A DNA stretch of 64,000 bases from Myxococcota bacterium. Lineage in GTDB: Bacteria > Myxococcota_A > Polyangia > Polyangiales > Sandaracinaceae. Position numbers and translations under genes: made by a program. The notes under the pieces were generated by a model. The model worked only from the letters and a program-made list of their open reading frames with translations, was not told where the DNA came from and did not search any database. This document shows, piece by piece, positions 1 to 64,000 of the stretch (position 1 is the stretch's first letter; the number at the start of each line of letters is the position of its first letter). Location of the stretch: contig JAYZQJ010000081.1 in assembly GCA_036149055.1 (NCBI GenBank), positions 1-64,000 of the forward strand. Direction: 5' to 3'.

Positions 1-34
1 GACCTCGCCTCGACCCGGGCATCTGGAGGTGCTG

Positions 35-333
<299 letters not shown>

Positions 334-337
<4 letters not shown>

Positions 338-638
338 CGCCGGGCGAGCTCATCGTCGCGCCGGGCGAGATCACCCTCAACGAGGGCCGCGACCGGCTCC
401 GCCTGGAGGTCGCCAACACCGGCGATCGCCCGGTGCAGGTCGGCTCGCACTATCACTTCGCGGAGACGAACCCCGCGCTCTCCTTCGACCGGGAGGCGGC
501 GCGCGGCATGCGGCTCGACATCCCGGCGGGGACGGCAGTGCGGTTCGAGCCCGGGCAGACGCGCGAGGTGGGCCTGGTGGCCTACGCCGGCGCCCGGCGC
601 GTCCACGGCTTCCGCGCCGAGATCATGGGGCCTCTCGA

Positions 639-642
<4 letters not shown>
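334..642 (+). CDS. ureB: Urease subunit beta
   Basis: [15 protein letters not shown] and [17 protein letters not shown] motifs; 4-bp overlap with ureA. Confidence 0.97.
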
Positions 643-2341
<1,699 letters not shown>

Positions 2342-2342
<1 letters not shown>

Positions 2343-2779
2343 TGATCGAGATCACCCACAAGCTGGAGCGCGACAGCTCCTGGTCGGCCGAGCTGACCCT
2401 CCCCTTCTCCGACCGCAAGCGCAGCCGGCTGCGCGCGCGCCTGACGGACGGCCGGGAGGTCGGGCTCTTCCTGCCCCGCGGCACCGTGCTGCGCGGGGGC
2501 GACCTCTTGCGCTCGGAGGACGGCACGGTGGTCCGCGTCGTCGCCGCGCCCGAGCCGCTCTCCACCGTGCGGAGCGACGACGCACGAGCCCTCTGTCGCG
2601 CCGCCTACCACCTCGGCAACCGCCACGTCCCGGTCGAGGTCGGCGACGGCTGGCTCCGCTACGAGCGGGACCACGTGCTCGACGAGATGGTGCGCGGCCT
2701 CGGCCTCGAGGTGACGCTGGAGGAGACCGGCTTCGAGCCGGAGTCCGGCGCGTACGGTCACGGGCACGCGCACGGATGA
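2342..2779 (+). CDS. ureE: Urease accessory protein UreE
   Basis: True start is ATG 2342 inside ORF 1145..2779; AYHLGNRH motif, FEPESGAY and His-rich tail. Confidence 0.95.
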
Positions 2780-3438
2780 CGCCGACCTTCGGCACCCTGC
2801 TGCTCGCGAGCCCGGCGCTCCCGGTGGGCGGCTTCAGCTACTCGCGCGGCCTCGAGACCGCGGTCGAGCGCGGCTGGGTGACCGACGCGGCGGCGGCGCG
2901 GGGCTGGATCGAGGGGCTGCTCGAGGCGAGCGTGATGCGGCTCGACGGCCCGCTCCTCCTTCGGCTGCATCGGGCCTTCGCGGCCGGCGATCTCGGCGAG
3001 GTCGAGCGGTGGCGCGCCTTCACCGCCGCCACCCGGGAGACCCGCGAGCTCGCCGCGGAGTCGGAGGCGGTCGGCGGAGCGCTGGTCCGATGGATGGAGG
3101 CGCTGGAGCTCGGAGACGCCGCGGCGCGGCGAGCCGCCCAGCGCTGCCAGCTCGCCGCCTTCGCGCTCGCCGCGGGCGCCCTCGGGCTCGACGCCGGCGC
3201 CGCGCTCCGCGCCTTCGCCTGGTCGTGGCTCGAGGCCGCGACGGCCGCGGCGGTGAAGCTCGTCCCGCTCGGGCAGAGCGACGGCCAGCGCATCCTGCTC
3301 GCCGCCGGGCGACGCCTCGAGCCCCTCTGCGCGCGCGCCGAGACGGTCGACGACGCCTCGGTGGGCGCCCTGACCCCCGGCCTCGCGCTCGCGAGCGCCT
3401 GGCACGAGACCCAGTACTCCCGACTCTTTCGATCCTGA
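2776..3438 (+). CDS. ureF: Urease accessory protein UreF
   Basis: [29 protein letters not shown] and C-terminal [11 protein letters not shown]. Confidence 0.96.
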
Positions 3439-3445
3439 GGAACCC

Positions 3446-4056
<611 letters not shown>

Positions 4057-4060
<4 letters not shown>

Positions 4061-4638
4061 GCGCGCTCCTCGCCGGAGCGGCCGCGGGCGCGACCCACGT
4101 GCTCGGCGGCCCCGATCACTTCGCCGCGGTCGCGCCGGACCTGAGCCGCGCGCCGATCCGCGCCGCCCGCCTCGGCGCCACCTGGGGCCTCGGCCACGGC
4201 GCCGGGGTCCTGCTGGCCGCCGCGATCGGGCGCGGGCTCGGCGCGCTCGTGGACCTGGCGTCGCTCAGCGCGTGGGCGGAGCTGTCGGTCGGCGTCGCGC
4301 TCATCGCGGTGGGCCTGCGCGCGCTGCCCCGCCGTCGCGAGCGCCCGCCGCCCGTCGGCCGCGCCGCCTTCGGGGTCGGGCTGCTCCACGGCGCCGCCGG
4401 CGCGCACCACCTCTTCCTCGTCCTCCCCGCGCTCACGCTCGGGCCCACCGAGGCGGCGCTCTACCTCGGCGCCTACATCGGCTGCGCGTGCGCGGTGATG
4501 GCCGCCGCCGGCGCGCTCGTCGCCCGCGGGCTCGAGGGCCGCGGAGAGAAGGTGCGTCGCGCGGCGGTGACCGCGGCGGCCGCGCTCGCGATCGGCCTCG
4601 GCGTCTTCTGGATCGCCACCGCGCCTCCGCTCGGCTGA
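4057..4638 (+). CDS. UreH/NicO-like nickel permease (membrane protein)
   Basis: GTG overlaps the ureG stop; H-x4-DH (HVLGGPDH), WGLGHG and GLLHG motifs; several hydrophobic helices. Confidence 0.8.
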
Positions 4639-4645
4639 CCGCGCG

Positions 4646-5773
4646 TCAGATCGCGTGCGGACGATAGAGGCGCACCGCGCGGTCGACGAAGAGGATCACG
4701 CCGAGCTCGGGGATGGCCGCCGAGATCGGCATCTCGGCGCTCGCCCACGGGTTCGTGAAGTCGTCGAGCGCGGTGAGCGCGCCGGTGTCCGGGTCGTAGT
4801 CGTAGGCGGCCGAGAACGAGTCGTGGAAGATGAGGAAGTGCTCGGTCAGCGGGTGCGCGAGCAGATAGTCGTCGCGCACGGTCAGCTCGATGGGTAGGTC
4901 CGCCAGCGGAGCCAAGCTGCCGTCGGCGGTGATCCGGGCGACGCCGCCCGGCGTGTCGTTCCCGCCCATCACGATCACCTCGCCGCGGCGCGGGTGGTAG
5001 CGCAGGAGCGAGTGATAGCCGTGCACGCGATCGGTCACGCTGGCGTCCAGCACCTCGCTCCAGGTCTCGGACGCCGGGTCGAAGAGGTGCGCGCCCTCGT
5101 GGCGGTAGTAGCGGAGCAGGCCGCCGAGCTCCGGGAAGTGCTCGACGCTGCCGCCGTGACCTCCGCGGCCGGGCGCGGACGGGAGGCTGCGCCAGGTCTC
5201 GGTCGCGACGTCGAACGCGAAGGGGTGGGTCCCCGCGATCGCGTGGGTGAAGGTGCCGGTCTCCGGGTCGTGGGCGTTGTTGCCGTAGACGTGCCCGCGA
5301 GTGCCGCGCTCCTCGGGCCACTCGAAGCTCGGGAGCTCGCGCCACGCGTTGGTCGCCGCGCGGAAGGCGATCATCTTCGTGCGGATCCGGAAGCCCAGGT
5401 ACAGCACCTGCCCGCTCGTGGGATCCCAGTGCGCGTCGTCGGTCCAGCCGGCGATGTGGAGGCGGCGGCCGGTCTCGGGGTCGGTCTCGACCGTCATCAG
5501 ATCCGGCGGCATCTCGGTCTCGAGCTCGGCCCAGGTGCCCGGCTCCATCGAGCGCGCGAGCATGCCGAGCGGGGTCTCGTCGAGCGGCGTCTCGGGCACG
5601 AAGGCGTCGATCGGCGGCGGGCTCGCGTCTCGGGCGCCGGCGTCCCCGGGGACGGCGGCGTCTCGCGGCGCGGCGGCGTCGGTCGGCGGCGAGGTCGCCG
5701 CGTCGTCCGCGATCTCCCCGCCCTCGCACGCCACGAGCAGCACGACCGCGGCCAGCGTCGTCCATCGGGTCAT
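4646..5773 (-). CDS. Lipoprotein with probable Kelch-like beta-propeller
   Basis: Lipobox LLVAC, DAA/DAG linker, repeated YDPxTxTW-like strands. Confidence 0.65.
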   Translation of the reverse strand: MTRWTTLAAVVLLVACEGGEIADDAATSPPTDAAAPRDAAVPGDAGARDASPPPIDAFVPETPLDETPLGMLARSMEPGTWAELETEMPPDLMTVETDPETGRRLHIAGWTDDAHWDPTSGQVLYLGFRIRTKMIAFRAATNAWRELPSFEWPEERGTRGHVYGNNAHDPETGTFTHAIAGTHPFAFDVATETWRSLPSAPGRGGHGGSVEHFPELGGLLRYYRHEGAHLFDPASETWSEVLDASVTDRVHGYHSLLRYHPRRGEVIVMGGNDTPGGVARITADGSLAPLADLPIELTVRDDYLLAHPLTEHFLIFHDSFSAAYDYDPDTGALTALDDFTNPWASAEMPISAAIPELGVILFVDRAVRLYRPHAI

Positions 5774-5832
5774 GCGCCCAGGCTAGCGGCGGGCTCGAGG
5801 CGAGTGAATTTCATCCGCTGCGCGGGACGCGT

Positions 5833-5848
5833 TGGCGTGGGCCCTGCA
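5833..5848 (+). promoter_or_regulatory. Putative sigma54 -24/-12 promoter
   Basis: TGGCGTGGGCCCTGCA (GG-N10-GC); the -12 C lies 14 nt before ATG 5861. Confidence 0.45.
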
Positions 5849-5860
5849 CTCTGCCGGCGC

Positions 5861-6766
5861 ATGACGCGATCTCGGCTCATCGTGGCACAGCTGACCTGCG
5901 CCCTCTTCGCCTTCGGGTGCGGCGACTCGCACGGCCGCGACGACGACGCCGGGCTGCGCGACGCCGGTCGGCGGGTCGACGCGGGGCTCGACGCCGGCCC
6001 CTGGTCTCACGACGCCGGCCCCTGGGAGCCGGACGCCGGCCCGCGCCTCGGCCCTTGCGACGCGCAGGACGCGCGCGCGGAGATCTGCCCCGAGCTGCTC
6101 TGCGACGGGCCGCCGAGCTGGCACTGGCAGGGCGACCGCTGCTTCCCGATCGAGTGCGGCGCATGCGTCGGCGCCGACTGCGAGAGGTCCTGGGGGTCGC
6201 GCGAGGGCTGCGAGGCGGCCCACGCGAGCTGTGAGCCGCAGCTCTGCCGGAGCACGGGCGGGGACTGGCGGTGGTGGGCCGAGGAGTGCGCGCACTTCAG
6301 CTGCGGCTTCCCGGCGCCCGTCGACTGCGAGGTCGGGCGCGCGGTCTGCGACTGCGGCCTCGGGCGCGGCTTCGAGGAGGGCCGCGGCTGCGTGGACATG
6401 GACTGCCCGACCTTCCCGCCCCCGCCCGACCGCGAGATGCTCTGCCGCTCCACCGGCGGGCGCTGGGAGATGACCTGCTGCGACAGCGTCTGCGGCGAGC
6501 TCTGCGCGGACGCCTGCGTGGCCCCCGCTTGCAACTGCGGCCCGCTCGAGATCTTCGACCCCTTCTTCGGCTGCGTGGAGGCGACGCGCTGCTACGAGCG
6601 CCGCGCCGGCGAGGGCTGCCACGACGAGGCGCGCTGCGAGGACGGCACGATCTGCTGCGACCGCTGCGGCGGCCCGGGCTGCGCCGGAGAGCCGCGCTGC
6701 GTGGCCCCGGTCTGCGACGGCGACGAGACGATCGACGAGTGCGGCAACCGCCGCGACGCCCCGTGA
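5861..6766 (+). CDS. Cys-rich lipoprotein (about 36 Cys, internal duplication)
   Basis: Lipobox FAFGC, DAG repeats, two LCRSTGGxW modules, dense Cys spacing. Confidence 0.8.
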   Translation: MTRSRLIVAQLTCALFAFGCGDSHGRDDDAGLRDAGRRVDAGLDAGPWSHDAGPWEPDAGPRLGPCDAQDARAEICPELLCDGPPSWHWQGDRCFPIECGACVGADCERSWGSREGCEAAHASCEPQLCRSTGGDWRWWAEECAHFSCGFPAPVDCEVGRAVCDCGLGRGFEEGRGCVDMDCPTFPPPPDREMLCRSTGGRWEMTCCDSVCGELCADACVAPACNCGPLEIFDPFFGCVEATRCYERRAGEGCHDEARCEDGTICCDRCGGPGCAGEPRCVAPVCDGDETIDECGNRRDAP

Positions 6767-6770
6767 CCGC

Positions 6771-8777
6771 TCAACGCGGGATGCGCTCGTCCCAGGTGCG
6801 GTGGAACGCGCGGGCCTCGCCCTCGTAGGCCGACAGCTCCGCCTCGACCCGGAACGCCTCGGCGTCGGCGGTGAGGCGCGTGCGGGTGACCACGCGGGTC
6901 TGCCAGCCGCCGCGGCGATAGATCGCCTCGTGCGTCACCTCGCCCTCGGCGCGCAGCGGGTCGCCCTCGAGGATGCGGAAGCGCTCGACCATGCCGTGGC
7001 CGTGCTCCATGCCGGTCGCGCCGACCCGGGTCATCGCCGGCCGCCCCTCCTCGTCGAGGTCGGTGCAGACGGTGTGGGTCACCACCCCGGTGATCGCGTC
7101 GCGCTCGATGGTGCGCACGGTGCCGCCCGGGTGCAGATCGTCGATGTCCGGGCCCGGCGCCGCCTCGGGCGGATCGAACGGGCGCAGCGCGGCGTCCTCG
7201 GGACGGGGCGGCCGGACCGGGAGCGTCAGCGCGCTCCCCGCGGTGTGGAGCGCGAGGGTCACCGGCGAGGGCGACGGCCAGGCCATCGGCCAGTAGCTCG
7301 TCGAGAGCGCGAGCCGGAGCCGATGCCCGGGCTGGAAGGCGTGCGCGACGTCGTTGAGGCGCAGGGTCACCTCGATCACCTGCCCCGGCTCGAGCGGCGC
7401 GGGGGCCTGGTGGCCGCCCCGATGGGTCAGGTCCAGCAGGCCGTAGGTGACGAGGTTGGACGCGCCGAGCGGCGAGACGTCGCAGAGGCGCGCCGCGAGC
7501 AGCGCCGCCGGGCGGTCGACCGAGAGCCGGAGCGTCACCGTCGGGGCCCCCAGGATCTCGAGCGGCGCCTCGAGCGGCGGGCCGGTGAACGACAGCGAGC
7601 GGCCGTCGTCCTCGCGCTGGTCGCGCGGCATCTCGCCCTCCATGCCGAAGGCGCACCAGCTCCCGCCGGCGAGCCCGGTGGTCTGGGGCGAGCGCGTCCG
7701 CAGGATCACGTCGTCCGCGTCGCCGAGCCGTCCGTCCCCGAGCGCGAGCGCGCGCGCCTCGATGCGCGGCGACGGCCAGGCGTCCTCCGCGACCCAGCGC
7801 CCGGGGCGCGCGTCGTAGTAGGACCGCGGCGGCACGCTCTCCTGCATCCATGCCCGGTAGAGGGGGTCCTCGGGCGTCTCCTCGCCGCGCAGCCAACGGC
7901 TCCACCATCGCACGGCTTCTTGCAGAAACCCGATCGCCGGGCCCGGCACGCCTTCGTGCGGGTAGAGGTGCGCCCAGGGCCCGACCAGCCCCTTGCGCGG
8001 CACGTCGAGCGAGGCCAGCAGGCGCGGCACCGCGTTGGAGTAGGCGTCGGCCCAGCCGCTCACCACGAACACCGGGCAGCGGATCGCGGACGGGTCCTCG
8101 CAGACCGAGCCGTGCTCCCAGTACGCGTCCCGCGTCGGGTGGCGCATCCAGCGCGCGACGTGGAGCGGGACCGCCTCGAGCCGCCGCCGCCACATCGCGC
8201 GCCAGCGCTCCCCCACCACCTCGGGATCCGGCGGCAGGGCGGCGAGGGTGAAGAGCCCCGAGCCCCAGATGAGGTTCTCGTTGAGCAGGGCGCCGCCCAT
8301 GTAGTGCGCGTCGTCGGCGTAGCGATCGTCCGAGGCGCACACCACGAGGATGGCGGCCAGCTCGGGGGGCTGCTTCGCGGCGACCTGGAGCGCGTTGAAG
8401 CCGCCCCACGACTTGCCCATCATGCCGACCTTGCCGTCGCACCAGGGCTGCGCCGCGATCCAGGCGAGCACCTCGAGCGCGTCGTCGATCTCCTGCGGGC
8501 AGTACTCGTCCTCGAGCACGCCCTCGCTCTCCCCGGTGCCCCGCAGGTCCACCCGGACGGCGGCGAAGCCGTGCCCGGCGAAGTAGCGGTGCATCGGCTC
8601 GTCTCGCTCGCGGGTGCCGTCGGCCTTGCGGTAGGGGATGTACTCGAGCACCGCCGGCGCGGGCCCCTCGTCTTCCGGCAGCCAGAGCCGCGCGGCGAGG
8701 CGCGTTCCGTCCGTCATCGGGATGAAGACGTTCTCGATCTCGCGGACCGCGAGCGGCAGATCGGAGATGACGCGCAT
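6771..8777 (-). CDS. CocE/NonD family hydrolase (peptidase S15-like)
   Basis: EYIPYRK, VDLRGTGESEG, GKSWGG nucleophile elbow, GPWAH; PepX-like C-terminal domain. Confidence 0.9.
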   Translation of the reverse strand: MRVISDLPLAVREIENVFIPMTDGTRLAARLWLPEDEGPAPAVLEYIPYRKADGTRERDEPMHRYFAGHGFAAVRVDLRGTGESEGVLEDEYCPQEIDDALEVLAWIAAQPWCDGKVGMMGKSWGGFNALQVAAKQPPELAAILVVCASDDRYADDAHYMGGALLNENLIWGSGLFTLAALPPDPEVVGERWRAMWRRRLEAVPLHVARWMRHPTRDAYWEHGSVCEDPSAIRCPVFVVSGWADAYSNAVPRLLASLDVPRKGLVGPWAHLYPHEGVPGPAIGFLQEAVRWWSRWLRGEETPEDPLYRAWMQESVPPRSYYDARPGRWVAEDAWPSPRIEARALALGDGRLGDADDVILRTRSPQTTGLAGGSWCAFGMEGEMPRDQREDDGRSLSFTGPPLEAPLEILGAPTVTLRLSVDRPAALLAARLCDVSPLGASNLVTYGLLDLTHRGGHQAPAPLEPGQVIEVTLRLNDVAHAFQPGHRLRLALSTSYWPMAWPSPSPVTLALHTAGSALTLPVRPPRPEDAALRPFDPPEAAPGPDIDDLHPGGTVRTIERDAITGVVTHTVCTDLDEEGRPAMTRVGATGMEHGHGMVERFRILEGDPLRAEGEVTHEAIYRRGGWQTRVVTRTRLTADAEAFRVEAELSAYEGEARAFHRTWDERIPR

Positions 8778-8808
8778 GGAGCGGGGGATAGTCTAAGGTC
8801 GGTTTCCG

Positions 8809-10074
8809 ATGGCGAGTATCCGTGTCGTGTTCCCGACCGAATGGGACCAGAGGCAGCTCGGCCGGGTCGCCGAGGCGGAGGGCCACACCGTCCAGTGGGG
8901 CGAGCCCGACGACGACGCCTGCCCCTGGGACTTCGACGTGCTCGGCTACGTCGAGGAGGAGGTCGCGCGGGGCGGCTTCGACGGAGTCTTCAGCTCGAGC
9001 GACTACCCCGGGGCCACCGTGGCCGGCGCGATCGCGACCCGGCTCGGGCTGCCCGGCACGCCGCCGGAGCGCGTCATCCGCTGCTCCCACAAGTACTACT
9101 CGCGGGTGACGCAGCGGGAGGCGGCGCCCGAGGCCACGCCGCGCTTCTGGCTGGTCGACCCCGACGCGCCGCCGGACGACCTCGTCTTCCCCTGCTTCGT
9201 GAAGCCGGTGAAGGGCGCCTTCAGCGTGATGAGCGCGCGCATCGGGAGCCGGCGCGAGCTCGACGCGTTCCTCCGTCAGCCGGCCGCGCGAGAGTTCCTC
9301 TCGAGCTACGTCGACATCTTCAACCGGCTGGTGCGCGGGCTGACCGACCTCGAGGTCGACGGCCGGGCGTTCGTGGCCGAGGCGCTGCTCACCGGGAGGC
9401 AGGCGACGGTGGAGGGCTACGTCGGCCCCGACGGCCCGGCCTTGGTCGGCGTCGTCGACTCGGTGCGGCACCCGAAGACGAAGAGCTTCGTGCGCTTCGA
9501 CTACCCGTCGTCGCTGCCCCGGCGTCTGCAGGAGAAGGCCTGGGACGTCAGCCGCCGCGCGGTCCTCGCGCTCGGGCTCGAGCACACGATGTTCAACGTC
9601 GAGGTCATGGTCGACGCCGAAGAGGAGCGGGTGTCGATCGTGGAGATCAACCCGCGCATGTGCGGGCAGTTCGCCGACCTCTACGAGAAGGTGGACGGCG
9701 TGAGCGGCTACGCGATCGCGCTCGCCCTCGCCGCGGGAGCGCCGCCGCCGCGCAGGCGACGCGAGGGAGGCCACGCGGTCGCGTCGAGCGTGCCGCTCCG
9801 GATCTTCGAGCCCAGCCTCGTCGAGCGCGCCCCTTCCGACGATGATCTGCGGCGCGCGGAGGCGCTCTTCGACGGCACCCTGTGCTGGAGCGAGTGCGAG
9901 ACCGGCGCGCGGCTCGACGACTTCCACACCTGCGAGGACGGCAAGAGCGCGCGCTACGGCATCGTCAACCTCGGCGCGCCCAGCCGCGAGGCCCTGAAGA
10001 CGCGGCTCGCCGAGGTGAAGGAGACGCTCGGCTTCCGGATGCGCCCGCTCCGGGATGGCGCCCCCGGCGGATGA
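8809..10074 (+). CDS. ATP-grasp domain protein (possible amino-acid/peptide ligase)
   Basis: FPCFVKPVKGAFS, HTMFNVE and IVEINPRM motifs. Confidence 0.85.
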   Translation: MASIRVVFPTEWDQRQLGRVAEAEGHTVQWGEPDDDACPWDFDVLGYVEEEVARGGFDGVFSSSDYPGATVAGAIATRLGLPGTPPERVIRCSHKYYSRVTQREAAPEATPRFWLVDPDAPPDDLVFPCFVKPVKGAFSVMSARIGSRRELDAFLRQPAAREFLSSYVDIFNRLVRGLTDLEVDGRAFVAEALLTGRQATVEGYVGPDGPALVGVVDSVRHPKTKSFVRFDYPSSLPRRLQEKAWDVSRRAVLALGLEHTMFNVEVMVDAEEERVSIVEINPRMCGQFADLYEKVDGVSGYAIALALAAGAPPPRRRREGGHAVASSVPLRIFEPSLVERAPSDDDLRRAEALFDGTLCWSECETGARLDDFHTCEDGKSARYGIVNLGAPSREALKTRLAEVKETLGFRMRPLRDGAPGG

Positions 10075-10089
10075 CGCCATGCTGCCGGG

Positions 10090-10914
10090 GTGCCCGAGGG
10101 CGACACCATCTACCGGGCCGCGCGCACGCTGAACAAGGCGATCGGCGGCAAGGTCGTGCGCGGCTTCCGGAGCGCGCTGCCGGAGCTCGAGCGAGCCGCG
10201 CTCGAGGGCCGGACCGTGGAGTCGGTGCGAGCCCGGGGCAAGAACCTGCTCGTCGACTTCGACGACGGCCAGCGGCTCCACACCCACATGATGATGGAGG
10301 GCAGCTGGCACGTGTACCGGGTGGGTGAGCCCTGGCAGCGCCGGGAGAGCCGCGCCTTCGCCGTCATCGAGACCGAGGACTGGGTCGCGGTCTGCTTCGA
10401 CGCGCCGATCTGCAAGCTCCTCGCGCCGGGGGAGCGCAGCCCTCAGCTCGACGCGCTCGGCCCGGATCTGCTCGACCCCGACGCCGACCTCGACGAGGCG
10501 CTCCGGCGGCTCCGGCAGTTCGAGACCCTCCCGCTGGGCGAGGCGGTGATGCGGCAGCACCTCGTGGCCGGCATCGGCAACGTCTACAAGTCGGAGGTGC
10601 TGTTCCTCGAGCGCCTCGACCCCTTCGCCCCCGTGTCCAGCGTGACCGACGAGGCGCTGCGGGCCGCCCTGAAGCTCGCCCGCAAGCTCATGAAGCAGAA
10701 CGTCGGGCACGCTCGGATGCGCACCACCCGCCGCCGCTTCGGGTCCAGCCGCCTCTGGGTCTACGGCCGCAAGAACGAGCCCTGCTTCGAGTGTGGGAGC
10801 CGCGTCGACATGCGCCGACAGGGTGAGCAGGGTCGGTCGACCTACTTCTGCCCTCGCTGTCAGCGGTCGGAAGACGGCGATGAAGGCTTTCGCCCGACCG
10901 GCTCGATGACGTAG
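10090..10914 (+). CDS. nei: Fpg/Nei family DNA glycosylase (endonuclease VIII-like)
   Basis: N-terminal PEGDT, RGKNL, AGIGNVYKSE H2TH motif, C-terminal CxxC...CPRCQ zinc finger. Confidence 0.9.
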   Translation: MPEGDTIYRAARTLNKAIGGKVVRGFRSALPELERAALEGRTVESVRARGKNLLVDFDDGQRLHTHMMMEGSWHVYRVGEPWQRRESRAFAVIETEDWVAVCFDAPICKLLAPGERSPQLDALGPDLLDPDADLDEALRRLRQFETLPLGEAVMRQHLVAGIGNVYKSEVLFLERLDPFAPVSSVTDEALRAALKLARKLMKQNVGHARMRTTRRRFGSSRLWVYGRKNEPCFECGSRVDMRRQGEQGRSTYFCPRCQRSEDGDEGFRPTGSMT

Positions 10915-10931
10915 GCTGAACGGGCTTTTTC

Positions 10932-12218
10932 ATGGCCGATGTACCCGACGCGGGAGGCTTCGACCTCTTCGACGACGAGGAAGATTTCCGAACCGTCGTC
11001 GACACCAGCTTCTGGAATCAGCCGAAGATTCCCGACTACGCCCCCCTCGCGCACTTCGGCCGGTTCGAGATCCTGGGCCGGATCGCGCGCGGCGGCATGG
11101 CGGAGGTCTACCTCGCGCGCGAGTGGGACGACGCCGGCAAGGCGCGCCACCTGGTGGTCAAGCGCGTGCTCCCGGAGATGCAGGACAACCCGGATCTGCT
11201 CCGGATGTTCCTCGCCGAGGGCAAGGTCGCGACGCGGCTCTACCACCAGAACGTCTGCCACGTGTACGAGAGCGGCGAGATCGAGGGCGTCGCCTTCATG
11301 GCCCTCGAGTGGGTCTGGGGCCCCGCGCTCGAGACCGTCGTCGAGCGGGCCGGCGCCCGCGGCGGCTGCATCCCCTGGCCGATCGCGGTCGAGATCGTCG
11401 CCCAGATGGCCGCCGCGCTGCACTACGTGCACCACGCGAAGGGCGTCAACGGCAAGCCGCTGAACATCGTGCACCGCGACGTCAGCCCCCAGAACATCAT
11501 GCTGCAGTGGAACGGCTCGGTGAAGCTGCTCGACTTCGGCATCGCCAAGACCACCAGCGACATCACCACCGGCGGGGCCGCGGTCGGCAAGTACGGCTAC
11601 ATGTCGCCCGAGCAGGCGCAGTCGCAGCGCGTCGATCCGCGCTCGGACATCTTCGCGCTGGGCATCGTGCTCTACGAGGCGCTGACCGGGAAGGCGCTGT
11701 ACGACCGCCCCACCCTGCTCGACACCCTGAGCGCGATCGTGCGCGAGCCGGTGCCTTCGCTGAAGGCGGAGCGCCCGGAGCTGCCCGATCAGCTCGAGTC
11801 GATCGTGCGGCGCGCGCTCGCCAAGGACCCGGCCCACCGCTTCCAGTCCGCCGGTGAGATGAAGGCGGCGCTCAAGCAGGTGCTGCGCGCCAACGGTCAG
11901 GTCGTCACCGACCAGCGCGTCGCGCTCTTCCTCGAGGGCCTCTTCACCGACGAGGATCGGCAGCCGCTCAAGGAGAAGGACCGCAAGCTCACCGGGCAGT
12001 TCACCCCGATCAGCCCCGAGCAAGCGGTGGCCGCGCTCCAGTCGCAGCAGGGCGAGACCTTCAGCTTCGACCACAGCCGCGGCTCGATCGCGCCGAGCGG
12101 CCGCCCTCCCCGGGCGGCCAAACAGATCCCGACCCCCGTGCTCATCATCGGCCTGATCCTGATCGCCCTGTTCATGGGCGGCCTCGGCGTCGGCCTCGCG
12201 CTGCTCCTGATGAGCTAG
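10932..12218 (+). CDS. Ser/Thr protein kinase with C-terminal TM helix
   Basis: GGMAEVY, HRDVSPQN, DFG, YMSPEQ; hydrophobic C-terminus. Confidence 0.93.
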   Translation: MADVPDAGGFDLFDDEEDFRTVVDTSFWNQPKIPDYAPLAHFGRFEILGRIARGGMAEVYLAREWDDAGKARHLVVKRVLPEMQDNPDLLRMFLAEGKVATRLYHQNVCHVYESGEIEGVAFMALEWVWGPALETVVERAGARGGCIPWPIAVEIVAQMAAALHYVHHAKGVNGKPLNIVHRDVSPQNIMLQWNGSVKLLDFGIAKTTSDITTGGAAVGKYGYMSPEQAQSQRVDPRSDIFALGIVLYEALTGKALYDRPTLLDTLSAIVREPVPSLKAERPELPDQLESIVRRALAKDPAHRFQSAGEMKAALKQVLRANGQVVTDQRVALFLEGLFTDEDRQPLKEKDRKLTGQFTPISPEQAVAALQSQQGETFSFDHSRGSIAPSGRPPRAAKQIPTPVLIIGLILIALFMGGLGVGLALLLMS

Positions 12219-12221
12219 CCC

Positions 12222-14036
12222 TCAGAGCGCCGTGCGGAGGAGGAGCTCGTCGTTGGTGGCGGCGCCGAGCTTGAGCGCGCGGAAGGCGACGCTGCTGGGC
12301 GGGCGCGTGGTCGTGGTCACCAGGTACTGGAAGCCCGGGGCGTTGGTGCTGTCCTCGAGCCAGCTGACGAGGCGGTAGAGCGCGTCGTAGTGCGAGCGGG
12401 CGAGGTCCGCCTCGCGGGGGCTGTCGTGGATCCAGAAGCCCGGCAGCGCGGCGTTGCCCTCGCTCGCGAGGATCAGCGCGGTCAGGTCGAGCGCGAGGGT
12501 CTCCATGACCCGCATCGCCGGGCTCGTGCCGCGGCGGCCGTCGGCCATGCGGATGCCCGCCTCGAAGCCGGTGGTGCCGAGCGCGAAGCGGCCGCGGCTG
12601 TCCTGACCGGCGAGGCGACGCACCACGAAGTCGTAGGTGTCGCGGACCCGGCCGACCGCCTTGGCGTGGGCCCGGAGCGCCCGCTCCCGGTCGGCGCGCG
12701 CGGCGGCGAGCTCCTTCTGCACCGCGGCCAGTTCGTCGGCGAGGGCGCGGCGGCGCTCGAGGTGGCGCGCGAGGTCCTTGGCGCGGCCGAGGCGCTCGCG
12801 GGCGTCGGCCCAGCGGAGCCGCGCCTTGCGGGCCCCGTCGCGCTCCTTCTGCTGCGCCTTGGCGAACCGGCGGCGCGCGGTCTCGAGCTTCTTCTCGGCC
12901 CGGGCGTGCGCCTTCTCCTGCCGCGCGATCGCGCGCTGAGCGGTCTTGATCGGGTCGCGGCGGCGGCCGCTCGCGGTGCGCGCGAAGGCCTCCTCGCAGG
13001 AGGCGTGGCAGAGGCCGCAGTCGGCGTCCTCGCCGGCGAACGAGCGGAGCGCCTCGAGCCGGGCGCGCTCGACCGCCTCGTCGACCCGCGCCTGCTCCAG
13101 CTTGGCCCGCGCCTTGGCGAGCCCCTCCGGCTCGCTCGCGGCCGCGTCGAGCGTGTCGACCTCGCCCTCGAGCTGGCGCACGACCGCGGCGAGCACGAGC
13201 GGCTGCTCGACCAGCTCGGCCGCCTCGCCGTGCCCCTCGCGCTCCAGCCGGCACGAGAGCCAGGCGACCTCCCGCTCGCAGTCGGCGAGGCGTCGGATGG
13301 TCTGCTTCTCGCGGTGCTCGAGGCCGGCCACCGCCTCCTCGGTCGCGAGGTCCTCGTCGGCGCGCACGTTCAGCAGCGAGCGGATCGCGCGGACGCGCTG
13401 CACCTGGGCCACCCGCGCCATCTTGCTGGCCGGGGTCGCGATGCGATCGCGCCAGCGGAGCGGCCCGCCGAAGCGACGCTCCTGGTCGCGGCTCATCCAC
13501 GAGAGCGCGGCCAGCCACGGATCGCCGAGCGGCCGCAGGGTCTCGAGCGCGTCGCCGAGGGTGCCGCGGAGCGCGTCGAGGAACTCGTCGTAGCCACCGT
13601 CTTCGCTCGGCTCGAGCACCTCCTCGAGGAACGAGGCTCGCAGCGCGGAGGAGCCGCGCGAGGCGTCGAACGGGCGGCGCACCGCCCACGGCTCGCCGTC
13701 GACGAAGACCTCGGCGGCCACGTAGCCCTCGGGGAACTTCGCGACGAGCGCCGCCGCGTCCTCCGGCGAGGTGATGTCGGGCTCGCCGAGCACGTGGCGC
13801 AGCATGCGCACGAGCAGCGTCTTGCCCGCGCCGTGGCCGATCTTGCTGCCGACGCGCTCGTCCGGCTCGGCGTCGGGCGCCCAGACGACGTTGAGCCCGG
13901 GCTGCAGGGTCAGGCGACGGAGCTCGCGGCCGGGCGCGGCGAAGATCGCCACGTGGCGCATCCACACCCGCGGCTCGGTGCGGGTGGGGCGGGGGACGAA
14001 GGGCTCGTCGAGCGTGAGGAAGGTCTGGGTACCCAC
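12222..14036 (-). CDS. SMC-like ABC ATPase (ABC-3C / Lamassu LmuB-like)
   Basis: GLNVVW...GHGAGKT Walker A, coiled coil with central CGLC, FWIHDSPREAD Walker B and FQYLVTT; start uncertain (GTG 14036; frame open to 14093). Confidence 0.75.
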   Translation of the reverse strand: MGTQTFLTLDEPFVPRPTRTEPRVWMRHVAIFAAPGRELRRLTLQPGLNVVWAPDAEPDERVGSKIGHGAGKTLLVRMLRHVLGEPDITSPEDAAALVAKFPEGYVAAEVFVDGEPWAVRRPFDASRGSSALRASFLEEVLEPSEDGGYDEFLDALRGTLGDALETLRPLGDPWLAALSWMSRDQERRFGGPLRWRDRIATPASKMARVAQVQRVRAIRSLLNVRADEDLATEEAVAGLEHREKQTIRRLADCEREVAWLSCRLEREGHGEAAELVEQPLVLAAVVRQLEGEVDTLDAAASEPEGLAKARAKLEQARVDEAVERARLEALRSFAGEDADCGLCHASCEEAFARTASGRRRDPIKTAQRAIARQEKAHARAEKKLETARRRFAKAQQKERDGARKARLRWADARERLGRAKDLARHLERRRALADELAAVQKELAAARADRERALRAHAKAVGRVRDTYDFVVRRLAGQDSRGRFALGTTGFEAGIRMADGRRGTSPAMRVMETLALDLTALILASEGNAALPGFWIHDSPREADLARSHYDALYRLVSWLEDSTNAPGFQYLVTTTTRPPSSVAFRALKLGAATNDELLLRTAL

Positions 14037-14274
14037 GATGGCCGGGCACGTTACCCGGCGGTTCGGGGCCGAGCCATGGCTTTCCACCGCCAAATTGCGA
14101 TCGTCGGATCGCCCGGATCCGCTGATTCTCGGTCGAAACCCATGAAATCACGCCCGAAACCGCGGATCTCAGGCTTCTGGGCACCCTCACGACGGAGGCG
14201 ATCGCCACCGGGAAAGGGCGATCGCCCCTCGGGGCCGGGCTTGCGCGCAGGGGGCGCGGCCCCACATCGACCCC

Positions 14275-15045
14275 ATGGCGGGGGACACGCGGGTCGCCGT
14301 GGTGAGCGGCGGGAATCGAGGCATCGGGCGCGAGATCGCGCGGGGGCTGGTCGAGCGCGGCTTCGAGGTCGTCGCGACCAGCCGGAGCGACGCGGGCAAG
14401 GCCGACGTGGAGGCGGTCGGCGCGCGCTGGCGGCCGCTCGACGTGGCCCGTCGCGACAGCGTGGGCGCGTTCGCGGAGTCGCTCGAGGCGGTCGACGTGC
14501 TGGTGAACAACGCCGGCGTCGCGCTCGACGGCTTCGACGCGCAGGTCGTGCTCGACACGCTGGCGGTGAACTTCCTCGGCGCGATGCACCTGACCGACAC
14601 CCTGCTGCCGAAGATGCGGCGGGGCGCGCGGGTGGTGAACGTGTCGAGCGGGATGGGCGAGCTGTCGTGCCTGGGCCCGCGCCTCCGCGAGCGCTTCGCC
14701 TCGCCCGAGCTGACCCGGGACGAGCTCGTCACCCTGGTCGAGTCCTTCGAGCGCGACGTGGAGAGCGGCGCGCACGAGGAGCACGGCTGGCCCTCCTCGG
14801 CCTACCGGGTGTCCAAGGCGGCGCTCAACGCGCTGACCCGCGTGCTCGCGCGCGAGCTCGAGGGCGATCCGAGGCGCGTGCGGGTCAACGCCGCCTGCCC
14901 GGGCTGGGTCGCGACCGACATGGGCGGCCCCGGCGCGCCTCGCACCCCGGAGGAGGGCGCGGTCACCCCGCTCTGGCTCGCCACCGAGGCGCCGGCCGAG
15001 CTGACCGGCCGCTTCTTCCGGGATCGACGCGAAATCCCATTCTGA
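14275..15045 (+). CDS. Short-chain dehydrogenase/reductase (carbonyl reductase-like)
   Basis: SGGNRGIG, NNAG, YRVSK and CPGWVATDMGG. Confidence 0.93.
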   Translation: MAGDTRVAVVSGGNRGIGREIARGLVERGFEVVATSRSDAGKADVEAVGARWRPLDVARRDSVGAFAESLEAVDVLVNNAGVALDGFDAQVVLDTLAVNFLGAMHLTDTLLPKMRRGARVVNVSSGMGELSCLGPRLRERFASPELTRDELVTLVESFERDVESGAHEEHGWPSSAYRVSKAALNALTRVLARELEGDPRRVRVNAACPGWVATDMGGPGAPRTPEEGAVTPLWLATEAPAELTGRFFRDRREIPF

Positions 15046-15088
15046 GGCCTAAAAGGAGGGCGCCCCTCGGCCGATATGCCTCATCGAG

Positions 15089-15544
15089 ATGAAGGGTGAG
15101 CCCGTTTCTCTCGACATGGAGGTCGTGAGCCCCCGCGCCGTCGGCTCGCGCGCCCCTTCGGCGCCTCCGCCGGCCCGGAGCAGCCGCGCGCCCGAGCGGC
15201 GTCGGCGGAGAGACGACTTCTGGAGCCAGCTGGTGCCCAAGCTGGCCTTCGTCTCGTGGGGCTTCCTCCTGGTCGCCGCTGGCTTCTTCGCCTCGGCCCA
15301 GCCGCCGACCCAGCTCGGCTTCTTCGCGCGGCTCTCGACCCGGGTGGTGCGATCGTACTGGGACCGAGGCGATCTGGGGGTCGCGCTCGGCTGCTGCGGC
15401 GCCGCCTGGGGCATCTCGCTGTTCGCGATGATCGTGCACTCGCGCCGGATCGGCCGCGCCGACGACCGCGTGCACCTGCCCACCGTGATCGCCGGCGTCG
15501 CCGCCTCGGTCGCGATCGTCGGCATCGTCGCCATCCTCGTCTGA
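15089..15544 (+). CDS. Hypothetical membrane protein
   Basis: Three hydrophobic segments; fills the gap between flanking genes. Confidence 0.55.
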   Translation: MKGEPVSLDMEVVSPRAVGSRAPSAPPPARSSRAPERRRRRDDFWSQLVPKLAFVSWGFLLVAAGFFASAQPPTQLGFFARLSTRVVRSYWDRGDLGVALGCCGAAWGISLFAMIVHSRRIGRADDRVHLPTVIAGVAASVAIVGIVAILV

Positions 15545-15565
15545 AGCCCGTATAGGATCGGGGGC

Positions 15566-16012
15566 GTGATGCACGCCGCCGAGCGCAGGGTTCGCGTGGA
15601 GCTGGTCGGGGGCGCGTGCCTCGTGATGCCGGCGGCGGCGCCGCGGGTGGACGACATCGAGGCGCTGCGTACCGTCCTCGAGGAGGCGCTGGCGCGGGCT
15701 CCCCTGCCGCTCCTGTTCGTGGTGCCGGCCTCGATGTCGCTGCCCGGCGACGAGGCGCGTCACGCGATGCGCGCGCTGCTCTCGGACGTCGGTCCGCGGC
15801 TGAGCGCGGTGGCGGCGGTGATCGAGGGCCAGGGCTTTCGCGCGGCCGCCAAGCGGAGCGTGGTCACGTTCGTCACCGGAGTCCTCGCGCGCGACGTGCG
15901 GCTCCGCGTCTTCTCCGGGGTGGACGAGGCCTGCCTCTGGCTCGACGCGGTGGACCTCGAGGCGATCGGCGCCGCCGTCGCCCGGGCCCGGGTCCAGCTC
16001 GACCCGGCGTAG
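15566..16012 (+). CDS. Hypothetical STAS/SpoIIAA-like protein
   Basis: AVIEGQGFRAA...RVFSGVDEACLWL pattern; TAGGAT -10 box 7 nt upstream. Confidence 0.6.
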   Translation: MMHAAERRVRVELVGGACLVMPAAAPRVDDIEALRTVLEEALARAPLPLLFVVPASMSLPGDEARHAMRALLSDVGPRLSAVAAVIEGQGFRAAAKRSVVTFVTGVLARDVRLRVFSGVDEACLWLDAVDLEAIGAAVARARVQLDPA

Positions 16013-16027
16013 GGAGCGCGCCGGCCC

Positions 16028-16993
16028 TCAGCGGCTCGCGCGGCGGCGGAGGTGGTCGAGGGCCACGGCGGCGATGATGATGGCGCCGACCAAGATCTCT
16101 TGCACGTAGTTCGGCACCCCGGCGAGGGTGCAGCCGTTGGCGAGCACCGCCATGAAGAAGGCGCCGAGGAGCGCGCCGGCGATGCTGCCGCGGCCGCCGC
16201 TGAGGCTGCCGCCGCCGATGACCACCGCGGCGATCACGTCGAGCTCGAGGCCGATCGCGGTCGTGGGATCTCCGACGGTGAGCCGGCCGAGCTGCAGGAC
16301 CCCTGCGAGGCCGCCGAAGACGCCGGCGAGCACGTAGACGAGGACCTTCACCCGCTCCACCGGCACGCCGCAGAGGCGCGCGGTGGCCTCGCTCGAGCCG
16401 ATGGCGAAGGTGTGCACGCCGAAGACCGTGCGCCGCAGGAGAAGCGCCATCACCAGCGCCAGCGCCAGCGTGATCCACACGCCCTTGGCCAGGAGCAGCC
16501 AGCCGGGGTCCGGCGTCTTGGTCATCAGGTCGGCGAGCCAGCCCGCGTCGGCGTTCACCGTCTGCTCGTTGGCGAGGTACTTCGCGGCCCCGCGCGCGAT
16601 GCCCATCGTGCCGAGCGTCACGATGAACGGCACGATCGACAGACGCGTGATCAGCAGACCGTTGACCGCGCCGAGCGCCGCGCCGATCGCGACGCCGCCG
16701 AGGAGCGCGACCAGCTCGGGCTGGCCCTCCCGCAACAGGACGGCGGTGACCACGCTCGCGAGCGCGATCACCGAGCCGACGCTCAGGTCGATGCCGCCGC
16801 TGACCATCACCCAGGTCATGCCGATGGCGCCGAGCGCGACGATGACCGTCTGGGTGGCGATGGTCTTGAAGTTGTACGCGCTGAGGAACCGATCGGGCAC
16901 GAGGGCGGCGAACAGGATCATCACGAGCAGCAGCCCGATCGCCGGCCCCGCGACGTCGAGCGCCCGCTGCAGCCGCGCGCGGGCCCCGCTCAC
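16028..16993 (-). CDS. Monosaccharide ABC transporter permease (RbsC-like)
   Basis: GGIDLSVGS, PFIVTLG and ELDVIAAVVIGG; GTG start overlaps the ATPase stop. Confidence 0.93.
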   Translation of the reverse strand: MSGARARLQRALDVAGPAIGLLLVMILFAALVPDRFLSAYNFKTIATQTVIVALGAIGMTWVMVSGGIDLSVGSVIALASVVTAVLLREGQPELVALLGGVAIGAALGAVNGLLITRLSIVPFIVTLGTMGIARGAAKYLANEQTVNADAGWLADLMTKTPDPGWLLLAKGVWITLALALVMALLLRRTVFGVHTFAIGSSEATARLCGVPVERVKVLVYVLAGVFGGLAGVLQLGRLTVGDPTTAIGLELDVIAAVVIGGGSLSGGRGSIAGALLGAFFMAVLANGCTLAGVPNYVQEILVGAIIIAAVALDHLRRRASR

Positions 16994-18468
16994 GCCGCAC
17001 CTCGGATCGCCTCGTCGAGGATCTCCACCTCGGTCCACTCGCTCACGGGGCGCGGCGCGCCGAGGGCGCCGCGATGCATCACCGCGACGCGATCGCAGAC
17101 GCCGAGCAGCTCCGGCACGTAGCTGCTGACCATCAGCACCGACTTGCCCTGCGCGGCGAGCTCCCCGATCAGCCGATAGACCTCCACCTTGCTCCCGACG
17201 TCGATGCCGCGGGTGGGCTCGTCGAGCAGGAGCAGCTCGGCCTCCTGGTGCAGGAGCCGCGCGATCGCGACCTTCTGCTGGTTGCCGCCGCTCAGGGCGC
17301 CGACCGGCTGCTCGGCCGCGTCCATCTTGATGGCGAGCCGGGCCGACCACTTCTTCGTCACCGCGCTGCGGAGCCGGCGGTCGATCCACCCGAGGCGCGC
17401 GACCGGGCGGCTGAGCGTGAGGTTCTCGGCGATGGAGCGATCGAGCGCGAGCCCCTCCTCCTTGCGGTCCTCGCTCACCAGGCCGAGGCCCTGCGCGATG
17501 CGCCGACGCACCCCCGCGCCGCCGTCCACGTCGCCGCCGATCGTCACCCGACCGCGCCGCACCGGGTCGAGCCCCATCAGCGCGCGGAGCAGCTCGGTGC
17601 GGCCCGCGCCGACGAGGCCGGCGATCCCGAGGATCTCCCCGCGGCGCAGCGTGAAGCTCGCGCCCTCGGGCCGCTCTCGCCCGGACAGCGCCGAGACTTC
17701 GAGCAGCGGCTCGCCCGGCTCGTGCGGCACCCGCGGGTAGGCCTCGCCGAGGCTGCGCCCGACCATCTGCTCGACGATCGCGGCGATCTCGGTGTCGGCG
17801 ACACGACCGGTCGCCACCGTCTCGCCGTCGCGGAGCACGGTGTAGCGATCGGCGATCCGCTTCACCTCCTCGAGGAAGTGGCTGATGTAGACGATCGAGA
17901 CGTCGCGGGCGCGCAGGGCGCGGATCACCGCGTCGAGCTTCTCGGACTCGGCCGCGCTGAGCGACGAGGTCGGCTCGTCGAGCACCACGACCTTCGCCTC
18001 CCCGACCAGCGCCCGCCCGATCTCGACGAGCTGCCGCGCGCCGGGGCCGAGCTCGCGCACCGGGCGGTCCGGCGCGAGGTCGGGGTGATCCAGCACCGCG
18101 AGCGCGCGGTCGACGCGGGGGTCGGCGGACACGACGCCGAGGCGGCTGCGCTCGCGCCCGAGCACGAGGTTCTGGGCCACGGTCAGGTCGGGCGCGAGGT
18201 TCAGCTCCTGGTAGATCATCGCGACGCCCGCCCGCAGCGCGTCGACCGGCCGACGAGGCGCGTAGGCGACGCCGTCGAGGGTCATGCGTCCGTCGTCCGG
18301 CGCGTGCGCGCCGCTGAGCACCTTCATCAGCGTGCTCTTGCCGGCGCCGTTCTCGCCGACCAGCGCGTGCACCTCGCCGCGCCCCACCTCGAGGTCGACC
18401 CCGGCCAGCGCGACCACCGGGCCGAAGCGCTTCCGGATCCTCTCCATCGAGAGGAGCAGCTCGGTCAC
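16990..18468 (-). CDS. Monosaccharide ABC transporter ATP-binding protein (RbsA-like)
   Basis: GENGAGKST, two ABC domains, LSGGNQQK, DEPTRGIDVG; GTG start at 18468. Confidence 0.95.
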   Translation of the reverse strand: MTELLLSMERIRKRFGPVVALAGVDLEVGRGEVHALVGENGAGKSTLMKVLSGAHAPDDGRMTLDGVAYAPRRPVDALRAGVAMIYQELNLAPDLTVAQNLVLGRERSRLGVVSADPRVDRALAVLDHPDLAPDRPVRELGPGARQLVEIGRALVGEAKVVVLDEPTSSLSAAESEKLDAVIRALRARDVSIVYISHFLEEVKRIADRYTVLRDGETVATGRVADTEIAAIVEQMVGRSLGEAYPRVPHEPGEPLLEVSALSGRERPEGASFTLRRGEILGIAGLVGAGRTELLRALMGLDPVRRGRVTIGGDVDGGAGVRRRIAQGLGLVSEDRKEEGLALDRSIAENLTLSRPVARLGWIDRRLRSAVTKKWSARLAIKMDAAEQPVGALSGGNQQKVAIARLLHQEAELLLLDEPTRGIDVGSKVEVYRLIGELAAQGKSVLMVSSYVPELLGVCDRVAVMHRGALGAPRPVSEWTEVEILDEAIRGAA

Positions 18469-19454
18469 TCGCCCTCGAGGATCGACAGGTCGGGCGAGAG
18501 CAGGGCCGCCACCTCGGGCTGCTCCATGTTGTCGCGGGTGACCATGGTCGCGCCGGTGTCGACGCGCGCCTCGACCTCCTCCCCGTCGAGGCGAGAGACC
18601 GCGGTGCGCACCGCCAGGTCGCCCATGCGCTCGGGGTTCTGGAGCACGAGGCCGTGCACCTGCCCGGCCCGGAGCGCGGCCACGAGCCCCTCGTTCGCGT
18701 CGAAGCCGACGAGCTTCACGTCGCCGGCCCGGTTCCCCTCCTGCAGCGCCCGGAGCATGCCGAAGGTCGTCGACTCGTTCGGCGTGAACACGCCGTCGAC
18801 GTCCGGGTGGCGCACGAGGAGGTTCTCCGCCGTCTGGTAGGCGGTCTCGGTCGTGGCGCCGCCGTACTGGTTGTCGCTGACGATCTCGACGCCGGAGAAG
18901 CGCTCGCGCATCGTCTCGAGGAAGCCCGCCTCCCGGCGGCTCGTGGAGTCGGAGCCCTCCTGGTAGCGCATGACCATCACGGTGCCCTCCCCGCCGAGCA
19001 GCTCGTTCATGCGCTCCGCGGCGAGCACGCCGCCCTGGTAGTTGTCGGTGGCGACGAACGAGACGAGGCCGTCCCACTCGATGCCGCTGTCGAAGATCAC
19101 GACCGGGATGCCCTCGCGGCTCGCCTCGGTCGCGACCGGCACGAGGGCCATGCGGTCGAGGGGCGCGAGCACGATGGCGTCGACCCCGCGGCTGATCATG
19201 TCCTCGACCACTCGCACCTGCGCCGCGCGGTCGTCCTCCCGCTGCGGGCCCTGCCAGAGGATGTCGACGTCGAGCTCGTTCGCCGCCCGGAGCGCGCCCG
19301 CGTGGACCGAGCGCCAGAAGACGTGCGTGGTGCCCTTCGGGATCACCGCGATGGTGCGCCGAGACGCGCCCTCCCCCGAGCCGCCCGACGCGTCGCCCGC
19401 GCAGTCACACCCCACCAGGAACACCGCCAGCAGCGCCAGCACCAGGACTCGCAT
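18465..19454 (-). CDS. Sugar ABC transporter substrate-binding lipoprotein
   Basis: Lipobox LVGC, IPKGTTHVFW, ATDNYQGG, VGFD and LQNP. Confidence 0.92.
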   Translation of the reverse strand: MRVLVLALLAVFLVGCDCAGDASGGSGEGASRRTIAVIPKGTTHVFWRSVHAGALRAANELDVDILWQGPQREDDRAAQVRVVEDMISRGVDAIVLAPLDRMALVPVATEASREGIPVVIFDSGIEWDGLVSFVATDNYQGGVLAAERMNELLGGEGTVMVMRYQEGSDSTSRREAGFLETMRERFSGVEIVSDNQYGGATTETAYQTAENLLVRHPDVDGVFTPNESTTFGMLRALQEGNRAGDVKLVGFDANEGLVAALRAGQVHGLVLQNPERMGDLAVRTAVSRLDGEEVEARVDTGATMVTRDNMEQPEVAALLSPDLSILEGE

Positions 19455-19518
19455 GGCGGCAACGACATCGGACGGCGGGTGAAGTGTCAAGCGCCGCGCC
19501 GGTCACCCGACCGCAGGC

Positions 19519-20598
19519 TCATGATCCGGTGGCGGAGCTCGGCGTGTCGAGCAGGCGTCGGCAGATGGCGGCGCCGTCCTCCCACCCGAAGGCGCCGAGG
19601 AGGGAGACCGCCGCGAGCAGCGCCGCCGCGAGCAGGACCGCCAGGGGCGCGCGCCTCGGCGTCTCCCTCCTGCGCCAGAGCCCGGACTGACGAGGGCGAC
19701 GCCGACGGGGCGCCGCCTGCCCGCGGAGCGCGTCGGCCAGCTCGAGGGCCGAGCCGACGCGGTTCTCCCGCGACTTGGCGAGCGCGCGCATCAGGGTGCG
19801 GCGACCCTCGCGGGGCAACGCCTCCGCCACCGGGTGCGCGTCGACGGGCGTGGGATCGTCGAAGAGGTGGCGGTCCGCCCAGCCGGCGACGCCGTGGGCC
19901 GCGCGATAGGGCGAGCCGCCGGTCAGCAGCTCGTAGGCGATGAGCCCGAGCGCGTAGACGTCGGCGCGCGCGTCGACCGGCAGGCCGCAGAGCTGCTCCG
20001 GGCTCATGTAGCGCGGGGTGCCGAGGACCTCCCCGCGGAGCGAGATGTCGGGCCGCTCACCGAGGGGATCGGCCTTGGCGAGCCCGAAGTCGACGACCCG
20101 CACCCGGCGGCCCTCGACGATGACGTTCTCGGGCTTGAGATCCCGGTGCACGACCCCGCGCGCGTGGGCGTGCTCGAGGGCCGCCGCGATCTCGCCGATG
20201 ACGTGCAGCGCCTCGTCGAGCGGGACCGGCCCGCGCTCCATGCGCTCGGCCAGCGACTCGCCGCGGGCGAGCTCCATCACCATCGCCGGCGAGCCGTCGC
20301 TCAGCTCGGTGGCGGCGAGGAAGGCGACGATGTTCTCGTGGCGCAGCCGCCGGACCATCTCGTGCTCGCGGCGGAAGCGCGCGCGGAGCGCGGTCCCCTC
20401 GGCCGCGTAGGCGTGCAGCACCTTGATGGCGACGTCGGGCCCGCCGTCCGCGGCCTCGGCCCGGTAGACCGCGCCGGTGGAGCCGGCCCCGAGCGCCTCG
20501 CGCAGCCGCCATCGCCCGAGCACGGTCTCGCCGTCGCGCCGGCGCGCCCGGACCGGACGGTCCGGAGTGATGGAGGGCAACGTACGGCTCTCGCCCAT
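19519..20598 (-). CDS. Ser/Thr protein kinase with C-terminal TM helix
   Basis: GAGSTGAVY, VAIK, HRDLKPEN, DFG, GTPRYMSPEQ. Confidence 0.92.
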   Translation of the reverse strand: MGESRTLPSITPDRPVRARRRDGETVLGRWRLREALGAGSTGAVYRAEAADGGPDVAIKVLHAYAAEGTALRARFRREHEMVRRLRHENIVAFLAATELSDGSPAMVMELARGESLAERMERGPVPLDEALHVIGEIAAALEHAHARGVVHRDLKPENVIVEGRRVRVVDFGLAKADPLGERPDISLRGEVLGTPRYMSPEQLCGLPVDARADVYALGLIAYELLTGGSPYRAAHGVAGWADRHLFDDPTPVDAHPVAEALPREGRRTLMRALAKSRENRVGSALELADALRGQAAPRRRRPRQSGLWRRRETPRRAPLAVLLAAALLAAVSLLGAFGWEDGAAICRRLLDTPSSATGS

Positions 20599-20676
20599 GC
20601 TCCCCAGACAGACGCGCGACCCCGAATATTCGGCTCACGTGCGGCGACGTGCGCGGGACCCCATACTGGAGGCCGG

Positions 20677-21252
20677 ATGATGATCTTCGTCGAGGCGGCG
20701 CTGCAGATCTTCGCCGCGATCGCCTTCGGGCACCTGATCGCGCTCGGGGACCTCCTGGAGCGCCGGGGATACCGCTGGTTCCGGGGCGCGCCGCTCGCCA
20801 TCGGCGTCGGAGCCGGCGGCGTCGGCGTGGCGATGCTCCTGATCTCCACGCCCGGCGTGCACCACTTCTGGCTCGCGGGGCTCGCGAGCTGGGTGCTGCT
20901 CGGGCGCGTGCGACACCGCGGCGAGATCGTCATGGCGGTGATGCTCGCGCTCTACCTCGGCGTCTGGACGGTCGGGCTCGACAACCTCGACACCCGGGCC
21001 CTCGCCGGCATGTTCGGCGGCCTGATGGGCGTCGGCGTCCTGCAGCGCCTCGTGAAGCGCGCCCGCCCCAAGCTGCCCGACAGCGTGGTCGAGGAGCGCT
21101 GGGCCTGGTACGCGGTGGTCGCCGGCTACCTCTTCCTGGTGGAGATGGACCTCGGCTTCGCGTGCGCGGTCTGGGCCTTCCAGTCCGGCAAGGCCGACCT
21201 GAACGCGGGCAAGCTGCGCTCCTGGGGCGTCAAGCCGCCGCTCGGGAGCTGA
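20677..21252 (+). CDS. Hypothetical multi-pass membrane protein
   Basis: GGAGG upstream of ATG 20677; about six hydrophobic segments. Confidence 0.65.
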   Translation: MMIFVEAALQIFAAIAFGHLIALGDLLERRGYRWFRGAPLAIGVGAGGVGVAMLLISTPGVHHFWLAGLASWVLLGRVRHRGEIVMAVMLALYLGVWTVGLDNLDTRALAGMFGGLMGVGVLQRLVKRARPKLPDSVVEERWAWYAVVAGYLFLVEMDLGFACAVWAFQSGKADLNAGKLRSWGVKPPLGS

Positions 21253-22144
21253 CCCGCTCCAGCAGCCAGTCGCTGATCTCGGGCCAGAGCGCCCGGCGGC
21301 TGCGAGAGAAGAGGCCGAGGTGGCCGATCGCCGGGAGGTTGCGCTCCTCGGGACGGAGCACGCGCGTCTCCTTGTCGGCGTGCGGATAGAGCGAGAGCAG
21401 CCCCGAGGCGTTCTCGGGCGTCGCGATCTCGTCGTCGCTCGCGTAGACCGCGAGCCAGGGCGCCCGCAGCGCCGCGAAGCCCGGCTCCGCCGCCAGCTCG
21501 CCCGTGAAGTAGTCCGCGCGCCTGCCCCAGCGCGCCCACTCGCGGGCCACCCCCGCCGGGAGATCCTCGCCGAGCCCGAGCCGCTTGGCCGGCATGTAGC
21601 CGAAGAGCGAGGTCGCGGCCGGGATGCCGACGTACCAGAGGCTCGCCACGAACCACTTGTAGGGCGCCGGCATGTTGCCCCAGTAGCCGAAGCCGGTGCC
21701 GAAGGTGGCGACCGCGTCGATCGCCTCCGGCCGGTCGAGCAGCCCGAGCAGCTGCCCCCCGACGCTGTGGCCGACCACCAGCCGCGGTAGATCGGGCGCG
21801 CGCCGCTCGAGCCAGTCGAACGCCGCCGACGCGTCGAGGCGCGCCCAGTCCTGCTTGGTCGCGTCGAAGCCGCGCAGCGACGCGGGCCGGGACGAGCCCA
21901 CGCCCCGGAAGTCGAGGGTCAGGGTCAACAGCCCCCGGTCCGCGAGGTGGGCGGCGAAGGGCGCGTAGAAGCGGCGCGGGATCCCGGTGCCGCCCAGGAG
22001 CAGCACCGTCGCCCTCGGGGCGCCGACCGGCTCGTACAGCGACGCGCCCAGCCCGAGCCCGTCCCGGGCCTCGATGCGCACGTTGCGCCCGGGGACGCGT
22101 CGCCTTTGCTGTGATGAAATGCTCGCGTTGGACAGGTTTCCCAT
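21230..22144 (-). CDS. Alpha/beta hydrolase (COG4757-like)
   Basis: DFRGVG, GHSVGG nucleophile, DDEIA and IGHLGLF; divergent from a LysR gene. Confidence 0.88.
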   Translation of the reverse strand: MGNLSNASISSQQRRRVPGRNVRIEARDGLGLGASLYEPVGAPRATVLLLGGTGIPRRFYAPFAAHLADRGLLTLTLDFRGVGSSRPASLRGFDATKQDWARLDASAAFDWLERRAPDLPRLVVGHSVGGQLLGLLDRPEAIDAVATFGTGFGYWGNMPAPYKWFVASLWYVGIPAATSLFGYMPAKRLGLGEDLPAGVAREWARWGRRADYFTGELAAEPGFAALRAPWLAVYASDDEIATPENASGLLSLYPHADKETRVLRPEERNLPAIGHLGLFSRSRRALWPEISDWLLERVSSRAAA

Positions 22145-22210
22145 GCATCGAAGCTTTGGGCTGCCACGCAACGGTGCGTAGGCCTAGAATCGAGAAGTGG
22201 GTTTTCACGG

Positions 22211-23095
22211 ATGAAAAGCCCGGACCCGTCCTGGGACGACCTCCGGGTGGTGGTGCTCGCGACCCGCGCCGGCTCGCTGTCCGGGGTGGCCCGCCACCTC
22301 GACGTCTCGGTCGCGACGGTGGGGCGGCGGCTCGACCGGATCGAGGAGGCGCTCGGCGTGCGCCTCTTCCACCGTCACGCCGGCGGGCTGACGCCGACCG
22401 AGGAGGCGGCGCTGCTGCTCGAGCGCGCCGACGCGGTGGCCGACGAGGTGGCGGCCTTCGTGCGGGCGGCCAAGGCGACCGAGCGCGAGGAGGGCGTGGT
22501 CACCATCTCGACCCTGGAGACGGTCGTCACCCACGTCATCGCCCCGCGCCTGGCCGAGTTCCGGGCCGCGCACCCGCGGGTGGATCTGGTGCTGCGCAGC
22601 TCGCCTCGGATCGTGCGCCTCGATCGCCGCATGGCCGACATCGCCATCCGGGTGGTGCGCCCCCACGAGTCGCGGGTGGTGGGCCGCAAGATCGGCACGC
22701 TCGACTTCGGCCTCTACGCGTCGCCGGCCTACATCGCGCGGCGCGGCCGCCCCTCGCCGGGGGACCTGCACGACCACGACGTCGTCATGTACGACGCGAG
22801 CTGGGACTCCATCCCGGAGATGACCTGGCTGGCCGAGCGCATGCGCGGCGCGAACGCCGCCTTCCGGGTGACCACCGCCAACGCGATCTTCGAGACCCTC
22901 GCGAGCGGCGCCGCCGTCGGCCTCCTCCCCTGCTTCCTGGCCACGCCGGAGCTCGAGCGCCTCGCCGGCCCGGAGGAGCTCCCGTCGCGCGATCTCTGGC
23001 TCGTGATGCACGAGGATCTGCGCCGCGTGCCGCACGTGCGCGCCGCCGCCGAGTTCCTCGCCCGGGCCACCGCCGAGGCCCTGGAGCGGGGCTGA
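22211..23095 (+). CDS. LysR family transcriptional regulator
   Basis: WDDLR...GSLSGVARHL..SVATVGRRL HTH; ADIAIR substrate-binding domain. Confidence 0.93.
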   Translation: MKSPDPSWDDLRVVVLATRAGSLSGVARHLDVSVATVGRRLDRIEEALGVRLFHRHAGGLTPTEEAALLLERADAVADEVAAFVRAAKATEREEGVVTISTLETVVTHVIAPRLAEFRAAHPRVDLVLRSSPRIVRLDRRMADIAIRVVRPHESRVVGRKIGTLDFGLYASPAYIARRGRPSPGDLHDHDVVMYDASWDSIPEMTWLAERMRGANAAFRVTTANAIFETLASGAAVGLLPCFLATPELERLAGPEELPSRDLWLVMHEDLRRVPHVRAAAEFLARATAEALERG

Positions 23096-23119
23096 GCGGC
23101 GCGGTACCGTCGAGGCGCC

Positions 23120-24637
23120 ATGACGAAGAAGGTCGCCATCTTCTGGCCCGGCGACGCGCGGGCCATCCCCAACGAGCTCGCCACGCCCAACGCGGAGGAG
23201 GCGACCCAGCAGCTCGAGAACGCGCTGAAGAAGCTCGGCCGGCAGCCCTACCGGGTGCCCGGGTTCCTCGCCAAGCCGCACGAGGCCATCACCAAGCTCG
23301 GCCCGATCGACGACCCGATGGTCGGCGTGTGCGTGCACTGGTTCTACGGCCCGCACACCACCGACGGCGTGGTCGGCAAGGACAACCCGCTGCTCCTCGC
23401 GAGCAACTTCAGCGGGCAGTGGCCGGGCCTGGTCGGGCTGCTGAACACCGGCGCGTGCCTCGAGTCGCTCGACCGGCCGCACTCGCGCATCTGGACCGAC
23501 GCGCCCGACTGGACGGCCGACGACGCGTTCATGGCGCGGCTCGACGAGTGGTGCTCGAGCGGCGCGGTCCGCTACGGCGACGAGGCGATCCACCACCACG
23601 CGCCGGTGAGCCCCGAGGCGTCGGCGCGAGCGCAGCGGGTGGCGAAGCAGTTTCGCGAGCGGCGCGCGCTGATCTTGATGCTCGGCGACACCTCGATGGG
23701 CATGATCAACGGCTACTTCGGCCCGCGCCTGCTCAACCGCCACGGCTTCACCGAGCACAAGGTCGACCAGGCCTGGATCCTCGACCGCGGCCGCCGCATC
23801 GACGAGAAGCGCATCGACGACGCGCTCGCGTTCGTGAAGGCCAAGGGCGTGACCTTCCACTGGCAGGAGGGCGACGACGCGCAGGACTTCACCGAGAACG
23901 ACACCCGCGAGCAGCTCCGCGACTACCTCGCGGTGCTCGACCTGATCGGCGAGTTCGAGGCCGACTGTCTCGGGTGGCAGTACCAGCTCGGGCTCATCCC
24001 GCTGCGGCCGCCGTCGGACTTCGCGGAGGGCCTGTTCAACTCGACCTGCCGCCCGGAGTCGAACGGCGACACCGTCACCACCGCGACCGAGGCCGACCAG
24101 GGCAACGTGGTGCCGCAGGAGATGATGAAGCGGCTCCTGAAGGACAAGGGGCTGCACCAGGCGGTGATGTTCCACGACGTGCGCTGGGGCGCCGAGCACG
24201 AGGGCCGCTTCCTCTGGGTGCTGCTCAACAGCGGCAGCTGCGGCGCCTACGCGTTCAACCACGACCCCGAGACGCTCGAGGGCGCGCACACCTACCGTCA
24301 GCCCTCGCTCTACTTCCCGACCCCCGGCGGCACCTTCGCCGGCGAGAGCCTGCCCGGCGAGATGACCTGGGCCCGCAGCTACATTCGCGGCGGCGAGCTC
24401 TGGATGGACATCGGCAAGGGCGAGGTGGTGAAACTCCCGCCCGCCGTGCGCGACGCGTGGTGGGAGGGCACCACCCGCCAGTGGCCCTTCATGGCCGCCG
24501 ACATGGGCATCGGCCGGGACACGCTCATGGCCCACTACCTCTCGAACCACGTCGCCGTCGCCTACGGCGACATCTTCGAGGAGATGGTCGCCCTCAGCCA
24601 GGAGCTCGGCTTCCGCGTCCGCGTTCTGCGCGAATGA
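23120..24637 (+). CDS. L-fucose/L-arabinose isomerase-like protein
   Basis: FSGQWPGLVGLLN, GWQYQLG, EADQG, HDVRWG and C-terminal SNHVAVAYGD resemble FucI-like isomerases. Confidence 0.7.
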   Translation: MTKKVAIFWPGDARAIPNELATPNAEEATQQLENALKKLGRQPYRVPGFLAKPHEAITKLGPIDDPMVGVCVHWFYGPHTTDGVVGKDNPLLLASNFSGQWPGLVGLLNTGACLESLDRPHSRIWTDAPDWTADDAFMARLDEWCSSGAVRYGDEAIHHHAPVSPEASARAQRVAKQFRERRALILMLGDTSMGMINGYFGPRLLNRHGFTEHKVDQAWILDRGRRIDEKRIDDALAFVKAKGVTFHWQEGDDAQDFTENDTREQLRDYLAVLDLIGEFEADCLGWQYQLGLIPLRPPSDFAEGLFNSTCRPESNGDTVTTATEADQGNVVPQEMMKRLLKDKGLHQAVMFHDVRWGAEHEGRFLWVLLNSGSCGAYAFNHDPETLEGAHTYRQPSLYFPTPGGTFAGESLPGEMTWARSYIRGGELWMDIGKGEVVKLPPAVRDAWWEGTTRQWPFMAADMGIGRDTLMAHYLSNHVAVAYGDIFEEMVALSQELGFRVRVLRE

Positions 24638-24664
24638 GCGAGCCTCGCGCCCGGTTGCTCGGAG

Positions 24665-25054
24665 GTGAACGCGCTGGCGCTCCTCGTCTCCTGGCTCCTC
24701 GGCGTCGCGCTCTGGGGCACGCTCTCGGGGGGCGGCGGCGCGATGGATCTGGCGGCGCGGGCCGTCGCCGGGGCGGCGCTCGGCGAGGTGGTCCTGCACT
24801 TCATGGCCTTTCGACGGGCCGAGGCGCGCTGGGTCGCGATCGCGCTGACGCTCGCCATGATCGGCGCCGGCAGCCTCGTCGCCGCGGCGAGCGACGCGCT
24901 GGCCGACGGCCGAATCCACACGGCGCTCGATCTGGACCACGCGAGCCTCGTTCGCTGGTGGACCTACCGTCGCCCGGTCGACGCGTTGACCGAGACGCTG
25001 GCCCTCGTCGGCGCGTGGGGCACCGCGGGTCGGGTGGCGCCCTCCGGGCCGTAG
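24665..25054 (+). CDS. Hypothetical membrane protein
   Basis: Hydrophobic ORF filling the gap between the isomerase and the kinase; start uncertain. Confidence 0.45.
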   Translation: MNALALLVSWLLGVALWGTLSGGGGAMDLAARAVAGAALGEVVLHFMAFRRAEARWVAIALTLAMIGAGSLVAAASDALADGRIHTALDLDHASLVRWWTYRRPVDALTETLALVGAWGTAGRVAPSGP

Positions 25055-25055
25055 C

Positions 25056-26957
25056 TCACCCGGGCAGCATCTGGCGCAGGCGGTGGTTCTGGATCAGGCG
25101 CTTGCGCTCGGCGTGGTTGAGCGCCTCGATGGCCCGGCCGACCAGGATGTTCGGGACCAGGGCCACGAACAGGGCCACGAAGAAGAGGAGCACGCTGGTC
25201 GGGAGGGCGGGGAAGTCCACCAGGTGCGGCATGATCAGGATCATGCCTCCCTGGAAGTCGATGCTCCGCGGGAGCACGCCGACCTGCTGGAGGGCGAGCG
25301 GGATCATCACACTGAGCACGCTGCACGCGTTGATGAGGCCGCGCATCTTCCAGTCGGCGCGCTGGCTGACGGTGAAGGCGACGGCCGTCGCGCTCGCGAG
25401 GGCGGGCACGAGGAAGAACGGCCCGACGACCGCGCTGAAGACCGCGAGCGTGGCGAAAGCGAAGGGCACCGCGGGGGCGACGAGCGCGCCCACCGCGCGC
25501 TGATGGCGCCAGAGCACGAGCGCGCCGAGGGCGCTGCCGACCAGCAAGGCGGTGAGCGCGAAGAAGGTGGGCCAGTCGCGGATGCCCATCCACCAGAGGA
25601 TGGGCAGCACCGCGGTGCCGGCGGTGTAGGCGAGCGCGCTCCGGCCGTAGGCGAGCGAGGCGCCGCGGCGACGCTCCACCTCGATCTCCTGCTCGACCTC
25701 GTCCGGCACCCGGCGCATCTCGGTCTCGGTCAGCAGCTTCTCGATCATGCCGATCATCTCGCGGTTGCCCGGGTCGAGCACCGCGGCGGCGCCGAGCTCG
25801 CGGAGCGCCTGCACCCGCACCGTCTCGCTCGAGCCGATCCGGTCGCTCGCCATCGAGACCCGGGCCGCCTCCGCGTGCTGCCCGGCGACCTCTCGCCGCA
25901 GCTCCGCGTTGCGCTCGCCCTCGAGGTAGGCGCGGAGCGCCTCGAGCATCTCGCCCGCGTCGGCGTAGCGCTCGTCGGGCGTGGGCGCGGTGGCCCGCTC
26001 GCAGATCACGTCGATCTCGGTCGGGAACTCCGGGTCGTCCAGGCGCGCGCTCGGACGCGCGTCGACGCCGTTGACGGTCGAGCGCATCCGGTCACCGGCC
26101 GAGCCCTTGTGCAGCGGCTGATGCGTGCAGCACTCGAAGAGGATCACGCCGAGCGTGTAGACGTCGGCCCGGGCGTCGACCTCGTCCCCGGTGGCCTGCT
26201 CGGGCGACATGTAGCCGGCCGTGCCCACCACCGAGCCCGGCACGGTGTACTGCGGCGCGCCCTCGTCGGTGGTCGGGTCGGTGAGGTCGGTGTCGGTGCG
26301 GAGCTTGGCGATGCCCCAGTCCAGCACGTTCACCTCACCGTAGTCGCCGACCATGATGTTGGCGGGCTTGAGGTCGCGGTGCACCACGCCGCGCGAGTGC
26401 GCGTAGGCGACCGTCTCGATCACGCGCTCGACGATCGAGAGCAGCGCGCGGCGGTGGAAGCGGTCCTCGAGGCTCTTGGTCTTGCTCGCGAGGCCGACGA
26501 GGATGCGCTGGAGGGTGATCCCCTTGACCCGCTTCATCGCGAAGTACGGCTGGCCGCTCGGGGTCACGCCGAGGTCGTAGACCGGCACCACGCCGGGGTG
26601 CTCGAGCTGCGCCTGCACGCGCGCCTCGCGGATGAACCGCTCCCGGGACGTCCGGCCGCGCACCTCGGGGAGCAGCACCTTCACCGCGACCTCGCGGCCG
26701 ATCTGGTGGTCGTGGCAGAGATCGACCTTGCCCATGCCGCCCTCGCCCAGCTCGCGGCGCGCCTCGTAGCGCTCCCAGCCGAGGTCCGAGAGCTGCCGGG
26801 GGCTGGCGTCGACGTCGGGGCTCGGCGCCTCGGACGGCAGGTCCCCCTCGATGGTCTCGGTCTCCAGGTCGTCGACCATCGTGTCGGCGCCGCGCGCCGC
26901 CGGCCCACCCGCCATCGTCCGGGAGCCCTCGCCCCAGTCGTCCCCGTTGCTGCTCAT
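25056..26957 (-). CDS. Ser/Thr protein kinase with C-terminal multi-TM domain
   Basis: GEGGMGKV, VAVK, HRDLKPAN, DWG, GTAGYMSPEQ; five to six TM helices at the C-terminus; start ATG 26957. Confidence 0.92.
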   Translation of the reverse strand: MSSNGDDWGEGSRTMAGGPAARGADTMVDDLETETIEGDLPSEAPSPDVDASPRQLSDLGWERYEARRELGEGGMGKVDLCHDHQIGREVAVKVLLPEVRGRTSRERFIREARVQAQLEHPGVVPVYDLGVTPSGQPYFAMKRVKGITLQRILVGLASKTKSLEDRFHRRALLSIVERVIETVAYAHSRGVVHRDLKPANIMVGDYGEVNVLDWGIAKLRTDTDLTDPTTDEGAPQYTVPGSVVGTAGYMSPEQATGDEVDARADVYTLGVILFECCTHQPLHKGSAGDRMRSTVNGVDARPSARLDDPEFPTEIDVICERATAPTPDERYADAGEMLEALRAYLEGERNAELRREVAGQHAEAARVSMASDRIGSSETVRVQALRELGAAAVLDPGNREMIGMIEKLLTETEMRRVPDEVEQEIEVERRRGASLAYGRSALAYTAGTAVLPILWWMGIRDWPTFFALTALLVGSALGALVLWRHQRAVGALVAPAVPFAFATLAVFSAVVGPFFLVPALASATAVAFTVSQRADWKMRGLINACSVLSVMIPLALQQVGVLPRSIDFQGGMILIMPHLVDFPALPTSVLLFFVALFVALVPNILVGRAIEALNHAERKRLIQNHRLRQMLPG

Positions 26958-27039
26958 GCGGGGGATTGAAGCATCGACGCGCACCGGGGGCGACTTCGTC
27001 ACGCTTGATCGCCCGGCCGTCCGCGGGCGACGGTGACGC

Positions 27040-28674
27040 ATGACCGACCTCTTCCTCGGGATCGACGTGGGCACCGGGAGCGCCCGCGCCGGGCTCTTCG
27101 ACGCGGCCGGGGCGCGCCACGGCATGGGCGTGACCGAGATCCAGCTGCACCGCCCCCGGACCGACTTCGTGGAGCAGTCCTCGGACGACATCTGGCGAGC
27201 GTGCGCGGCGTCGGTGAAGGCGGCGCTCGCCGAGGCGGGCGCGCGACCGGAGCAGGTGAAGGGCATCGGCTTCGACGCGACCTGCTCGCTCGTCGCGCTC
27301 GACGCCGCGGGGGGCCCGGTCACCGTCAGCCCGTCCGGCGACGATCGGTGGAACGTGATCGTGTGGATGGACCACCGCGCCCTGGACCAGACGGCGCGCA
27401 TCAACGCCACCGGGCACGACGTGCTGCGGTACGTCGGCGGCACGATGAGCCCCGAGATGGAGCCCCCGAAGCTGCTGTGGCTGAAGGAGCGGCTCCCGGA
27501 GACCTGGGCGCGGGCCGCGCGCTTCTTCGACCTGCCGGACTTCCTCGTGCACCGCGCCACCGGCGCCGACGTGCGCTCGCTCTGCACCACCGTGTGCAAG
27601 TGGACCTACCTCGGGCACGAGGACCGCTGGGACGACTCGTTCTTCCGCGCGGTGGGCCTCGGCGAGCTGGCGGACGACGGGCACGCGCGGATCGGCGCAG
27701 ACGTGCGGCCGATGGGCGAGCGCGCGGGAGGCCTGAGCGCGGAGGCGGCGGGCGAGCTCGGGCTCGCGCCGGGCACCCCGGTCGGCGTGGCCATCATCGA
27801 CGCGCACGCCGGCGGCCTCGGCCTGCTCGGCGCCCGCGGGGCGGGAGCGCCGCCGCTCGACGCCGAGGCGCTCGAGACGCGGCTCGCGCTGATCGGCGGC
27901 ACCTCGAGCTGCCACATGGCGGTGAGCCGCGAGCCCAAGCACATCCCCGGCATCTGGGGCCCCTACCACTCGGCCATGGTGCCCGGCCTCTGGCTGACCG
28001 AGGGGGGACAGTCGGCGACGGGCGCGCTCATCGACCACGTGATCGCGAGCCACGCGCGCGCGGCGGAGCTCGAGGCGGACGCCCGGCGCGAGGGCACGAC
28101 GGTGTACGCGCTGCTGAACGCGCGGCTCGACGCCCTCGCCGAGGCGGTCGCCTTCCCCGCCGCGCTCACCCGGGAGCTGCACGTGCTCCCCGACTTCCAC
28201 GGCAACCGCAGCCCCCGCGCCGACCCGACCCTGCGCGGCATGATCAGCGGGCTGAAGCTCGACGCGTCGGTCGACGCCCTCGCGCTGCTCTACCTGGCGA
28301 CCGTGCAGGCGATCGCGCACGGCACCCGGCACATCGTCGACGCGATGAACGCGGCCGGCTACCGCATCGACACCCTCGTCGCCTGCGGCGGGGACACCAA
28401 GAACCCGATCTTCCTCCGCGCGCACGCCGACGCGAGCCGCTGCCGGGTGGTGCTGCCGCGCGAGCCGGAGGCGGTGCTGCTCGGCGCCTCGATGCTGGGC
28501 GCGACCGCGAGCGGGCACGCGGCCGACCTGGTCACCGCGATGGGCTCGATGAACGCCGCCGAGCGCGTGCTGTCGCCGACCGGCGGCGAGGTCGCCGCCT
28601 ACCACGAGCGGAAGCACCGGATCTTCCACCGCATGCACGCCGATCAGCTCGCCTATCGCGAGGTGATGGGCTGA
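27040..28674 (+). CDS. FGGY-family pentulose kinase (D-ribulokinase-like)
   Basis: [45 protein letters not shown] and PDFHGNRSP. Confidence 0.92.
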
Positions 28675-28686
28675 CCGCGCGCGGCG

Positions 28687-30237
28687 TCAGCTCGCCAGGG
28701 CGCCCGAGCGGGACGGCGCCGAGGCGCGGCGCACCGCGTCGATCAGGGCGCGGCGCGAGAACGGCTTGTGGAGCAGCTCGCCGCCGAGGACCTCGCCGTA
28801 GCTCGTGTAGCCGGTCACGAAGACCGGGGTGACCTCGGGGCGGAGCGCGCCGATCCGGGCCGCGAGCTCCTGGCCGGTCAGCCCGGGCATCACCAGGTCC
28901 GTCACCAGCACGTCGACCGAGAGCCCGTCGCGCAGGGCGGCGAGCGCCTCGAAGCCGTTCGCGGCCTGGGTCACCTCGGCGCCGGCGCGCCGCAGCCCCT
29001 CCGCGCTGAGCCGGCGCAGCCGCGCGTCGTCGTCGACGAGGAGCACCCGGATCCCCGAGAGGGGCGGCGCGTCGGCCGCGCCCGGGCACGCGCAGGCGGT
29101 CACCCGCGGCAGGTAGATCTTGACCCGCGTGCCCCGCCCCACCTCGCTCTCGAGCGTCACCGCGCCTCCCGACTGCCGCACGATCCCGTAGACGATCGAC
29201 AGCCCGAGACCTCGGGTCCCGCCGTCCTCGCTGGTGAAGAACGGCTCGAAGACGCGCTCGAGGCTCTCGCGCGTCAGCCCGCGGCCCTCGTCCGCGATCG
29301 TGATCCGCACGTACTCGCCGGGCCGGACCGTCTGGCCTCCGCGACGGAGCGTCTCGACCAGGGTCACCGGCCGCACGTCCAGGGAGACGCAGCCCCCCGG
29401 AGAGGCCTGGCGGGCGTTGTCGAGCACCCGGCGCAGCGCGCCGAGGAGCTGCCGCGGGTCGCACGAGACGCAGGCGGGCTCCTCGGGGAGCTGGACCACC
29501 AGCCGGTGCGCCTCGCCCATCCCCGCGCCGAGCCGGGGCGCCTCCTCCCGCAGGAGGGCGTCGAGGTCGCAGGTGACGGGCTCGCGGGGCTCGCGGGCGC
29601 CGAACGCCACCAGCCGGTGGGTCAGGGCGGTGGCGCGCTCCACCGCGTCGAGGGCGGCGCCCAGCTCCTCGCGGGTCGCCGCTTCGGCGCTCGCGTCCGC
29701 CGCGAACGAGACCGACGCGTGGATCTCCATCAGGGCGTTGTTGAACACGTGCGAGACCGCGCCGGCGAGGCGCCCGAGGGCCTCGAGCCGCTGGGCGACC
29801 CGCGCCTCCCGCGCGACGTGGGCGCGGTCGACGGCGTAGCGGATCGCGCGCTCGAGGGTGGCCTGCTCGAGGCCCGTGCGCGGCAGGTGATCGTCCGCCC
29901 CCGCCCGCACCGCGGTCACGCCCGCGCCCGGCAGGTCCGGGGGCGTGAGAACGAGGAGCCCGCAGCTCCGGTGGGCGCCCCGGATCCGCTCGACGTCGGC
30001 GAGGGCGGCCGCGTCGAGCGCGGGCAGGTCGAGCACCAGGACGTCGAACGCCCGCCCGTCGACGATCGCCTGGGTGACGTCCTCCGCCTCGGAGACCTCG
30101 AACCCGACCGGATCGATCCGCGCGAGGACCTCGGGGAGCTGGCGGCGCACCGTCGGGTCGGCGCTCACCAGCAGGAGACGGATGCCCCCGGCGCGCTCGA
30201 GCTCCCCGCTGGCCGTGACTTCGTCCGGCTGACGCAT
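28687..30237 (-). CDS. Hybrid histidine kinase (receiver-HisKA-HATPase-receiver)
   Basis: SHVFNN H-box, DNARQA N-box, FEPFFTS..GLGL; C-terminal VDDD/TDLVMPG receiver. Confidence 0.88.
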   Translation of the reverse strand: MRQPDEVTASGELERAGGIRLLLVSADPTVRRQLPEVLARIDPVGFEVSEAEDVTQAIVDGRAFDVLVLDLPALDAAALADVERIRGAHRSCGLLVLTPPDLPGAGVTAVRAGADDHLPRTGLEQATLERAIRYAVDRAHVAREARVAQRLEALGRLAGAVSHVFNNALMEIHASVSFAADASAEAATREELGAALDAVERATALTHRLVAFGAREPREPVTCDLDALLREEAPRLGAGMGEAHRLVVQLPEEPACVSCDPRQLLGALRRVLDNARQASPGGCVSLDVRPVTLVETLRRGGQTVRPGEYVRITIADEGRGLTRESLERVFEPFFTSEDGGTRGLGLSIVYGIVRQSGGAVTLESEVGRGTRVKIYLPRVTACACPGAADAPPLSGIRVLLVDDDARLRRLSAEGLRRAGAEVTQAANGFEALAALRDGLSVDVLVTDLVMPGLTGQELAARIGALRPEVTPVFVTGYTSYGEVLGGELLHKPFSRRALIDAVRRASAPSRSGALAS

Positions 30238-30272
30238 GGCTACGAGGTTCGTCGCCGGACGTCATTTCCACA

Positions 30273-30310
30273 TGGGGGTTAACCCGGAAGCGCGCCCCGG
30301 GATCCCCCGA
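30273..30310. promoter_or_regulatory. Paired imperfect palindromes (putative NarL-family binding sites)
   Basis: TGGGGGTTAACCCGGA (30273-30288) and a weaker copy 22 bp further on, upstream of the hybrid kinase. Confidence 0.45.
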
Positions 30311-30336
30311 AAATCACTTCGAAAAGACCCATCGGG

Positions 30337-30690
30337 TCAGCCCGAAGCGAGCAAGCTCTCGAGGGCCTCCCAGAGGCGGTGCTTGGGCGCGAAGCCCAGG
30401 GCGCCCGCCGCCTCGGCCTCGAGGTGATACGCGGGGTCGTCGTGCAGGGACATCAGCACGCAGCGCACGTCGGTCTCTCGCAGCTCCCGCACGAGCTCGA
30501 GGCCCACGCCGTCGGGCAGGCCGAAGTCCACGAGGAGCAGCTCCGGACGCCGCTCGGGCAGCACGTCGCGGGCCTCGGCCAGGGTCCCCGCCTCCGCGAC
30601 CACGCGCGCGCCCTTCCGCTCGAGGGCCCGCGAGAGCCGGGCCCGGAACCGGAGGTCGTCCTCGACGAGCATGATGGAGAGATCGCGCAT
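30337..30690 (-). CDS. Single-domain response regulator
   Basis: LVEDD, VDFGLPDG, MSLH, APK; AGAGAGG-like RBS before ATG 30690. Confidence 0.88.
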   Translation of the reverse strand: MRDLSIMLVEDDLRFRARLSRALERKGARVVAEAGTLAEARDVLPERRPELLLVDFGLPDGVGLELVRELRETDVRCVLMSLHDDPAYHLEAEAAGALGFAPKHRLWEALESLLASG

Positions 30691-30728
30691 CCTCTCTTCA
30701 CCGTGGGCGCACGAGGGCGATCGCCCCA

Positions 30729-30766
30729 TGAGGGAAAACCCGGATCCGCCTCGGGGAGAACCCTCA
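30729..30766. promoter_or_regulatory. Paired imperfect palindromes (putative NarL-family binding sites)
   Basis: TGAGGGAAAACCCGGA (30729-30744) and TCGGGGAGAACCCTCA (30751-30766), 22 bp apart. Confidence 0.55.
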
Positions 30767-31408
30767 GGGATCGATGAGGCCGTAGCGGACCGCCAGCCGC
30801 GTGAGCTCCGCGACGTTCTTCGCCCCGAGCTTCTTGGTCAGCTGCGCGCGGTGCGACTCCACGGTCTTCACGCTGATGAAGAGCTTGGCGGCGATCTCCT
30901 TGGTGCTCGCCCCCTCGTCGATCAGCTGGAGGATCTCGCGCTGCCGGTCGGTCAGCTGATCGAGCGGCGTCGTGCCGAGCCCTCCGCCGCCGACCAGGGT
31001 GTCGACCAGCGCGCCCGCGACGCTGGGGCTGAGGTACTTGCCGCCCGCCCGGACCGCGTCGACCGCGAGCGCGAGCTCCTCGGGCGCGCCGTCCTTGAGC
31101 ACGTAGCCGCGGACCCCCAGCTCGAGCGCGCGGTGCACGTACGCCGGCTCGGCGTGGACCGAGAGCACGATCACCGCGAGCCCGGGGCGCGCGACGAGGG
31201 CCTGCTTGGCGACGTCGAGGCCATTGAGCCCCGGCAGCCCGATGTCGGTGACGAGCAGATCGACGTCGTCGGCTTCGAGCCTGCGGAGCGCCTCGTGCCC
31301 CTCCCCCGCCTCGCCGATCACCTCGACGTCGGGGTGCCCCTCGAGCAGCCGCCGGAGCCCCGCCCGCACGAGGCGGTGATCGTCGACCAGGAGCGCCCGC
31401 AGGGTCAC
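30764..31408 (-). CDS. NarL/FixJ family response regulator
   Basis: LVDDHRLVRAG, TDIGLPG, GYVLK, LTDRQREIL..KEIA..ISVKTVESHR LuxR HTH; GTG start. Confidence 0.95.
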   Translation of the reverse strand: MTLRALLVDDHRLVRAGLRRLLEGHPDVEVIGEAGEGHEALRRLEADDVDLLVTDIGLPGLNGLDVAKQALVARPGLAVIVLSVHAEPAYVHRALELGVRGYVLKDGAPEELALAVDAVRAGGKYLSPSVAGALVDTLVGGGGLGTTPLDQLTDRQREILQLIDEGASTKEIAAKLFISVKTVESHRAQLTKKLGAKNVAELTRLAVRYGLIDP

Positions 31409-31465
31409 GGTCGCCCTCCGGGGCGGCGCCCGTTGAGCCCCGGCGCGCGTCCGGTGACACTGCGG

Positions 31466-32977
31466 ATGGGGAGAGCGTTGAGCGGCACGAGAATCCATCA
31501 TGCCACAGCGTGGACGCGCGGCGTCGGCGTGGTCGTGTGGCTGGCGGTGGTCAGCCCCACGCTGGCGCTCTGGTGGGCGGCGGGGCGCGAGCTGGAGGAG
31601 AGCGCGCGCCAGGCGGCGGAGGGGCACGCCGTCGATCAGGCGAGGCGCCTCGAGGACTTCGTGGCCGCGCGCGTGGTCGCCGGCGCCGCCCTGGCGAGGG
31701 CGCTCGAGCTCGACCCGCCGACCACGGAGGCGGACTTCGCGGCTCCGTCCCGGGCGCTGCTCGGCGAGCTCGAGGGGCTGCGCGCGCTGAACTGGGTCGC
31801 GCCCGACGGCACCATCGTGTGGGTTCAGCCGGAGGCCGCCAACGCCGACGCGAGCGAGCAAAACGTGCTGCGCCACCCGAGGGCGGCCGGGCCGGCGGGC
31901 GACGCGATCCGCTCGCACCGTCCGCGGCGCACCCCGTTCCTGCGGCTGTTCCAGGGCGGGACCGGCTTCGCGGTGTACTTCCCCGTGCTCGAGGCGGGGC
32001 GGCTGCGCGGGCTGCTCAACGCGGTCTTCGATCTCGAGGGGCTGGCGGCCGTGCTGAGTCACGCGCGCGGCGGCGCCATCCGGCTGCGCGAGGGCGGAGA
32101 GATCGTCTACCGCACCGAAGGCGAGCCGGTCGACGCGCCGGCCCTGGCCACCCGCTCCCTCTTCCTGCTCGACGAGCCGGTGCAGCTCGAGGTGACGCGC
32201 GCGCCCGGGGCCAGCCCGCACGGCTGGGTGCGCCACCTCCTGCTCGCGCTCGGCGCCCTGCTCGGGCTCTTCGCCGCCGGCCGGGTGAGCCGCTGGGTGG
32301 CCCGCAACCAGGCGGTGCGCGCGCGGCTCTCCCGGGAGCGCCGGAGCAAAGCCGAGCTGCGCGGCCTCTCGCGGGCGCTGATCGAGGCGCAGGAGCGGGA
32401 GCGCGCCCACCTCGCGCGCGAGCTGCACGACGAGGTCGGGCAGTCCCTCACCCTCGCCAAGCTGGTGGCCGCCGAGGCGCGGCAGGGGCACCTGAGCGAG
32501 CTGGACGCGCTCGAGCGCTCGGTGGACGAGGCGCTCGAGGCGGTGCGCCGGATCTCCCGCGACCTGCACCCGAACGTGCTCCGCGACCTCGGGCTCGTGC
32601 CGGGCCTGCGCGCGCTGGTCCTGAAGGTCGAGGCGCGCACGCACGTGACGATCGAGGGGCGGTGGCCGGCCCGGGTGGACGTGCCCGAGGCGACCGCGCT
32701 GTGCCTCTACCGGGTGGCGCAGGAGGCGATCACGAACGCGCTGAAGCACGCGTCCCCGTCGCGGGTCGAGGTCAAGCTGGAGGAGACCGAGGACGGCCTG
32801 ATGCTGCGGGTCGAGGACGACGGCGTCGGCTTCGACGGCCCCGCGCCCCAGGGCACGACCGGCCTCACGAGCATGAGAGAGCGCGCCGCGATGTGCGGCG
32901 GTCGGCTCTCGATCGACGGCCGCCCCGGCGCGGGCACCACGGTGACGCTGCGACTGCCACGCCAGGCGACCCATTGA
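31466..32977 (+). CDS. Membrane sensor histidine kinase (CHASE-like sensor, HisKA_3)
   Basis: Two TM helices flank a periplasmic region (RLFQGGTGFAVYFPV); ARELHDEVGQ, QEAITNALKH, DDGVGF. Confidence 0.9.
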   Translation: MGRALSGTRIHHATAWTRGVGVVVWLAVVSPTLALWWAAGRELEESARQAAEGHAVDQARRLEDFVAARVVAGAALARALELDPPTTEADFAAPSRALLGELEGLRALNWVAPDGTIVWVQPEAANADASEQNVLRHPRAAGPAGDAIRSHRPRRTPFLRLFQGGTGFAVYFPVLEAGRLRGLLNAVFDLEGLAAVLSHARGGAIRLREGGEIVYRTEGEPVDAPALATRSLFLLDEPVQLEVTRAPGASPHGWVRHLLLALGALLGLFAAGRVSRWVARNQAVRARLSRERRSKAELRGLSRALIEAQERERAHLARELHDEVGQSLTLAKLVAAEARQGHLSELDALERSVDEALEAVRRISRDLHPNVLRDLGLVPGLRALVLKVEARTHVTIEGRWPARVDVPEATALCLYRVAQEAITNALKHASPSRVEVKLEETEDGLMLRVEDDGVGFDGPAPQGTTGLTSMRERAAMCGGRLSIDGRPGAGTTVTLRLPRQATH

Positions 32978-33050
32978 AACTTTGCGCCCCCGCGCGCGTC
33001 GGAGCCCAGGGAATACGGCGCCCCGCGTGTCCGTACGCTCGATGGCCTCC

Positions 33051-33824
33051 ATGCGCACGACCCTCGCCTTCTGCCTCGCGCTCGCCCTCCCCCTCTCGGC
33101 CCACGCCCAGGAGGGCGTGCTGATGACCGGCCTCGGCGGGCCGGCCGGCTACGGCGAGGGGGTGCTCGAGTACAACGACGACGGGTCGAGCGCCGAGATC
33201 GACATCACCGCCGCGTTCCCGAACGGGCTGGAGTACTTCGGTCAGCGCTTCCGCTCGATGTACGTGAACAACAACGGCAACATCACCTTCGGCGGGCCGA
33301 CCGGCACCTACACGCCGCAGCGCTTCCCGCTCAACGGCAACCGCATGATCGCGCCGTTCTGGGGCGACGTGGACACCCGCGGCGGCGGCCGCCCGGCGCG
33401 CAACGGCGTCTACTGGGACATCTCCCCGGGCCGGGTCGTCGTCACCTGGCACAACGTCGGCTTCTACTCGCAGAGCAACTCCCGCGAGAACACCTTCCAG
33501 CTCGTCATCCTCTCCAACGAGCTGCTCGATCAGGACGATCTCTGGCGGGTGCAGTTCCGCTACGCCCGCTGCGAGTGGACGACCGGCAACGCGAGCGGCG
33601 GCAGCGGCGGGCTCGGGGGGACTCCGGCGCAGGCGGGCTTCGACGCCGGCAACGGCCGCGTCTTCGAGATCCTCCCCGGCTCCGGCAGCGCGGCGGTCCT
33701 GAGCCTCTGCGGCACGTCGAACGTCGGCGTGAACGGCATCTGGGAGTTCGACATCTACCGGGGCACCCCCCAGGTCGCGAACCCGAACGAGCCCCAGGTC
33801 GAGACCCAGGACTTCTCCCGGTGA
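33051..33824 (+). CDS. Secreted NIDO (nidogen-like) domain protein
   Basis: Signal peptide ending AHA; YVNNNGNITF, IAPFWGDVDTR, VTW..VG, NTFQL and AQAGFDAG. Confidence 0.85.
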   Translation: MRTTLAFCLALALPLSAHAQEGVLMTGLGGPAGYGEGVLEYNDDGSSAEIDITAAFPNGLEYFGQRFRSMYVNNNGNITFGGPTGTYTPQRFPLNGNRMIAPFWGDVDTRGGGRPARNGVYWDISPGRVVVTWHNVGFYSQSNSRENTFQLVILSNELLDQDDLWRVQFRYARCEWTTGNASGGSGGLGGTPAQAGFDAGNGRVFEILPGSGSAAVLSLCGTSNVGVNGIWEFDIYRGTPQVANPNEPQVETQDFSR

Positions 33825-33827
33825 GCC

Positions 33828-34397
33828 TCACGCGGGCGGGAACAGCCGCCCGACGTCCAGCTCGATCGCCTCGAACGGCGCCACCCTCACGACGTCGCCG
33901 TCGCTGAAGGCGCCGAGCCGGAACCACCCTCCATCTCGGAGCGCGAACGCTTCGAGCAGCCGCTCCACCGGATCGACGATCCAGTAATGCGGGACGTCGA
34001 CGCGAGCGTAGAGGTCGGCTTTGGTGAGCCGGTCGTGCTTCGCGTTCGACGGCGAGAGGATCTCACAGACCCAGTCCGGGACGATGGCGATCGGGCGCTC
34101 CTCCCACGGCTCGGCGAGGCGATCGCGCCGCCAGCCCGAGACATCTGGTCGGACCACGTCGTGCGGGCCGAGCTCGTCGTCCACGTCGGGCAGAATCCAC
34201 CAGCCGCCCGGGCCGTCGAATCCGTCGTCGTCGTCGAACGGGCCGCCCACGAAGCGCCCGATCGCGCGCGCGATCCGGCTGTGGCGGGGGAGGGGCGAGG
34301 GCATGACCCGCACCTCTCCGGCGACGACCTCGGCGCGCACGTCCTCGGGGAGTCGCCGGAGGTCGTCGTAGGTCGCGAGCTTGCGCGCCGGGTCCAC
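33828..34397 (-). CDS. Uma2 family (DUF820) putative endonuclease
   Basis: ATYDDL, RPDVSGW, PDWVCEILSPS, K..LY and YWIVDP. Confidence 0.9.
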   Translation of the reverse strand: MDPARKLATYDDLRRLPEDVRAEVVAGEVRVMPSPLPRHSRIARAIGRFVGGPFDDDDGFDGPGGWWILPDVDDELGPHDVVRPDVSGWRRDRLAEPWEERPIAIVPDWVCEILSPSNAKHDRLTKADLYARVDVPHYWIVDPVERLLEAFALRDGGWFRLGAFSDGDVVRVAPFEAIELDVGRLFPPA

Positions 34398-34415
34398 CCC
34401 CCGACGGTAAGTCGC

Positions 34416-35173
34416 TCAGAAGGAGCCGTCGAGGATCAGGCTCGGGCCTCGGAGGCGCAGTGAGGCGCTCGGCGCGTCGGGGCTCTCGGCGGTCACGAGG
34501 TCGACGACCACGAGCGTGGCCGCGCCCGCGGCCGCGACGCCGGCGACGATGTAGAGAGCCAGGGCCGCGTCCGCCGCCTCGCGGGCCGCCTCGAGGCGAC
34601 GGTGCTCCTCGCTCCCGCGCACCACCTGCGGCGGGGTCCCGAGCTGGGCCCGCAGATCGTCGAAGGTGGCCTGGGCGTCGAGCGCCAGGATCAAGCCGGC
34701 GGCGAAGCTCCCGGCGGCGAGCGCCGCGGTGCCCACGCCGACCCAGAGGAGGGTGTGGTCGTCCTCCCGCGGGGGCGGCTCGGACGACTCGGGGGGCAGC
34801 GGCGTGACCGCGACCTCGGGCTCCTCTTCTTCTTCCTCTTCCTCGAGCGCCAGCTCGCGCTCGAGCTCTCCGACCCGCCGCTGCGCGTAGGCCTGGTATC
34901 GCCCGGTGTCGTCGTCGCGGGCGCAGGTCCGGTAGGCCCGCACCGCCCGGTCGCGGTGCCCACCCCAGCGATCGTAGGTCAGCGCCAGGTTGCACATCGT
35001 CGTCACGCGCGGCGCGAGGCGATAGGACTCCCGGAAGGCCGCGGCGGCCTCCTCGTAGCGCTCCTGCCGGAGCAGCTCGACCCCCTCGTCGAAGCGGGCC
35101 ACCGAGGCGTCGGTCTGCTCCTGCGCCAGCGTCGGCGCGGCGACCAGCAGGGTGAGGGCGAAGGCGAGGCTTC

Positions 35174-35177
<4 letters not shown>
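34416..35177 (-). CDS. Secreted TPR protein with C-terminal membrane helices
   Basis: Signal peptide, TPR (YEEAAAAFRESY), acidic linker, two TM helices; overlaps the kinase stop. Confidence 0.8.
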
Positions 35178-36628
<1,451 letters not shown>

Positions 36629-36704
36629 CGGGTGAGGAGGGAAGGTAGCAGACCGACGGGGAGCGCCAATCGACGGCGCCCGGTTCGATGATACCGTCTC
36701 CGCC

Positions 36705-38081
36705 GTGCGAGTCGCGTGCTTCTGCGTGTTTCTCCTGTCGGCCTGCGTGCCGGGATCGGACGACTTCCGGATCGTCGACGACGGCGGCGTCTCGTCGGAC
36801 GCCGGCCCGCGCCCGGACGCCGGAGGCATGGACGGCGGCCCGGACGGAGGCCCGGACGGAGGCGGCTCGGATGGAGGCGACGACGCGGGCCCCGGCTTCG
36901 TGCCGACCGCGCTCGACGTCGTGTGCACCGAGCTCTGGGCCACGGCGGCCGGCGGCGGGCCCTGCGAGGGGCGCGAGGTCGTCACGGTGGCCTCCCCCTT
37001 CGACAGCCTCGACGTCGCCCTCGCCCGCGCCGCCGACGGCCAGATCGTGGTCGCCTACAACCAGCGCGACGGCTTCGACTTCGGGCGCATCGCGACGGTG
37101 ACCTTCCCCGAGGACGACGCGGCGACCGCGGCCACGCCCGGCCCGACCATCGAGCCCGAGTCGACCATCGGCGACGTCGTGGGCATCGACCTCGACTTCG
37201 CCACCGAGCCTCCCGACATCCACCACCTCGCCTACTGGCTGCGCTCCGACTTCGGCCACGAGGTGCGCTACCAGCGCCTGCGCCGCGGCGCCTTCAGCCC
37301 GGTCCAGTCCATCGCAACCGGCGTCGGGCGTGACGGCGTGGTCGACGTGGAGATCGACAGCGACCGGCTCGCGACCGTCGCCTGGCACGACGACGTCAGC
37401 GGGGAGAACGCGGCCCGCCGCGAGCGCCCCGACGAGACCTTCTCGCCCATCGTGAACCTCCGGACCGACGGCGACTCCCGCATCGAGGGCGCCGGCGCGG
37501 TGGCGCTCCACCCGGGCCGCGCGGGCCGGATGCACATGGCCTATCAGTGGAGCATCTCGCTGGCGGCGAGCGCGCCGTCCTACAACCTCGCGACCAGCAC
37601 GATGTGGTCGACCGCGCGGACGCTGGACAACCAGGCGGTGGCCAACCGGGCCTCGGGCGTCGGCGTGGAGCTGACGCTGCTCGACGAGGAGGTCGTGGTC
37701 GCCTACCTCGACTGGATCGACGGGGTCGGCGAGATCCGATTCGCGCGCTTCGTCTCGGACGACGTGACGACCGAGGTCTACCTCGACGGGCTCAACATCG
37801 CGGACCGGCCCGGGGACCACCCGATCGTGATCGACACCGACGCCGCCGGGCTGCTCCAGCTCCTCGTCGCGGACGCGTCGGTGGCCGGCACGCGCCTGCA
37901 GTGGCATCGCCAGACGCGGGTGGGCGGCGAGACGCGGTGGATCGTCGACACGATCGCCGAGATCATGGCTCCGCCCGCGCTCGTGCACGTCGACATGAAG
38001 CTGGGACCCGACCGCAGACCGCACGTCGTCTTCTGGGACCCCACGCGCGGCGAGCTCCGGTACGCGACCGCGCGCCCCTGA
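36705..38081 (+). CDS. Lipoprotein, probable beta-propeller
   Basis: Lipobox LLSAC, DAG/DGG linker, repeated h-h-A-Y/W strands (e.g. RPHVVFWD..GELRYA). Confidence 0.75.
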   Translation: MRVACFCVFLLSACVPGSDDFRIVDDGGVSSDAGPRPDAGGMDGGPDGGPDGGGSDGGDDAGPGFVPTALDVVCTELWATAAGGGPCEGREVVTVASPFDSLDVALARAADGQIVVAYNQRDGFDFGRIATVTFPEDDAATAATPGPTIEPESTIGDVVGIDLDFATEPPDIHHLAYWLRSDFGHEVRYQRLRRGAFSPVQSIATGVGRDGVVDVEIDSDRLATVAWHDDVSGENAARRERPDETFSPIVNLRTDGDSRIEGAGAVALHPGRAGRMHMAYQWSISLAASAPSYNLATSTMWSTARTLDNQAVANRASGVGVELTLLDEEVVVAYLDWIDGVGEIRFARFVSDDVTTEVYLDGLNIADRPGDHPIVIDTDAAGLLQLLVADASVAGTRLQWHRQTRVGGETRWIVDTIAEIMAPPALVHVDMKLGPDRRPHVVFWDPTRGELRYATARP

Positions 38082-38164
38082 CCTCGAGGAGGCACGCCCT
38101 CCCATGGTGGGGCGTGCGCGAGGTTCCGTTGCACCGCTGACGTTTTCGTAACCGCGGTGACGGC

Positions 38165-38177
38165 GTGCCACTGGCAC
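38165..38177. promoter_or_regulatory. Palindrome GTGCCA-C-TGGCAC, candidate enhancer-binding-protein site
   Basis: Perfect 6-bp arms about 130 bp upstream of the sigma54 box. Confidence 0.35.
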
Positions 38178-38305
38178 AGCCCCGTGAGCGGGAGTGACGC
38201 CGCGTGTGAACCGCGGTCCTCGATCGTCCCTTGCAACGGGGAGACGACGCCGCGCACCGAGAGGAAAGAGCCGCGGAGACGACCGGCGCCCTTCGCCCGA
38301 CCGAT

Positions 38306-38321
38306 CGGCACGCGTCTTGCC
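38306..38321 (+). promoter_or_regulatory. Sigma54 -24/-12 promoter
   Basis: CGGCACGCGTCTTGCC matches TGGCACG-N4-TTGC. Confidence 0.7.
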
Positions 38322-38378
38322 AAGCACGTTGTCAGTCACGTCGGCGGCGCGACGGCCGCGGACCACGGGAGGGAAACC

Positions 38379-39083
38379 ATGAGACATGCACTCTTCATCT
38401 TCACGATCCTGACGCTCGGCTGCGCGGCGGAGACCGGCGCCACCTCGGTGGAGGACGAGCTCCACGCGGGAGAGCCCGCGGACGCGCACGACGCGGTCGT
38501 CGCGGTGGTCCACGGCGAGGGGGACGACGCCGAGCTCTGCACGGGGACGGCCATCGGCCCCTACGCGGTGGTCACGGCGCGGCGCTGCGTCGGTGAGGGC
38601 CCCTTGCACGTGGTGAGCGGCGACGACGCGCGCTTCGGGCGGTGGCACGAGGTCGAGTCGGTGCTCGACGGCGGCGCGCTCTCGGTCCTCGTGACCCGCA
38701 CGCCGCTCGAGCAGGCGGCGTCCCCGGGCTTCGAGGCCGTCCTCGAGGACGACGCGGTGACCGTGGTCGGCATGGGCATCAGCGGCCCCGGCGGCTCCGA
38801 GATCGGCGTGCGCCGCCAGGCGGAGATGCAGGTCGCGGCGGTCCGCGAGGACGCGCTCTGGACGCGGAGCGACGGCGGCTCCCTCTGCTACGGCGACGTC
38901 GGCGCGGCGCTGCTCGACGCGGACGGACGACTCCTCGCGGTGGCCTCGCCCCGCGACGAGGGCTGCACGCGCACCGAGCTGGTCCGCTGGATCCGCGTGG
39001 TCAGCGAGCAGCGCTTCCTCGAGGACGCGCGCGAGGCGCGACCGGTGGACGCCATCCCGATCCAGGACCCGCCCACCGGATGA
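38379..39083 (+). CDS. Trypsin-like (S1) protease homologue, catalytically inactive lipoprotein
   Basis: Lipobox TLGC; CTGTAIGPYAVVTARRC and LCYGDVGAAL are degenerate TAAHC and GDSGGP motifs; GGGAGG RBS. Confidence 0.75.
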   Translation: MRHALFIFTILTLGCAAETGATSVEDELHAGEPADAHDAVVAVVHGEGDDAELCTGTAIGPYAVVTARRCVGEGPLHVVSGDDARFGRWHEVESVLDGGALSVLVTRTPLEQAASPGFEAVLEDDAVTVVGMGISGPGGSEIGVRRQAEMQVAAVREDALWTRSDGGSLCYGDVGAALLDADGRLLAVASPRDEGCTRTELVRWIRVVSEQRFLEDAREARPVDAIPIQDPPTG

Positions 39084-39088
39084 GCCGG

Positions 39089-40174
39089 TCAGTCCGCGAT
39101 CAGGCGCCAGGCGTCGGTGACCGGCGCGCTGACGCCGTTGCCGCCGACCACCGACGCGAGGGCGCCGGGGCCGCCGGGGAGCGCGTACGAGAAGCCCCGC
39201 GGGCTCGGCCCCTCGAAGGGCACCTCGAGCTCGGTCCAGGTCAGCGCGTCGAGGTCGGCGTGGAAGAGATCGCCGATCGGCCGCATCTCCCCGTCGTAGC
39301 CGAAGCCGACGTAGAGGCCGGCGCCGGTCGGGTCCCAGGTGACCCACGGGGTGCGCCGGCCGCTCGGGCCCTCGGGGAGCGCGAGCTCGGTCCACGAATT
39401 CGTCTCGGGATCGAGGCGCCAGAGATCGGCGTAGAACGCGCGCCCGCGCGCCCCGACCGAGCCGCCGAAGAGGTAGAGCGCGTCGCCGTCCGGGGCGGGG
39501 AAGAGCGCGGCGTCGTAGCGGGCGACCGGGCCGCCTGTGGCGACCTCGACCCAGGCCCCGGCCGCGGCGTCGAAGCGATGCAGGGCCGCGCTCACCCCGG
39601 AGCCGTTGGCGCCGCCGAAGAGATACATGGCGCCGCGCGCGTAGCCCATCGCGCAGCCGAGGGTGGTCGCGTGCTGGGTCGCGCCCTCGATGCGGGTCCA
39701 CGTCGGCCCGGCGGGATCGAGCTCCCAGGTCTCCGGGTCGAACGCGTTGACCGTCAGGTCGCGACCGCCGTAGACGAGCAGCCGCTCCCGATCCGGGTCC
39801 CAGGCCGCGCAGCCGCAGTAGCGGGGCGCCGGCCCGGTGGCCTCGATGCGCTCGGCGGTGAGCGTCTCGCCGGCGCTCACCCGCCAGACGTCGGCGAACA
39901 CCTCGCCGCCCAGGCGCCCGACGTTGGTCCCGCCGACCACGTAGGCCTGGCGATCGTCGACCCGGGCCACCAGCGTGCCCCAGAGCCCCCAGGGCCCGTC
40001 GCCCTCGGGAGTGGCGGGATCGAAGCGCACCGCGCTCGGGTCGAAGGCGACCCCGGCGTCGGGCGGGCCCGCGTCGGCCGACGCGTCGGGCGGCGTCGCC
40101 GCGTCGAGCGGCGCGGCGCCGTCATCACACGCGGTGAGGAGGAGGAGCAGGGCGAAGGTCGATCGAAGCGTCAT
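39089..40174 (-). CDS. Kelch-repeat lipoprotein
   Basis: Lipobox LLTAC; repeated YLFGG...DLWRLD..W units. Confidence 0.85.
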   Translation of the reverse strand: MTLRSTFALLLLLTACDDGAAPLDAATPPDASADAGPPDAGVAFDPSAVRFDPATPEGDGPWGLWGTLVARVDDRQAYVVGGTNVGRLGGEVFADVWRVSAGETLTAERIEATGPAPRYCGCAAWDPDRERLLVYGGRDLTVNAFDPETWELDPAGPTWTRIEGATQHATTLGCAMGYARGAMYLFGGANGSGVSAALHRFDAAAGAWVEVATGGPVARYDAALFPAPDGDALYLFGGSVGARGRAFYADLWRLDPETNSWTELALPEGPSGRRTPWVTWDPTGAGLYVGFGYDGEMRPIGDLFHADLDALTWTELEVPFEGPSPRGFSYALPGGPGALASVVGGNGVSAPVTDAWRLIAD

Positions 40175-40296
40175 GGCGCGCGCATCTAGCACCGACCATA
40201 CCGCGACGGTCTCGCTCGGAGGCGCGGCGCGCGGCGAGGTCGGGGCGGGGTGGGCGTGCCCTCCGGAACGCTCCCCTCGTGACACGGATCGCCCGT

Positions 40297-41574
40297 TCAG
40301 AGCTGCTCGGCGAAGAGCCCGCGCTCGACCGCCGCGTAGTCCACCTCGACGTCCATGCGCGCGAGCACCGAGTAGAAGCCGAACTGGAGCCGGTTCATCA
40401 GGGCCATGCCCTCGGGGAGCGGGACCATCTCGTCCTTCTTGGTCTTCAGCCCCTCCACCGCGCCCTTCACCATGCCGTCGACCAGGGAGCCGGCGTACTC
40501 CCGGGTGATGCGGTAGGGCGACTCGGAGAGCGGCAGGAAGCAGCGCTCGAGGTAGTCGAGCACCAGCGCCTCGAACGCGCCGCCGTTCGTCTGCATCATC
40601 ACCTTGCCCGCCTCGCGGAAGGCGGCCCGGTCCCCCGCGATCGCCGCCTGGTGCACCCGCTTCGCCACCTCGCGCCGGGCCACCGGGAGCTGCACCACGC
40701 AGCCGTAGTCGATGGCGGTGACGCGCCCGCCCTCGTGGAAGAAGAAGTTTCCGGGGTGCGGGTCGGCGTTGAAGTGCCCGCCCTGGAGGCTGGAGCGGAA
40801 CACGAAGGCCCAGAGCGCCTCGGCCCAGGCCCGCCGGTCGGCCTCCGGGGCCGCGCACGCCTCCTCGAACGAGAGGCCGCGGACCCGCTCGCTCGTCATC
40901 ACCCGGCGGGCGCTGCGCTCGCCGATCACGCGGGGGACGAGGATGCGCGGATCGTGAGCGTGCATCTCCCGGAAGAGGCGCTGACGCTCCGCCTCGAGGC
41001 CGTAATCGAGCTCCTCGCGGAAGTGCCGGTCGAGCTCCTCCATGACCCGCTTCGCCTCGAACTTGGCGCCGATCATCGCGCTCTTGAGGCCGCCCATGAC
41101 GCGCATGTTCTTCAGGTCGTGATCGACCGCGCGCTCGATGCCCGGGTGCTGCACCTTCACCACCACCTCGGTCCCGTCGTGCAGGGTCGCCGCGTGCACC
41201 TGCCCGATCGAGGCGCTGGCCAGCGGCGCGTCGTCGAAGGAGGCGAACAGCTCGCGGGGCGGCGCGCCCAGCTCTCGCTCGATCACATCCCGGATGGCCT
41301 CCGGCGACGAGGTCGGGGCGGCGGCGCGCAGCGTCCCGAGCGCGGCCTCGAACGCGTCGCGCTTCGACTCCGGCACGACGCCGTCCACGTAGGACGCCAT
41401 CTGCCCCATCTTCGCCGCGAGCCCGCGCATCGTCCCGAGCACCTCGGCCGCGGTCTCCGCCGCCCGCTCACCGCGCTTCTCGAGCAGGAGGCCCGCCCCG
41501 GTGCGCGCGCCGAGCCAGGTGAGCCGCGCCACGCGCGAGAGACGGCCCGAGGGGAGGTCGCGATCCGAGGTCAT
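40297..41574 (-). CDS. ABC1/AarF/UbiB family atypical kinase
   Basis: AKMGQ, ASASIGQVH, VKVQHPG, EELDY, NADPHPGNF and IDYG. Confidence 0.92.
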   Translation of the reverse strand: MTSDRDLPSGRLSRVARLTWLGARTGAGLLLEKRGERAAETAAEVLGTMRGLAAKMGQMASYVDGVVPESKRDAFEAALGTLRAAAPTSSPEAIRDVIERELGAPPRELFASFDDAPLASASIGQVHAATLHDGTEVVVKVQHPGIERAVDHDLKNMRVMGGLKSAMIGAKFEAKRVMEELDRHFREELDYGLEAERQRLFREMHAHDPRILVPRVIGERSARRVMTSERVRGLSFEEACAAPEADRRAWAEALWAFVFRSSLQGGHFNADPHPGNFFFHEGGRVTAIDYGCVVQLPVARREVAKRVHQAAIAGDRAAFREAGKVMMQTNGGAFEALVLDYLERCFLPLSESPYRITREYAGSLVDGMVKGAVEGLKTKKDEMVPLPEGMALMNRLQFGFYSVLARMDVEVDYAAVERGLFAEQL

Positions 41575-41623
41575 GCGCCCAATGTGGGGTCGGTTCGGCG
41601 CCGAATCGAGCTAAGAACAGGTG

Positions 41624-42088
41624 ATGCCCATGCCGAAACCCAACGCACACCACGCCCGCCTCGCCGCGCTCGCCGGCCGCTGGGAGGGCGAGGAGACGAT
41701 GCACCCCTCCCCCTGGGTGCCCGAGGAGCGCGTGGGGAGCGCGACGCTGGAGAACCGCGTCGGCGCGGGCGGCTTCGTGCTGGCGCAGGACTACGTGCAG
41801 CGCATGGGCGACGAGGTGACCTTCCAGGCCCACGGCGTCTTCTCGATCCACGACGGCGAGGTCCGGCTGCACTGGTGGGACGCGATGGGGATGGGGCCGG
41901 AGATCTTCCGCGGCGCCTGGGAGGGCGAGCGGCTGGTGCTCCGCGCACGGAGCCCGATGGGCCACACCCGCACCACCTGGATCGTGCGCGGCGACACCTA
42001 CGAGCACCTGATGGAGATGTCGAAGGACGGCGAGGCCTGGAGCGTGATGATGGAGGGGCGGTACCGCCGTCTACGAGCGCGCGTCTGA
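41624..42088 (+). CDS. DUF1579-like hypothetical protein
   Basis: PKPNAHH..L..LAGRWEG, GGFVL.QDY, WWDAMG and C-terminal YRR. Confidence 0.75.
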   Translation: MPMPKPNAHHARLAALAGRWEGEETMHPSPWVPEERVGSATLENRVGAGGFVLAQDYVQRMGDEVTFQAHGVFSIHDGEVRLHWWDAMGMGPEIFRGAWEGERLVLRARSPMGHTRTTWIVRGDTYEHLMEMSKDGEAWSVMMEGRYRRLRARV

Positions 42089-42100
42089 CCCTGCGTCCCA

Positions 42101-44122
42101 TCATCGACCGCAGCGGTTCTCGATCTCCTGGAAGTAGAAGGGGAGCTCGTCCCGCCACCACTCGCCGTCCCAGGGCCAGAGCTGATCTCCCTGCACGGCG
42201 ACGATGCGCCCGCCGGTGGGCGGCTCCATCGGGGCGGGGTTCGGGCGCTCGAGCTCCATGCGGCGCTGGGTGGCCAGCTCGAGCTCGATGGTGTCCATCT
42301 GGTTCATGCGCTCGCGCAGCTCGGCGACGACGCGAGCGAGGCGCTCGCGCGCCATCTCGCCCGTCCGGTCCACCGCGAGCGAGCGCAGGACGGCGAGGTC
42401 GGCGGCGACGCGGGTGTGGAGGCTCGTCTCGAGCGAGCCGGCGAGGACGCGGCCCAGGCGGCGCTGCTCGCGGTCGAGGGCCCGCACCTCCTCGAGGTGC
42501 CGGAGGAGCGTGCGCTCGTCGAAGGCGGCGCGCACCGCGGCGCGGGCGGGCCCCGGCACCCGGGAGTTGTGCGCGCGCACCGCGACGAGCATGCGGAAGG
42601 CGTCCTCGTTGCGCTGCGCCATGCGCAGGGCGCGCTCGGCGGCGTCGAGCTGCGGGTCGAAGCGGGCGTGGAAGCCCGAGAGGCCGTGCTCGACCGCGTC
42701 CCACTGACAGTGCTCGAACTGGATCATCGAGCGCACCACCAGCGCCTCCGGGTGCGCGCGCTCGCGGAAGTAGGGGGACTGGAGCGCGTGCACGTGGCCG
42801 AGGGCGCGGGCCGGCTGGCCGGCGACGTAGAGCGCCCAGGTCTCCTCGAAGAACGAGTCGAGCCAGTACTCCGACTCGAGCGGGATGTTGCGCCACGCGG
42901 CGATGGCGTGACCGAGCAGCTCGGAGGCGTGGGCGTCGCGCCCCGACGGCTGCTGCATCGCGAGGCTGTAGTAGAGCCGCGCCACGCTCATCCAGGCGAG
43001 GTCGCGCATGCGGGCCGGCTCGTCGTGGCCGCCGGTGCGACCGGACTCGACCGCATCGATCACCCGACCGAAGGCGCGCAGCGCGGGCTGGGCCGAGCGC
43101 ATCCGGACGTGGGCGATGCCCTCGAAGAAGCGCGCCTCGAGGCCATGCGGGCTCGACTCGGGCACGCCCGACAGGAGGGCGACCGCCTCGGCGAAGCGCC
43201 GCTCGCCGTAGCGCGCGCGGCCGAGGAGGTAGCGCAGGTGGTGGTAGTGACGACGCGTCTCACCTCGATCGAGGGCGCTGAGCTGGGCGGCGTCGTAGCG
43301 GCCGACCGAGGCGATCACCCCGCTCGGCTCCGGCAGCCGCTCGGCGAGCATCGCGAGCCAGGTGAGCGACGCGTCGAAGTAGGGGTGCGCCGCGCCGCGC
43401 TGGGTGACCTCGTCGAAGGCGGCCGCGGACGCGTGGTAGAGGCCCATGTGATAGAGGCACTTCGCGAGGAAGAACTCGGCTTGCGACACGCGGTCGGCGC
43501 GATCGCCGCTGCGCCCCTCGACCACGCGCTGGAGCGACACGGCGGCCTCGACGTAGCGCTCGCCGGCGTAGTCGCGCAGCGCCTCGGCCATCGTCTCGCT
43601 CGGCGCGCTCGGGCCGCTCGGGATCACCGGCACCGCGCCGACGTCGAGCTGGAGCGGCAGCCGCGCGACCGGGGCGTCGGCCGGCTTGGCGCGCCGCTCG
43701 ACCGGCGCGGCGACCGGGCGCGCGGTGGCGGCGGGCGCGGGGGTCGCGACCCGCTCGGGCGCGACCGAGGGCGCGGCGATCGAGGGCGCGGCGATCGGCG
43801 GCGCGGGAATCGAACGCGCAGGGCTCGAGGGCGTGGCGATCGACGCGCGCTCCGGGGGCGCCTTGGGCAGCGGGCCTCGCGCGACGGGCATATCCACCCG
43901 AAGCACGGCTCCGTCGAAGGCCAGTACGACGCCCAGCGCCAGCCCGACGCCGAGGGCCAGGACGGCGAGCGCCTTGCCGAGCAGCGCGGCGCCGCCGGCC
44001 GATCCGAGCGAGGCTCCGGCGCGGGTGAGGGTCGCGGCTCGGGCGTCGGCGAGGATCGCGGGATCGGGGGTCGCGCCGCGGAGCAGGTCCACGAACGCGT
44101 CGAGCTCGGCGTCGCGGCTCAT
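42101..44122 (-). CDS. Anti-sigma-like membrane protein with GltC-like TPR domain
   Basis: Short N-terminal cytoplasmic segment, TM helix, Pro/Ala linker, TPR region ending WPWDGEWWRDEL; ATG overlaps the ECF stop. Confidence 0.7.
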   Translation of the reverse strand: MSRDAELDAFVDLLRGATPDPAILADARAATLTRAGASLGSAGGAALLGKALAVLALGVGLALGVVLAFDGAVLRVDMPVARGPLPKAPPERASIATPSSPARSIPAPPIAAPSIAAPSVAPERVATPAPAATARPVAAPVERRAKPADAPVARLPLQLDVGAVPVIPSGPSAPSETMAEALRDYAGERYVEAAVSLQRVVEGRSGDRADRVSQAEFFLAKCLYHMGLYHASAAAFDEVTQRGAAHPYFDASLTWLAMLAERLPEPSGVIASVGRYDAAQLSALDRGETRRHYHHLRYLLGRARYGERRFAEAVALLSGVPESSPHGLEARFFEGIAHVRMRSAQPALRAFGRVIDAVESGRTGGHDEPARMRDLAWMSVARLYYSLAMQQPSGRDAHASELLGHAIAAWRNIPLESEYWLDSFFEETWALYVAGQPARALGHVHALQSPYFRERAHPEALVVRSMIQFEHCQWDAVEHGLSGFHARFDPQLDAAERALRMAQRNEDAFRMLVAVRAHNSRVPGPARAAVRAAFDERTLLRHLEEVRALDREQRRLGRVLAGSLETSLHTRVAADLAVLRSLAVDRTGEMARERLARVVAELRERMNQMDTIELELATQRRMELERPNPAPMEPPTGGRIVAVQGDQLWPWDGEWWRDELPFYFQEIENRCGR

Positions 44123-44694
44123 CGCTCCACCTTCCCCTTCGCCTTCAGGCGCGCGAGCGCGCGGGAGACCTCGCGGCGCGCGGCGTAGAGCCGGGCGTAG
44201 GCCGTCTGCAGCGGGCAGCCCAGCGCCTCGGCGATCTCGCTCATCGGCTGCTGCTCGACCTCGTAGAGCACGAAGATCGCGCGCTTGTCCTCGTCGAGCG
44301 CCTCCAGGATCTCGAAGGCCGCGGCGAGCGCGCGCGCCTTCTCCAGATCGTCGTGCGGGGTGCGGCGCTCGACCTCGAGCTCCGGCGGCTCGGCCACGCT
44401 GTCCTCTCGGCGCCGCGCGGCGTCGCGGCGGAGGCTCATCGCCTTGCGCACGCAGATCGCGTAGAGCCACGCGCGCAGCTTCGACGGCTCCTCGAGCTCG
44501 CCGAGGCGACGGTGCACCACGAGGAACACCTCCTGGAGCGCGTCGCCGAGCTCGCGCTCGCGCACCCCGAGGAGGCGGAGCGTGCGGCCGACGTAGGGCG
44601 CGTGGGCGTCGAAGACCTCGGCGAGCTCGGGGCCCGCCGCGTCTCCGGCGGCCACGGCCTCGAGGCTCTCTTCGAGTGACGCGTCCACGCCCAT
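44119..44694 (-). CDS. ECF-type RNA polymerase sigma factor
   Basis: DALQEVFLVVHRRL (region 2), AWLYAI, RAIFVLYEVE..M.EIAEALGCP (region 4). Confidence 0.92.
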   Translation of the reverse strand: MGVDASLEESLEAVAAGDAAGPELAEVFDAHAPYVGRTLRLLGVRERELGDALQEVFLVVHRRLGELEEPSKLRAWLYAICVRKAMSLRRDAARRREDSVAEPPELEVERRTPHDDLEKARALAAAFEILEALDEDKRAIFVLYEVEQQPMSEIAEALGCPLQTAYARLYAARREVSRALARLKAKGKVER

Positions 44695-44790
44695 TCGTTC
44701 CCGGCGGGCCCCGATCTTTTGAAAGTTTTTTTCGGAGGCGTGGGGGAGATCCCGGCAACGCGCGCTCCGGGACCCCGTCATCGTGCCCCC

Positions 44791-45429
44791 GTGAGCGAGC
44801 CCGCGATCATCGGCGTCCTGCGCGAGTGCCTCGAGGCCGAGCTCCCCGGCCAGGCCTCGGGCGCGCTCTTTCGGGCCCTCTCGCGCTGGGGCTACGCCCC
44901 GCAGCGCTTCGTCGAGCTCGTCGACGTGATCCACGGCCCGCTGCGCGAGGAGTTGGCGGCCATCGTCGGCGACGCGCGGAGCCGCGCCCTCGTGAAGCGG
45001 CTCGAGGAGCGCCTCCGGATGTCGGAGATGCCCACCGGCGACGTCGGCCCCGCGCCGCGCGCCCGCTTCGAGGACGCGCCCACCCGGACCCTTCGCCGCG
45101 AGCGCGGGCCGCTCCCGGTGCAGGTGGTGGCGCAGACCAAGACGATGGCGATCCTCATCTCGACCGCGCTCGGCCCCGACCGGGTGAAGCCGTCACGCGA
45201 GCCGCGGGTGCTGCTCTTCGATCTCTCGGATCCGCCGCAGGCCTGGGATCCGACGCTGCAGCACGTGGCGTCCCGGGCCGACGTGACCCTGCTCTACGGG
45301 GCCGAGGTCGAGGGCGCCCGGGACCTCGAGGAGTGGCTGGTCGAGGGCGGCGCCGAGGTCCGCACGCTCACCTCCGACCACGGGATGGCGCCGATCCTCG
45401 ACGTGCTGCGCGCGCGTCAGAACCCGTAG
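44791..45429 (+). CDS. Hypothetical protein
   Basis: Coding-like ORF divergent from the ECF gene; GTG start at 44791. Confidence 0.6.
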   Translation: MSEPAIIGVLRECLEAELPGQASGALFRALSRWGYAPQRFVELVDVIHGPLREELAAIVGDARSRALVKRLEERLRMSEMPTGDVGPAPRARFEDAPTRTLRRERGPLPVQVVAQTKTMAILISTALGPDRVKPSREPRVLLFDLSDPPQAWDPTLQHVASRADVTLLYGAEVEGARDLEEWLVEGGAEVRTLTSDHGMAPILDVLRARQNP

Positions 45430-46010
45430 CCGGCCGCCGACGGGTGGTCGGGGGGCGCGACCCAGATCATCGCCGGGCAGAACTCGGTGCACTCGAGGCC
45501 GGTGTGATCGTGGAGCAGCACGACGTGGGAGTCGTCGCGCCACAGCCGATCGGGCCGTTCGCCGGGCGCGTTCACCGCCTCCAGATCGCTCTCGTCGATC
45601 ACCGCCTCGACCGCGCGCACCCAGTCCGCCATCAGCGCCGGCTCGGTCGGGCCCCAGATCTGGATCGTCTGATCGTCGCCGACGTGCAGCTGGGTGGCCT
45701 GCCCGGCGAGCGGGAGCTCCACGAAGCAGCCGGTCCCGGGCTGCGGGCAGGCCACCTCCGCCCCGAGGCGGCGGCCGAGCACCGTCGTCCGGGTGTCGGT
45801 GGGGGTCGCGCGGAGATCGTAGGCGAGCACCGCGCGCAGCCAGCGCGCCTCGCGAGGCGGCTCGGGCGTGCGGGGCGCGGGCCGCGCGGGCGCCTCGTCC
45901 CGCTCGCTCGGCGCGTCGTCCCCGCCGCCCGAGGGCGCCTCCCCACCGCAGGCCAGGAGGAGCAAGCACGCGGCGATCGAGGCGGCGGTCGCATGAGGGA
46001 GCTTCGTCAC
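45417..46010 (-). CDS. Hypothetical lipoprotein
   Basis: Lipobox LLLAC; start GTG 46010 inferred. Confidence 0.6.
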   Translation of the reverse strand: MTKLPHATAASIAACLLLLACGGEAPSGGGDDAPSERDEAPARPAPRTPEPPREARWLRAVLAYDLRATPTDTRTTVLGRRLGAEVACPQPGTGCFVELPLAGQATQLHVGDDQTIQIWGPTEPALMADWVRAVEAVIDESDLEAVNAPGERPDRLWRDDSHVVLLHDHTGLECTEFCPAMIWVAPPDHPSAAGYGF

Positions 46011-46074
46011 CCCCCAACGTTGCCGCGCGCTCGCCCGCGACGCACGCGCCCCGGGCGAGTAGGCTGCGTCGACC

Positions 46075-47205
46075 ATGCGACCGCTCTTCGCGCTCACCCT
46101 CGCCTGCCTGCTGGGCTGCGCCGCGCCGTCCACTCCACCGTCGGCCGCGCAGCGCGCGAAGGCGTCGGTGCTCCTGGGCTTCGCCGACCAGGTCCAGGCC
46201 GCGTCCCGGGATCCGGGCGCGTTCGCCGCGCTCTTCGACCGGCGCGCGCTGGCCGAGCGCATGGCGCCGCCGGGCATGACCGCCGCGGAGCGGAGCGCCT
46301 TCGTGCGCGGGGCCGAGGAGGGGCTCGGCGACAGCCTCGGCGGCTTGCTCCAGGAGATCGCGGCCACGGACTACGCCTTCCGCGGCGTGGTGTGGCGGGA
46401 CGGGCTGCCGACGGCGCGGTTCCGCATGGTGGCGCCGGAGGGCGGCTTCAACTTCCACGACATGGCCGTGGTCGTCGACGAGACCGGCGCGGCCCGCATC
46501 GTCGATCTCTACGTCATGACCTCGGGCGAGTACCTCTCGGAGACGATGCAGCGGCTGGCCACGGTGGCCTGGGGCCAGGGCGGCGCGCTCGGACGGCTGC
46601 TCGGTCGCGAGGGGCTCTCGCAGGCGCAGCTCGAGCGGGTCCAGGCGCTGGTGACGGCGTCGAGCGAGGGGCGCGCCGAGGACGCGCTCGCCGTCTACGA
46701 GCAGCTCGATCCGCGGCTGAAGGACCAGTCGTTCGTGCAGCTCATCCGGGTGCAGGCCGGAGCCCAGCTCGCGGACGACGGCCGCTACCTCGCCATCCTC
46801 GATGACGCCTCCCGGCGGCTGGGCGACGACCCGGCGGTCGAGGTCATGATGCTCGACGCCTACACCCTGCGGCAGGACTGGGGGCGCTGCGCGACCGCGC
46901 TCGAGTCCATCCGCCGCGAGTTCGACGACCCCTTCCTCGACGCGATGCTCGCCCGCACGCTCGCCCAGGACGGCCGGGCCGCCGAGGGCCTGGCGCTGGC
47001 GCGCGAGGCGGTCGCCGAGGAGCCCGGGCTGCTCGACACCCACGACGCGCTGCTCTTCACCGCGCTGGTCGCGGGCGACGAGGAGACGGCGGCGCGCGCG
47101 ATGGACCGGCTCGAGTCGGAGTTCGAGGTGGATCGCTTCGCGCTCGCGGCGCAGCCCGGTTACGAGGGCGTGCTCACGCTACCCGTCGGCGCGGCGGACG
47201 AATAG
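46075..47205 (+). CDS. Lipoprotein with C-terminal TPR-like helices
   Basis: Lipobox LLGC; helical repeats in the C-terminal half. Confidence 0.7.
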   Translation: MRPLFALTLACLLGCAAPSTPPSAAQRAKASVLLGFADQVQAASRDPGAFAALFDRRALAERMAPPGMTAAERSAFVRGAEEGLGDSLGGLLQEIAATDYAFRGVVWRDGLPTARFRMVAPEGGFNFHDMAVVVDETGAARIVDLYVMTSGEYLSETMQRLATVAWGQGGALGRLLGREGLSQAQLERVQALVTASSEGRAEDALAVYEQLDPRLKDQSFVQLIRVQAGAQLADDGRYLAILDDASRRLGDDPAVEVMMLDAYTLRQDWGRCATALESIRREFDDPFLDAMLARTLAQDGRAAEGLALAREAVAEEPGLLDTHDALLFTALVAGDEETAARAMDRLESEFEVDRFALAAQPGYEGVLTLPVGAADE

Positions 47206-48249
47206 GCCGAGCCAGAAGGCGCGGAGAGCGTCGAGGATGCGCTGCCCGGTGGGCTCGGCGAGCTCGGCGAGGGGCGCGCAGACCTCGACGAGGAGCGCGT
47301 CGTCGAGGACGGCGGCCACGACGAGCTCCACGTCGCCGCGGGGCAAGCGCTCCCTCGCGACGCCGCGGATCCGGAGGCGCCGTCCGTCGCTGAGCGCGAT
47401 CGACGCCGGCTTGCCGGAGAGCACCCGGCCGATCTCCGGGGTGGGGGCGAGATCGTCGGCGAGGGTGGCGGCGAGGAGCGCGTCGGCGTCGTCGGGCGGC
47501 TCGATCGGGCGGAACGCGGCCCAGGCCACGCCGCGGTTGTGGCGCACGAGGCGGGCGACGTCGGGGCTGCCGGGCACCTGCGCGCGGGTGACGCCGGCGA
47601 CGTCGAGCCCGGCGGTGGAGGCGGAGAACCCGATGGGCGGGAAGCCGCGGAGCCAGCTCTCGTGGGGGTGCAGCTCGAGCGCCTCGACGCGGGCGAGCTC
47701 CGGCACGGCGACGTCGGAGATCAGCGCGCCGGGCGTCAGGAGCGGGAGCCCGTCGGCGGCCACGACCCGCGCGCCGCGCGGCACGTTGCGGAGGGCCAGG
47801 AGCGCGCCTCCGGAGGCGCCCTCGTAGACGTCGACCACCGCCGGCGCCGCCTCGAGGGTGCACGCGTCGTCGCCGTCGAGGATCACGCCCGCGCCCTTGG
47901 GGGAGAGCACCGCCCGATCCTTCGCGTGCTCCCAGCGGCCGAAGTAGGCGTGGTCGCCGCCGCCCGGGATGCGCACGAGCCGACGCTCGATCGGCGCTCG
48001 CTCCGGCCGCTCGAGGCGGAGCCGGAGCTTGCCCTCGTCGTCGACGCGGGCCCTCAGGCGAGGGCCGTCGCCGTACCACACGGCCTCGTGGGTCCGGGTG
48101 ATCGCGAGCTCCCGCCGCGATCCGTCCGCCTCGATCACGCGGAGCCAGGCGGGGCTCAGGGCGATCAGCGGAGGCGTGAACGGCGCCGTCGCCCCCTCCG
48201 CGGTGAGCTGGAGGAGGCGAATGCGCTCGCGTCGGACCGTTCCCCGCAC
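47179..48249 (-). CDS. Hypothetical protein
   Basis: Coding-like C-terminal part of ORF 47179..48699; start inferred. Confidence 0.5.
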   Translation of the reverse strand: MRGTVRRERIRLLQLTAEGATAPFTPPLIALSPAWLRVIEADGSRRELAITRTHEAVWYGDGPRLRARVDDEGKLRLRLERPERAPIERRLVRIPGGGDHAYFGRWEHAKDRAVLSPKGAGVILDGDDACTLEAAPAVVDVYEGASGGALLALRNVPRGARVVAADGLPLLTPGALISDVAVPELARVEALELHPHESWLRGFPPIGFSASTAGLDVAGVTRAQVPGSPDVARLVRHNRGVAWAAFRPIEPPDDADALLAATLADDLAPTPEIGRVLSGKPASIALSDGRRLRIRGVARERLPRGDVELVVAAVLDDALLVEVCAPLAELAEPTGQRILDALRAFWLGLFVRRADG

Positions 48250-48293
48250 CCGGGAGGGATATCGCGCCCCGGGAGAGGGCGACAAGGACCGCC

Positions 48294-48866
48294 TCACGCG
48301 GTGGCGTCGAACACGTTCACTTCGAGGGGCGGCCAGGCGAGCCGGGCCATGAAGAGCGCGTGGGCGAGGCCGGCGGCGCAGGGCACGGTGGCGAGGCCGG
48401 CGAGCATGACGCCCTCTTCGTCGCCGAGGAGCGCGAAGGCGAGCACGACCAGCACGTGGTGCACGGCGGACCAGACGGCGACCGGGCGGTGGCGCGAGAC
48501 GCGGCTCGGATCCCGCAGCGCGCGGATGCCCACCCAGACGAGCGCGCCCGAGAGCAGGACGCCCGAGGCGCAGACCGCGAGGAGCGAGTAGCCCGCGGCC
48601 GGGTCGCCCTCCATCACCATCAGCGCCAGCGCGCTGCCGCCCGGCGCGAAGCCGAAGACGGTGCAGAGCGCCCAGAACACCCCGAAGCCGGCGCTCCACC
48701 GCAGCGCCTCACCGGGGCGCTCCGGCAGCGGCGCGGTCGAGCGCGAGGCCCGGTAGGCGCCCTCCCCGGCCTCGACGGTGGCGGCCCGACCGCGGCGCGC
48801 GGCGAGGTGGGTGGCGGCGAGCGCGATCCCCGCGAAGGTGACGACCCCGATGAGCAGTGCCAGCAT
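48294..48866 (-). CDS. Hypothetical membrane protein
   Basis: GGAGAGGAGG RBS; N-terminal TM helix, GAYR motif, further TM helices. Confidence 0.7.
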   Translation of the reverse strand: MLALLIGVVTFAGIALAATHLAARRGRAATVEAGEGAYRASRSTAPLPERPGEALRWSAGFGVFWALCTVFGFAPGGSALALMVMEGDPAAGYSLLAVCASGVLLSGALVWVGIRALRDPSRVSRHRPVAVWSAVHHVLVVLAFALLGDEEGVMLAGLATVPCAAGLAHALFMARLAWPPLEVNVFDATA

Positions 48867-48882
48867 CTCTCAGCCTCCTCTC

Positions 48883-48896
48883 CTGAACACGTTCAG
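48883..48896. promoter_or_regulatory. Palindromic operator candidate CTGAAC-AC-GTTCAG
   Basis: Perfect 6-bp arms in a divergent intergenic region, next to the RBS of the gene starting at 48866. Confidence 0.5.
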
Positions 48897-48996
48897 AACA
48901 TGGCCATCGGGCGCACCGCGTCAAGAGGTCGGCCCCGAGGTCGGGGCGTGGCACGGCGCGGCACAGCGGATCGGCCACTTCGGGCGACGCGATGCG

Positions 48997-49012
48997 TGGC
49001 ACGCCGGATGCT
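48997..49012 (+). promoter_or_regulatory. Sigma54 -24/-12 promoter
   Basis: TGGCACGCCGGATGCT (GG-N10-GC); the -12 C lies 14 nt before ATG 49025. Confidence 0.7.
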
Positions 49013-49024
49013 CTCCGCCGGGGC

Positions 49025-49432
49025 ATGCAGGACGAACGCGTCTCCGCTCGCACCCGGGCGCTGCGCGCCGCGCGGGCCATGAGCATCGCCGCGGCGCTCG
49101 CGCTCGGCCCCGGCTGCTCGATGAGCCACGACTCGCTCGACTCGGGCGTCGACGCGGCCCCGCCGGTAACGGACGGCGGGATCGTCGACAGTGGGCCGGT
49201 CGACAGCGGGCCGGTCGACAGCGGCCCGGTCGACAGCGGCGTCGACAGCGGGCTCGCCGACTCGGGGATCGACGCGGGGACCTGCGAAGACATCGAGTGG
49301 ACCGGCAGCTGCTGCGAGCCGATGCCCCGCGAATGCTGCGAGACGACCTTCGTCGGCGAGTGGATCGAGGAGTCGGGCTGCTGCGCCACCTGCATCGAGG
49401 GCCCGCTGACCCCGCCGTCGGCGCCGGTCTGA
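49025..49432 (+). CDS. Cys-rich lipopeptide 1 (candidate precursor)
   Basis: RALRAAR leader, lipobox-like GC, VDSGP repeats, C-x8-CC-x6-CC-x13-CC-x2-C core, GPLTPPSAPV tail. Confidence 0.85.
   Translation: MQDERVSARTRALRAARAMSIAAALALGPGCSMSHDSLDSGVDAAPPVTDGGIVDSGPVDSGPVDSGPVDSGVDSGLADSGIDAGTCEDIEWTGSCCEPMPRECCETTFVGEWIEESGCCATCIEGPLTPPSAPV
49184..49252 (+). repeat. Tandem 12-15 bp repeats GTCGACAGYGG(SCCG) encoding VDSG(P)
   Basis: Five units visible in the sequence. Confidence 0.8.
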
Positions 49433-49443
49433 GAAGGAGAGCC

Positions 49444-49803
49444 ATGGAGACGGAACGAGAGAGCGCCCGGTCGCGGGCCCTGCGCGCGGCCCGGGTGATG
49501 AGCGTCGCGGCCTCGCTCGCGCTCGGCGCGGTGGGCTGCTCGATGAGCCACGCGACGGTCGACTCGGGGGTCGACGCGGGACCGAGCGGCGACGGCGCCG
49601 TGGCCGACTCGGGGGTCGACTCCGGGATCGACTCGGGGGTCGACGCAGGAGCCTGCGAAGACATCGAGTGGACCGGCAGCTGCTGCGAGCCGATGCCCCG
49701 CGAGTGTTGCGAGACCGCCTTCGGAGGCGGCTGGGACGAGTCGGCCGAGTGCTGCTTCACCTGCGCCGAGGGCCCCCTGACCCCGCCGTCGGCCCCGGTC
49801 TGA
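49444..49803 (+). CDS. Cys-rich lipopeptide 2 (tandem paralog)
   Basis: AAGGAG RBS; same leader, Cys skeleton and tail as paralog 1; 52 nt identical block (49281-49332 vs 49652-49703). Confidence 0.87.
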   Translation: METERESARSRALRAARVMSVAASLALGAVGCSMSHATVDSGVDAGPSGDGAVADSGVDSGIDSGVDAGACEDIEWTGSCCEPMPRECCETAFGGGWDESAECCFTCAEGPLTPPSAPV

Positions 49804-49805
49804 GC

Positions 49806-50666
49806 GTGAGAGGAACCCTCCGGGTCGACGCGGGCGAGGGCCCGCTCCGGGCGCAGCACGACCGGCTGATGCGCACCGCGCTGCGGCGGGGCGACGGGGA
49901 TCCCGAGGCCGCCCTCGAGGGCGCGGCGCTCGAGGGCGACTACCGGCCCGAGACGCTGGCCTACGCGCGGGGCGCCTGGCTCGAGCGCATGCGGCGCGAG
50001 CACCACTCGGCGGCGGTCTTCTCGCAGATGCTGCCGCAGCTGATGGACGCCGGGGCCACGCTCGACACCAAGACCGCGGTGCTGCGCATGGCGATGGAGG
50101 AGCTGCGCCACGCGGGGCTCTGCGGCGGCGTGGTGAGGCTGCTCGGCGCCGAGCCGAGCCTCGAGACCGAGCTGATGCCCGCGCCGCTGCCGCTCCACGA
50201 GAAGGCCACGCCGCGGGAGCGAGCGCTCCGGAACGTGCTCTTCGTCGGGGTGAACGAGACGATCGCGGTGGCCCTCCTGACCGAGGAGCGCGAGCTGACC
50301 CGCGAGCCCGCGATCGCGGCGGTGCTCGAGCAGCTGGTGGCCGACGAGGTGGGCCACGCGAAGCTCGGCTGGACGTACCTCGCCGAGACCTGGCCGACCC
50401 TCGACGCGGCGCAGCGGGCGCGCACCGACGCCTACCTCCCCTACGCCTTCGCCTACCTCGAGGAGTCGCTGATGGGGCCGATCGCGCGGCTCCGCTACGA
50501 CGACGCGCGGCGGGACGAGCTGAACGCGCTGGGCCTCCCCGCCCCTCAGGACCTGCGGGAGCTCTTCTACGCGGCGATGCAGCAGGCGGTGCTCGCGCCG
50601 CTGGACGCCCAGGGGCTGGCCGCCTCGGAGGGCTGGGCCGCGCGCGCGGCTACCCGAGCCAGGTGA
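49806..50666 (+). CDS. Ferritin-like di-iron domain protein
   Basis: Ligand pattern E (REHHS)...EELRH...NE (NETIA)...DEVGH; GTG starts 2 nt after the paralog 2 stop. Confidence 0.82.
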   Translation: MRGTLRVDAGEGPLRAQHDRLMRTALRRGDGDPEAALEGAALEGDYRPETLAYARGAWLERMRREHHSAAVFSQMLPQLMDAGATLDTKTAVLRMAMEELRHAGLCGGVVRLLGAEPSLETELMPAPLPLHEKATPRERALRNVLFVGVNETIAVALLTEERELTREPAIAAVLEQLVADEVGHAKLGWTYLAETWPTLDAAQRARTDAYLPYAFAYLEESLMGPIARLRYDDARRDELNALGLPAPQDLRELFYAAMQQAVLAPLDAQGLAASEGWAARAATRAR

Positions 50667-51438
50667 GCCCGCCGCAGACGAGGATCGCGGAGCCGAAGAG
50701 CACGACCAGCCCCGCCTCGCACGCGCCCCGCCAGCGCTGCGCGGCCGCGCGGTGAGCCTCCGGGAGCCCGGCGATCGTCACCCAGCGCTCCTCGGCGCCG
50801 TCGCGGTAGGTCTCGCCCTGGGGCGCGGCGAGCGAGAAGAGCGCGCAGCCGTCGCCCTCCGGGAGCGGCGTGGTCGGGCGCGCCGGCCCGCGCTCGCGGC
50901 CGTCGAGGAAGAAGAGGCTCCCGTCGACCCGGACCCGCACCGGGCGGGCGTGTCGCAGCTCGGCGAGCCAGCGACCGAGGCTCGCGAGCCGCCCGAACAG
51001 GAGCGCCAGGAGCAGGAGCCCGCTGGTCGCCGCGCCGAGCCACCAGGGCGACGCCGACGGGGGCCGCCGCCAGCTCGAGAACCAGCCGAGCCGCGCCAGC
51101 TCCACCTCGCCGCCGCGGTTGCGCAGCTCCATGCGCTGCCCCTGCGGGTAGGAGGCGAGGAGCCGATAGCCCTGCCCGGCGAAGCCCGCGAAGACCTCGC
51201 AGCGCGAGGCGTCGCAGCTCTGGCGGAGGTGCGCGTGCCCCATGCGCAGCTCACGGGTCCGGCTCGACTCTCCCTGCCGGAGAGCGAGCGGGTCGAGGGT
51301 CAGCCGCTCGCCCTCCCCGAAGCTGTCGCGCTCCGCCTCCGCGCGCCGGAGATCCACCGTGCGCAGCGCGCCGGTGAACAGACAGACCGCGTAGATCGCG
51401 GCGAGCAGCCCGATCGAGATCGTGACCCAGCGAGACAT
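50650..51438 (-). CDS. Hypothetical membrane protein
   Basis: Three hydrophobic segments and an ETYR motif. Confidence 0.55.
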   Translation of the reverse strand: MSRWVTISIGLLAAIYAVCLFTGALRTVDLRRAEAERDSFGEGERLTLDPLALRQGESSRTRELRMGHAHLRQSCDASRCEVFAGFAGQGYRLLASYPQGQRMELRNRGGEVELARLGWFSSWRRPPSASPWWLGAATSGLLLLALLFGRLASLGRWLAELRHARPVRVRVDGSLFFLDGRERGPARPTTPLPEGDGCALFSLAAPQGETYRDGAEERWVTIAGLPEAHRAAAQRWRGACEAGLVVLFGSAILVCGGLTWLG

Positions 51439-51482
51439 GCGGAGGCAGGACCCACGGGGCCCCGCCTCCTATTCCTGCCGCT

Positions 51483-53918
51483 TCACTCGACCGAGATCAA
51501 CGCGTCCACGTCGAACACCCCGCCGCCGATGAGGCGGGCCTGGCTGCCGCGGGCGTGGGCGTCGAAGCCCATCACGCCGGCCGCGCGGTAGTGGTCGTAG
51601 TCCTGCCCGAAGCGGTCCTCCATGCGCATCTCGAGGTCGAGGCGCACGTCCATGGACTCGGGGCGGGTCAGGGCGAGGAGCGCGTAGGCGACCGCGGCCT
51701 CGGGGCGCACGCCGTCGAGGTCGTCGGCGTCGTCCACGAGCCCGTCGAAGAGCTCGCGCACCACCTGGGAGCGGGCCTGCACGACCGAGCGCGCGGTGGC
51801 GGCGTCGTAGTCGACGCGGTCTCCGCTCAGCGGCACGTCGACCGCGACCGCCCGGCCGCCGATCGCGCCGAGGCCGTCGATGCGCGCCCGCTCGACCGCG
51901 ACGAGGCGCTCGTAGGCGTCGGCCTGCGCCTCGAAGCGCGCGACCATGGCGTCGAGGGCCCGGTCGTCGCCCAGCCCCGCGCGCTGCGCGTCGACGTCGT
52001 CCGCCCGGTCGACGGTGACCGCCGCGAGCACGCCGAGGACCGCCGCGCGGAGCCGCTCGCCTTCGCCCGAGGTCAGCGCCCGGGAGAGGCTCGCGTCGTC
52101 CATCCGGTAGCCGAGCACCACGCTGCTCTCGGGGCCGACCAGCGACGCGTTCGGCTCGGCGACCGCCTGGTAGCGCACCCGGAGCTCGACCGCCGCGCGG
52201 AGGAGCGCGGTCATCTCGGGCTCGAGCCCGGCGCCCTCGATCGCGGCGAGCGCGTCGGCCTGGGGCCCGGTCACCTCGCGGTCGTCGAGCACGTCGGTGC
52301 GGCAGGCGGCGCCGGGGCCCACGCCGCCGGGGCAGACGCGCTCGACGTGCCGCTCGATGGCGTTGCCGTGCGCCTCGATCTCGGCCAGCAGCGCCGGGCC
52401 GCCGACCGCGGTGATCAGCGCGTCGAGGTGATCGAGCGTGGTGTCGCGCTCCATCCACTCGTCGCCCTCGAGCACCTGCACGAAGAGGTTCACCTCGGAC
52501 TCGACCGCGCGGCCGTCGGCGTCGAAGCGCAGGCCGGCGAGCGAGACCCGCTCGTGGCCGTGGGTCTGGAAGAACCAGCCGCCCTCGCGGTGGAGCGAGT
52601 CGAAGAGGAGCTCCTGGGCGCCGCCGGGGGTGTCCACGCGGACGCTGCCCTCCTCGGCGATGGTGGTCTGGAAGAAGCGCATGCCGAACAGCTCGACGCC
52701 GGCGTGCGACACCGCCGAGAGGCCCGAGCGCGACACGTCGTACTCGAGGGTCACGCCGGCCTCGCCCCGCGCCGAGAGCGCCTGCGCCAGCCGCACGTCG
52801 CCGCGCGCCGCCTGGGACAGCGCCTCGGCGAGCCGCGGGTCCTCCTCGCTCAGGTCGAAGCGCAGCCGGATCACGCTCATGCGGGTGCTCCGGCCGGTCC
52901 GCTCGACCTCGGCGCTCACCATGCTCAGCCGCTCGTTCAGCTGGCGCTGGAGGGCGCGGTCGAGGAGCCGGCCGAGGTCCACGTCGCGGCCGCCGAGCGA
53001 GACGTTGGTCCGCGCGAGCCCGCTCACGCCCCAGCCGTCCTCGAGCGCGAGGCGCGCCGAGCGCACGCTGCTCCGGTCGGTGCCGACGTCGATGACCGCC
53101 TCGTCGCCCTCGAGCCGGACCACCTGCACGTCGAGCTCGCCGGCGATCTGGGCCCGAAGCGCGGCCGAGACGACGAGGCTGTAGGTGAGGCTCCCGGGGT
53201 CGGCGACCACGATCGGCACGCCCGCGCCCACGTTCACGCCGAAGGCGCCCTCGCCGCGCAGCGCGAACGCCTCGCCGGGCCGCATCGCGCGCACGTCCTC
53301 GAGGTCGCGCGGGGCCACGAAGCCGCGGGTCTCGCGCAGCGCGGCGTAGATCGCCTCGGGCGAGGTCCCCGCGTCGCGCCGGGTGGCGTGGATCGCCCGG
53401 CCCTCGACCGAGCCGCGCAGCCCGAGCGCCGCCGAGCCGTCGAAGCCGTCGCCGTCGATGGCGAAGCCGTGGTCGAGCCCGGCGTCGAGCGCGAAGCGGC
53501 TCTCCACGAAGACGTCGTCCTCGCTCGCCCGGAGGTGGCGGCGCCGCGTCTCGGTGACGGTCACCGAGAGCTCGCGCTCGCCGAAGCGGGCCAGCAGCCC
53601 GGCGCCCAGCGCGTCGAGGTCCTCGACCAGCGGCTCCTCGGCCGCCGTCTCCGCGAGCCCGAAGGCGGTCACCTCGCCGATCTCGACGCCGACGCCGTCG
53701 CCCGAGAGCGCGTCGTTCAGCCCCTCGCTGGCCAGCCCGGTGCCGCGGGCGCTCAGATCCGTCAGGTCGAGCTCGCGCAGGTCGTCGTAGAGGGCCCGGA
53801 TCGAGTCGAGGCCGTCGCACTTTCCGGTGCAGGTGACCGCGCGCGACTCGGGCGCGGGCCCGGTCTCGGCGCAGGCGGAGAGGAGGAGAGCGAGGAGAAG
53901 AATGCAGCGCTGGGTCAT
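51483..53918 (-). CDS. Large hypothetical lipoprotein (811 aa)
   Basis: Lipobox LLSAC, CTGKCDG motif, long coding-like ORF. Confidence 0.8.
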   Translation of the reverse strand: MTQRCILLLALLLSACAETGPAPESRAVTCTGKCDGLDSIRALYDDLRELDLTDLSARGTGLASEGLNDALSGDGVGVEIGEVTAFGLAETAAEEPLVEDLDALGAGLLARFGERELSVTVTETRRRHLRASEDDVFVESRFALDAGLDHGFAIDGDGFDGSAALGLRGSVEGRAIHATRRDAGTSPEAIYAALRETRGFVAPRDLEDVRAMRPGEAFALRGEGAFGVNVGAGVPIVVADPGSLTYSLVVSAALRAQIAGELDVQVVRLEGDEAVIDVGTDRSSVRSARLALEDGWGVSGLARTNVSLGGRDVDLGRLLDRALQRQLNERLSMVSAEVERTGRSTRMSVIRLRFDLSEEDPRLAEALSQAARGDVRLAQALSARGEAGVTLEYDVSRSGLSAVSHAGVELFGMRFFQTTIAEEGSVRVDTPGGAQELLFDSLHREGGWFFQTHGHERVSLAGLRFDADGRAVESEVNLFVQVLEGDEWMERDTTLDHLDALITAVGGPALLAEIEAHGNAIERHVERVCPGGVGPGAACRTDVLDDREVTGPQADALAAIEGAGLEPEMTALLRAAVELRVRYQAVAEPNASLVGPESSVVLGYRMDDASLSRALTSGEGERLRAAVLGVLAAVTVDRADDVDAQRAGLGDDRALDAMVARFEAQADAYERLVAVERARIDGLGAIGGRAVAVDVPLSGDRVDYDAATARSVVQARSQVVRELFDGLVDDADDLDGVRPEAAVAYALLALTRPESMDVRLDLEMRMEDRFGQDYDHYRAAGVMGFDAHARGSQARLIGGGVFDVDALISVE

Positions 53919-53968
53919 GAAAAGGCTCCGAATCGGCCGACCCTAGCTGAAAGGTCACCCTCGGGCCA

Positions 53969-54646
53969 TCACCGCCGTCGCGCGCGTCGGGTCTTCGCCG
54001 CCGCGATCATCTTCGCGGGGTCCGTGGTCCGGCACCGGGTCGGGCCGTGGTCCACCTCGACCGGCCCGATGAGCTCCACCGCCCGCAGCGCCTCGGCCTC
54101 CAGGCGACCGCCCCGCAGCCCGATCGCGGCCACCGCGTCGAGCATCGCGTCCCGCTGCCGGTTCTTCGCGTCGTGGATCCGGCTGACGATGGACGCGAGC
54201 CAGGCGTCGAGCGCGTCGTCGCCGATCGCGCCGTCGCTCATCGCGAGGTGCGCCAGGAGGCGCCAGCCGGCCCGCCCCACCCACTCGCTCTCGCGGCGGG
54301 TCCACTTCTTCATCTTGGCCCGCGCGTGCCGGCTCCGGGCGACGGTCTTCACGAACGCGTCGGTGAGCACGTAGGAGTCGAGATCGCGCGCCCACCGGTC
54401 GAGGTCCGCCGACGAGAGCGCCCGCGCGTCCGCGATCCGGGTCGCGAGCATCCGGGCGTCGTGGTGGCCGGTGGCCCAGAGCCGGGAGGCGAGCGCCTGG
54501 TCGGTGCCGAGCTCCTTCGCCAGCGCGTCGAGGTCGCCGTGCCTCACGCCGTAGAGCGGCGCGCCGACGCCGTGCTTGCGCATCGTGGCCGCCGTCTCCT
54601 CCGAGCCCAGGCGCTCGAGCGCCTCCATCGCCTCACCGAGCTTCAT
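53969..54646 (-). CDS. DNA alkylation repair protein (AlkD-like HEAT repeats)
   Basis: YGV..GDL..LAK, LWATGHHDARMLA and IGPVEVDHG.T.C. Confidence 0.8.
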   Translation of the reverse strand: MKLGEAMEALERLGSEETAATMRKHGVGAPLYGVRHGDLDALAKELGTDQALASRLWATGHHDARMLATRIADARALSSADLDRWARDLDSYVLTDAFVKTVARSRHARAKMKKWTRRESEWVGRAGWRLLAHLAMSDGAIGDDALDAWLASIVSRIHDAKNRQRDAMLDAVAAIGLRGGRLEAEALRAVELIGPVEVDHGPTRCRTTDPAKMIAAAKTRRARRR

Positions 54647-54768
54647 GGGATGGAGACGGTAGGCCCGATCGGCGGGACGTCAGGGCGCGACAGAAGCGCC
54701 ACACGCAAGCGGATCACGGCGTGGCATCACGCCACGGGGTTCCAGACCGGCGCGGGTGCCTACGTTGC

Positions 54769-54784
54769 TGGCACCCTCGTTGCG
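54769..54784 (+). promoter_or_regulatory. Sigma54 -24/-12 promoter
   Basis: TGGCACCCTCGTTGCG (GG-N10-GC) directly upstream of the kinase-receiver gene. Confidence 0.65.
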
Positions 54785-54786
54785 AT

Positions 54787-56064
54787 ATGAGCGCTCGCGT
54801 GTACTCGGAGCATCCCACCCCTCACCACCCCAACTCTCCAGTCCGATGGGCCGAGCCGATCCCGCGGGCCGGGGACCGCTTCGGTGGGTACGAGATCCAG
54901 CGGCTGCTCGGGCAAGGGGGCATGGGCATCGTGCTCCGCGCGCACGACACCACGCTCCACCGGGACGTCGCGCTGAAGCTGGTGCATCCCTCGCTCTCGG
55001 CGTCTCCGCACGCGCGGGACGCGTTCCTCGAGGAGGCCCGCGCGATGGCCGCGATCCGGCACCCGAACGTGGTGCAGATCCACGCCTGCGGGACCGAGGG
55101 CCCGGTGTCGTACTTCGTGATGGAGCTGTTCGACGGGGGCAGCCTCGAGATGAAGATCATGCGGGACGGCCCGATGCCGCCCGAAGAGGCGCTGCCGATC
55201 CTGCGCGGGGTCGCCCAGGGGCTCGGCGCCATTCACGCGGTCGGACGCATCCACGGGGACGTGAAGCCGTCGAACGTGCTGCTCGGCCGCAAGCGCTCGC
55301 AGGTCGCGCTCACGGACATGGGCCTCAGCCGGGCGCTCGGTCAGGGCGAGCCCGAGGGCGAGGTGCAGGGGACGCCGGCCTATCTCTCGCCCGAGCGCGC
55401 GACCGCGCTGACCGTGCCGCCCGCGCTCCAGCCACGCCAGGACGTCTACTCCTTCGCGGTGATGGCGGTGGAGCTGCTGACCGGGCGCCTGCCCTTCGAG
55501 AGCGGGCAGCCGCAGAAGCTCCTCGAGATGCACGCCCACGAGACGCCGCCGAACCCTAGCGCGCTCGACTCCACGCTCGATCCCCGCCTCGACGCGCCGC
55601 TCCTGCGGGCCCTGGTGAAGAACCCGCGCGAGCGAACGGCGACCCCGATGCAGCTCGTCGAGGAGCTCGAGAGCGCGACTCGCGGCACGAACCGCCCGCT
55701 GCGCGTCCTGGTGGTGGACGACGACGCGGACTGGCGCGAGATGCTCGCGCTCGCGATCTCGCGCCGCTTCCCCGGCGCCACCGTCGAAGGCGCGTCGGAC
55801 GGCGAGCTGGGCATCATGGCCGCCGAGCGGGAGGCGCCGGACATCGCGCTGATCGATCTGAACATGCCCGGGCTCAACGGGGTCGAGCTGACGAGCGCGC
55901 TCCGGGCCCTGGCCCCGAGGGGCAAGCTCCCGATCATCGTCATGAGCGGCGAGGGCGGGGCCCGGGACTGGCGGATCCTCAAGTCCCTGGGCGCGGACCG
56001 CTTCTTCGTGAAGCCGGTCGAGCTCGACGAGCTGTTCGCGAGCGTCGAGCGCCTCGTCTCCTGA
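54787..56064 (+). CDS. Ser/Thr kinase fused to a C-terminal receiver domain
   Basis: GQGGMGIV, VALK, HGDVKPSN, DMG, GTPAYLSPE; VDDD..IDLNMPG..FVKP receiver; start is ATG 54787 or GTG 54799. Confidence 0.9.
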   Translation: MSARVYSEHPTPHHPNSPVRWAEPIPRAGDRFGGYEIQRLLGQGGMGIVLRAHDTTLHRDVALKLVHPSLSASPHARDAFLEEARAMAAIRHPNVVQIHACGTEGPVSYFVMELFDGGSLEMKIMRDGPMPPEEALPILRGVAQGLGAIHAVGRIHGDVKPSNVLLGRKRSQVALTDMGLSRALGQGEPEGEVQGTPAYLSPERATALTVPPALQPRQDVYSFAVMAVELLTGRLPFESGQPQKLLEMHAHETPPNPSALDSTLDPRLDAPLLRALVKNPRERTATPMQLVEELESATRGTNRPLRVLVVDDDADWREMLALAISRRFPGATVEGASDGELGIMAAEREAPDIALIDLNMPGLNGVELTSALRALAPRGKLPIIVMSGEGGARDWRILKSLGADRFFVKPVELDELFASVERLVS

Positions 56065-56119
56065 GTCGCAACGGACATTTCCAGGGCGCCGCGACCCGTC
56101 TTGCGGTAGTCTCGGCCGC

Positions 56120-56962
56120 GTGACCGAGCCGACCGCCGCCCACCGCGAAGACGAGCGACACGACGACGCTCCGCTCCAGGCCGACGACCCGCTGGACGAG
56201 CTCGACTTCGACCGGGCCGAGCTCGAACACGAAGACGACCTCGAGCACGACGGCGCCGAGGAGGCCGTTCAGGCGGCGGGCGCGTTCTGCACGGCCTGCG
56301 GCGCCGAGATGTGGGACGCCTACTACGACGTCGACGGAACCGTGGCCTGCGAGGCGTGCGTGCGCGTGCTCCGCTACGGCCCGCCGGGGTCGAGCGCCGG
56401 GGGCCGCGCGGCGCGCGCGATCGCGCTCGGGGGCATCGCCGCCATCCTGAGCGGCCTCGTCTGGTACGGGATCGCCGCCCTGACCGGGCTCGAGATCGGG
56501 CTCATCGCGATCGCGGTCGGCCTCGCCGTCGGCTTCGCGGTCCGCATCGGCAGCGGCCACATGGGCGGCTGGTTCTACCAGGGCGTCGCGATGACGCTGA
56601 CCTACCTGGCCATCGTCGGCACCTACGTGCCCGACCTGATGGACATGATGCGGAACCCGCCGCCCGAGGGCGAAGAGGTCAGCGTGCTCGGAGGCCCGGC
56701 GACCGCCCACGCGCAGCCGGCCGAGAGCAGCGCGCCCGTCGCGCCGGTCGGCGACGAGGAGGCGATGGAGCCGCTGCCCACGCCGATCCTCTTCGTTCTC
56801 GCCTGCATGCTCTCGCTCTTCGCGCCCATCCTCGCCGGCTTCGAGAACATCATCGGGCTCGCCATCATCGCCTTCGCCCTCTGGGAGGCGTGGAAGGTGA
56901 ACAAGCGCCCGTACAAGCAGATCTCCGGGCCGTTCGCGCTCGGCGCGCCCGCGGACGGATGA
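56120..56962 (+). CDS. Membrane protein with N-terminal zinc ribbon
   Basis: CTAC...CEAC followed by about five TM helices. Confidence 0.75.
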   Translation: MTEPTAAHREDERHDDAPLQADDPLDELDFDRAELEHEDDLEHDGAEEAVQAAGAFCTACGAEMWDAYYDVDGTVACEACVRVLRYGPPGSSAGGRAARAIALGGIAAILSGLVWYGIAALTGLEIGLIAIAVGLAVGFAVRIGSGHMGGWFYQGVAMTLTYLAIVGTYVPDLMDMMRNPPPEGEEVSVLGGPATAHAQPAESSAPVAPVGDEEAMEPLPTPILFVLACMLSLFAPILAGFENIIGLAIIAFALWEAWKVNKRPYKQISGPFALGAPADG

Positions 56963-57969
56963 GCGCCACCGAGCGCTGCCCGGCGTGCGGCACGCAGTGG
57001 GGCCCGCGGGTGCTGGCCTGTCCGGGCTGCGCGAAGCTCGTGCACGCGGAGGCGCTCGCGCGGCTGGCCAGCGAGGCGAAGGCGGCGCGGGCGGCGGACG
57101 ACCGCGCGGCGGAGCGGAAGGCCTGGGAGCGCGCGCTCACCCTCTTGCCCGCCGACGCCAGGCAGGCCGGGACCCTGCGCGAGCGGCTGACCGAGCTCGC
57201 CCCTTCGCCGGAGGAGGAGCCGGCCTCGAAGCCCTCGAAGGCGCCGCGCTGGCTGGCGAGCCTCGGCGCGTTCGGGCTGCTCCTCTGGAAGGCCAAGGCG
57301 ATCCTCGCCTTCCTCGCGACCAAGGGGAAGCTGCTGCTCGCCGGGTTCGCGAGCTGGAAGACCGCGCTCTCGGTGGGCGTGTCCTTCGGCGTCTACTGGG
57401 CGGCGTGGGGCTGGGCGTTCGCGCTCGGGCTGGTCGGCTCGATCTACGTGCACGAGCTCGGCCACGTCGTCGCGCTCCGGCGCTACGGCATCCCCGCGTC
57501 GGCGCCCATGTTCATCCCGGGCATCGGCGCCTTCGTGCGCCTCGATCGCCGGCCGGCCACGCCCATCGAGGACGCGCGGGTCGGGCTCGCGGGCCCCTGG
57601 GCCGGCCTCGGCGCGACGCTGATCGTCTTCGCCGTGCACCTCGCCACCGGCTCGCCGCTCTTCGCCGCGCTGACCCAGGTGGGCGCCTTCCTGAACCTCT
57701 TCAACCTGATCCCGGTGTGGCAGCTCGACGGCTCGCGCGGCTTCGCGAGCCTCACCCGAACGGAGCGAGGCCTCGCGGCGGCGGTGATCGGCGCGTCGAT
57801 GGTCGTGACCGCGCAGTGGCTGCTCGGGGTGCCGTTGATCGCGGCGATCCTCCGGGCCGTCGCCGGGCAGGCGCCGGAGGAGGGCGATCGCTTCGGGCTC
57901 GTGCAGTACGCGGTGCTCTTCGCGGCGCTGAGCGCGCTGGCGACGGTCAGCCCCCCAGGTGGGCTTTGA
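56959..57969 (+). CDS. Site-2 protease (peptidase M50) with N-terminal zinc ribbon
   Basis: CPAC..CPGC, HELGH, AGP and NLIPVWQLDG; ATG overlaps the upstream stop. Confidence 0.9.
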   Translation: MSATERCPACGTQWGPRVLACPGCAKLVHAEALARLASEAKAARAADDRAAERKAWERALTLLPADARQAGTLRERLTELAPSPEEEPASKPSKAPRWLASLGAFGLLLWKAKAILAFLATKGKLLLAGFASWKTALSVGVSFGVYWAAWGWAFALGLVGSIYVHELGHVVALRRYGIPASAPMFIPGIGAFVRLDRRPATPIEDARVGLAGPWAGLGATLIVFAVHLATGSPLFAALTQVGAFLNLFNLIPVWQLDGSRGFASLTRTERGLAAAVIGASMVVTAQWLLGVPLIAAILRAVAGQAPEEGDRFGLVQYAVLFAALSALATVSPPGGL

Positions 57970-58645
57970 GGAAGGCCACGCTGCGCTCCCAGGCGATCTT
58001 CGCGTTGGCCTCGTCGTAGCTGCCGAAGGGGTTCTCGTCGTTGAAGAACGCGTGGTGCGTGCCGCCGTAGACGTTGATCTTGGCGCTGCCGCCCGCTTCG
58101 CGGATCTGCTTGCCCATCTCGAGGGCCTTCTCCGGCGCCGCGAAGTCGTCGGTCTCGGCGTAGTGTCCGAGCACCGGCGCGGTGATCTTCGAGAAGTCGG
58201 GCTGGCTCTGGAGCACGCCGTAGAACGGGACGGCGGCGCCGATGCGGTCGCCCTGCTGGGCCGCGAGCTGGATGACGAAGCCCCCGCCCATGCAGAAGCC
58301 CACCACGCCCACCTTGGAGGACGTCACCGCGTCGTGCTTCAGGAGGAAGTCGACCGCGCCGCCGAGATCGCGCGCGGCGTCCTCCTCGGGCAGCGCCTGC
58401 ATCATCTTGCCCGCCTCGTCGGCGTCGTGCGCGACCTTGCCGCCGTAGAGATCGGGCGCGAGCGCGACGAAGCCCTGCGCGGCGAAGCGGTTGGAGACGT
58501 CGACGATGTGATCGGTCAGTCCCCACCACTCCTGGATGACGATGAGTCCGGGGCCCTTCCCGCCCTCCGGCGCCTTCAGATAGCCGTGGGCCTCGTGGCC
58601 GTTGGACGGGAACGTGATGTTCTGGTGCGGGTTGTCGTGTGCCAT
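57947..58645 (-). CDS. Dienelactone hydrolase family protein
   Basis: IQEWWGL, APDLY, GFCMGG and HAFFN. Confidence 0.93.
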   Translation of the reverse strand: MAHDNPHQNITFPSNGHEAHGYLKAPEGGKGPGLIVIQEWWGLTDHIVDVSNRFAAQGFVALAPDLYGGKVAHDADEAGKMMQALPEEDAARDLGGAVDFLLKHDAVTSSKVGVVGFCMGGGFVIQLAAQQGDRIGAAVPFYGVLQSQPDFSKITAPVLGHYAETDDFAAPEKALEMGKQIREAGGSAKINVYGGTHHAFFNDENPFGSYDEANAKIAWERSVAFLKAHLGG

Positions 58646-58725
58646 GTCGTCTCCCCTCTACGAGTGGACGGGGAGGCTAGCAGAGAGTCCCGCGGGCCGG
58701 GGCTCACCACCCCCGAACGCGGAAG

Positions 58726-58796
58726 GGGGACGGAGTGAACTTGTGAACCTACGTAGGTGTTCGGACTACGTAAGTTAACAAGTTCACTCCGTCCCC
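58726..58796. repeat. Long intergenic inverted repeat (31-bp arms, 2 mismatches, 9-nt loop)
   Basis: GGGGACGGAGTGAACTTGTGAACCTACGTAG (58726-58756) pairs with CTACGTAAGTTAACAAGTTCACTCCGTCCCC (58766-58796). Confidence 0.92.
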
Positions 58797-58806
58797 GGGT
58801 CTTCAT

Positions 58807-59628
58807 TCAGGGCCACACGGCGCGGCGGCGGGCGACGACCACGCCGGCGAGGAGGAGGAGGGCGAGGAGGCCCGGGAGCGCCCACGCCGCGAGCCTCCAC
58901 CGCGGGTCTTCGGTGCGGAGCGAGAGGTGCCGGGTCGGGCCGGGGTCGGGGGGCGCGAGGAAGGGGCCCACCGGCTCGGGCGCTGCGGCCGCGGAGACCG
59001 GCACCCGCGAGCCGTCGGGGTAGAGCGCGTGCACGTCGAGCGCTCCCTCGGGGCGACGCGCGTCGCCGACCGTCCACCCGAAGCAGCTCGCGTGACCGGC
59101 CACCAGCCGGGCGGGGCGCGCGCTCGGGCGGCCGCCGAAGAGATCGCCGATGCGCGGCGGGAGGACGGCGCGCACGCCCGGGCCGACGACCTCGAACGCC
59201 GGCGCGTCTCCGTCGAGCTCCGAGACGAGCGCGTCGGTGAAGCTGCAGGTCCAGGCGTCCTCCACCACGGTCCAGGGGCCGCGCGCCGGAGCCGGAGGGC
59301 GCCGCCACGCCGGGTCCACCCGGAAGCGGACCGGGCGGTCCGGCGATTCGGCGAGGCGCAGGGACAGCTCGCCTCCCGCGGCCCGGAACTGCAGGCGGCG
59401 CACCCGGAGGTTGCCGTACGTCTCGAGCACGTCCTCGATCACCGGCCGGCTCGCCTCGAAGTCGAGGCTCACGTACGGGCCCGCCTCGGCGAACATCCAG
59501 ATCGTGGGGTCGGGCGGGAGCACCTCGCCGTCTCGCGCGGAGAGCGAGACGCCGGCCATCGCGCACTCCGCGGCGGCGGGGCTCGCGACGGCGAGGGCGG
59601 CGAGGAGGACCGAGCTGAAGAGGCGCAT
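58807..59628 (-). CDS. Secreted protein with C-terminal membrane anchor
   Basis: Signal peptide; C-terminal hydrophobic helix followed by RRR. Confidence 0.7.
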   Translation of the reverse strand: MRLFSSVLLAALAVASPAAAECAMAGVSLSARDGEVLPPDPTIWMFAEAGPYVSLDFEASRPVIEDVLETYGNLRVRRLQFRAAGGELSLRLAESPDRPVRFRVDPAWRRPPAPARGPWTVVEDAWTCSFTDALVSELDGDAPAFEVVGPGVRAVLPPRIGDLFGGRPSARPARLVAGHASCFGWTVGDARRPEGALDVHALYPDGSRVPVSAAAAPEPVGPFLAPPDPGPTRHLSLRTEDPRWRLAAWALPGLLALLLLAGVVVARRRAVWP

Positions 59629-59702
59629 GCGGGCTCCGACAACGCCCGCACGGAAAAGTTTGGCCCGGCGTCCGCCGCCCGATGTGAGACCCTCGCCCCA
59701 GG

Positions 59703-60740
59703 GTGTTCGTCTTCGGCAGCAGCGGCGCGGCGGAGCTGGTGGGCGCGCTCCTCTATCTCTTCGGCCCGGCGCTCATCGCGCTCGTGGGCAGCGCCTTCAC
59801 CGCCGCGCTCACCTCGGCGTCCATCGCGCTCCTGGTCGGCACGCTGCTGCACGCCTTCGGCCTGTCCCTCGCGTTCGGCTCCCACCGCCTCCGCCGCCCC
59901 GGGCACTGGCTCGGCCGGCCGCTGCTCTTCGCGGTGGCCACCGCGATCTTCACCCTGGCCGGGTTCGCGTCGATCGGCGTCGCGCTCGGCATCGCCACCG
60001 GGGACCGCGCCGGCTGGTGGCTGGCGATGGCGCCCGGCTCCGCCTTGCTCGCCCAGCTCGCCTCCGCCGGGGTCTGCGCGGTGTGGCTCCTCCAGCACAC
60101 CGGGGGCCTGCTCGGGGACTGGATCGAGCAGCTGCCGCTCCCGCGGACGGAGCGCTTCGAGCTGGGCTGGCGACGCACGCGGACCGCGGCCCGCTGGCTC
60201 GGCGTCACGCTCTGGCTCCTCGCGGCGCTCGCCCTCTTCGCCGCCTCCGCCTTCGGGGTGATCACGGGTCTGGCGCTGATGATCGCCGCCGACGCGGCTC
60301 GCCGCCTGCTCGCGGTCCACACCGCGCTGATGGCGCTCGGCGTCGCGGCCAGCTTCGTGGTGTTGATCCGCCAGCTCCCCCGGCTGCGCCGACCCGAGGC
60401 GGGGCGCTGGATCCCGAAGCTCCGGCTCGCGCCCGCCGCGTCCTGGCCCGGCCACGTGCTCCGCGTGCTCGCCTCCTGGCTCTCGTGGCTGATCGGCGAG
60501 GCGCTCGTCGTGCTGAGCGGCGGGCTGTGCGTGCTCGGGCCGTGGCTCGCGGCGGTCGCCCTGGCGAAGGAGGGCGACGTCCCGTTCGCGGCGGTCGGGG
60601 TGGTGATGACCCTGCTCGGCGTCGGCGGCCTCTATCTCGGCCGGGTCGGCGGCTGGCTGCGCCCGCTGCGCGGCGAGGCGCCCGAGGCCGACGAGACCGA
60701 GGCGGCGAATCTCGCCGCGCCCGCCGCCGGCGGCTTCTGA
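59703..60740 (+). CDS. Hypothetical multi-pass membrane protein
   Basis: About eight hydrophobic segments. Confidence 0.65.
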   Translation: MFVFGSSGAAELVGALLYLFGPALIALVGSAFTAALTSASIALLVGTLLHAFGLSLAFGSHRLRRPGHWLGRPLLFAVATAIFTLAGFASIGVALGIATGDRAGWWLAMAPGSALLAQLASAGVCAVWLLQHTGGLLGDWIEQLPLPRTERFELGWRRTRTAARWLGVTLWLLAALALFAASAFGVITGLALMIAADAARRLLAVHTALMALGVAASFVVLIRQLPRLRRPEAGRWIPKLRLAPAASWPGHVLRVLASWLSWLIGEALVVLSGGLCVLGPWLAAVALAKEGDVPFAAVGVVMTLLGVGGLYLGRVGGWLRPLRGEAPEADETEAANLAAPAAGGF

Positions 60741-60753
60741 TACCGTCCGGCGC

Positions 60754-61533
60754 GTGCTGGACGGAAAGCGAGTCGCGATCGTGATGCCGGGGATCGACGT
60801 CGCCGCGACGATCGAGCGCACCGTGCGCGCCATCCCCGAGGGCGTGGCCGACGAGATCCTCTTCGTGGACGACGGGAGCACCGACGACTCGGTCGCGGTG
60901 GCCCGGCGCCTCGGCTGCACCGTGGTCTCGCACGCCCGGAACCTCGGCTACGGGGCGGCGCAGAAGACCGGCTACCGCGAGGCGCTCGCGGGCGGCGCCG
61001 ACGTCGTCGTGATGGTGCACCCGGACTTCCAGTACAAGCCCGAGCTCGTCCCGGCGATGGCCGCGATGGCGGTGCACGGCGGCTACGACGTGGTGCTCGG
61101 CTCGCGCATGCTGGTCCGCGGAGCGCTCGCCGGGGGCATGCCGCGCTGGAAGTGGGTCGCGAACCGCGGGCTCACCGTCACCGAGAACCTGATGATGGGC
61201 GCGGGGCTCAGCGAGTACCACACCGGCTATCGCGCCTTCACCCGGCGCGCCCTCGAGACGCTGCCGCTCGCCGACAACCGCAACGACTTCGTCTTCGACA
61301 ACGAGACCCTCGCCCAGGCGATCTGGCTCGGCCTGCCCATCGGCGAGATCTCGTGCCCGGCGAACTACTTCGACGAGATGCAGACGATCACGTTCCTGCC
61401 CGGCATCCGCTACGGGCTCGGCTGCCTCTCCACCGCATCGCGTTTCCTCCTGCACCGCCTCGGCAAGCCGTCTTCCATGCTCGACCCCGGCGGCCGCCGC
61501 CTCGACGCCTGGACCGAGGGGCGCCGCGTGTGA
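60754..61533 (+). CDS. Glycosyltransferase family 2 (DPM1-like)
   Basis: VDDGSTD, NLGYGAAQKT, HPDFQY, VLGSR and EYHTGYRAF. Confidence 0.92.
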   Translation: MLDGKRVAIVMPGIDVAATIERTVRAIPEGVADEILFVDDGSTDDSVAVARRLGCTVVSHARNLGYGAAQKTGYREALAGGADVVVMVHPDFQYKPELVPAMAAMAVHGGYDVVLGSRMLVRGALAGGMPRWKWVANRGLTVTENLMMGAGLSEYHTGYRAFTRRALETLPLADNRNDFVFDNETLAQAIWLGLPIGEISCPANYFDEMQTITFLPGIRYGLGCLSTASRFLLHRLGKPSSMLDPGGRRLDAWTEGRRV

Positions 61534-62865
61534 TCACATGACGAACGGATAGGTGACGCGGAACGAGTCCCGGGTGAAGGCCGGGACGCGAGCCGCGCGC
61601 ACGGCGCGGGCGACGCAGGAGCGCACCGGCGGCGCGGCGTCCCCTCCGGTGGCGGCGGCGCTGCGGACCGAGCCGTCGCCGGCGAAGTGCACGGTGACGA
61701 TCACGCGCCCTCCGCCCCCCGCGCCGCAGGCCCGGACCGCCGCGCCGACCCCGTCCATCGCGCGACGCACGTCGGCGCGGGTCGGCTGCGCGGGGCGGGT
61801 CGACGGACGCTCCGGGGCGGGCCGCTCGGGGGGCGCCTCGGGGCGGCCGGCGCGTTCGATCAGCTCCTCGAAGCTCGGCTCTCCGCGGCGCGGCGTCGCC
61901 TCCGCCGCTCGGGGCGCGGGAGGCTCGACGCGCGTCCGCGGGCGCCGGCGCGGGGTCTCGGTCCGCGCGACCGGCGGCGCGCTCGGAGCGGCGGCCTCCT
62001 CGGGGGCCGGGTCGTTCGGATCCTCGACGTCGCTCGGGGCCGGCGCCTGCGCGGCGACCGACGGCGCGGGCTCGGGCGCCGCCGCTCCCGGAGCCGTCGA
62101 CGGGGCCGGCTCGTCGGCCACGACCACCGCGGGCGCGTCGACCGGCTGCGGCGCCACCCGAGGCGCGGCGGGGCGCGTCACCCACACCAGCGCGACCGCG
62201 GCGGAGGCGAGCACGCCGAGAGCGCCGACCGCGCCGAGCGCGAGCGCGACCCCGCTCGGGCCTCGCCGCGGCTCCGACCCGAGCACCGGTCCGAGCGCCG
62301 GCGCGCCGAGCTGCGCGGTCGGCGTGCCGAGCGCCAGGAGATCGTCGACCCGGTCCTCCTCCCGGCTGGCCACGGCCACCGGCGCGGCCGCGAGGGCCCG
62401 GATGTCGATGAGCCCGGAGCCCTCGGTGCGCCTCGGCGCCTCGGGCGCGGCCTTCGGCGCGAGGCTCGAGAGGTTCGAGAGCGAGAAGAGCACCGAGCTC
62501 TCGTTGCGCGCGGCGGTGAGCGACGGATCCGTCGGCTCGACGGCGGGCGCCGGCTCGCGCTCGGCGAAGAGATCGCGGCGAGGCGCCCAGTCGCCCATGC
62601 CCTCGCGCCACACGAGGGTCTCGTCGTCGATCGTGCCCTCGGCCGCCAGGCGCGCGAGCGCCTCCTCGGTCCACGGCCCCGACTGCTCGCCCCGCACGAG
62701 CGCGTACCAGCTGCCGCCGTCGCCGTCCGCGGGGGACTCCACGAGGTCGCCGCGGATCTCGATCGGCGCGCTGCACCGCTTGCACCGGATCCGGAGCGTC
62801 CGCCCCGCCACCTTCTCGTCCGCGATGGCGTACCTCGCGGCGCACGTCTCACACTGAACCTTCAT
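61534..62865 (-). CDS. GltJ/AgmX-like protein (zinc ribbon, GYF_2, TM, TonB-like C-domain)
   Basis: MKVQCETC..RIRCKRC, EQSGP..TLVWREGMGDW, RNESSVLFSL, SGLIDIRAL, TM helix, C-terminal C..C..VTYPF. Confidence 0.8.
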   Translation of the reverse strand: MKVQCETCAARYAIADEKVAGRTLRIRCKRCSAPIEIRGDLVESPADGDGGSWYALVRGEQSGPWTEEALARLAAEGTIDDETLVWREGMGDWAPRRDLFAEREPAPAVEPTDPSLTAARNESSVLFSLSNLSSLAPKAAPEAPRRTEGSGLIDIRALAAAPVAVASREEDRVDDLLALGTPTAQLGAPALGPVLGSEPRRGPSGVALALGAVGALGVLASAAVALVWVTRPAAPRVAPQPVDAPAVVVADEPAPSTAPGAAAPEPAPSVAAQAPAPSDVEDPNDPAPEEAAAPSAPPVARTETPRRRPRTRVEPPAPRAAEATPRRGEPSFEELIERAGRPEAPPERPAPERPSTRPAQPTRADVRRAMDGVGAAVRACGAGGGGRVIVTVHFAGDGSVRSAAATGGDAAPPVRSCVARAVRAARVPAFTRDSFRVTYPFVM

Positions 62866-63026
62866 CGCCTCTTCCCCCGGACGGACCACGCCGCCCGCCC
62901 CGGCCGCTCGCCGGGTCGTTCCATCGCGCTCGGGGCGGCTCGAGCCGCGCCCGTACGAGTAGAGACACGAGGCCCCCTCGAGGCTTGGGTGAAGAATCGA
63001 CGCCCCACGAGCCGCGCGGCTCGGCG

Positions 63027-64000
63027 TCACTCCGGGATGGAGGCGGGCGTGTCGTCTCGCTGCGCCCAGAGCGCGTCGACGGTGGCCGGGGGGAGCGGCT
63101 CGCTCTCGAGGGCGGGGCCGGGCGCGGGGTCGTAGGCGAGCGCCTCGACGTCGACGTCGTGGCCGAGCGCGACGAGCGAGTCGCCGGCGACCTGGCGCAC
63201 CGCCGAGTAGGGGTCCTGCGTGAGCCGGGCGAGGGCGGGGAGCAGCGTCTCCACCTCGGAGGCCTCGCGGGCCGGCGCCCAGCGGGTGTGCCACGCGGCG
63301 AGCGCGCGCTGGACTCCGTCGCCGGTCAGCATCCACACCGCGCCCGCCGGCAAGCTCTCGTGCGAGTCCATGAGCGCGGGGCGCTCCTGCCCGTACCACT
63401 CGGCGAGGTGATCCGCCGTCCAGCCGAGCGAGCGGTCGAGGTGGCAGAGGTTGCAGGCGTTCGGGCGCTGACGCCCGGCGGCGCCGCTTGCGGTCGGGCC
63501 GTCCATGCGGTGGCTGCGCGTCGCCATGAGCAGGCCGTAGCTGGTCTGCGGCATGTGGCACTGAACGCAGCGGCTCCCCTCGCTCTCGGGCGCGTGGTGC
63601 GTGTGCGCCTCGAGGTTTTCGCCCTCCTCGGCGTGGCAGCCGGTGCACATCGCGTCCGACGCCCGGGCCGGATCGACCTGCTTGTTCGGGTCGCCGTCGT
63701 GCATCGAGTGACAGCTGGTGCAGGCCATCTGGCCCTCCAGGTAGCAGCCCGAGCGGATCATCGAGGTGTACTCGCGGCCGGCGACCCGGACCGACCCGTC
63801 GCGCCAGAACGCCTCCACCGTGTCGAGCGTGTCGACGTCGAGGTGCTCGAGGCTCGCCTCGTGCGCGTGCCGGTCGGCGGTGCGGTGCACGGCGGTGACG
63901 TCGTAGACGTCTGCGAGCCGGGTGCCCGGGCGGAAGTCGACGTGATCGTCGGGCGACTCGTCGTCGGGGTAGATGGCGTGGCAGTAGCCGCAGACGCTCG
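63027..64000 (-). CDS. Multiheme c-type cytochrome, 5'-truncated by the window edge
   Basis: Five CxxCH motifs visible (CGYCH, CTSCH, CTGCH, CVQCH, CNLCH); frame open to the window end. Confidence 0.88.
   Translation of the reverse strand, partial: SVCGYCHAIYPDDESPDDHVDFRPGTRLADVYDVTAVHRTADRHAHEASLEHLDVDTLDTVEAFWRDGSVRVAGREYTSMIRSGCYLEGQMACTSCHSMHDGDPNKQVDPARASDAMCTGCHAEEGENLEAHTHHAPESEGSRCVQCHMPQTSYGLLMATRSHRMDGPTASGAAGRQRPNACNLCHLDRSLGWTADHLAEWYGQERPALMDSHESLPAGAVWMLTGDGVQRALAAWHTRWAPAREASEVETLLPALARLTQDPYSAVRQVAGDSLVALGHDVDVEALAYDPAPGPALESEPLPPATVDALWAQRDDTPASIPE

Follow-up and report, generated by a model that had tools for sequence, protein, structure and literature searches.

The 64,000-nt stretch analysed here (the window) carries on its plus strand what we read as a three-gene cassette, in which two predicted lipoprotein precursors are followed by one predicted cytoplasmic di-iron oxidase. 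The genome measures 9.9 Mb at 73% GC, the GC3 of the cassette is 0.93-0.97 across the three ORFs, and those of its homologs that bear names belong to Myxococcota or Polyangiales. The features of the locus are:

48997 to 49012, plus strand: sigma54-type -24/-12 box, TGGCACGCCGGATGCT, read as TGGCACG-N4-ATGCT and lying 12 nt 5' of the first ATG
49025 to 49432, plus strand: precursor A, ATG start, 135 aa, with RALRAA leader, Cys31, DSG linker, 8-Cys domain and tail GPLTPPSAPV
49025 to 49117, plus strand: leader and predicted SPII signal of precursor A, ending at Cys31 (leader profile)
49400 to 49429, plus strand: tail of precursor A, Gly126-Val135 (GPLTPPSAPV), the proposed oxidation site and follower
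49433 to 49439, plus strand: Shine-Dalgarno-like GAAGGAG ahead of precursor B, from the sequence
49444 to 49803, plus strand: precursor B, ATG start, 119 aa, anatomy as in A, with Cys32 and the tail Gly110 at 49771
49806 to 50666, plus strand: ferritin-like di-iron protein without signal, GTG start, 286 aa, 2 nt past the stop of precursor B

A 305-aa start of the enzyme gene (P0004), which would overlap precursor B, was rejected because homologs start at the GTG at 49806. In a contig of run X1 the gap separating precursor B from the enzyme gene is longer by 12 bases (window 49803-49806), and the 2-nt spacing is therefore not fixed among close strains. In the RNA runs (four of eight listed were compared; all contigs), coverage is equally deep over the flanks and the cassette. 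Elsewhere in the window, the minus strand encodes at 42101-44934 an ECF sigma factor (44119-44934) and then a long frame without Pfam match that is anti-sigma- or TPR-like, and at 51483-53918 an 811-aa predicted lipoprotein with CTGKCDG near its start and no family match.

The initial annotation had placed the genes in a probable sigma54 operon behind a TGGCAC..TGC box, and such control remains probable for the window itself: the box at 48997-49012 departs from the consensus TGGCACG-N4-TTGC (GG-N10-GC) by one mismatch, its spacing fits a -24/-12 element, it is one of 15 sites with the strict sigma54 pattern in the 9.9-Mb genome (both strands counted), and rpoN was found in the genome. In the relatives L081 and L082 a comparable box lies 12-13 nt 5' of the ATG. 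The box does not, however, recur across the family; a medium sigma54 pattern is found in just 5 of 103 upstream regions, against 0 of 99 regions further upstream and 1 of 103 reversed regions, and sigma54 control is thus probable only for the branch comprising the window and its nearest relatives. An mRNA initiated from this box would be almost leaderless. A sigma70 promoter or a terminator was also looked for, and none was found.

The two precursors are 66% identical and, as first described, are adjacent paralogs of 135 and 119 aa with a RALRAAR motif and a lipobox-like GC (Cys31 in A, Cys32 in B). Both also have eight further Cys at spacings of 8, 0, 6, 0, 13, 0 and 2 (C-x8-CC-x6-CC-x13-CC-x2-C) and end in EGPLTPPSAPV. 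A lipoprotein signal, defined by pattern as a basic N-region, a hydrophobic stretch and a lipobox Cys, is present in both and in 122 distinct partners of related enzymes. The A-L-R-A-A columns of the leader are conserved in 96-117 of these 122 partners, and the pattern [RK]A[LM][RH]AA occurs in 68 of them versus 1 of 547 lipoprotein-like ORFs of the genome, namely precursor B; when the leader profile was run over the genome, only the two window precursor genes rose above the inclusion threshold. The window leaders read RTRALRAA and RSRALRAA, and Tat export of the window peptides was rejected on account of the absence of twin Arg in both signals. RR.?AL occurs in 47 of the 122 partner leaders.

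At the other end of the precursors, G-P-x-x-P is found in all 144 ORFs picked by the leader alone, by means of a leader profile that was built from tail-selected sequences; in the pattern-selected set G and P are invariant by construction, and it is the leader-selected set alone that tests their invariance. The residue before the tail Gly varies (W in 79, P in 47 and E in 7 of 145) and between 7 and 42 residues separate this Gly from the C-terminus, as would be expected of a follower that is discarded. The residue two before the Gly is always P, V, A, I or L, and the Pro residues of the tail are conserved as strongly as the Gly. The GPLTPPSAPV tail, which had been called invariant, is identical in the window pair; its complete form is otherwise common only to the nearest relative, L081, and the family as a whole shares no more than G-P-x-x-P(-P). 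W-clade partners such as L046, L054 and L125 have C-terminal EVA or GVA endings (29/120), which probably do no more than encode the ribosome-binding site of the enzyme gene that overlaps them.

The middle of the partners varies in length, linker and Cys pattern. Between lipobox and tail Gly, all 122 partners have an even number of Cys (4 in 62, 6 in 31, 8 in 28 and 10 in 1), although these partners include relatives and so are not independent; three further partners have none (L168) or two (L174 and L175), and in L175 these two lie far from the tail. A Cys usually stands 3-8 residues ahead of the tail Gly. The eight-Cys skeleton is therefore not a trait of the family. The even counts point to disulfides made after export. 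The partner of L168 (1214-1570, counted on the minus strand) has its lipobox Cys followed by four residues and then GPPAPP, so that the tail is kept where the Cys domain is absent. The acidic DSG linker is likewise present in both window peptides, but it is uninformative, since DSG/DAG linkers are common among the lipoproteins of this genome. What stays invariant in the partners is the RALRAA leader together with the Gly-Pro tail. In L015, L035, L022 and L025 one enzyme goes with an array of 2-4 precursors, some of them without the acidic linker and 3' of the enzyme. The best ESM Atlas feature for precursor B scored 0.82, under the bar, and a cluster labelled conotoxin (0.76) was not counted as evidence.

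The third gene, recognized at the outset as a ferritin-like gene that starts 2 nt on, with a full ligand set and no signal peptide, bears out that description. Its ligands are E65, E99xxH102, E151 and E181xxH184, in the E/ExxH/E/ExxH arrangement of a four-helix bundle, and all six are present throughout the 118 sequences compared. H131 is found in 91 of 91 members of the GPxxPP group and is not conserved in the sister clades, and the same is true of R142 and N143. The N-terminus is a beta-strand with no hydrophobic signal; the rest of the AlphaFold2 model (pLDDT 96.5) is almost all helix and forms a ferritin-like bundle. Fold comparison of this model by VIA gave as best match the PaaA-like SSO1313 (Z 17.1, rmsd 2.7, 209 aligned residues), followed by an ADO-like protein (Z 16.8), PaaA (16.6), R2 (16.3) and MMOH (15.8), while AurF/CmlI (Z 10.7-10.9) and ferritins and Dps (about 10) scored far lower. 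Given this gap and the six invariant ligands, the model assigns the enzyme to the oxygenase-type and not the storage-type ferritin folds; it is thus an oxygenase-type di-metal protein with a putative activity and with Fe or Mn as its probable metal. Known ferritin-like di-iron oxygenases take small molecules, acyl chains or residues of their own as substrates and are not known to modify an exported peptide partner.

More specific identities were considered and set aside. The only Pfam match of the enzyme is AurF (PF11583; E 5.8e-5, 22.8 bits versus a cut-off of 29.6). AurF has an extra His ligand four residues before the Glu of its second ExxH. The position is L in 44 and I in 32 of 76 members here, and an AurF N-oxygenase was rejected for this reason, for the sub-cut-off score and for the low Z. 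An MNIO was rejected in view of the helical ferritin-like model and the absence of any MNIO model match in NCBIfam among 76 members. A PaaA-type multicomponent monooxygenase was discarded too: TIGR02156 matched weakly in 2 of 76, and the four largest neighbour clusters include no partner subunit. NCBIfam has no family for the window proteins and gave only stray weak matches among 76 enzymes and 76 cores; no model of NCBIfam or Pfam covers either partner above cut-off. A PDB sequence search returned no useful match (best E 0.11), and Foldseek returned nothing under E 0.001.

The related loci fetched number 160, namely the top 80 out of 233 and the top 80 out of 174 confirmed. In the 82 that have at least 1.5 kb on each side, we sought an ORF with the pattern Cys...GPxx[PA]P and found it directly upstream of the enzyme in 67, within 4 kb in 7 (5 of these on the opposite strand), fused in frame in 3 and absent in 5; after removal of two duplicates the figures are 65, 7, 3 and 5 of 80. 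L077, one of the five first scored as lacking it, has two partners with WGPPMP. The supposed link between the enzyme and GP-x-x-PP peptides is thus kept in 78 of the 82 well-flanked loci, which have a leader-lipobox-GPxxP(P) partner at most 4 kb away or fused. For all 160 loci the same four classes hold 122, 11, 3 and 24, many of the 24 being on cut contigs. Cultured carriers include Minicystis rosea (L043), Chondromyces apiculatus (L046) and Nannocystis exedens (L059). The same pattern has 8 matches in the 9.9 Mb of this genome, of which 2 are the window genes and 6 are background. Of 120 adjacent pairs, 69 have an ATGA in which the stop overlaps the start, and in 108 the gap is at most 20 nt; one enzyme is often shared by several precursors, up to four.

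A second sample was chosen by enzyme score alone. A relative is carried by 103 of 201 sampled genomes of the class, with up to 12 matches each, and 40 of the listed matches were extracted (17 top-scoring, 23 lower-scoring). The tail is present in 16 of the 17 top-scoring loci and in none of the 23 lower-scoring ones as judged by a filter that let 4 true cases slip as well. The remaining top-scoring locus, L176 (1187-1549, plus strand), has no Cys core and instead three YDGG-x-x-G...NPD repeats, its enzyme being close to the GPxxPP group. A search of the 201 genomes with the peptide profile, which is insensitive, gave matches in 7 genomes, and all 6 matches outside this genome lie beside or inside a top enzyme match.

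The pairing extends to genes that are not neighbours. In L009, L021 and L069, three more of the five loci first scored as lacking a partner, the partner is unlinked in the same genome, with the tails VPGPFVPP, VPGPFVAP and PWGPPAPP, and in 3 of 3 cases the tail is of the type found in the nearest neighbours on the enzyme tree. The presence or absence of W before the Gly requires 1 change on this tree versus a mean of 28 for shuffled labels, though kin share labels; the split fits a recognition pocket and can also reflect shared descent. L065, the last of the five and on a side branch, has a Gly-rich partner. Taken together, the comparative sequence data support the view that enzyme and peptides form a conserved functional pair. 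As to other neighbours, LysR regulators of two kinds adjoin the cassette in 15 of 80 loci (L043, L045, L046, L049 and seven more; the second kind in L014, L019, L031 and L037), and the other large clusters consist of histidine kinases (8) and of a molybdopterin enzyme (7, in one lineage). No reductase or ferredoxin gene was found among the recurring neighbours.

Natural fusions join the two partners in a single chain. All 26 fetched homologs of at least 330 aa have the order Cys domain-WGPPxPP-enzyme. Of the 26, 22 have a called lipobox, and among these the Cys number is even in 22 of 22 and twin Arg occurs in 3 of 22. Fusion status changes 5 times on the enzyme tree. The linkers of 18-30 residues are such as plain stop loss would leave, and the fusions therefore need not act in cis. 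In the model of one natural fusion the leader has pLDDT 95 and 86, the Cys domain about 90 and the linker about 40, whereas the tail blocks reach only 62 and 64, with residues 140-142 below 50. Three rigid superpositions of this model on single-domain structures start at residue 7-11; since they take in the leader from there onward, the leader helix seems to be packed on the enzyme bundle, which we regard as a hint only.

Paralogs and sister clades show how far the arrangement varies. A ferritin-like paralog in this genome (G000 C123:1619-2867, plus strand) follows a Cys-free lipoprotein with repeated x-N-E-P motifs, and in its clade (L184, L185, L187, L188, L190, L191, L195, L200) the partners have repeated N-x-G-P or N-x-P-P. 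In general, the sister enzyme clades pair with partners that lack Cys and repeat N-x-G-P, N-x-P-P or N-E-P. A third paralog (G000 C198:14671-16451, plus strand) follows a lipoprotein that has a DAG linker and is rich in Cys at its end (...FCCVPREP). The last 478 codons of G000 C227:84186-87845 (minus strand) encode a fused lipoprotein with 6 Cys, the sequence C-I-G-R-R-P-E-G-L and a ferritin-like domain with all six ligands; its Cys-x-Gly-x-x-Pro echoes the GPxxPP tail.

Two recently described systems provide the closest analogies. In the DAG-RiPPs (DybA/DybH, NedA/NedBC), as far as the main text of PMC13056109 describes them, cytoplasmic iron enzymes modify precursors with lipoprotein signals before export. 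They resemble the cassette in their SPII-type signal, lipobox Cys and conserved C-terminal motif, in the signal-less iron enzyme next door, and in the modification, which is placed before lipidation and export (PMC13056109). By sequence, the cassette has a lipoprotein signal, a tied signal-less enzyme and a core motif downstream of the lipobox. The DAG-RiPP enzymes are, however, TIM-barrel MNIOs (DUF692/ChrH) acting on CPACGMG and EGKCG, whereas the enzyme of the cassette is all-helical and ferritin-like; the cassette further differs in its GPxxPP motif, its apparently disulfide-bonded Cys and its natural fusions (PMC13056109). The word 'ferritin' does not occur in the main text of that paper. 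By this analogy, the cassette would work like a DAG-RiPP system and yet not be of MNIO type. In the second system, minviopeptin, the enzyme MicC cuts the N-Calpha bond at an internal Gly, the follower is dropped and a C-terminal amide is left; MovX and PAM are described alongside it in the available text of PMC12912966. MicC, a mononuclear alphaKG enzyme, works on a non-lipoprotein that is cross-linked and ADP-ribosylated, in contrast to the cassette, whose chemistry is only deduced (PMC12912966).

The fold is shared with SSO1313 (4mud), ADO-like proteins (6d9f, 5ux2), PaaA (3pvr), R2 (6y2n), MMOH (1fyz) and R2lox (4hr0), ferritin-like di-iron oxygenases that align with the enzyme at Z 15.1-17.1 and rmsd 2.7-4.2 A over 209-244 residues. 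The enzyme is like them in its 2-His/4-Glu ligand set with D/E-E-x-R-H, and unlike them in its sequence (12-13% identity) and in that no partner subunits recur. In the available text of a 2026 review, ferritin-like oxygenases are distinct from HDOs, and modification of ribosomal peptides is cited only for HDOs (PMC13108848). In our literature search, largely confined to papers outside subscription, neither this pair nor a ferritin-like RiPP maturase turned up.

The conservation of the pair and the oxygenase-type fold are best read as RiPP-like maturation before export, as initially annotated, giving a lipid-anchored RiPP that follows DAG-RiPP logic. That the enzyme modifies the precursor is, in our judgement, probable, and we favour the tail as the modified site with somewhat less assurance. 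The likeliest chemistry, which we put forward tentatively, is an N-Calpha cleavage at the tail Gly that, ahead of export, would leave a C-terminal amide. Such a cleavage would account for a Gly that never varies although the residue preceding it does, for the free length that follows, and for repeated fusions behind a Sec-type signal, and the presence of a folded di-iron domain behind a Sec signal would be most simply resolved by a cut at the tail. The genes would be co-expressed from one probable sigma54 promoter with translational coupling, and the enzyme likely holds the RALRAA leader helix, as suggested by the fusion model and by the specificity of the leader. Activation of O2 at the 2-His/4-Glu di-iron site would then lead to Calpha hydroxylation of the tail Gly and, by analogy with MicC, to collapse into ...C-x-E-NH2 and a glyoxylyl-Pro follower. 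Sec export, lipidation at Cys31 or Cys32 and the formation of four periplasmic disulfides would follow, and the predicted product is an amidated mini-protein, knotted by disulfides and tethered to the membrane on a flexible acidic stalk. Several points count against cleavage: the fusion model places the tail without confidence, the recurring neighbours include no electron-donor gene, and the known Gly-cleaving enzyme, MicC, is alphaKG-dependent and not ferritin-like, as far as the available text of PMC12912966 goes.

The tail may instead be oxidised and retained, by hydroxylation of Pro or of the -2 residue, desaturation or an aromatic cross-link, to yield a decorated surface lipoprotein. This outcome, which we hold unlikely though deserving of weight, accords with Pro residues as conserved as the Gly, with a -2 residue drawn only from P, V, A, I and L, and with the DAG-RiPP products, which keep their modified C-terminus (main text of PMC13056109); the repeated Asn/Pro motifs of the sister clades, in which Gly is not invariant, also suit retained decoration better than cleavage. 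It leaves the free length of 7-42 residues after the motif unexplained, however, and offers no account of how the di-iron domain of the 26 fusions, mostly without twin Arg, would pass through Sec.

A less likely case is that no modification takes place, the lipoprotein being an anchor or carrier for co-export and surface display, or the enzyme a metal- or oxygen-sensing holder that gates export. The fusions would then tether the enzyme outside directly, the GRRP-type paralog of this genome is fused too, and RR.?AL is found in over a third of the partner leaders; but co-export of a folded partner needs Tat, and neither the window leaders (RTRALRAA/RSRALRAA) nor most fusion leaders have the twin Arg, nor would this explain why several precursors, up to four, often go with one enzyme.

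We consider it improbable that the enzyme acts on the core Cys, by way of MNIO-like heterocycles or of thio-chemistry, and so produces a metal-binding peptide. The Cys that usually stands 3-8 residues before the Gly, and the Cys motifs on which the MNIOs of the DAG-RiPPs act (main text of PMC13056109), would suit such a target. Yet the counts are even in 122/122 partners and in 22/22 lipobox-called fusions, L168 keeps its tail without core Cys, L174 and L175 have only two, and the sister-clade partners have none; since the counts are even and some partners lack a Cys domain, the proposal of the initial annotation that the Cys-rich core is the modified part is probably wrong. An iron-storing or peroxide-detoxifying ferritin co-regulated with unrelated small lipoproteins in a stress module, for which the ferritin-like fold and the LysR regulators beside 15 of 80 loci could be cited, is hardly credible when ferritins and Dps score Z of about 10 versus 15-17 for oxygenases and R2, the type of tail goes with the enzyme clade also where the genes are unlinked, and in-frame fusions recur.

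If the enzyme modifies the tail, as we favour, this would add an enzyme class to RiPP biosynthesis and extend the lipid-RiPP idea of 2026 to a widespread two-gene unit, and one enzyme amidating any chain with a short GPxxPP tag would help to make amidated peptides. In a broader reading, which we think somewhat doubtful as a whole, these proteins would be a large unrecognised peptide-maturing class, in which the GPxxPP clade would be an oxidative, amidating protease that also excises itself from natural fusions and the sister clades, with their N-x-G-P, N-E-P and GRRP motifs, would extend the products to a conotoxin-like surface library of lipid-anchored amidated mini-proteins. Modification of the tail by the enzyme, if true, would also give a function to many of the 'ferritin-like domain-containing proteins' of myxobacteria.
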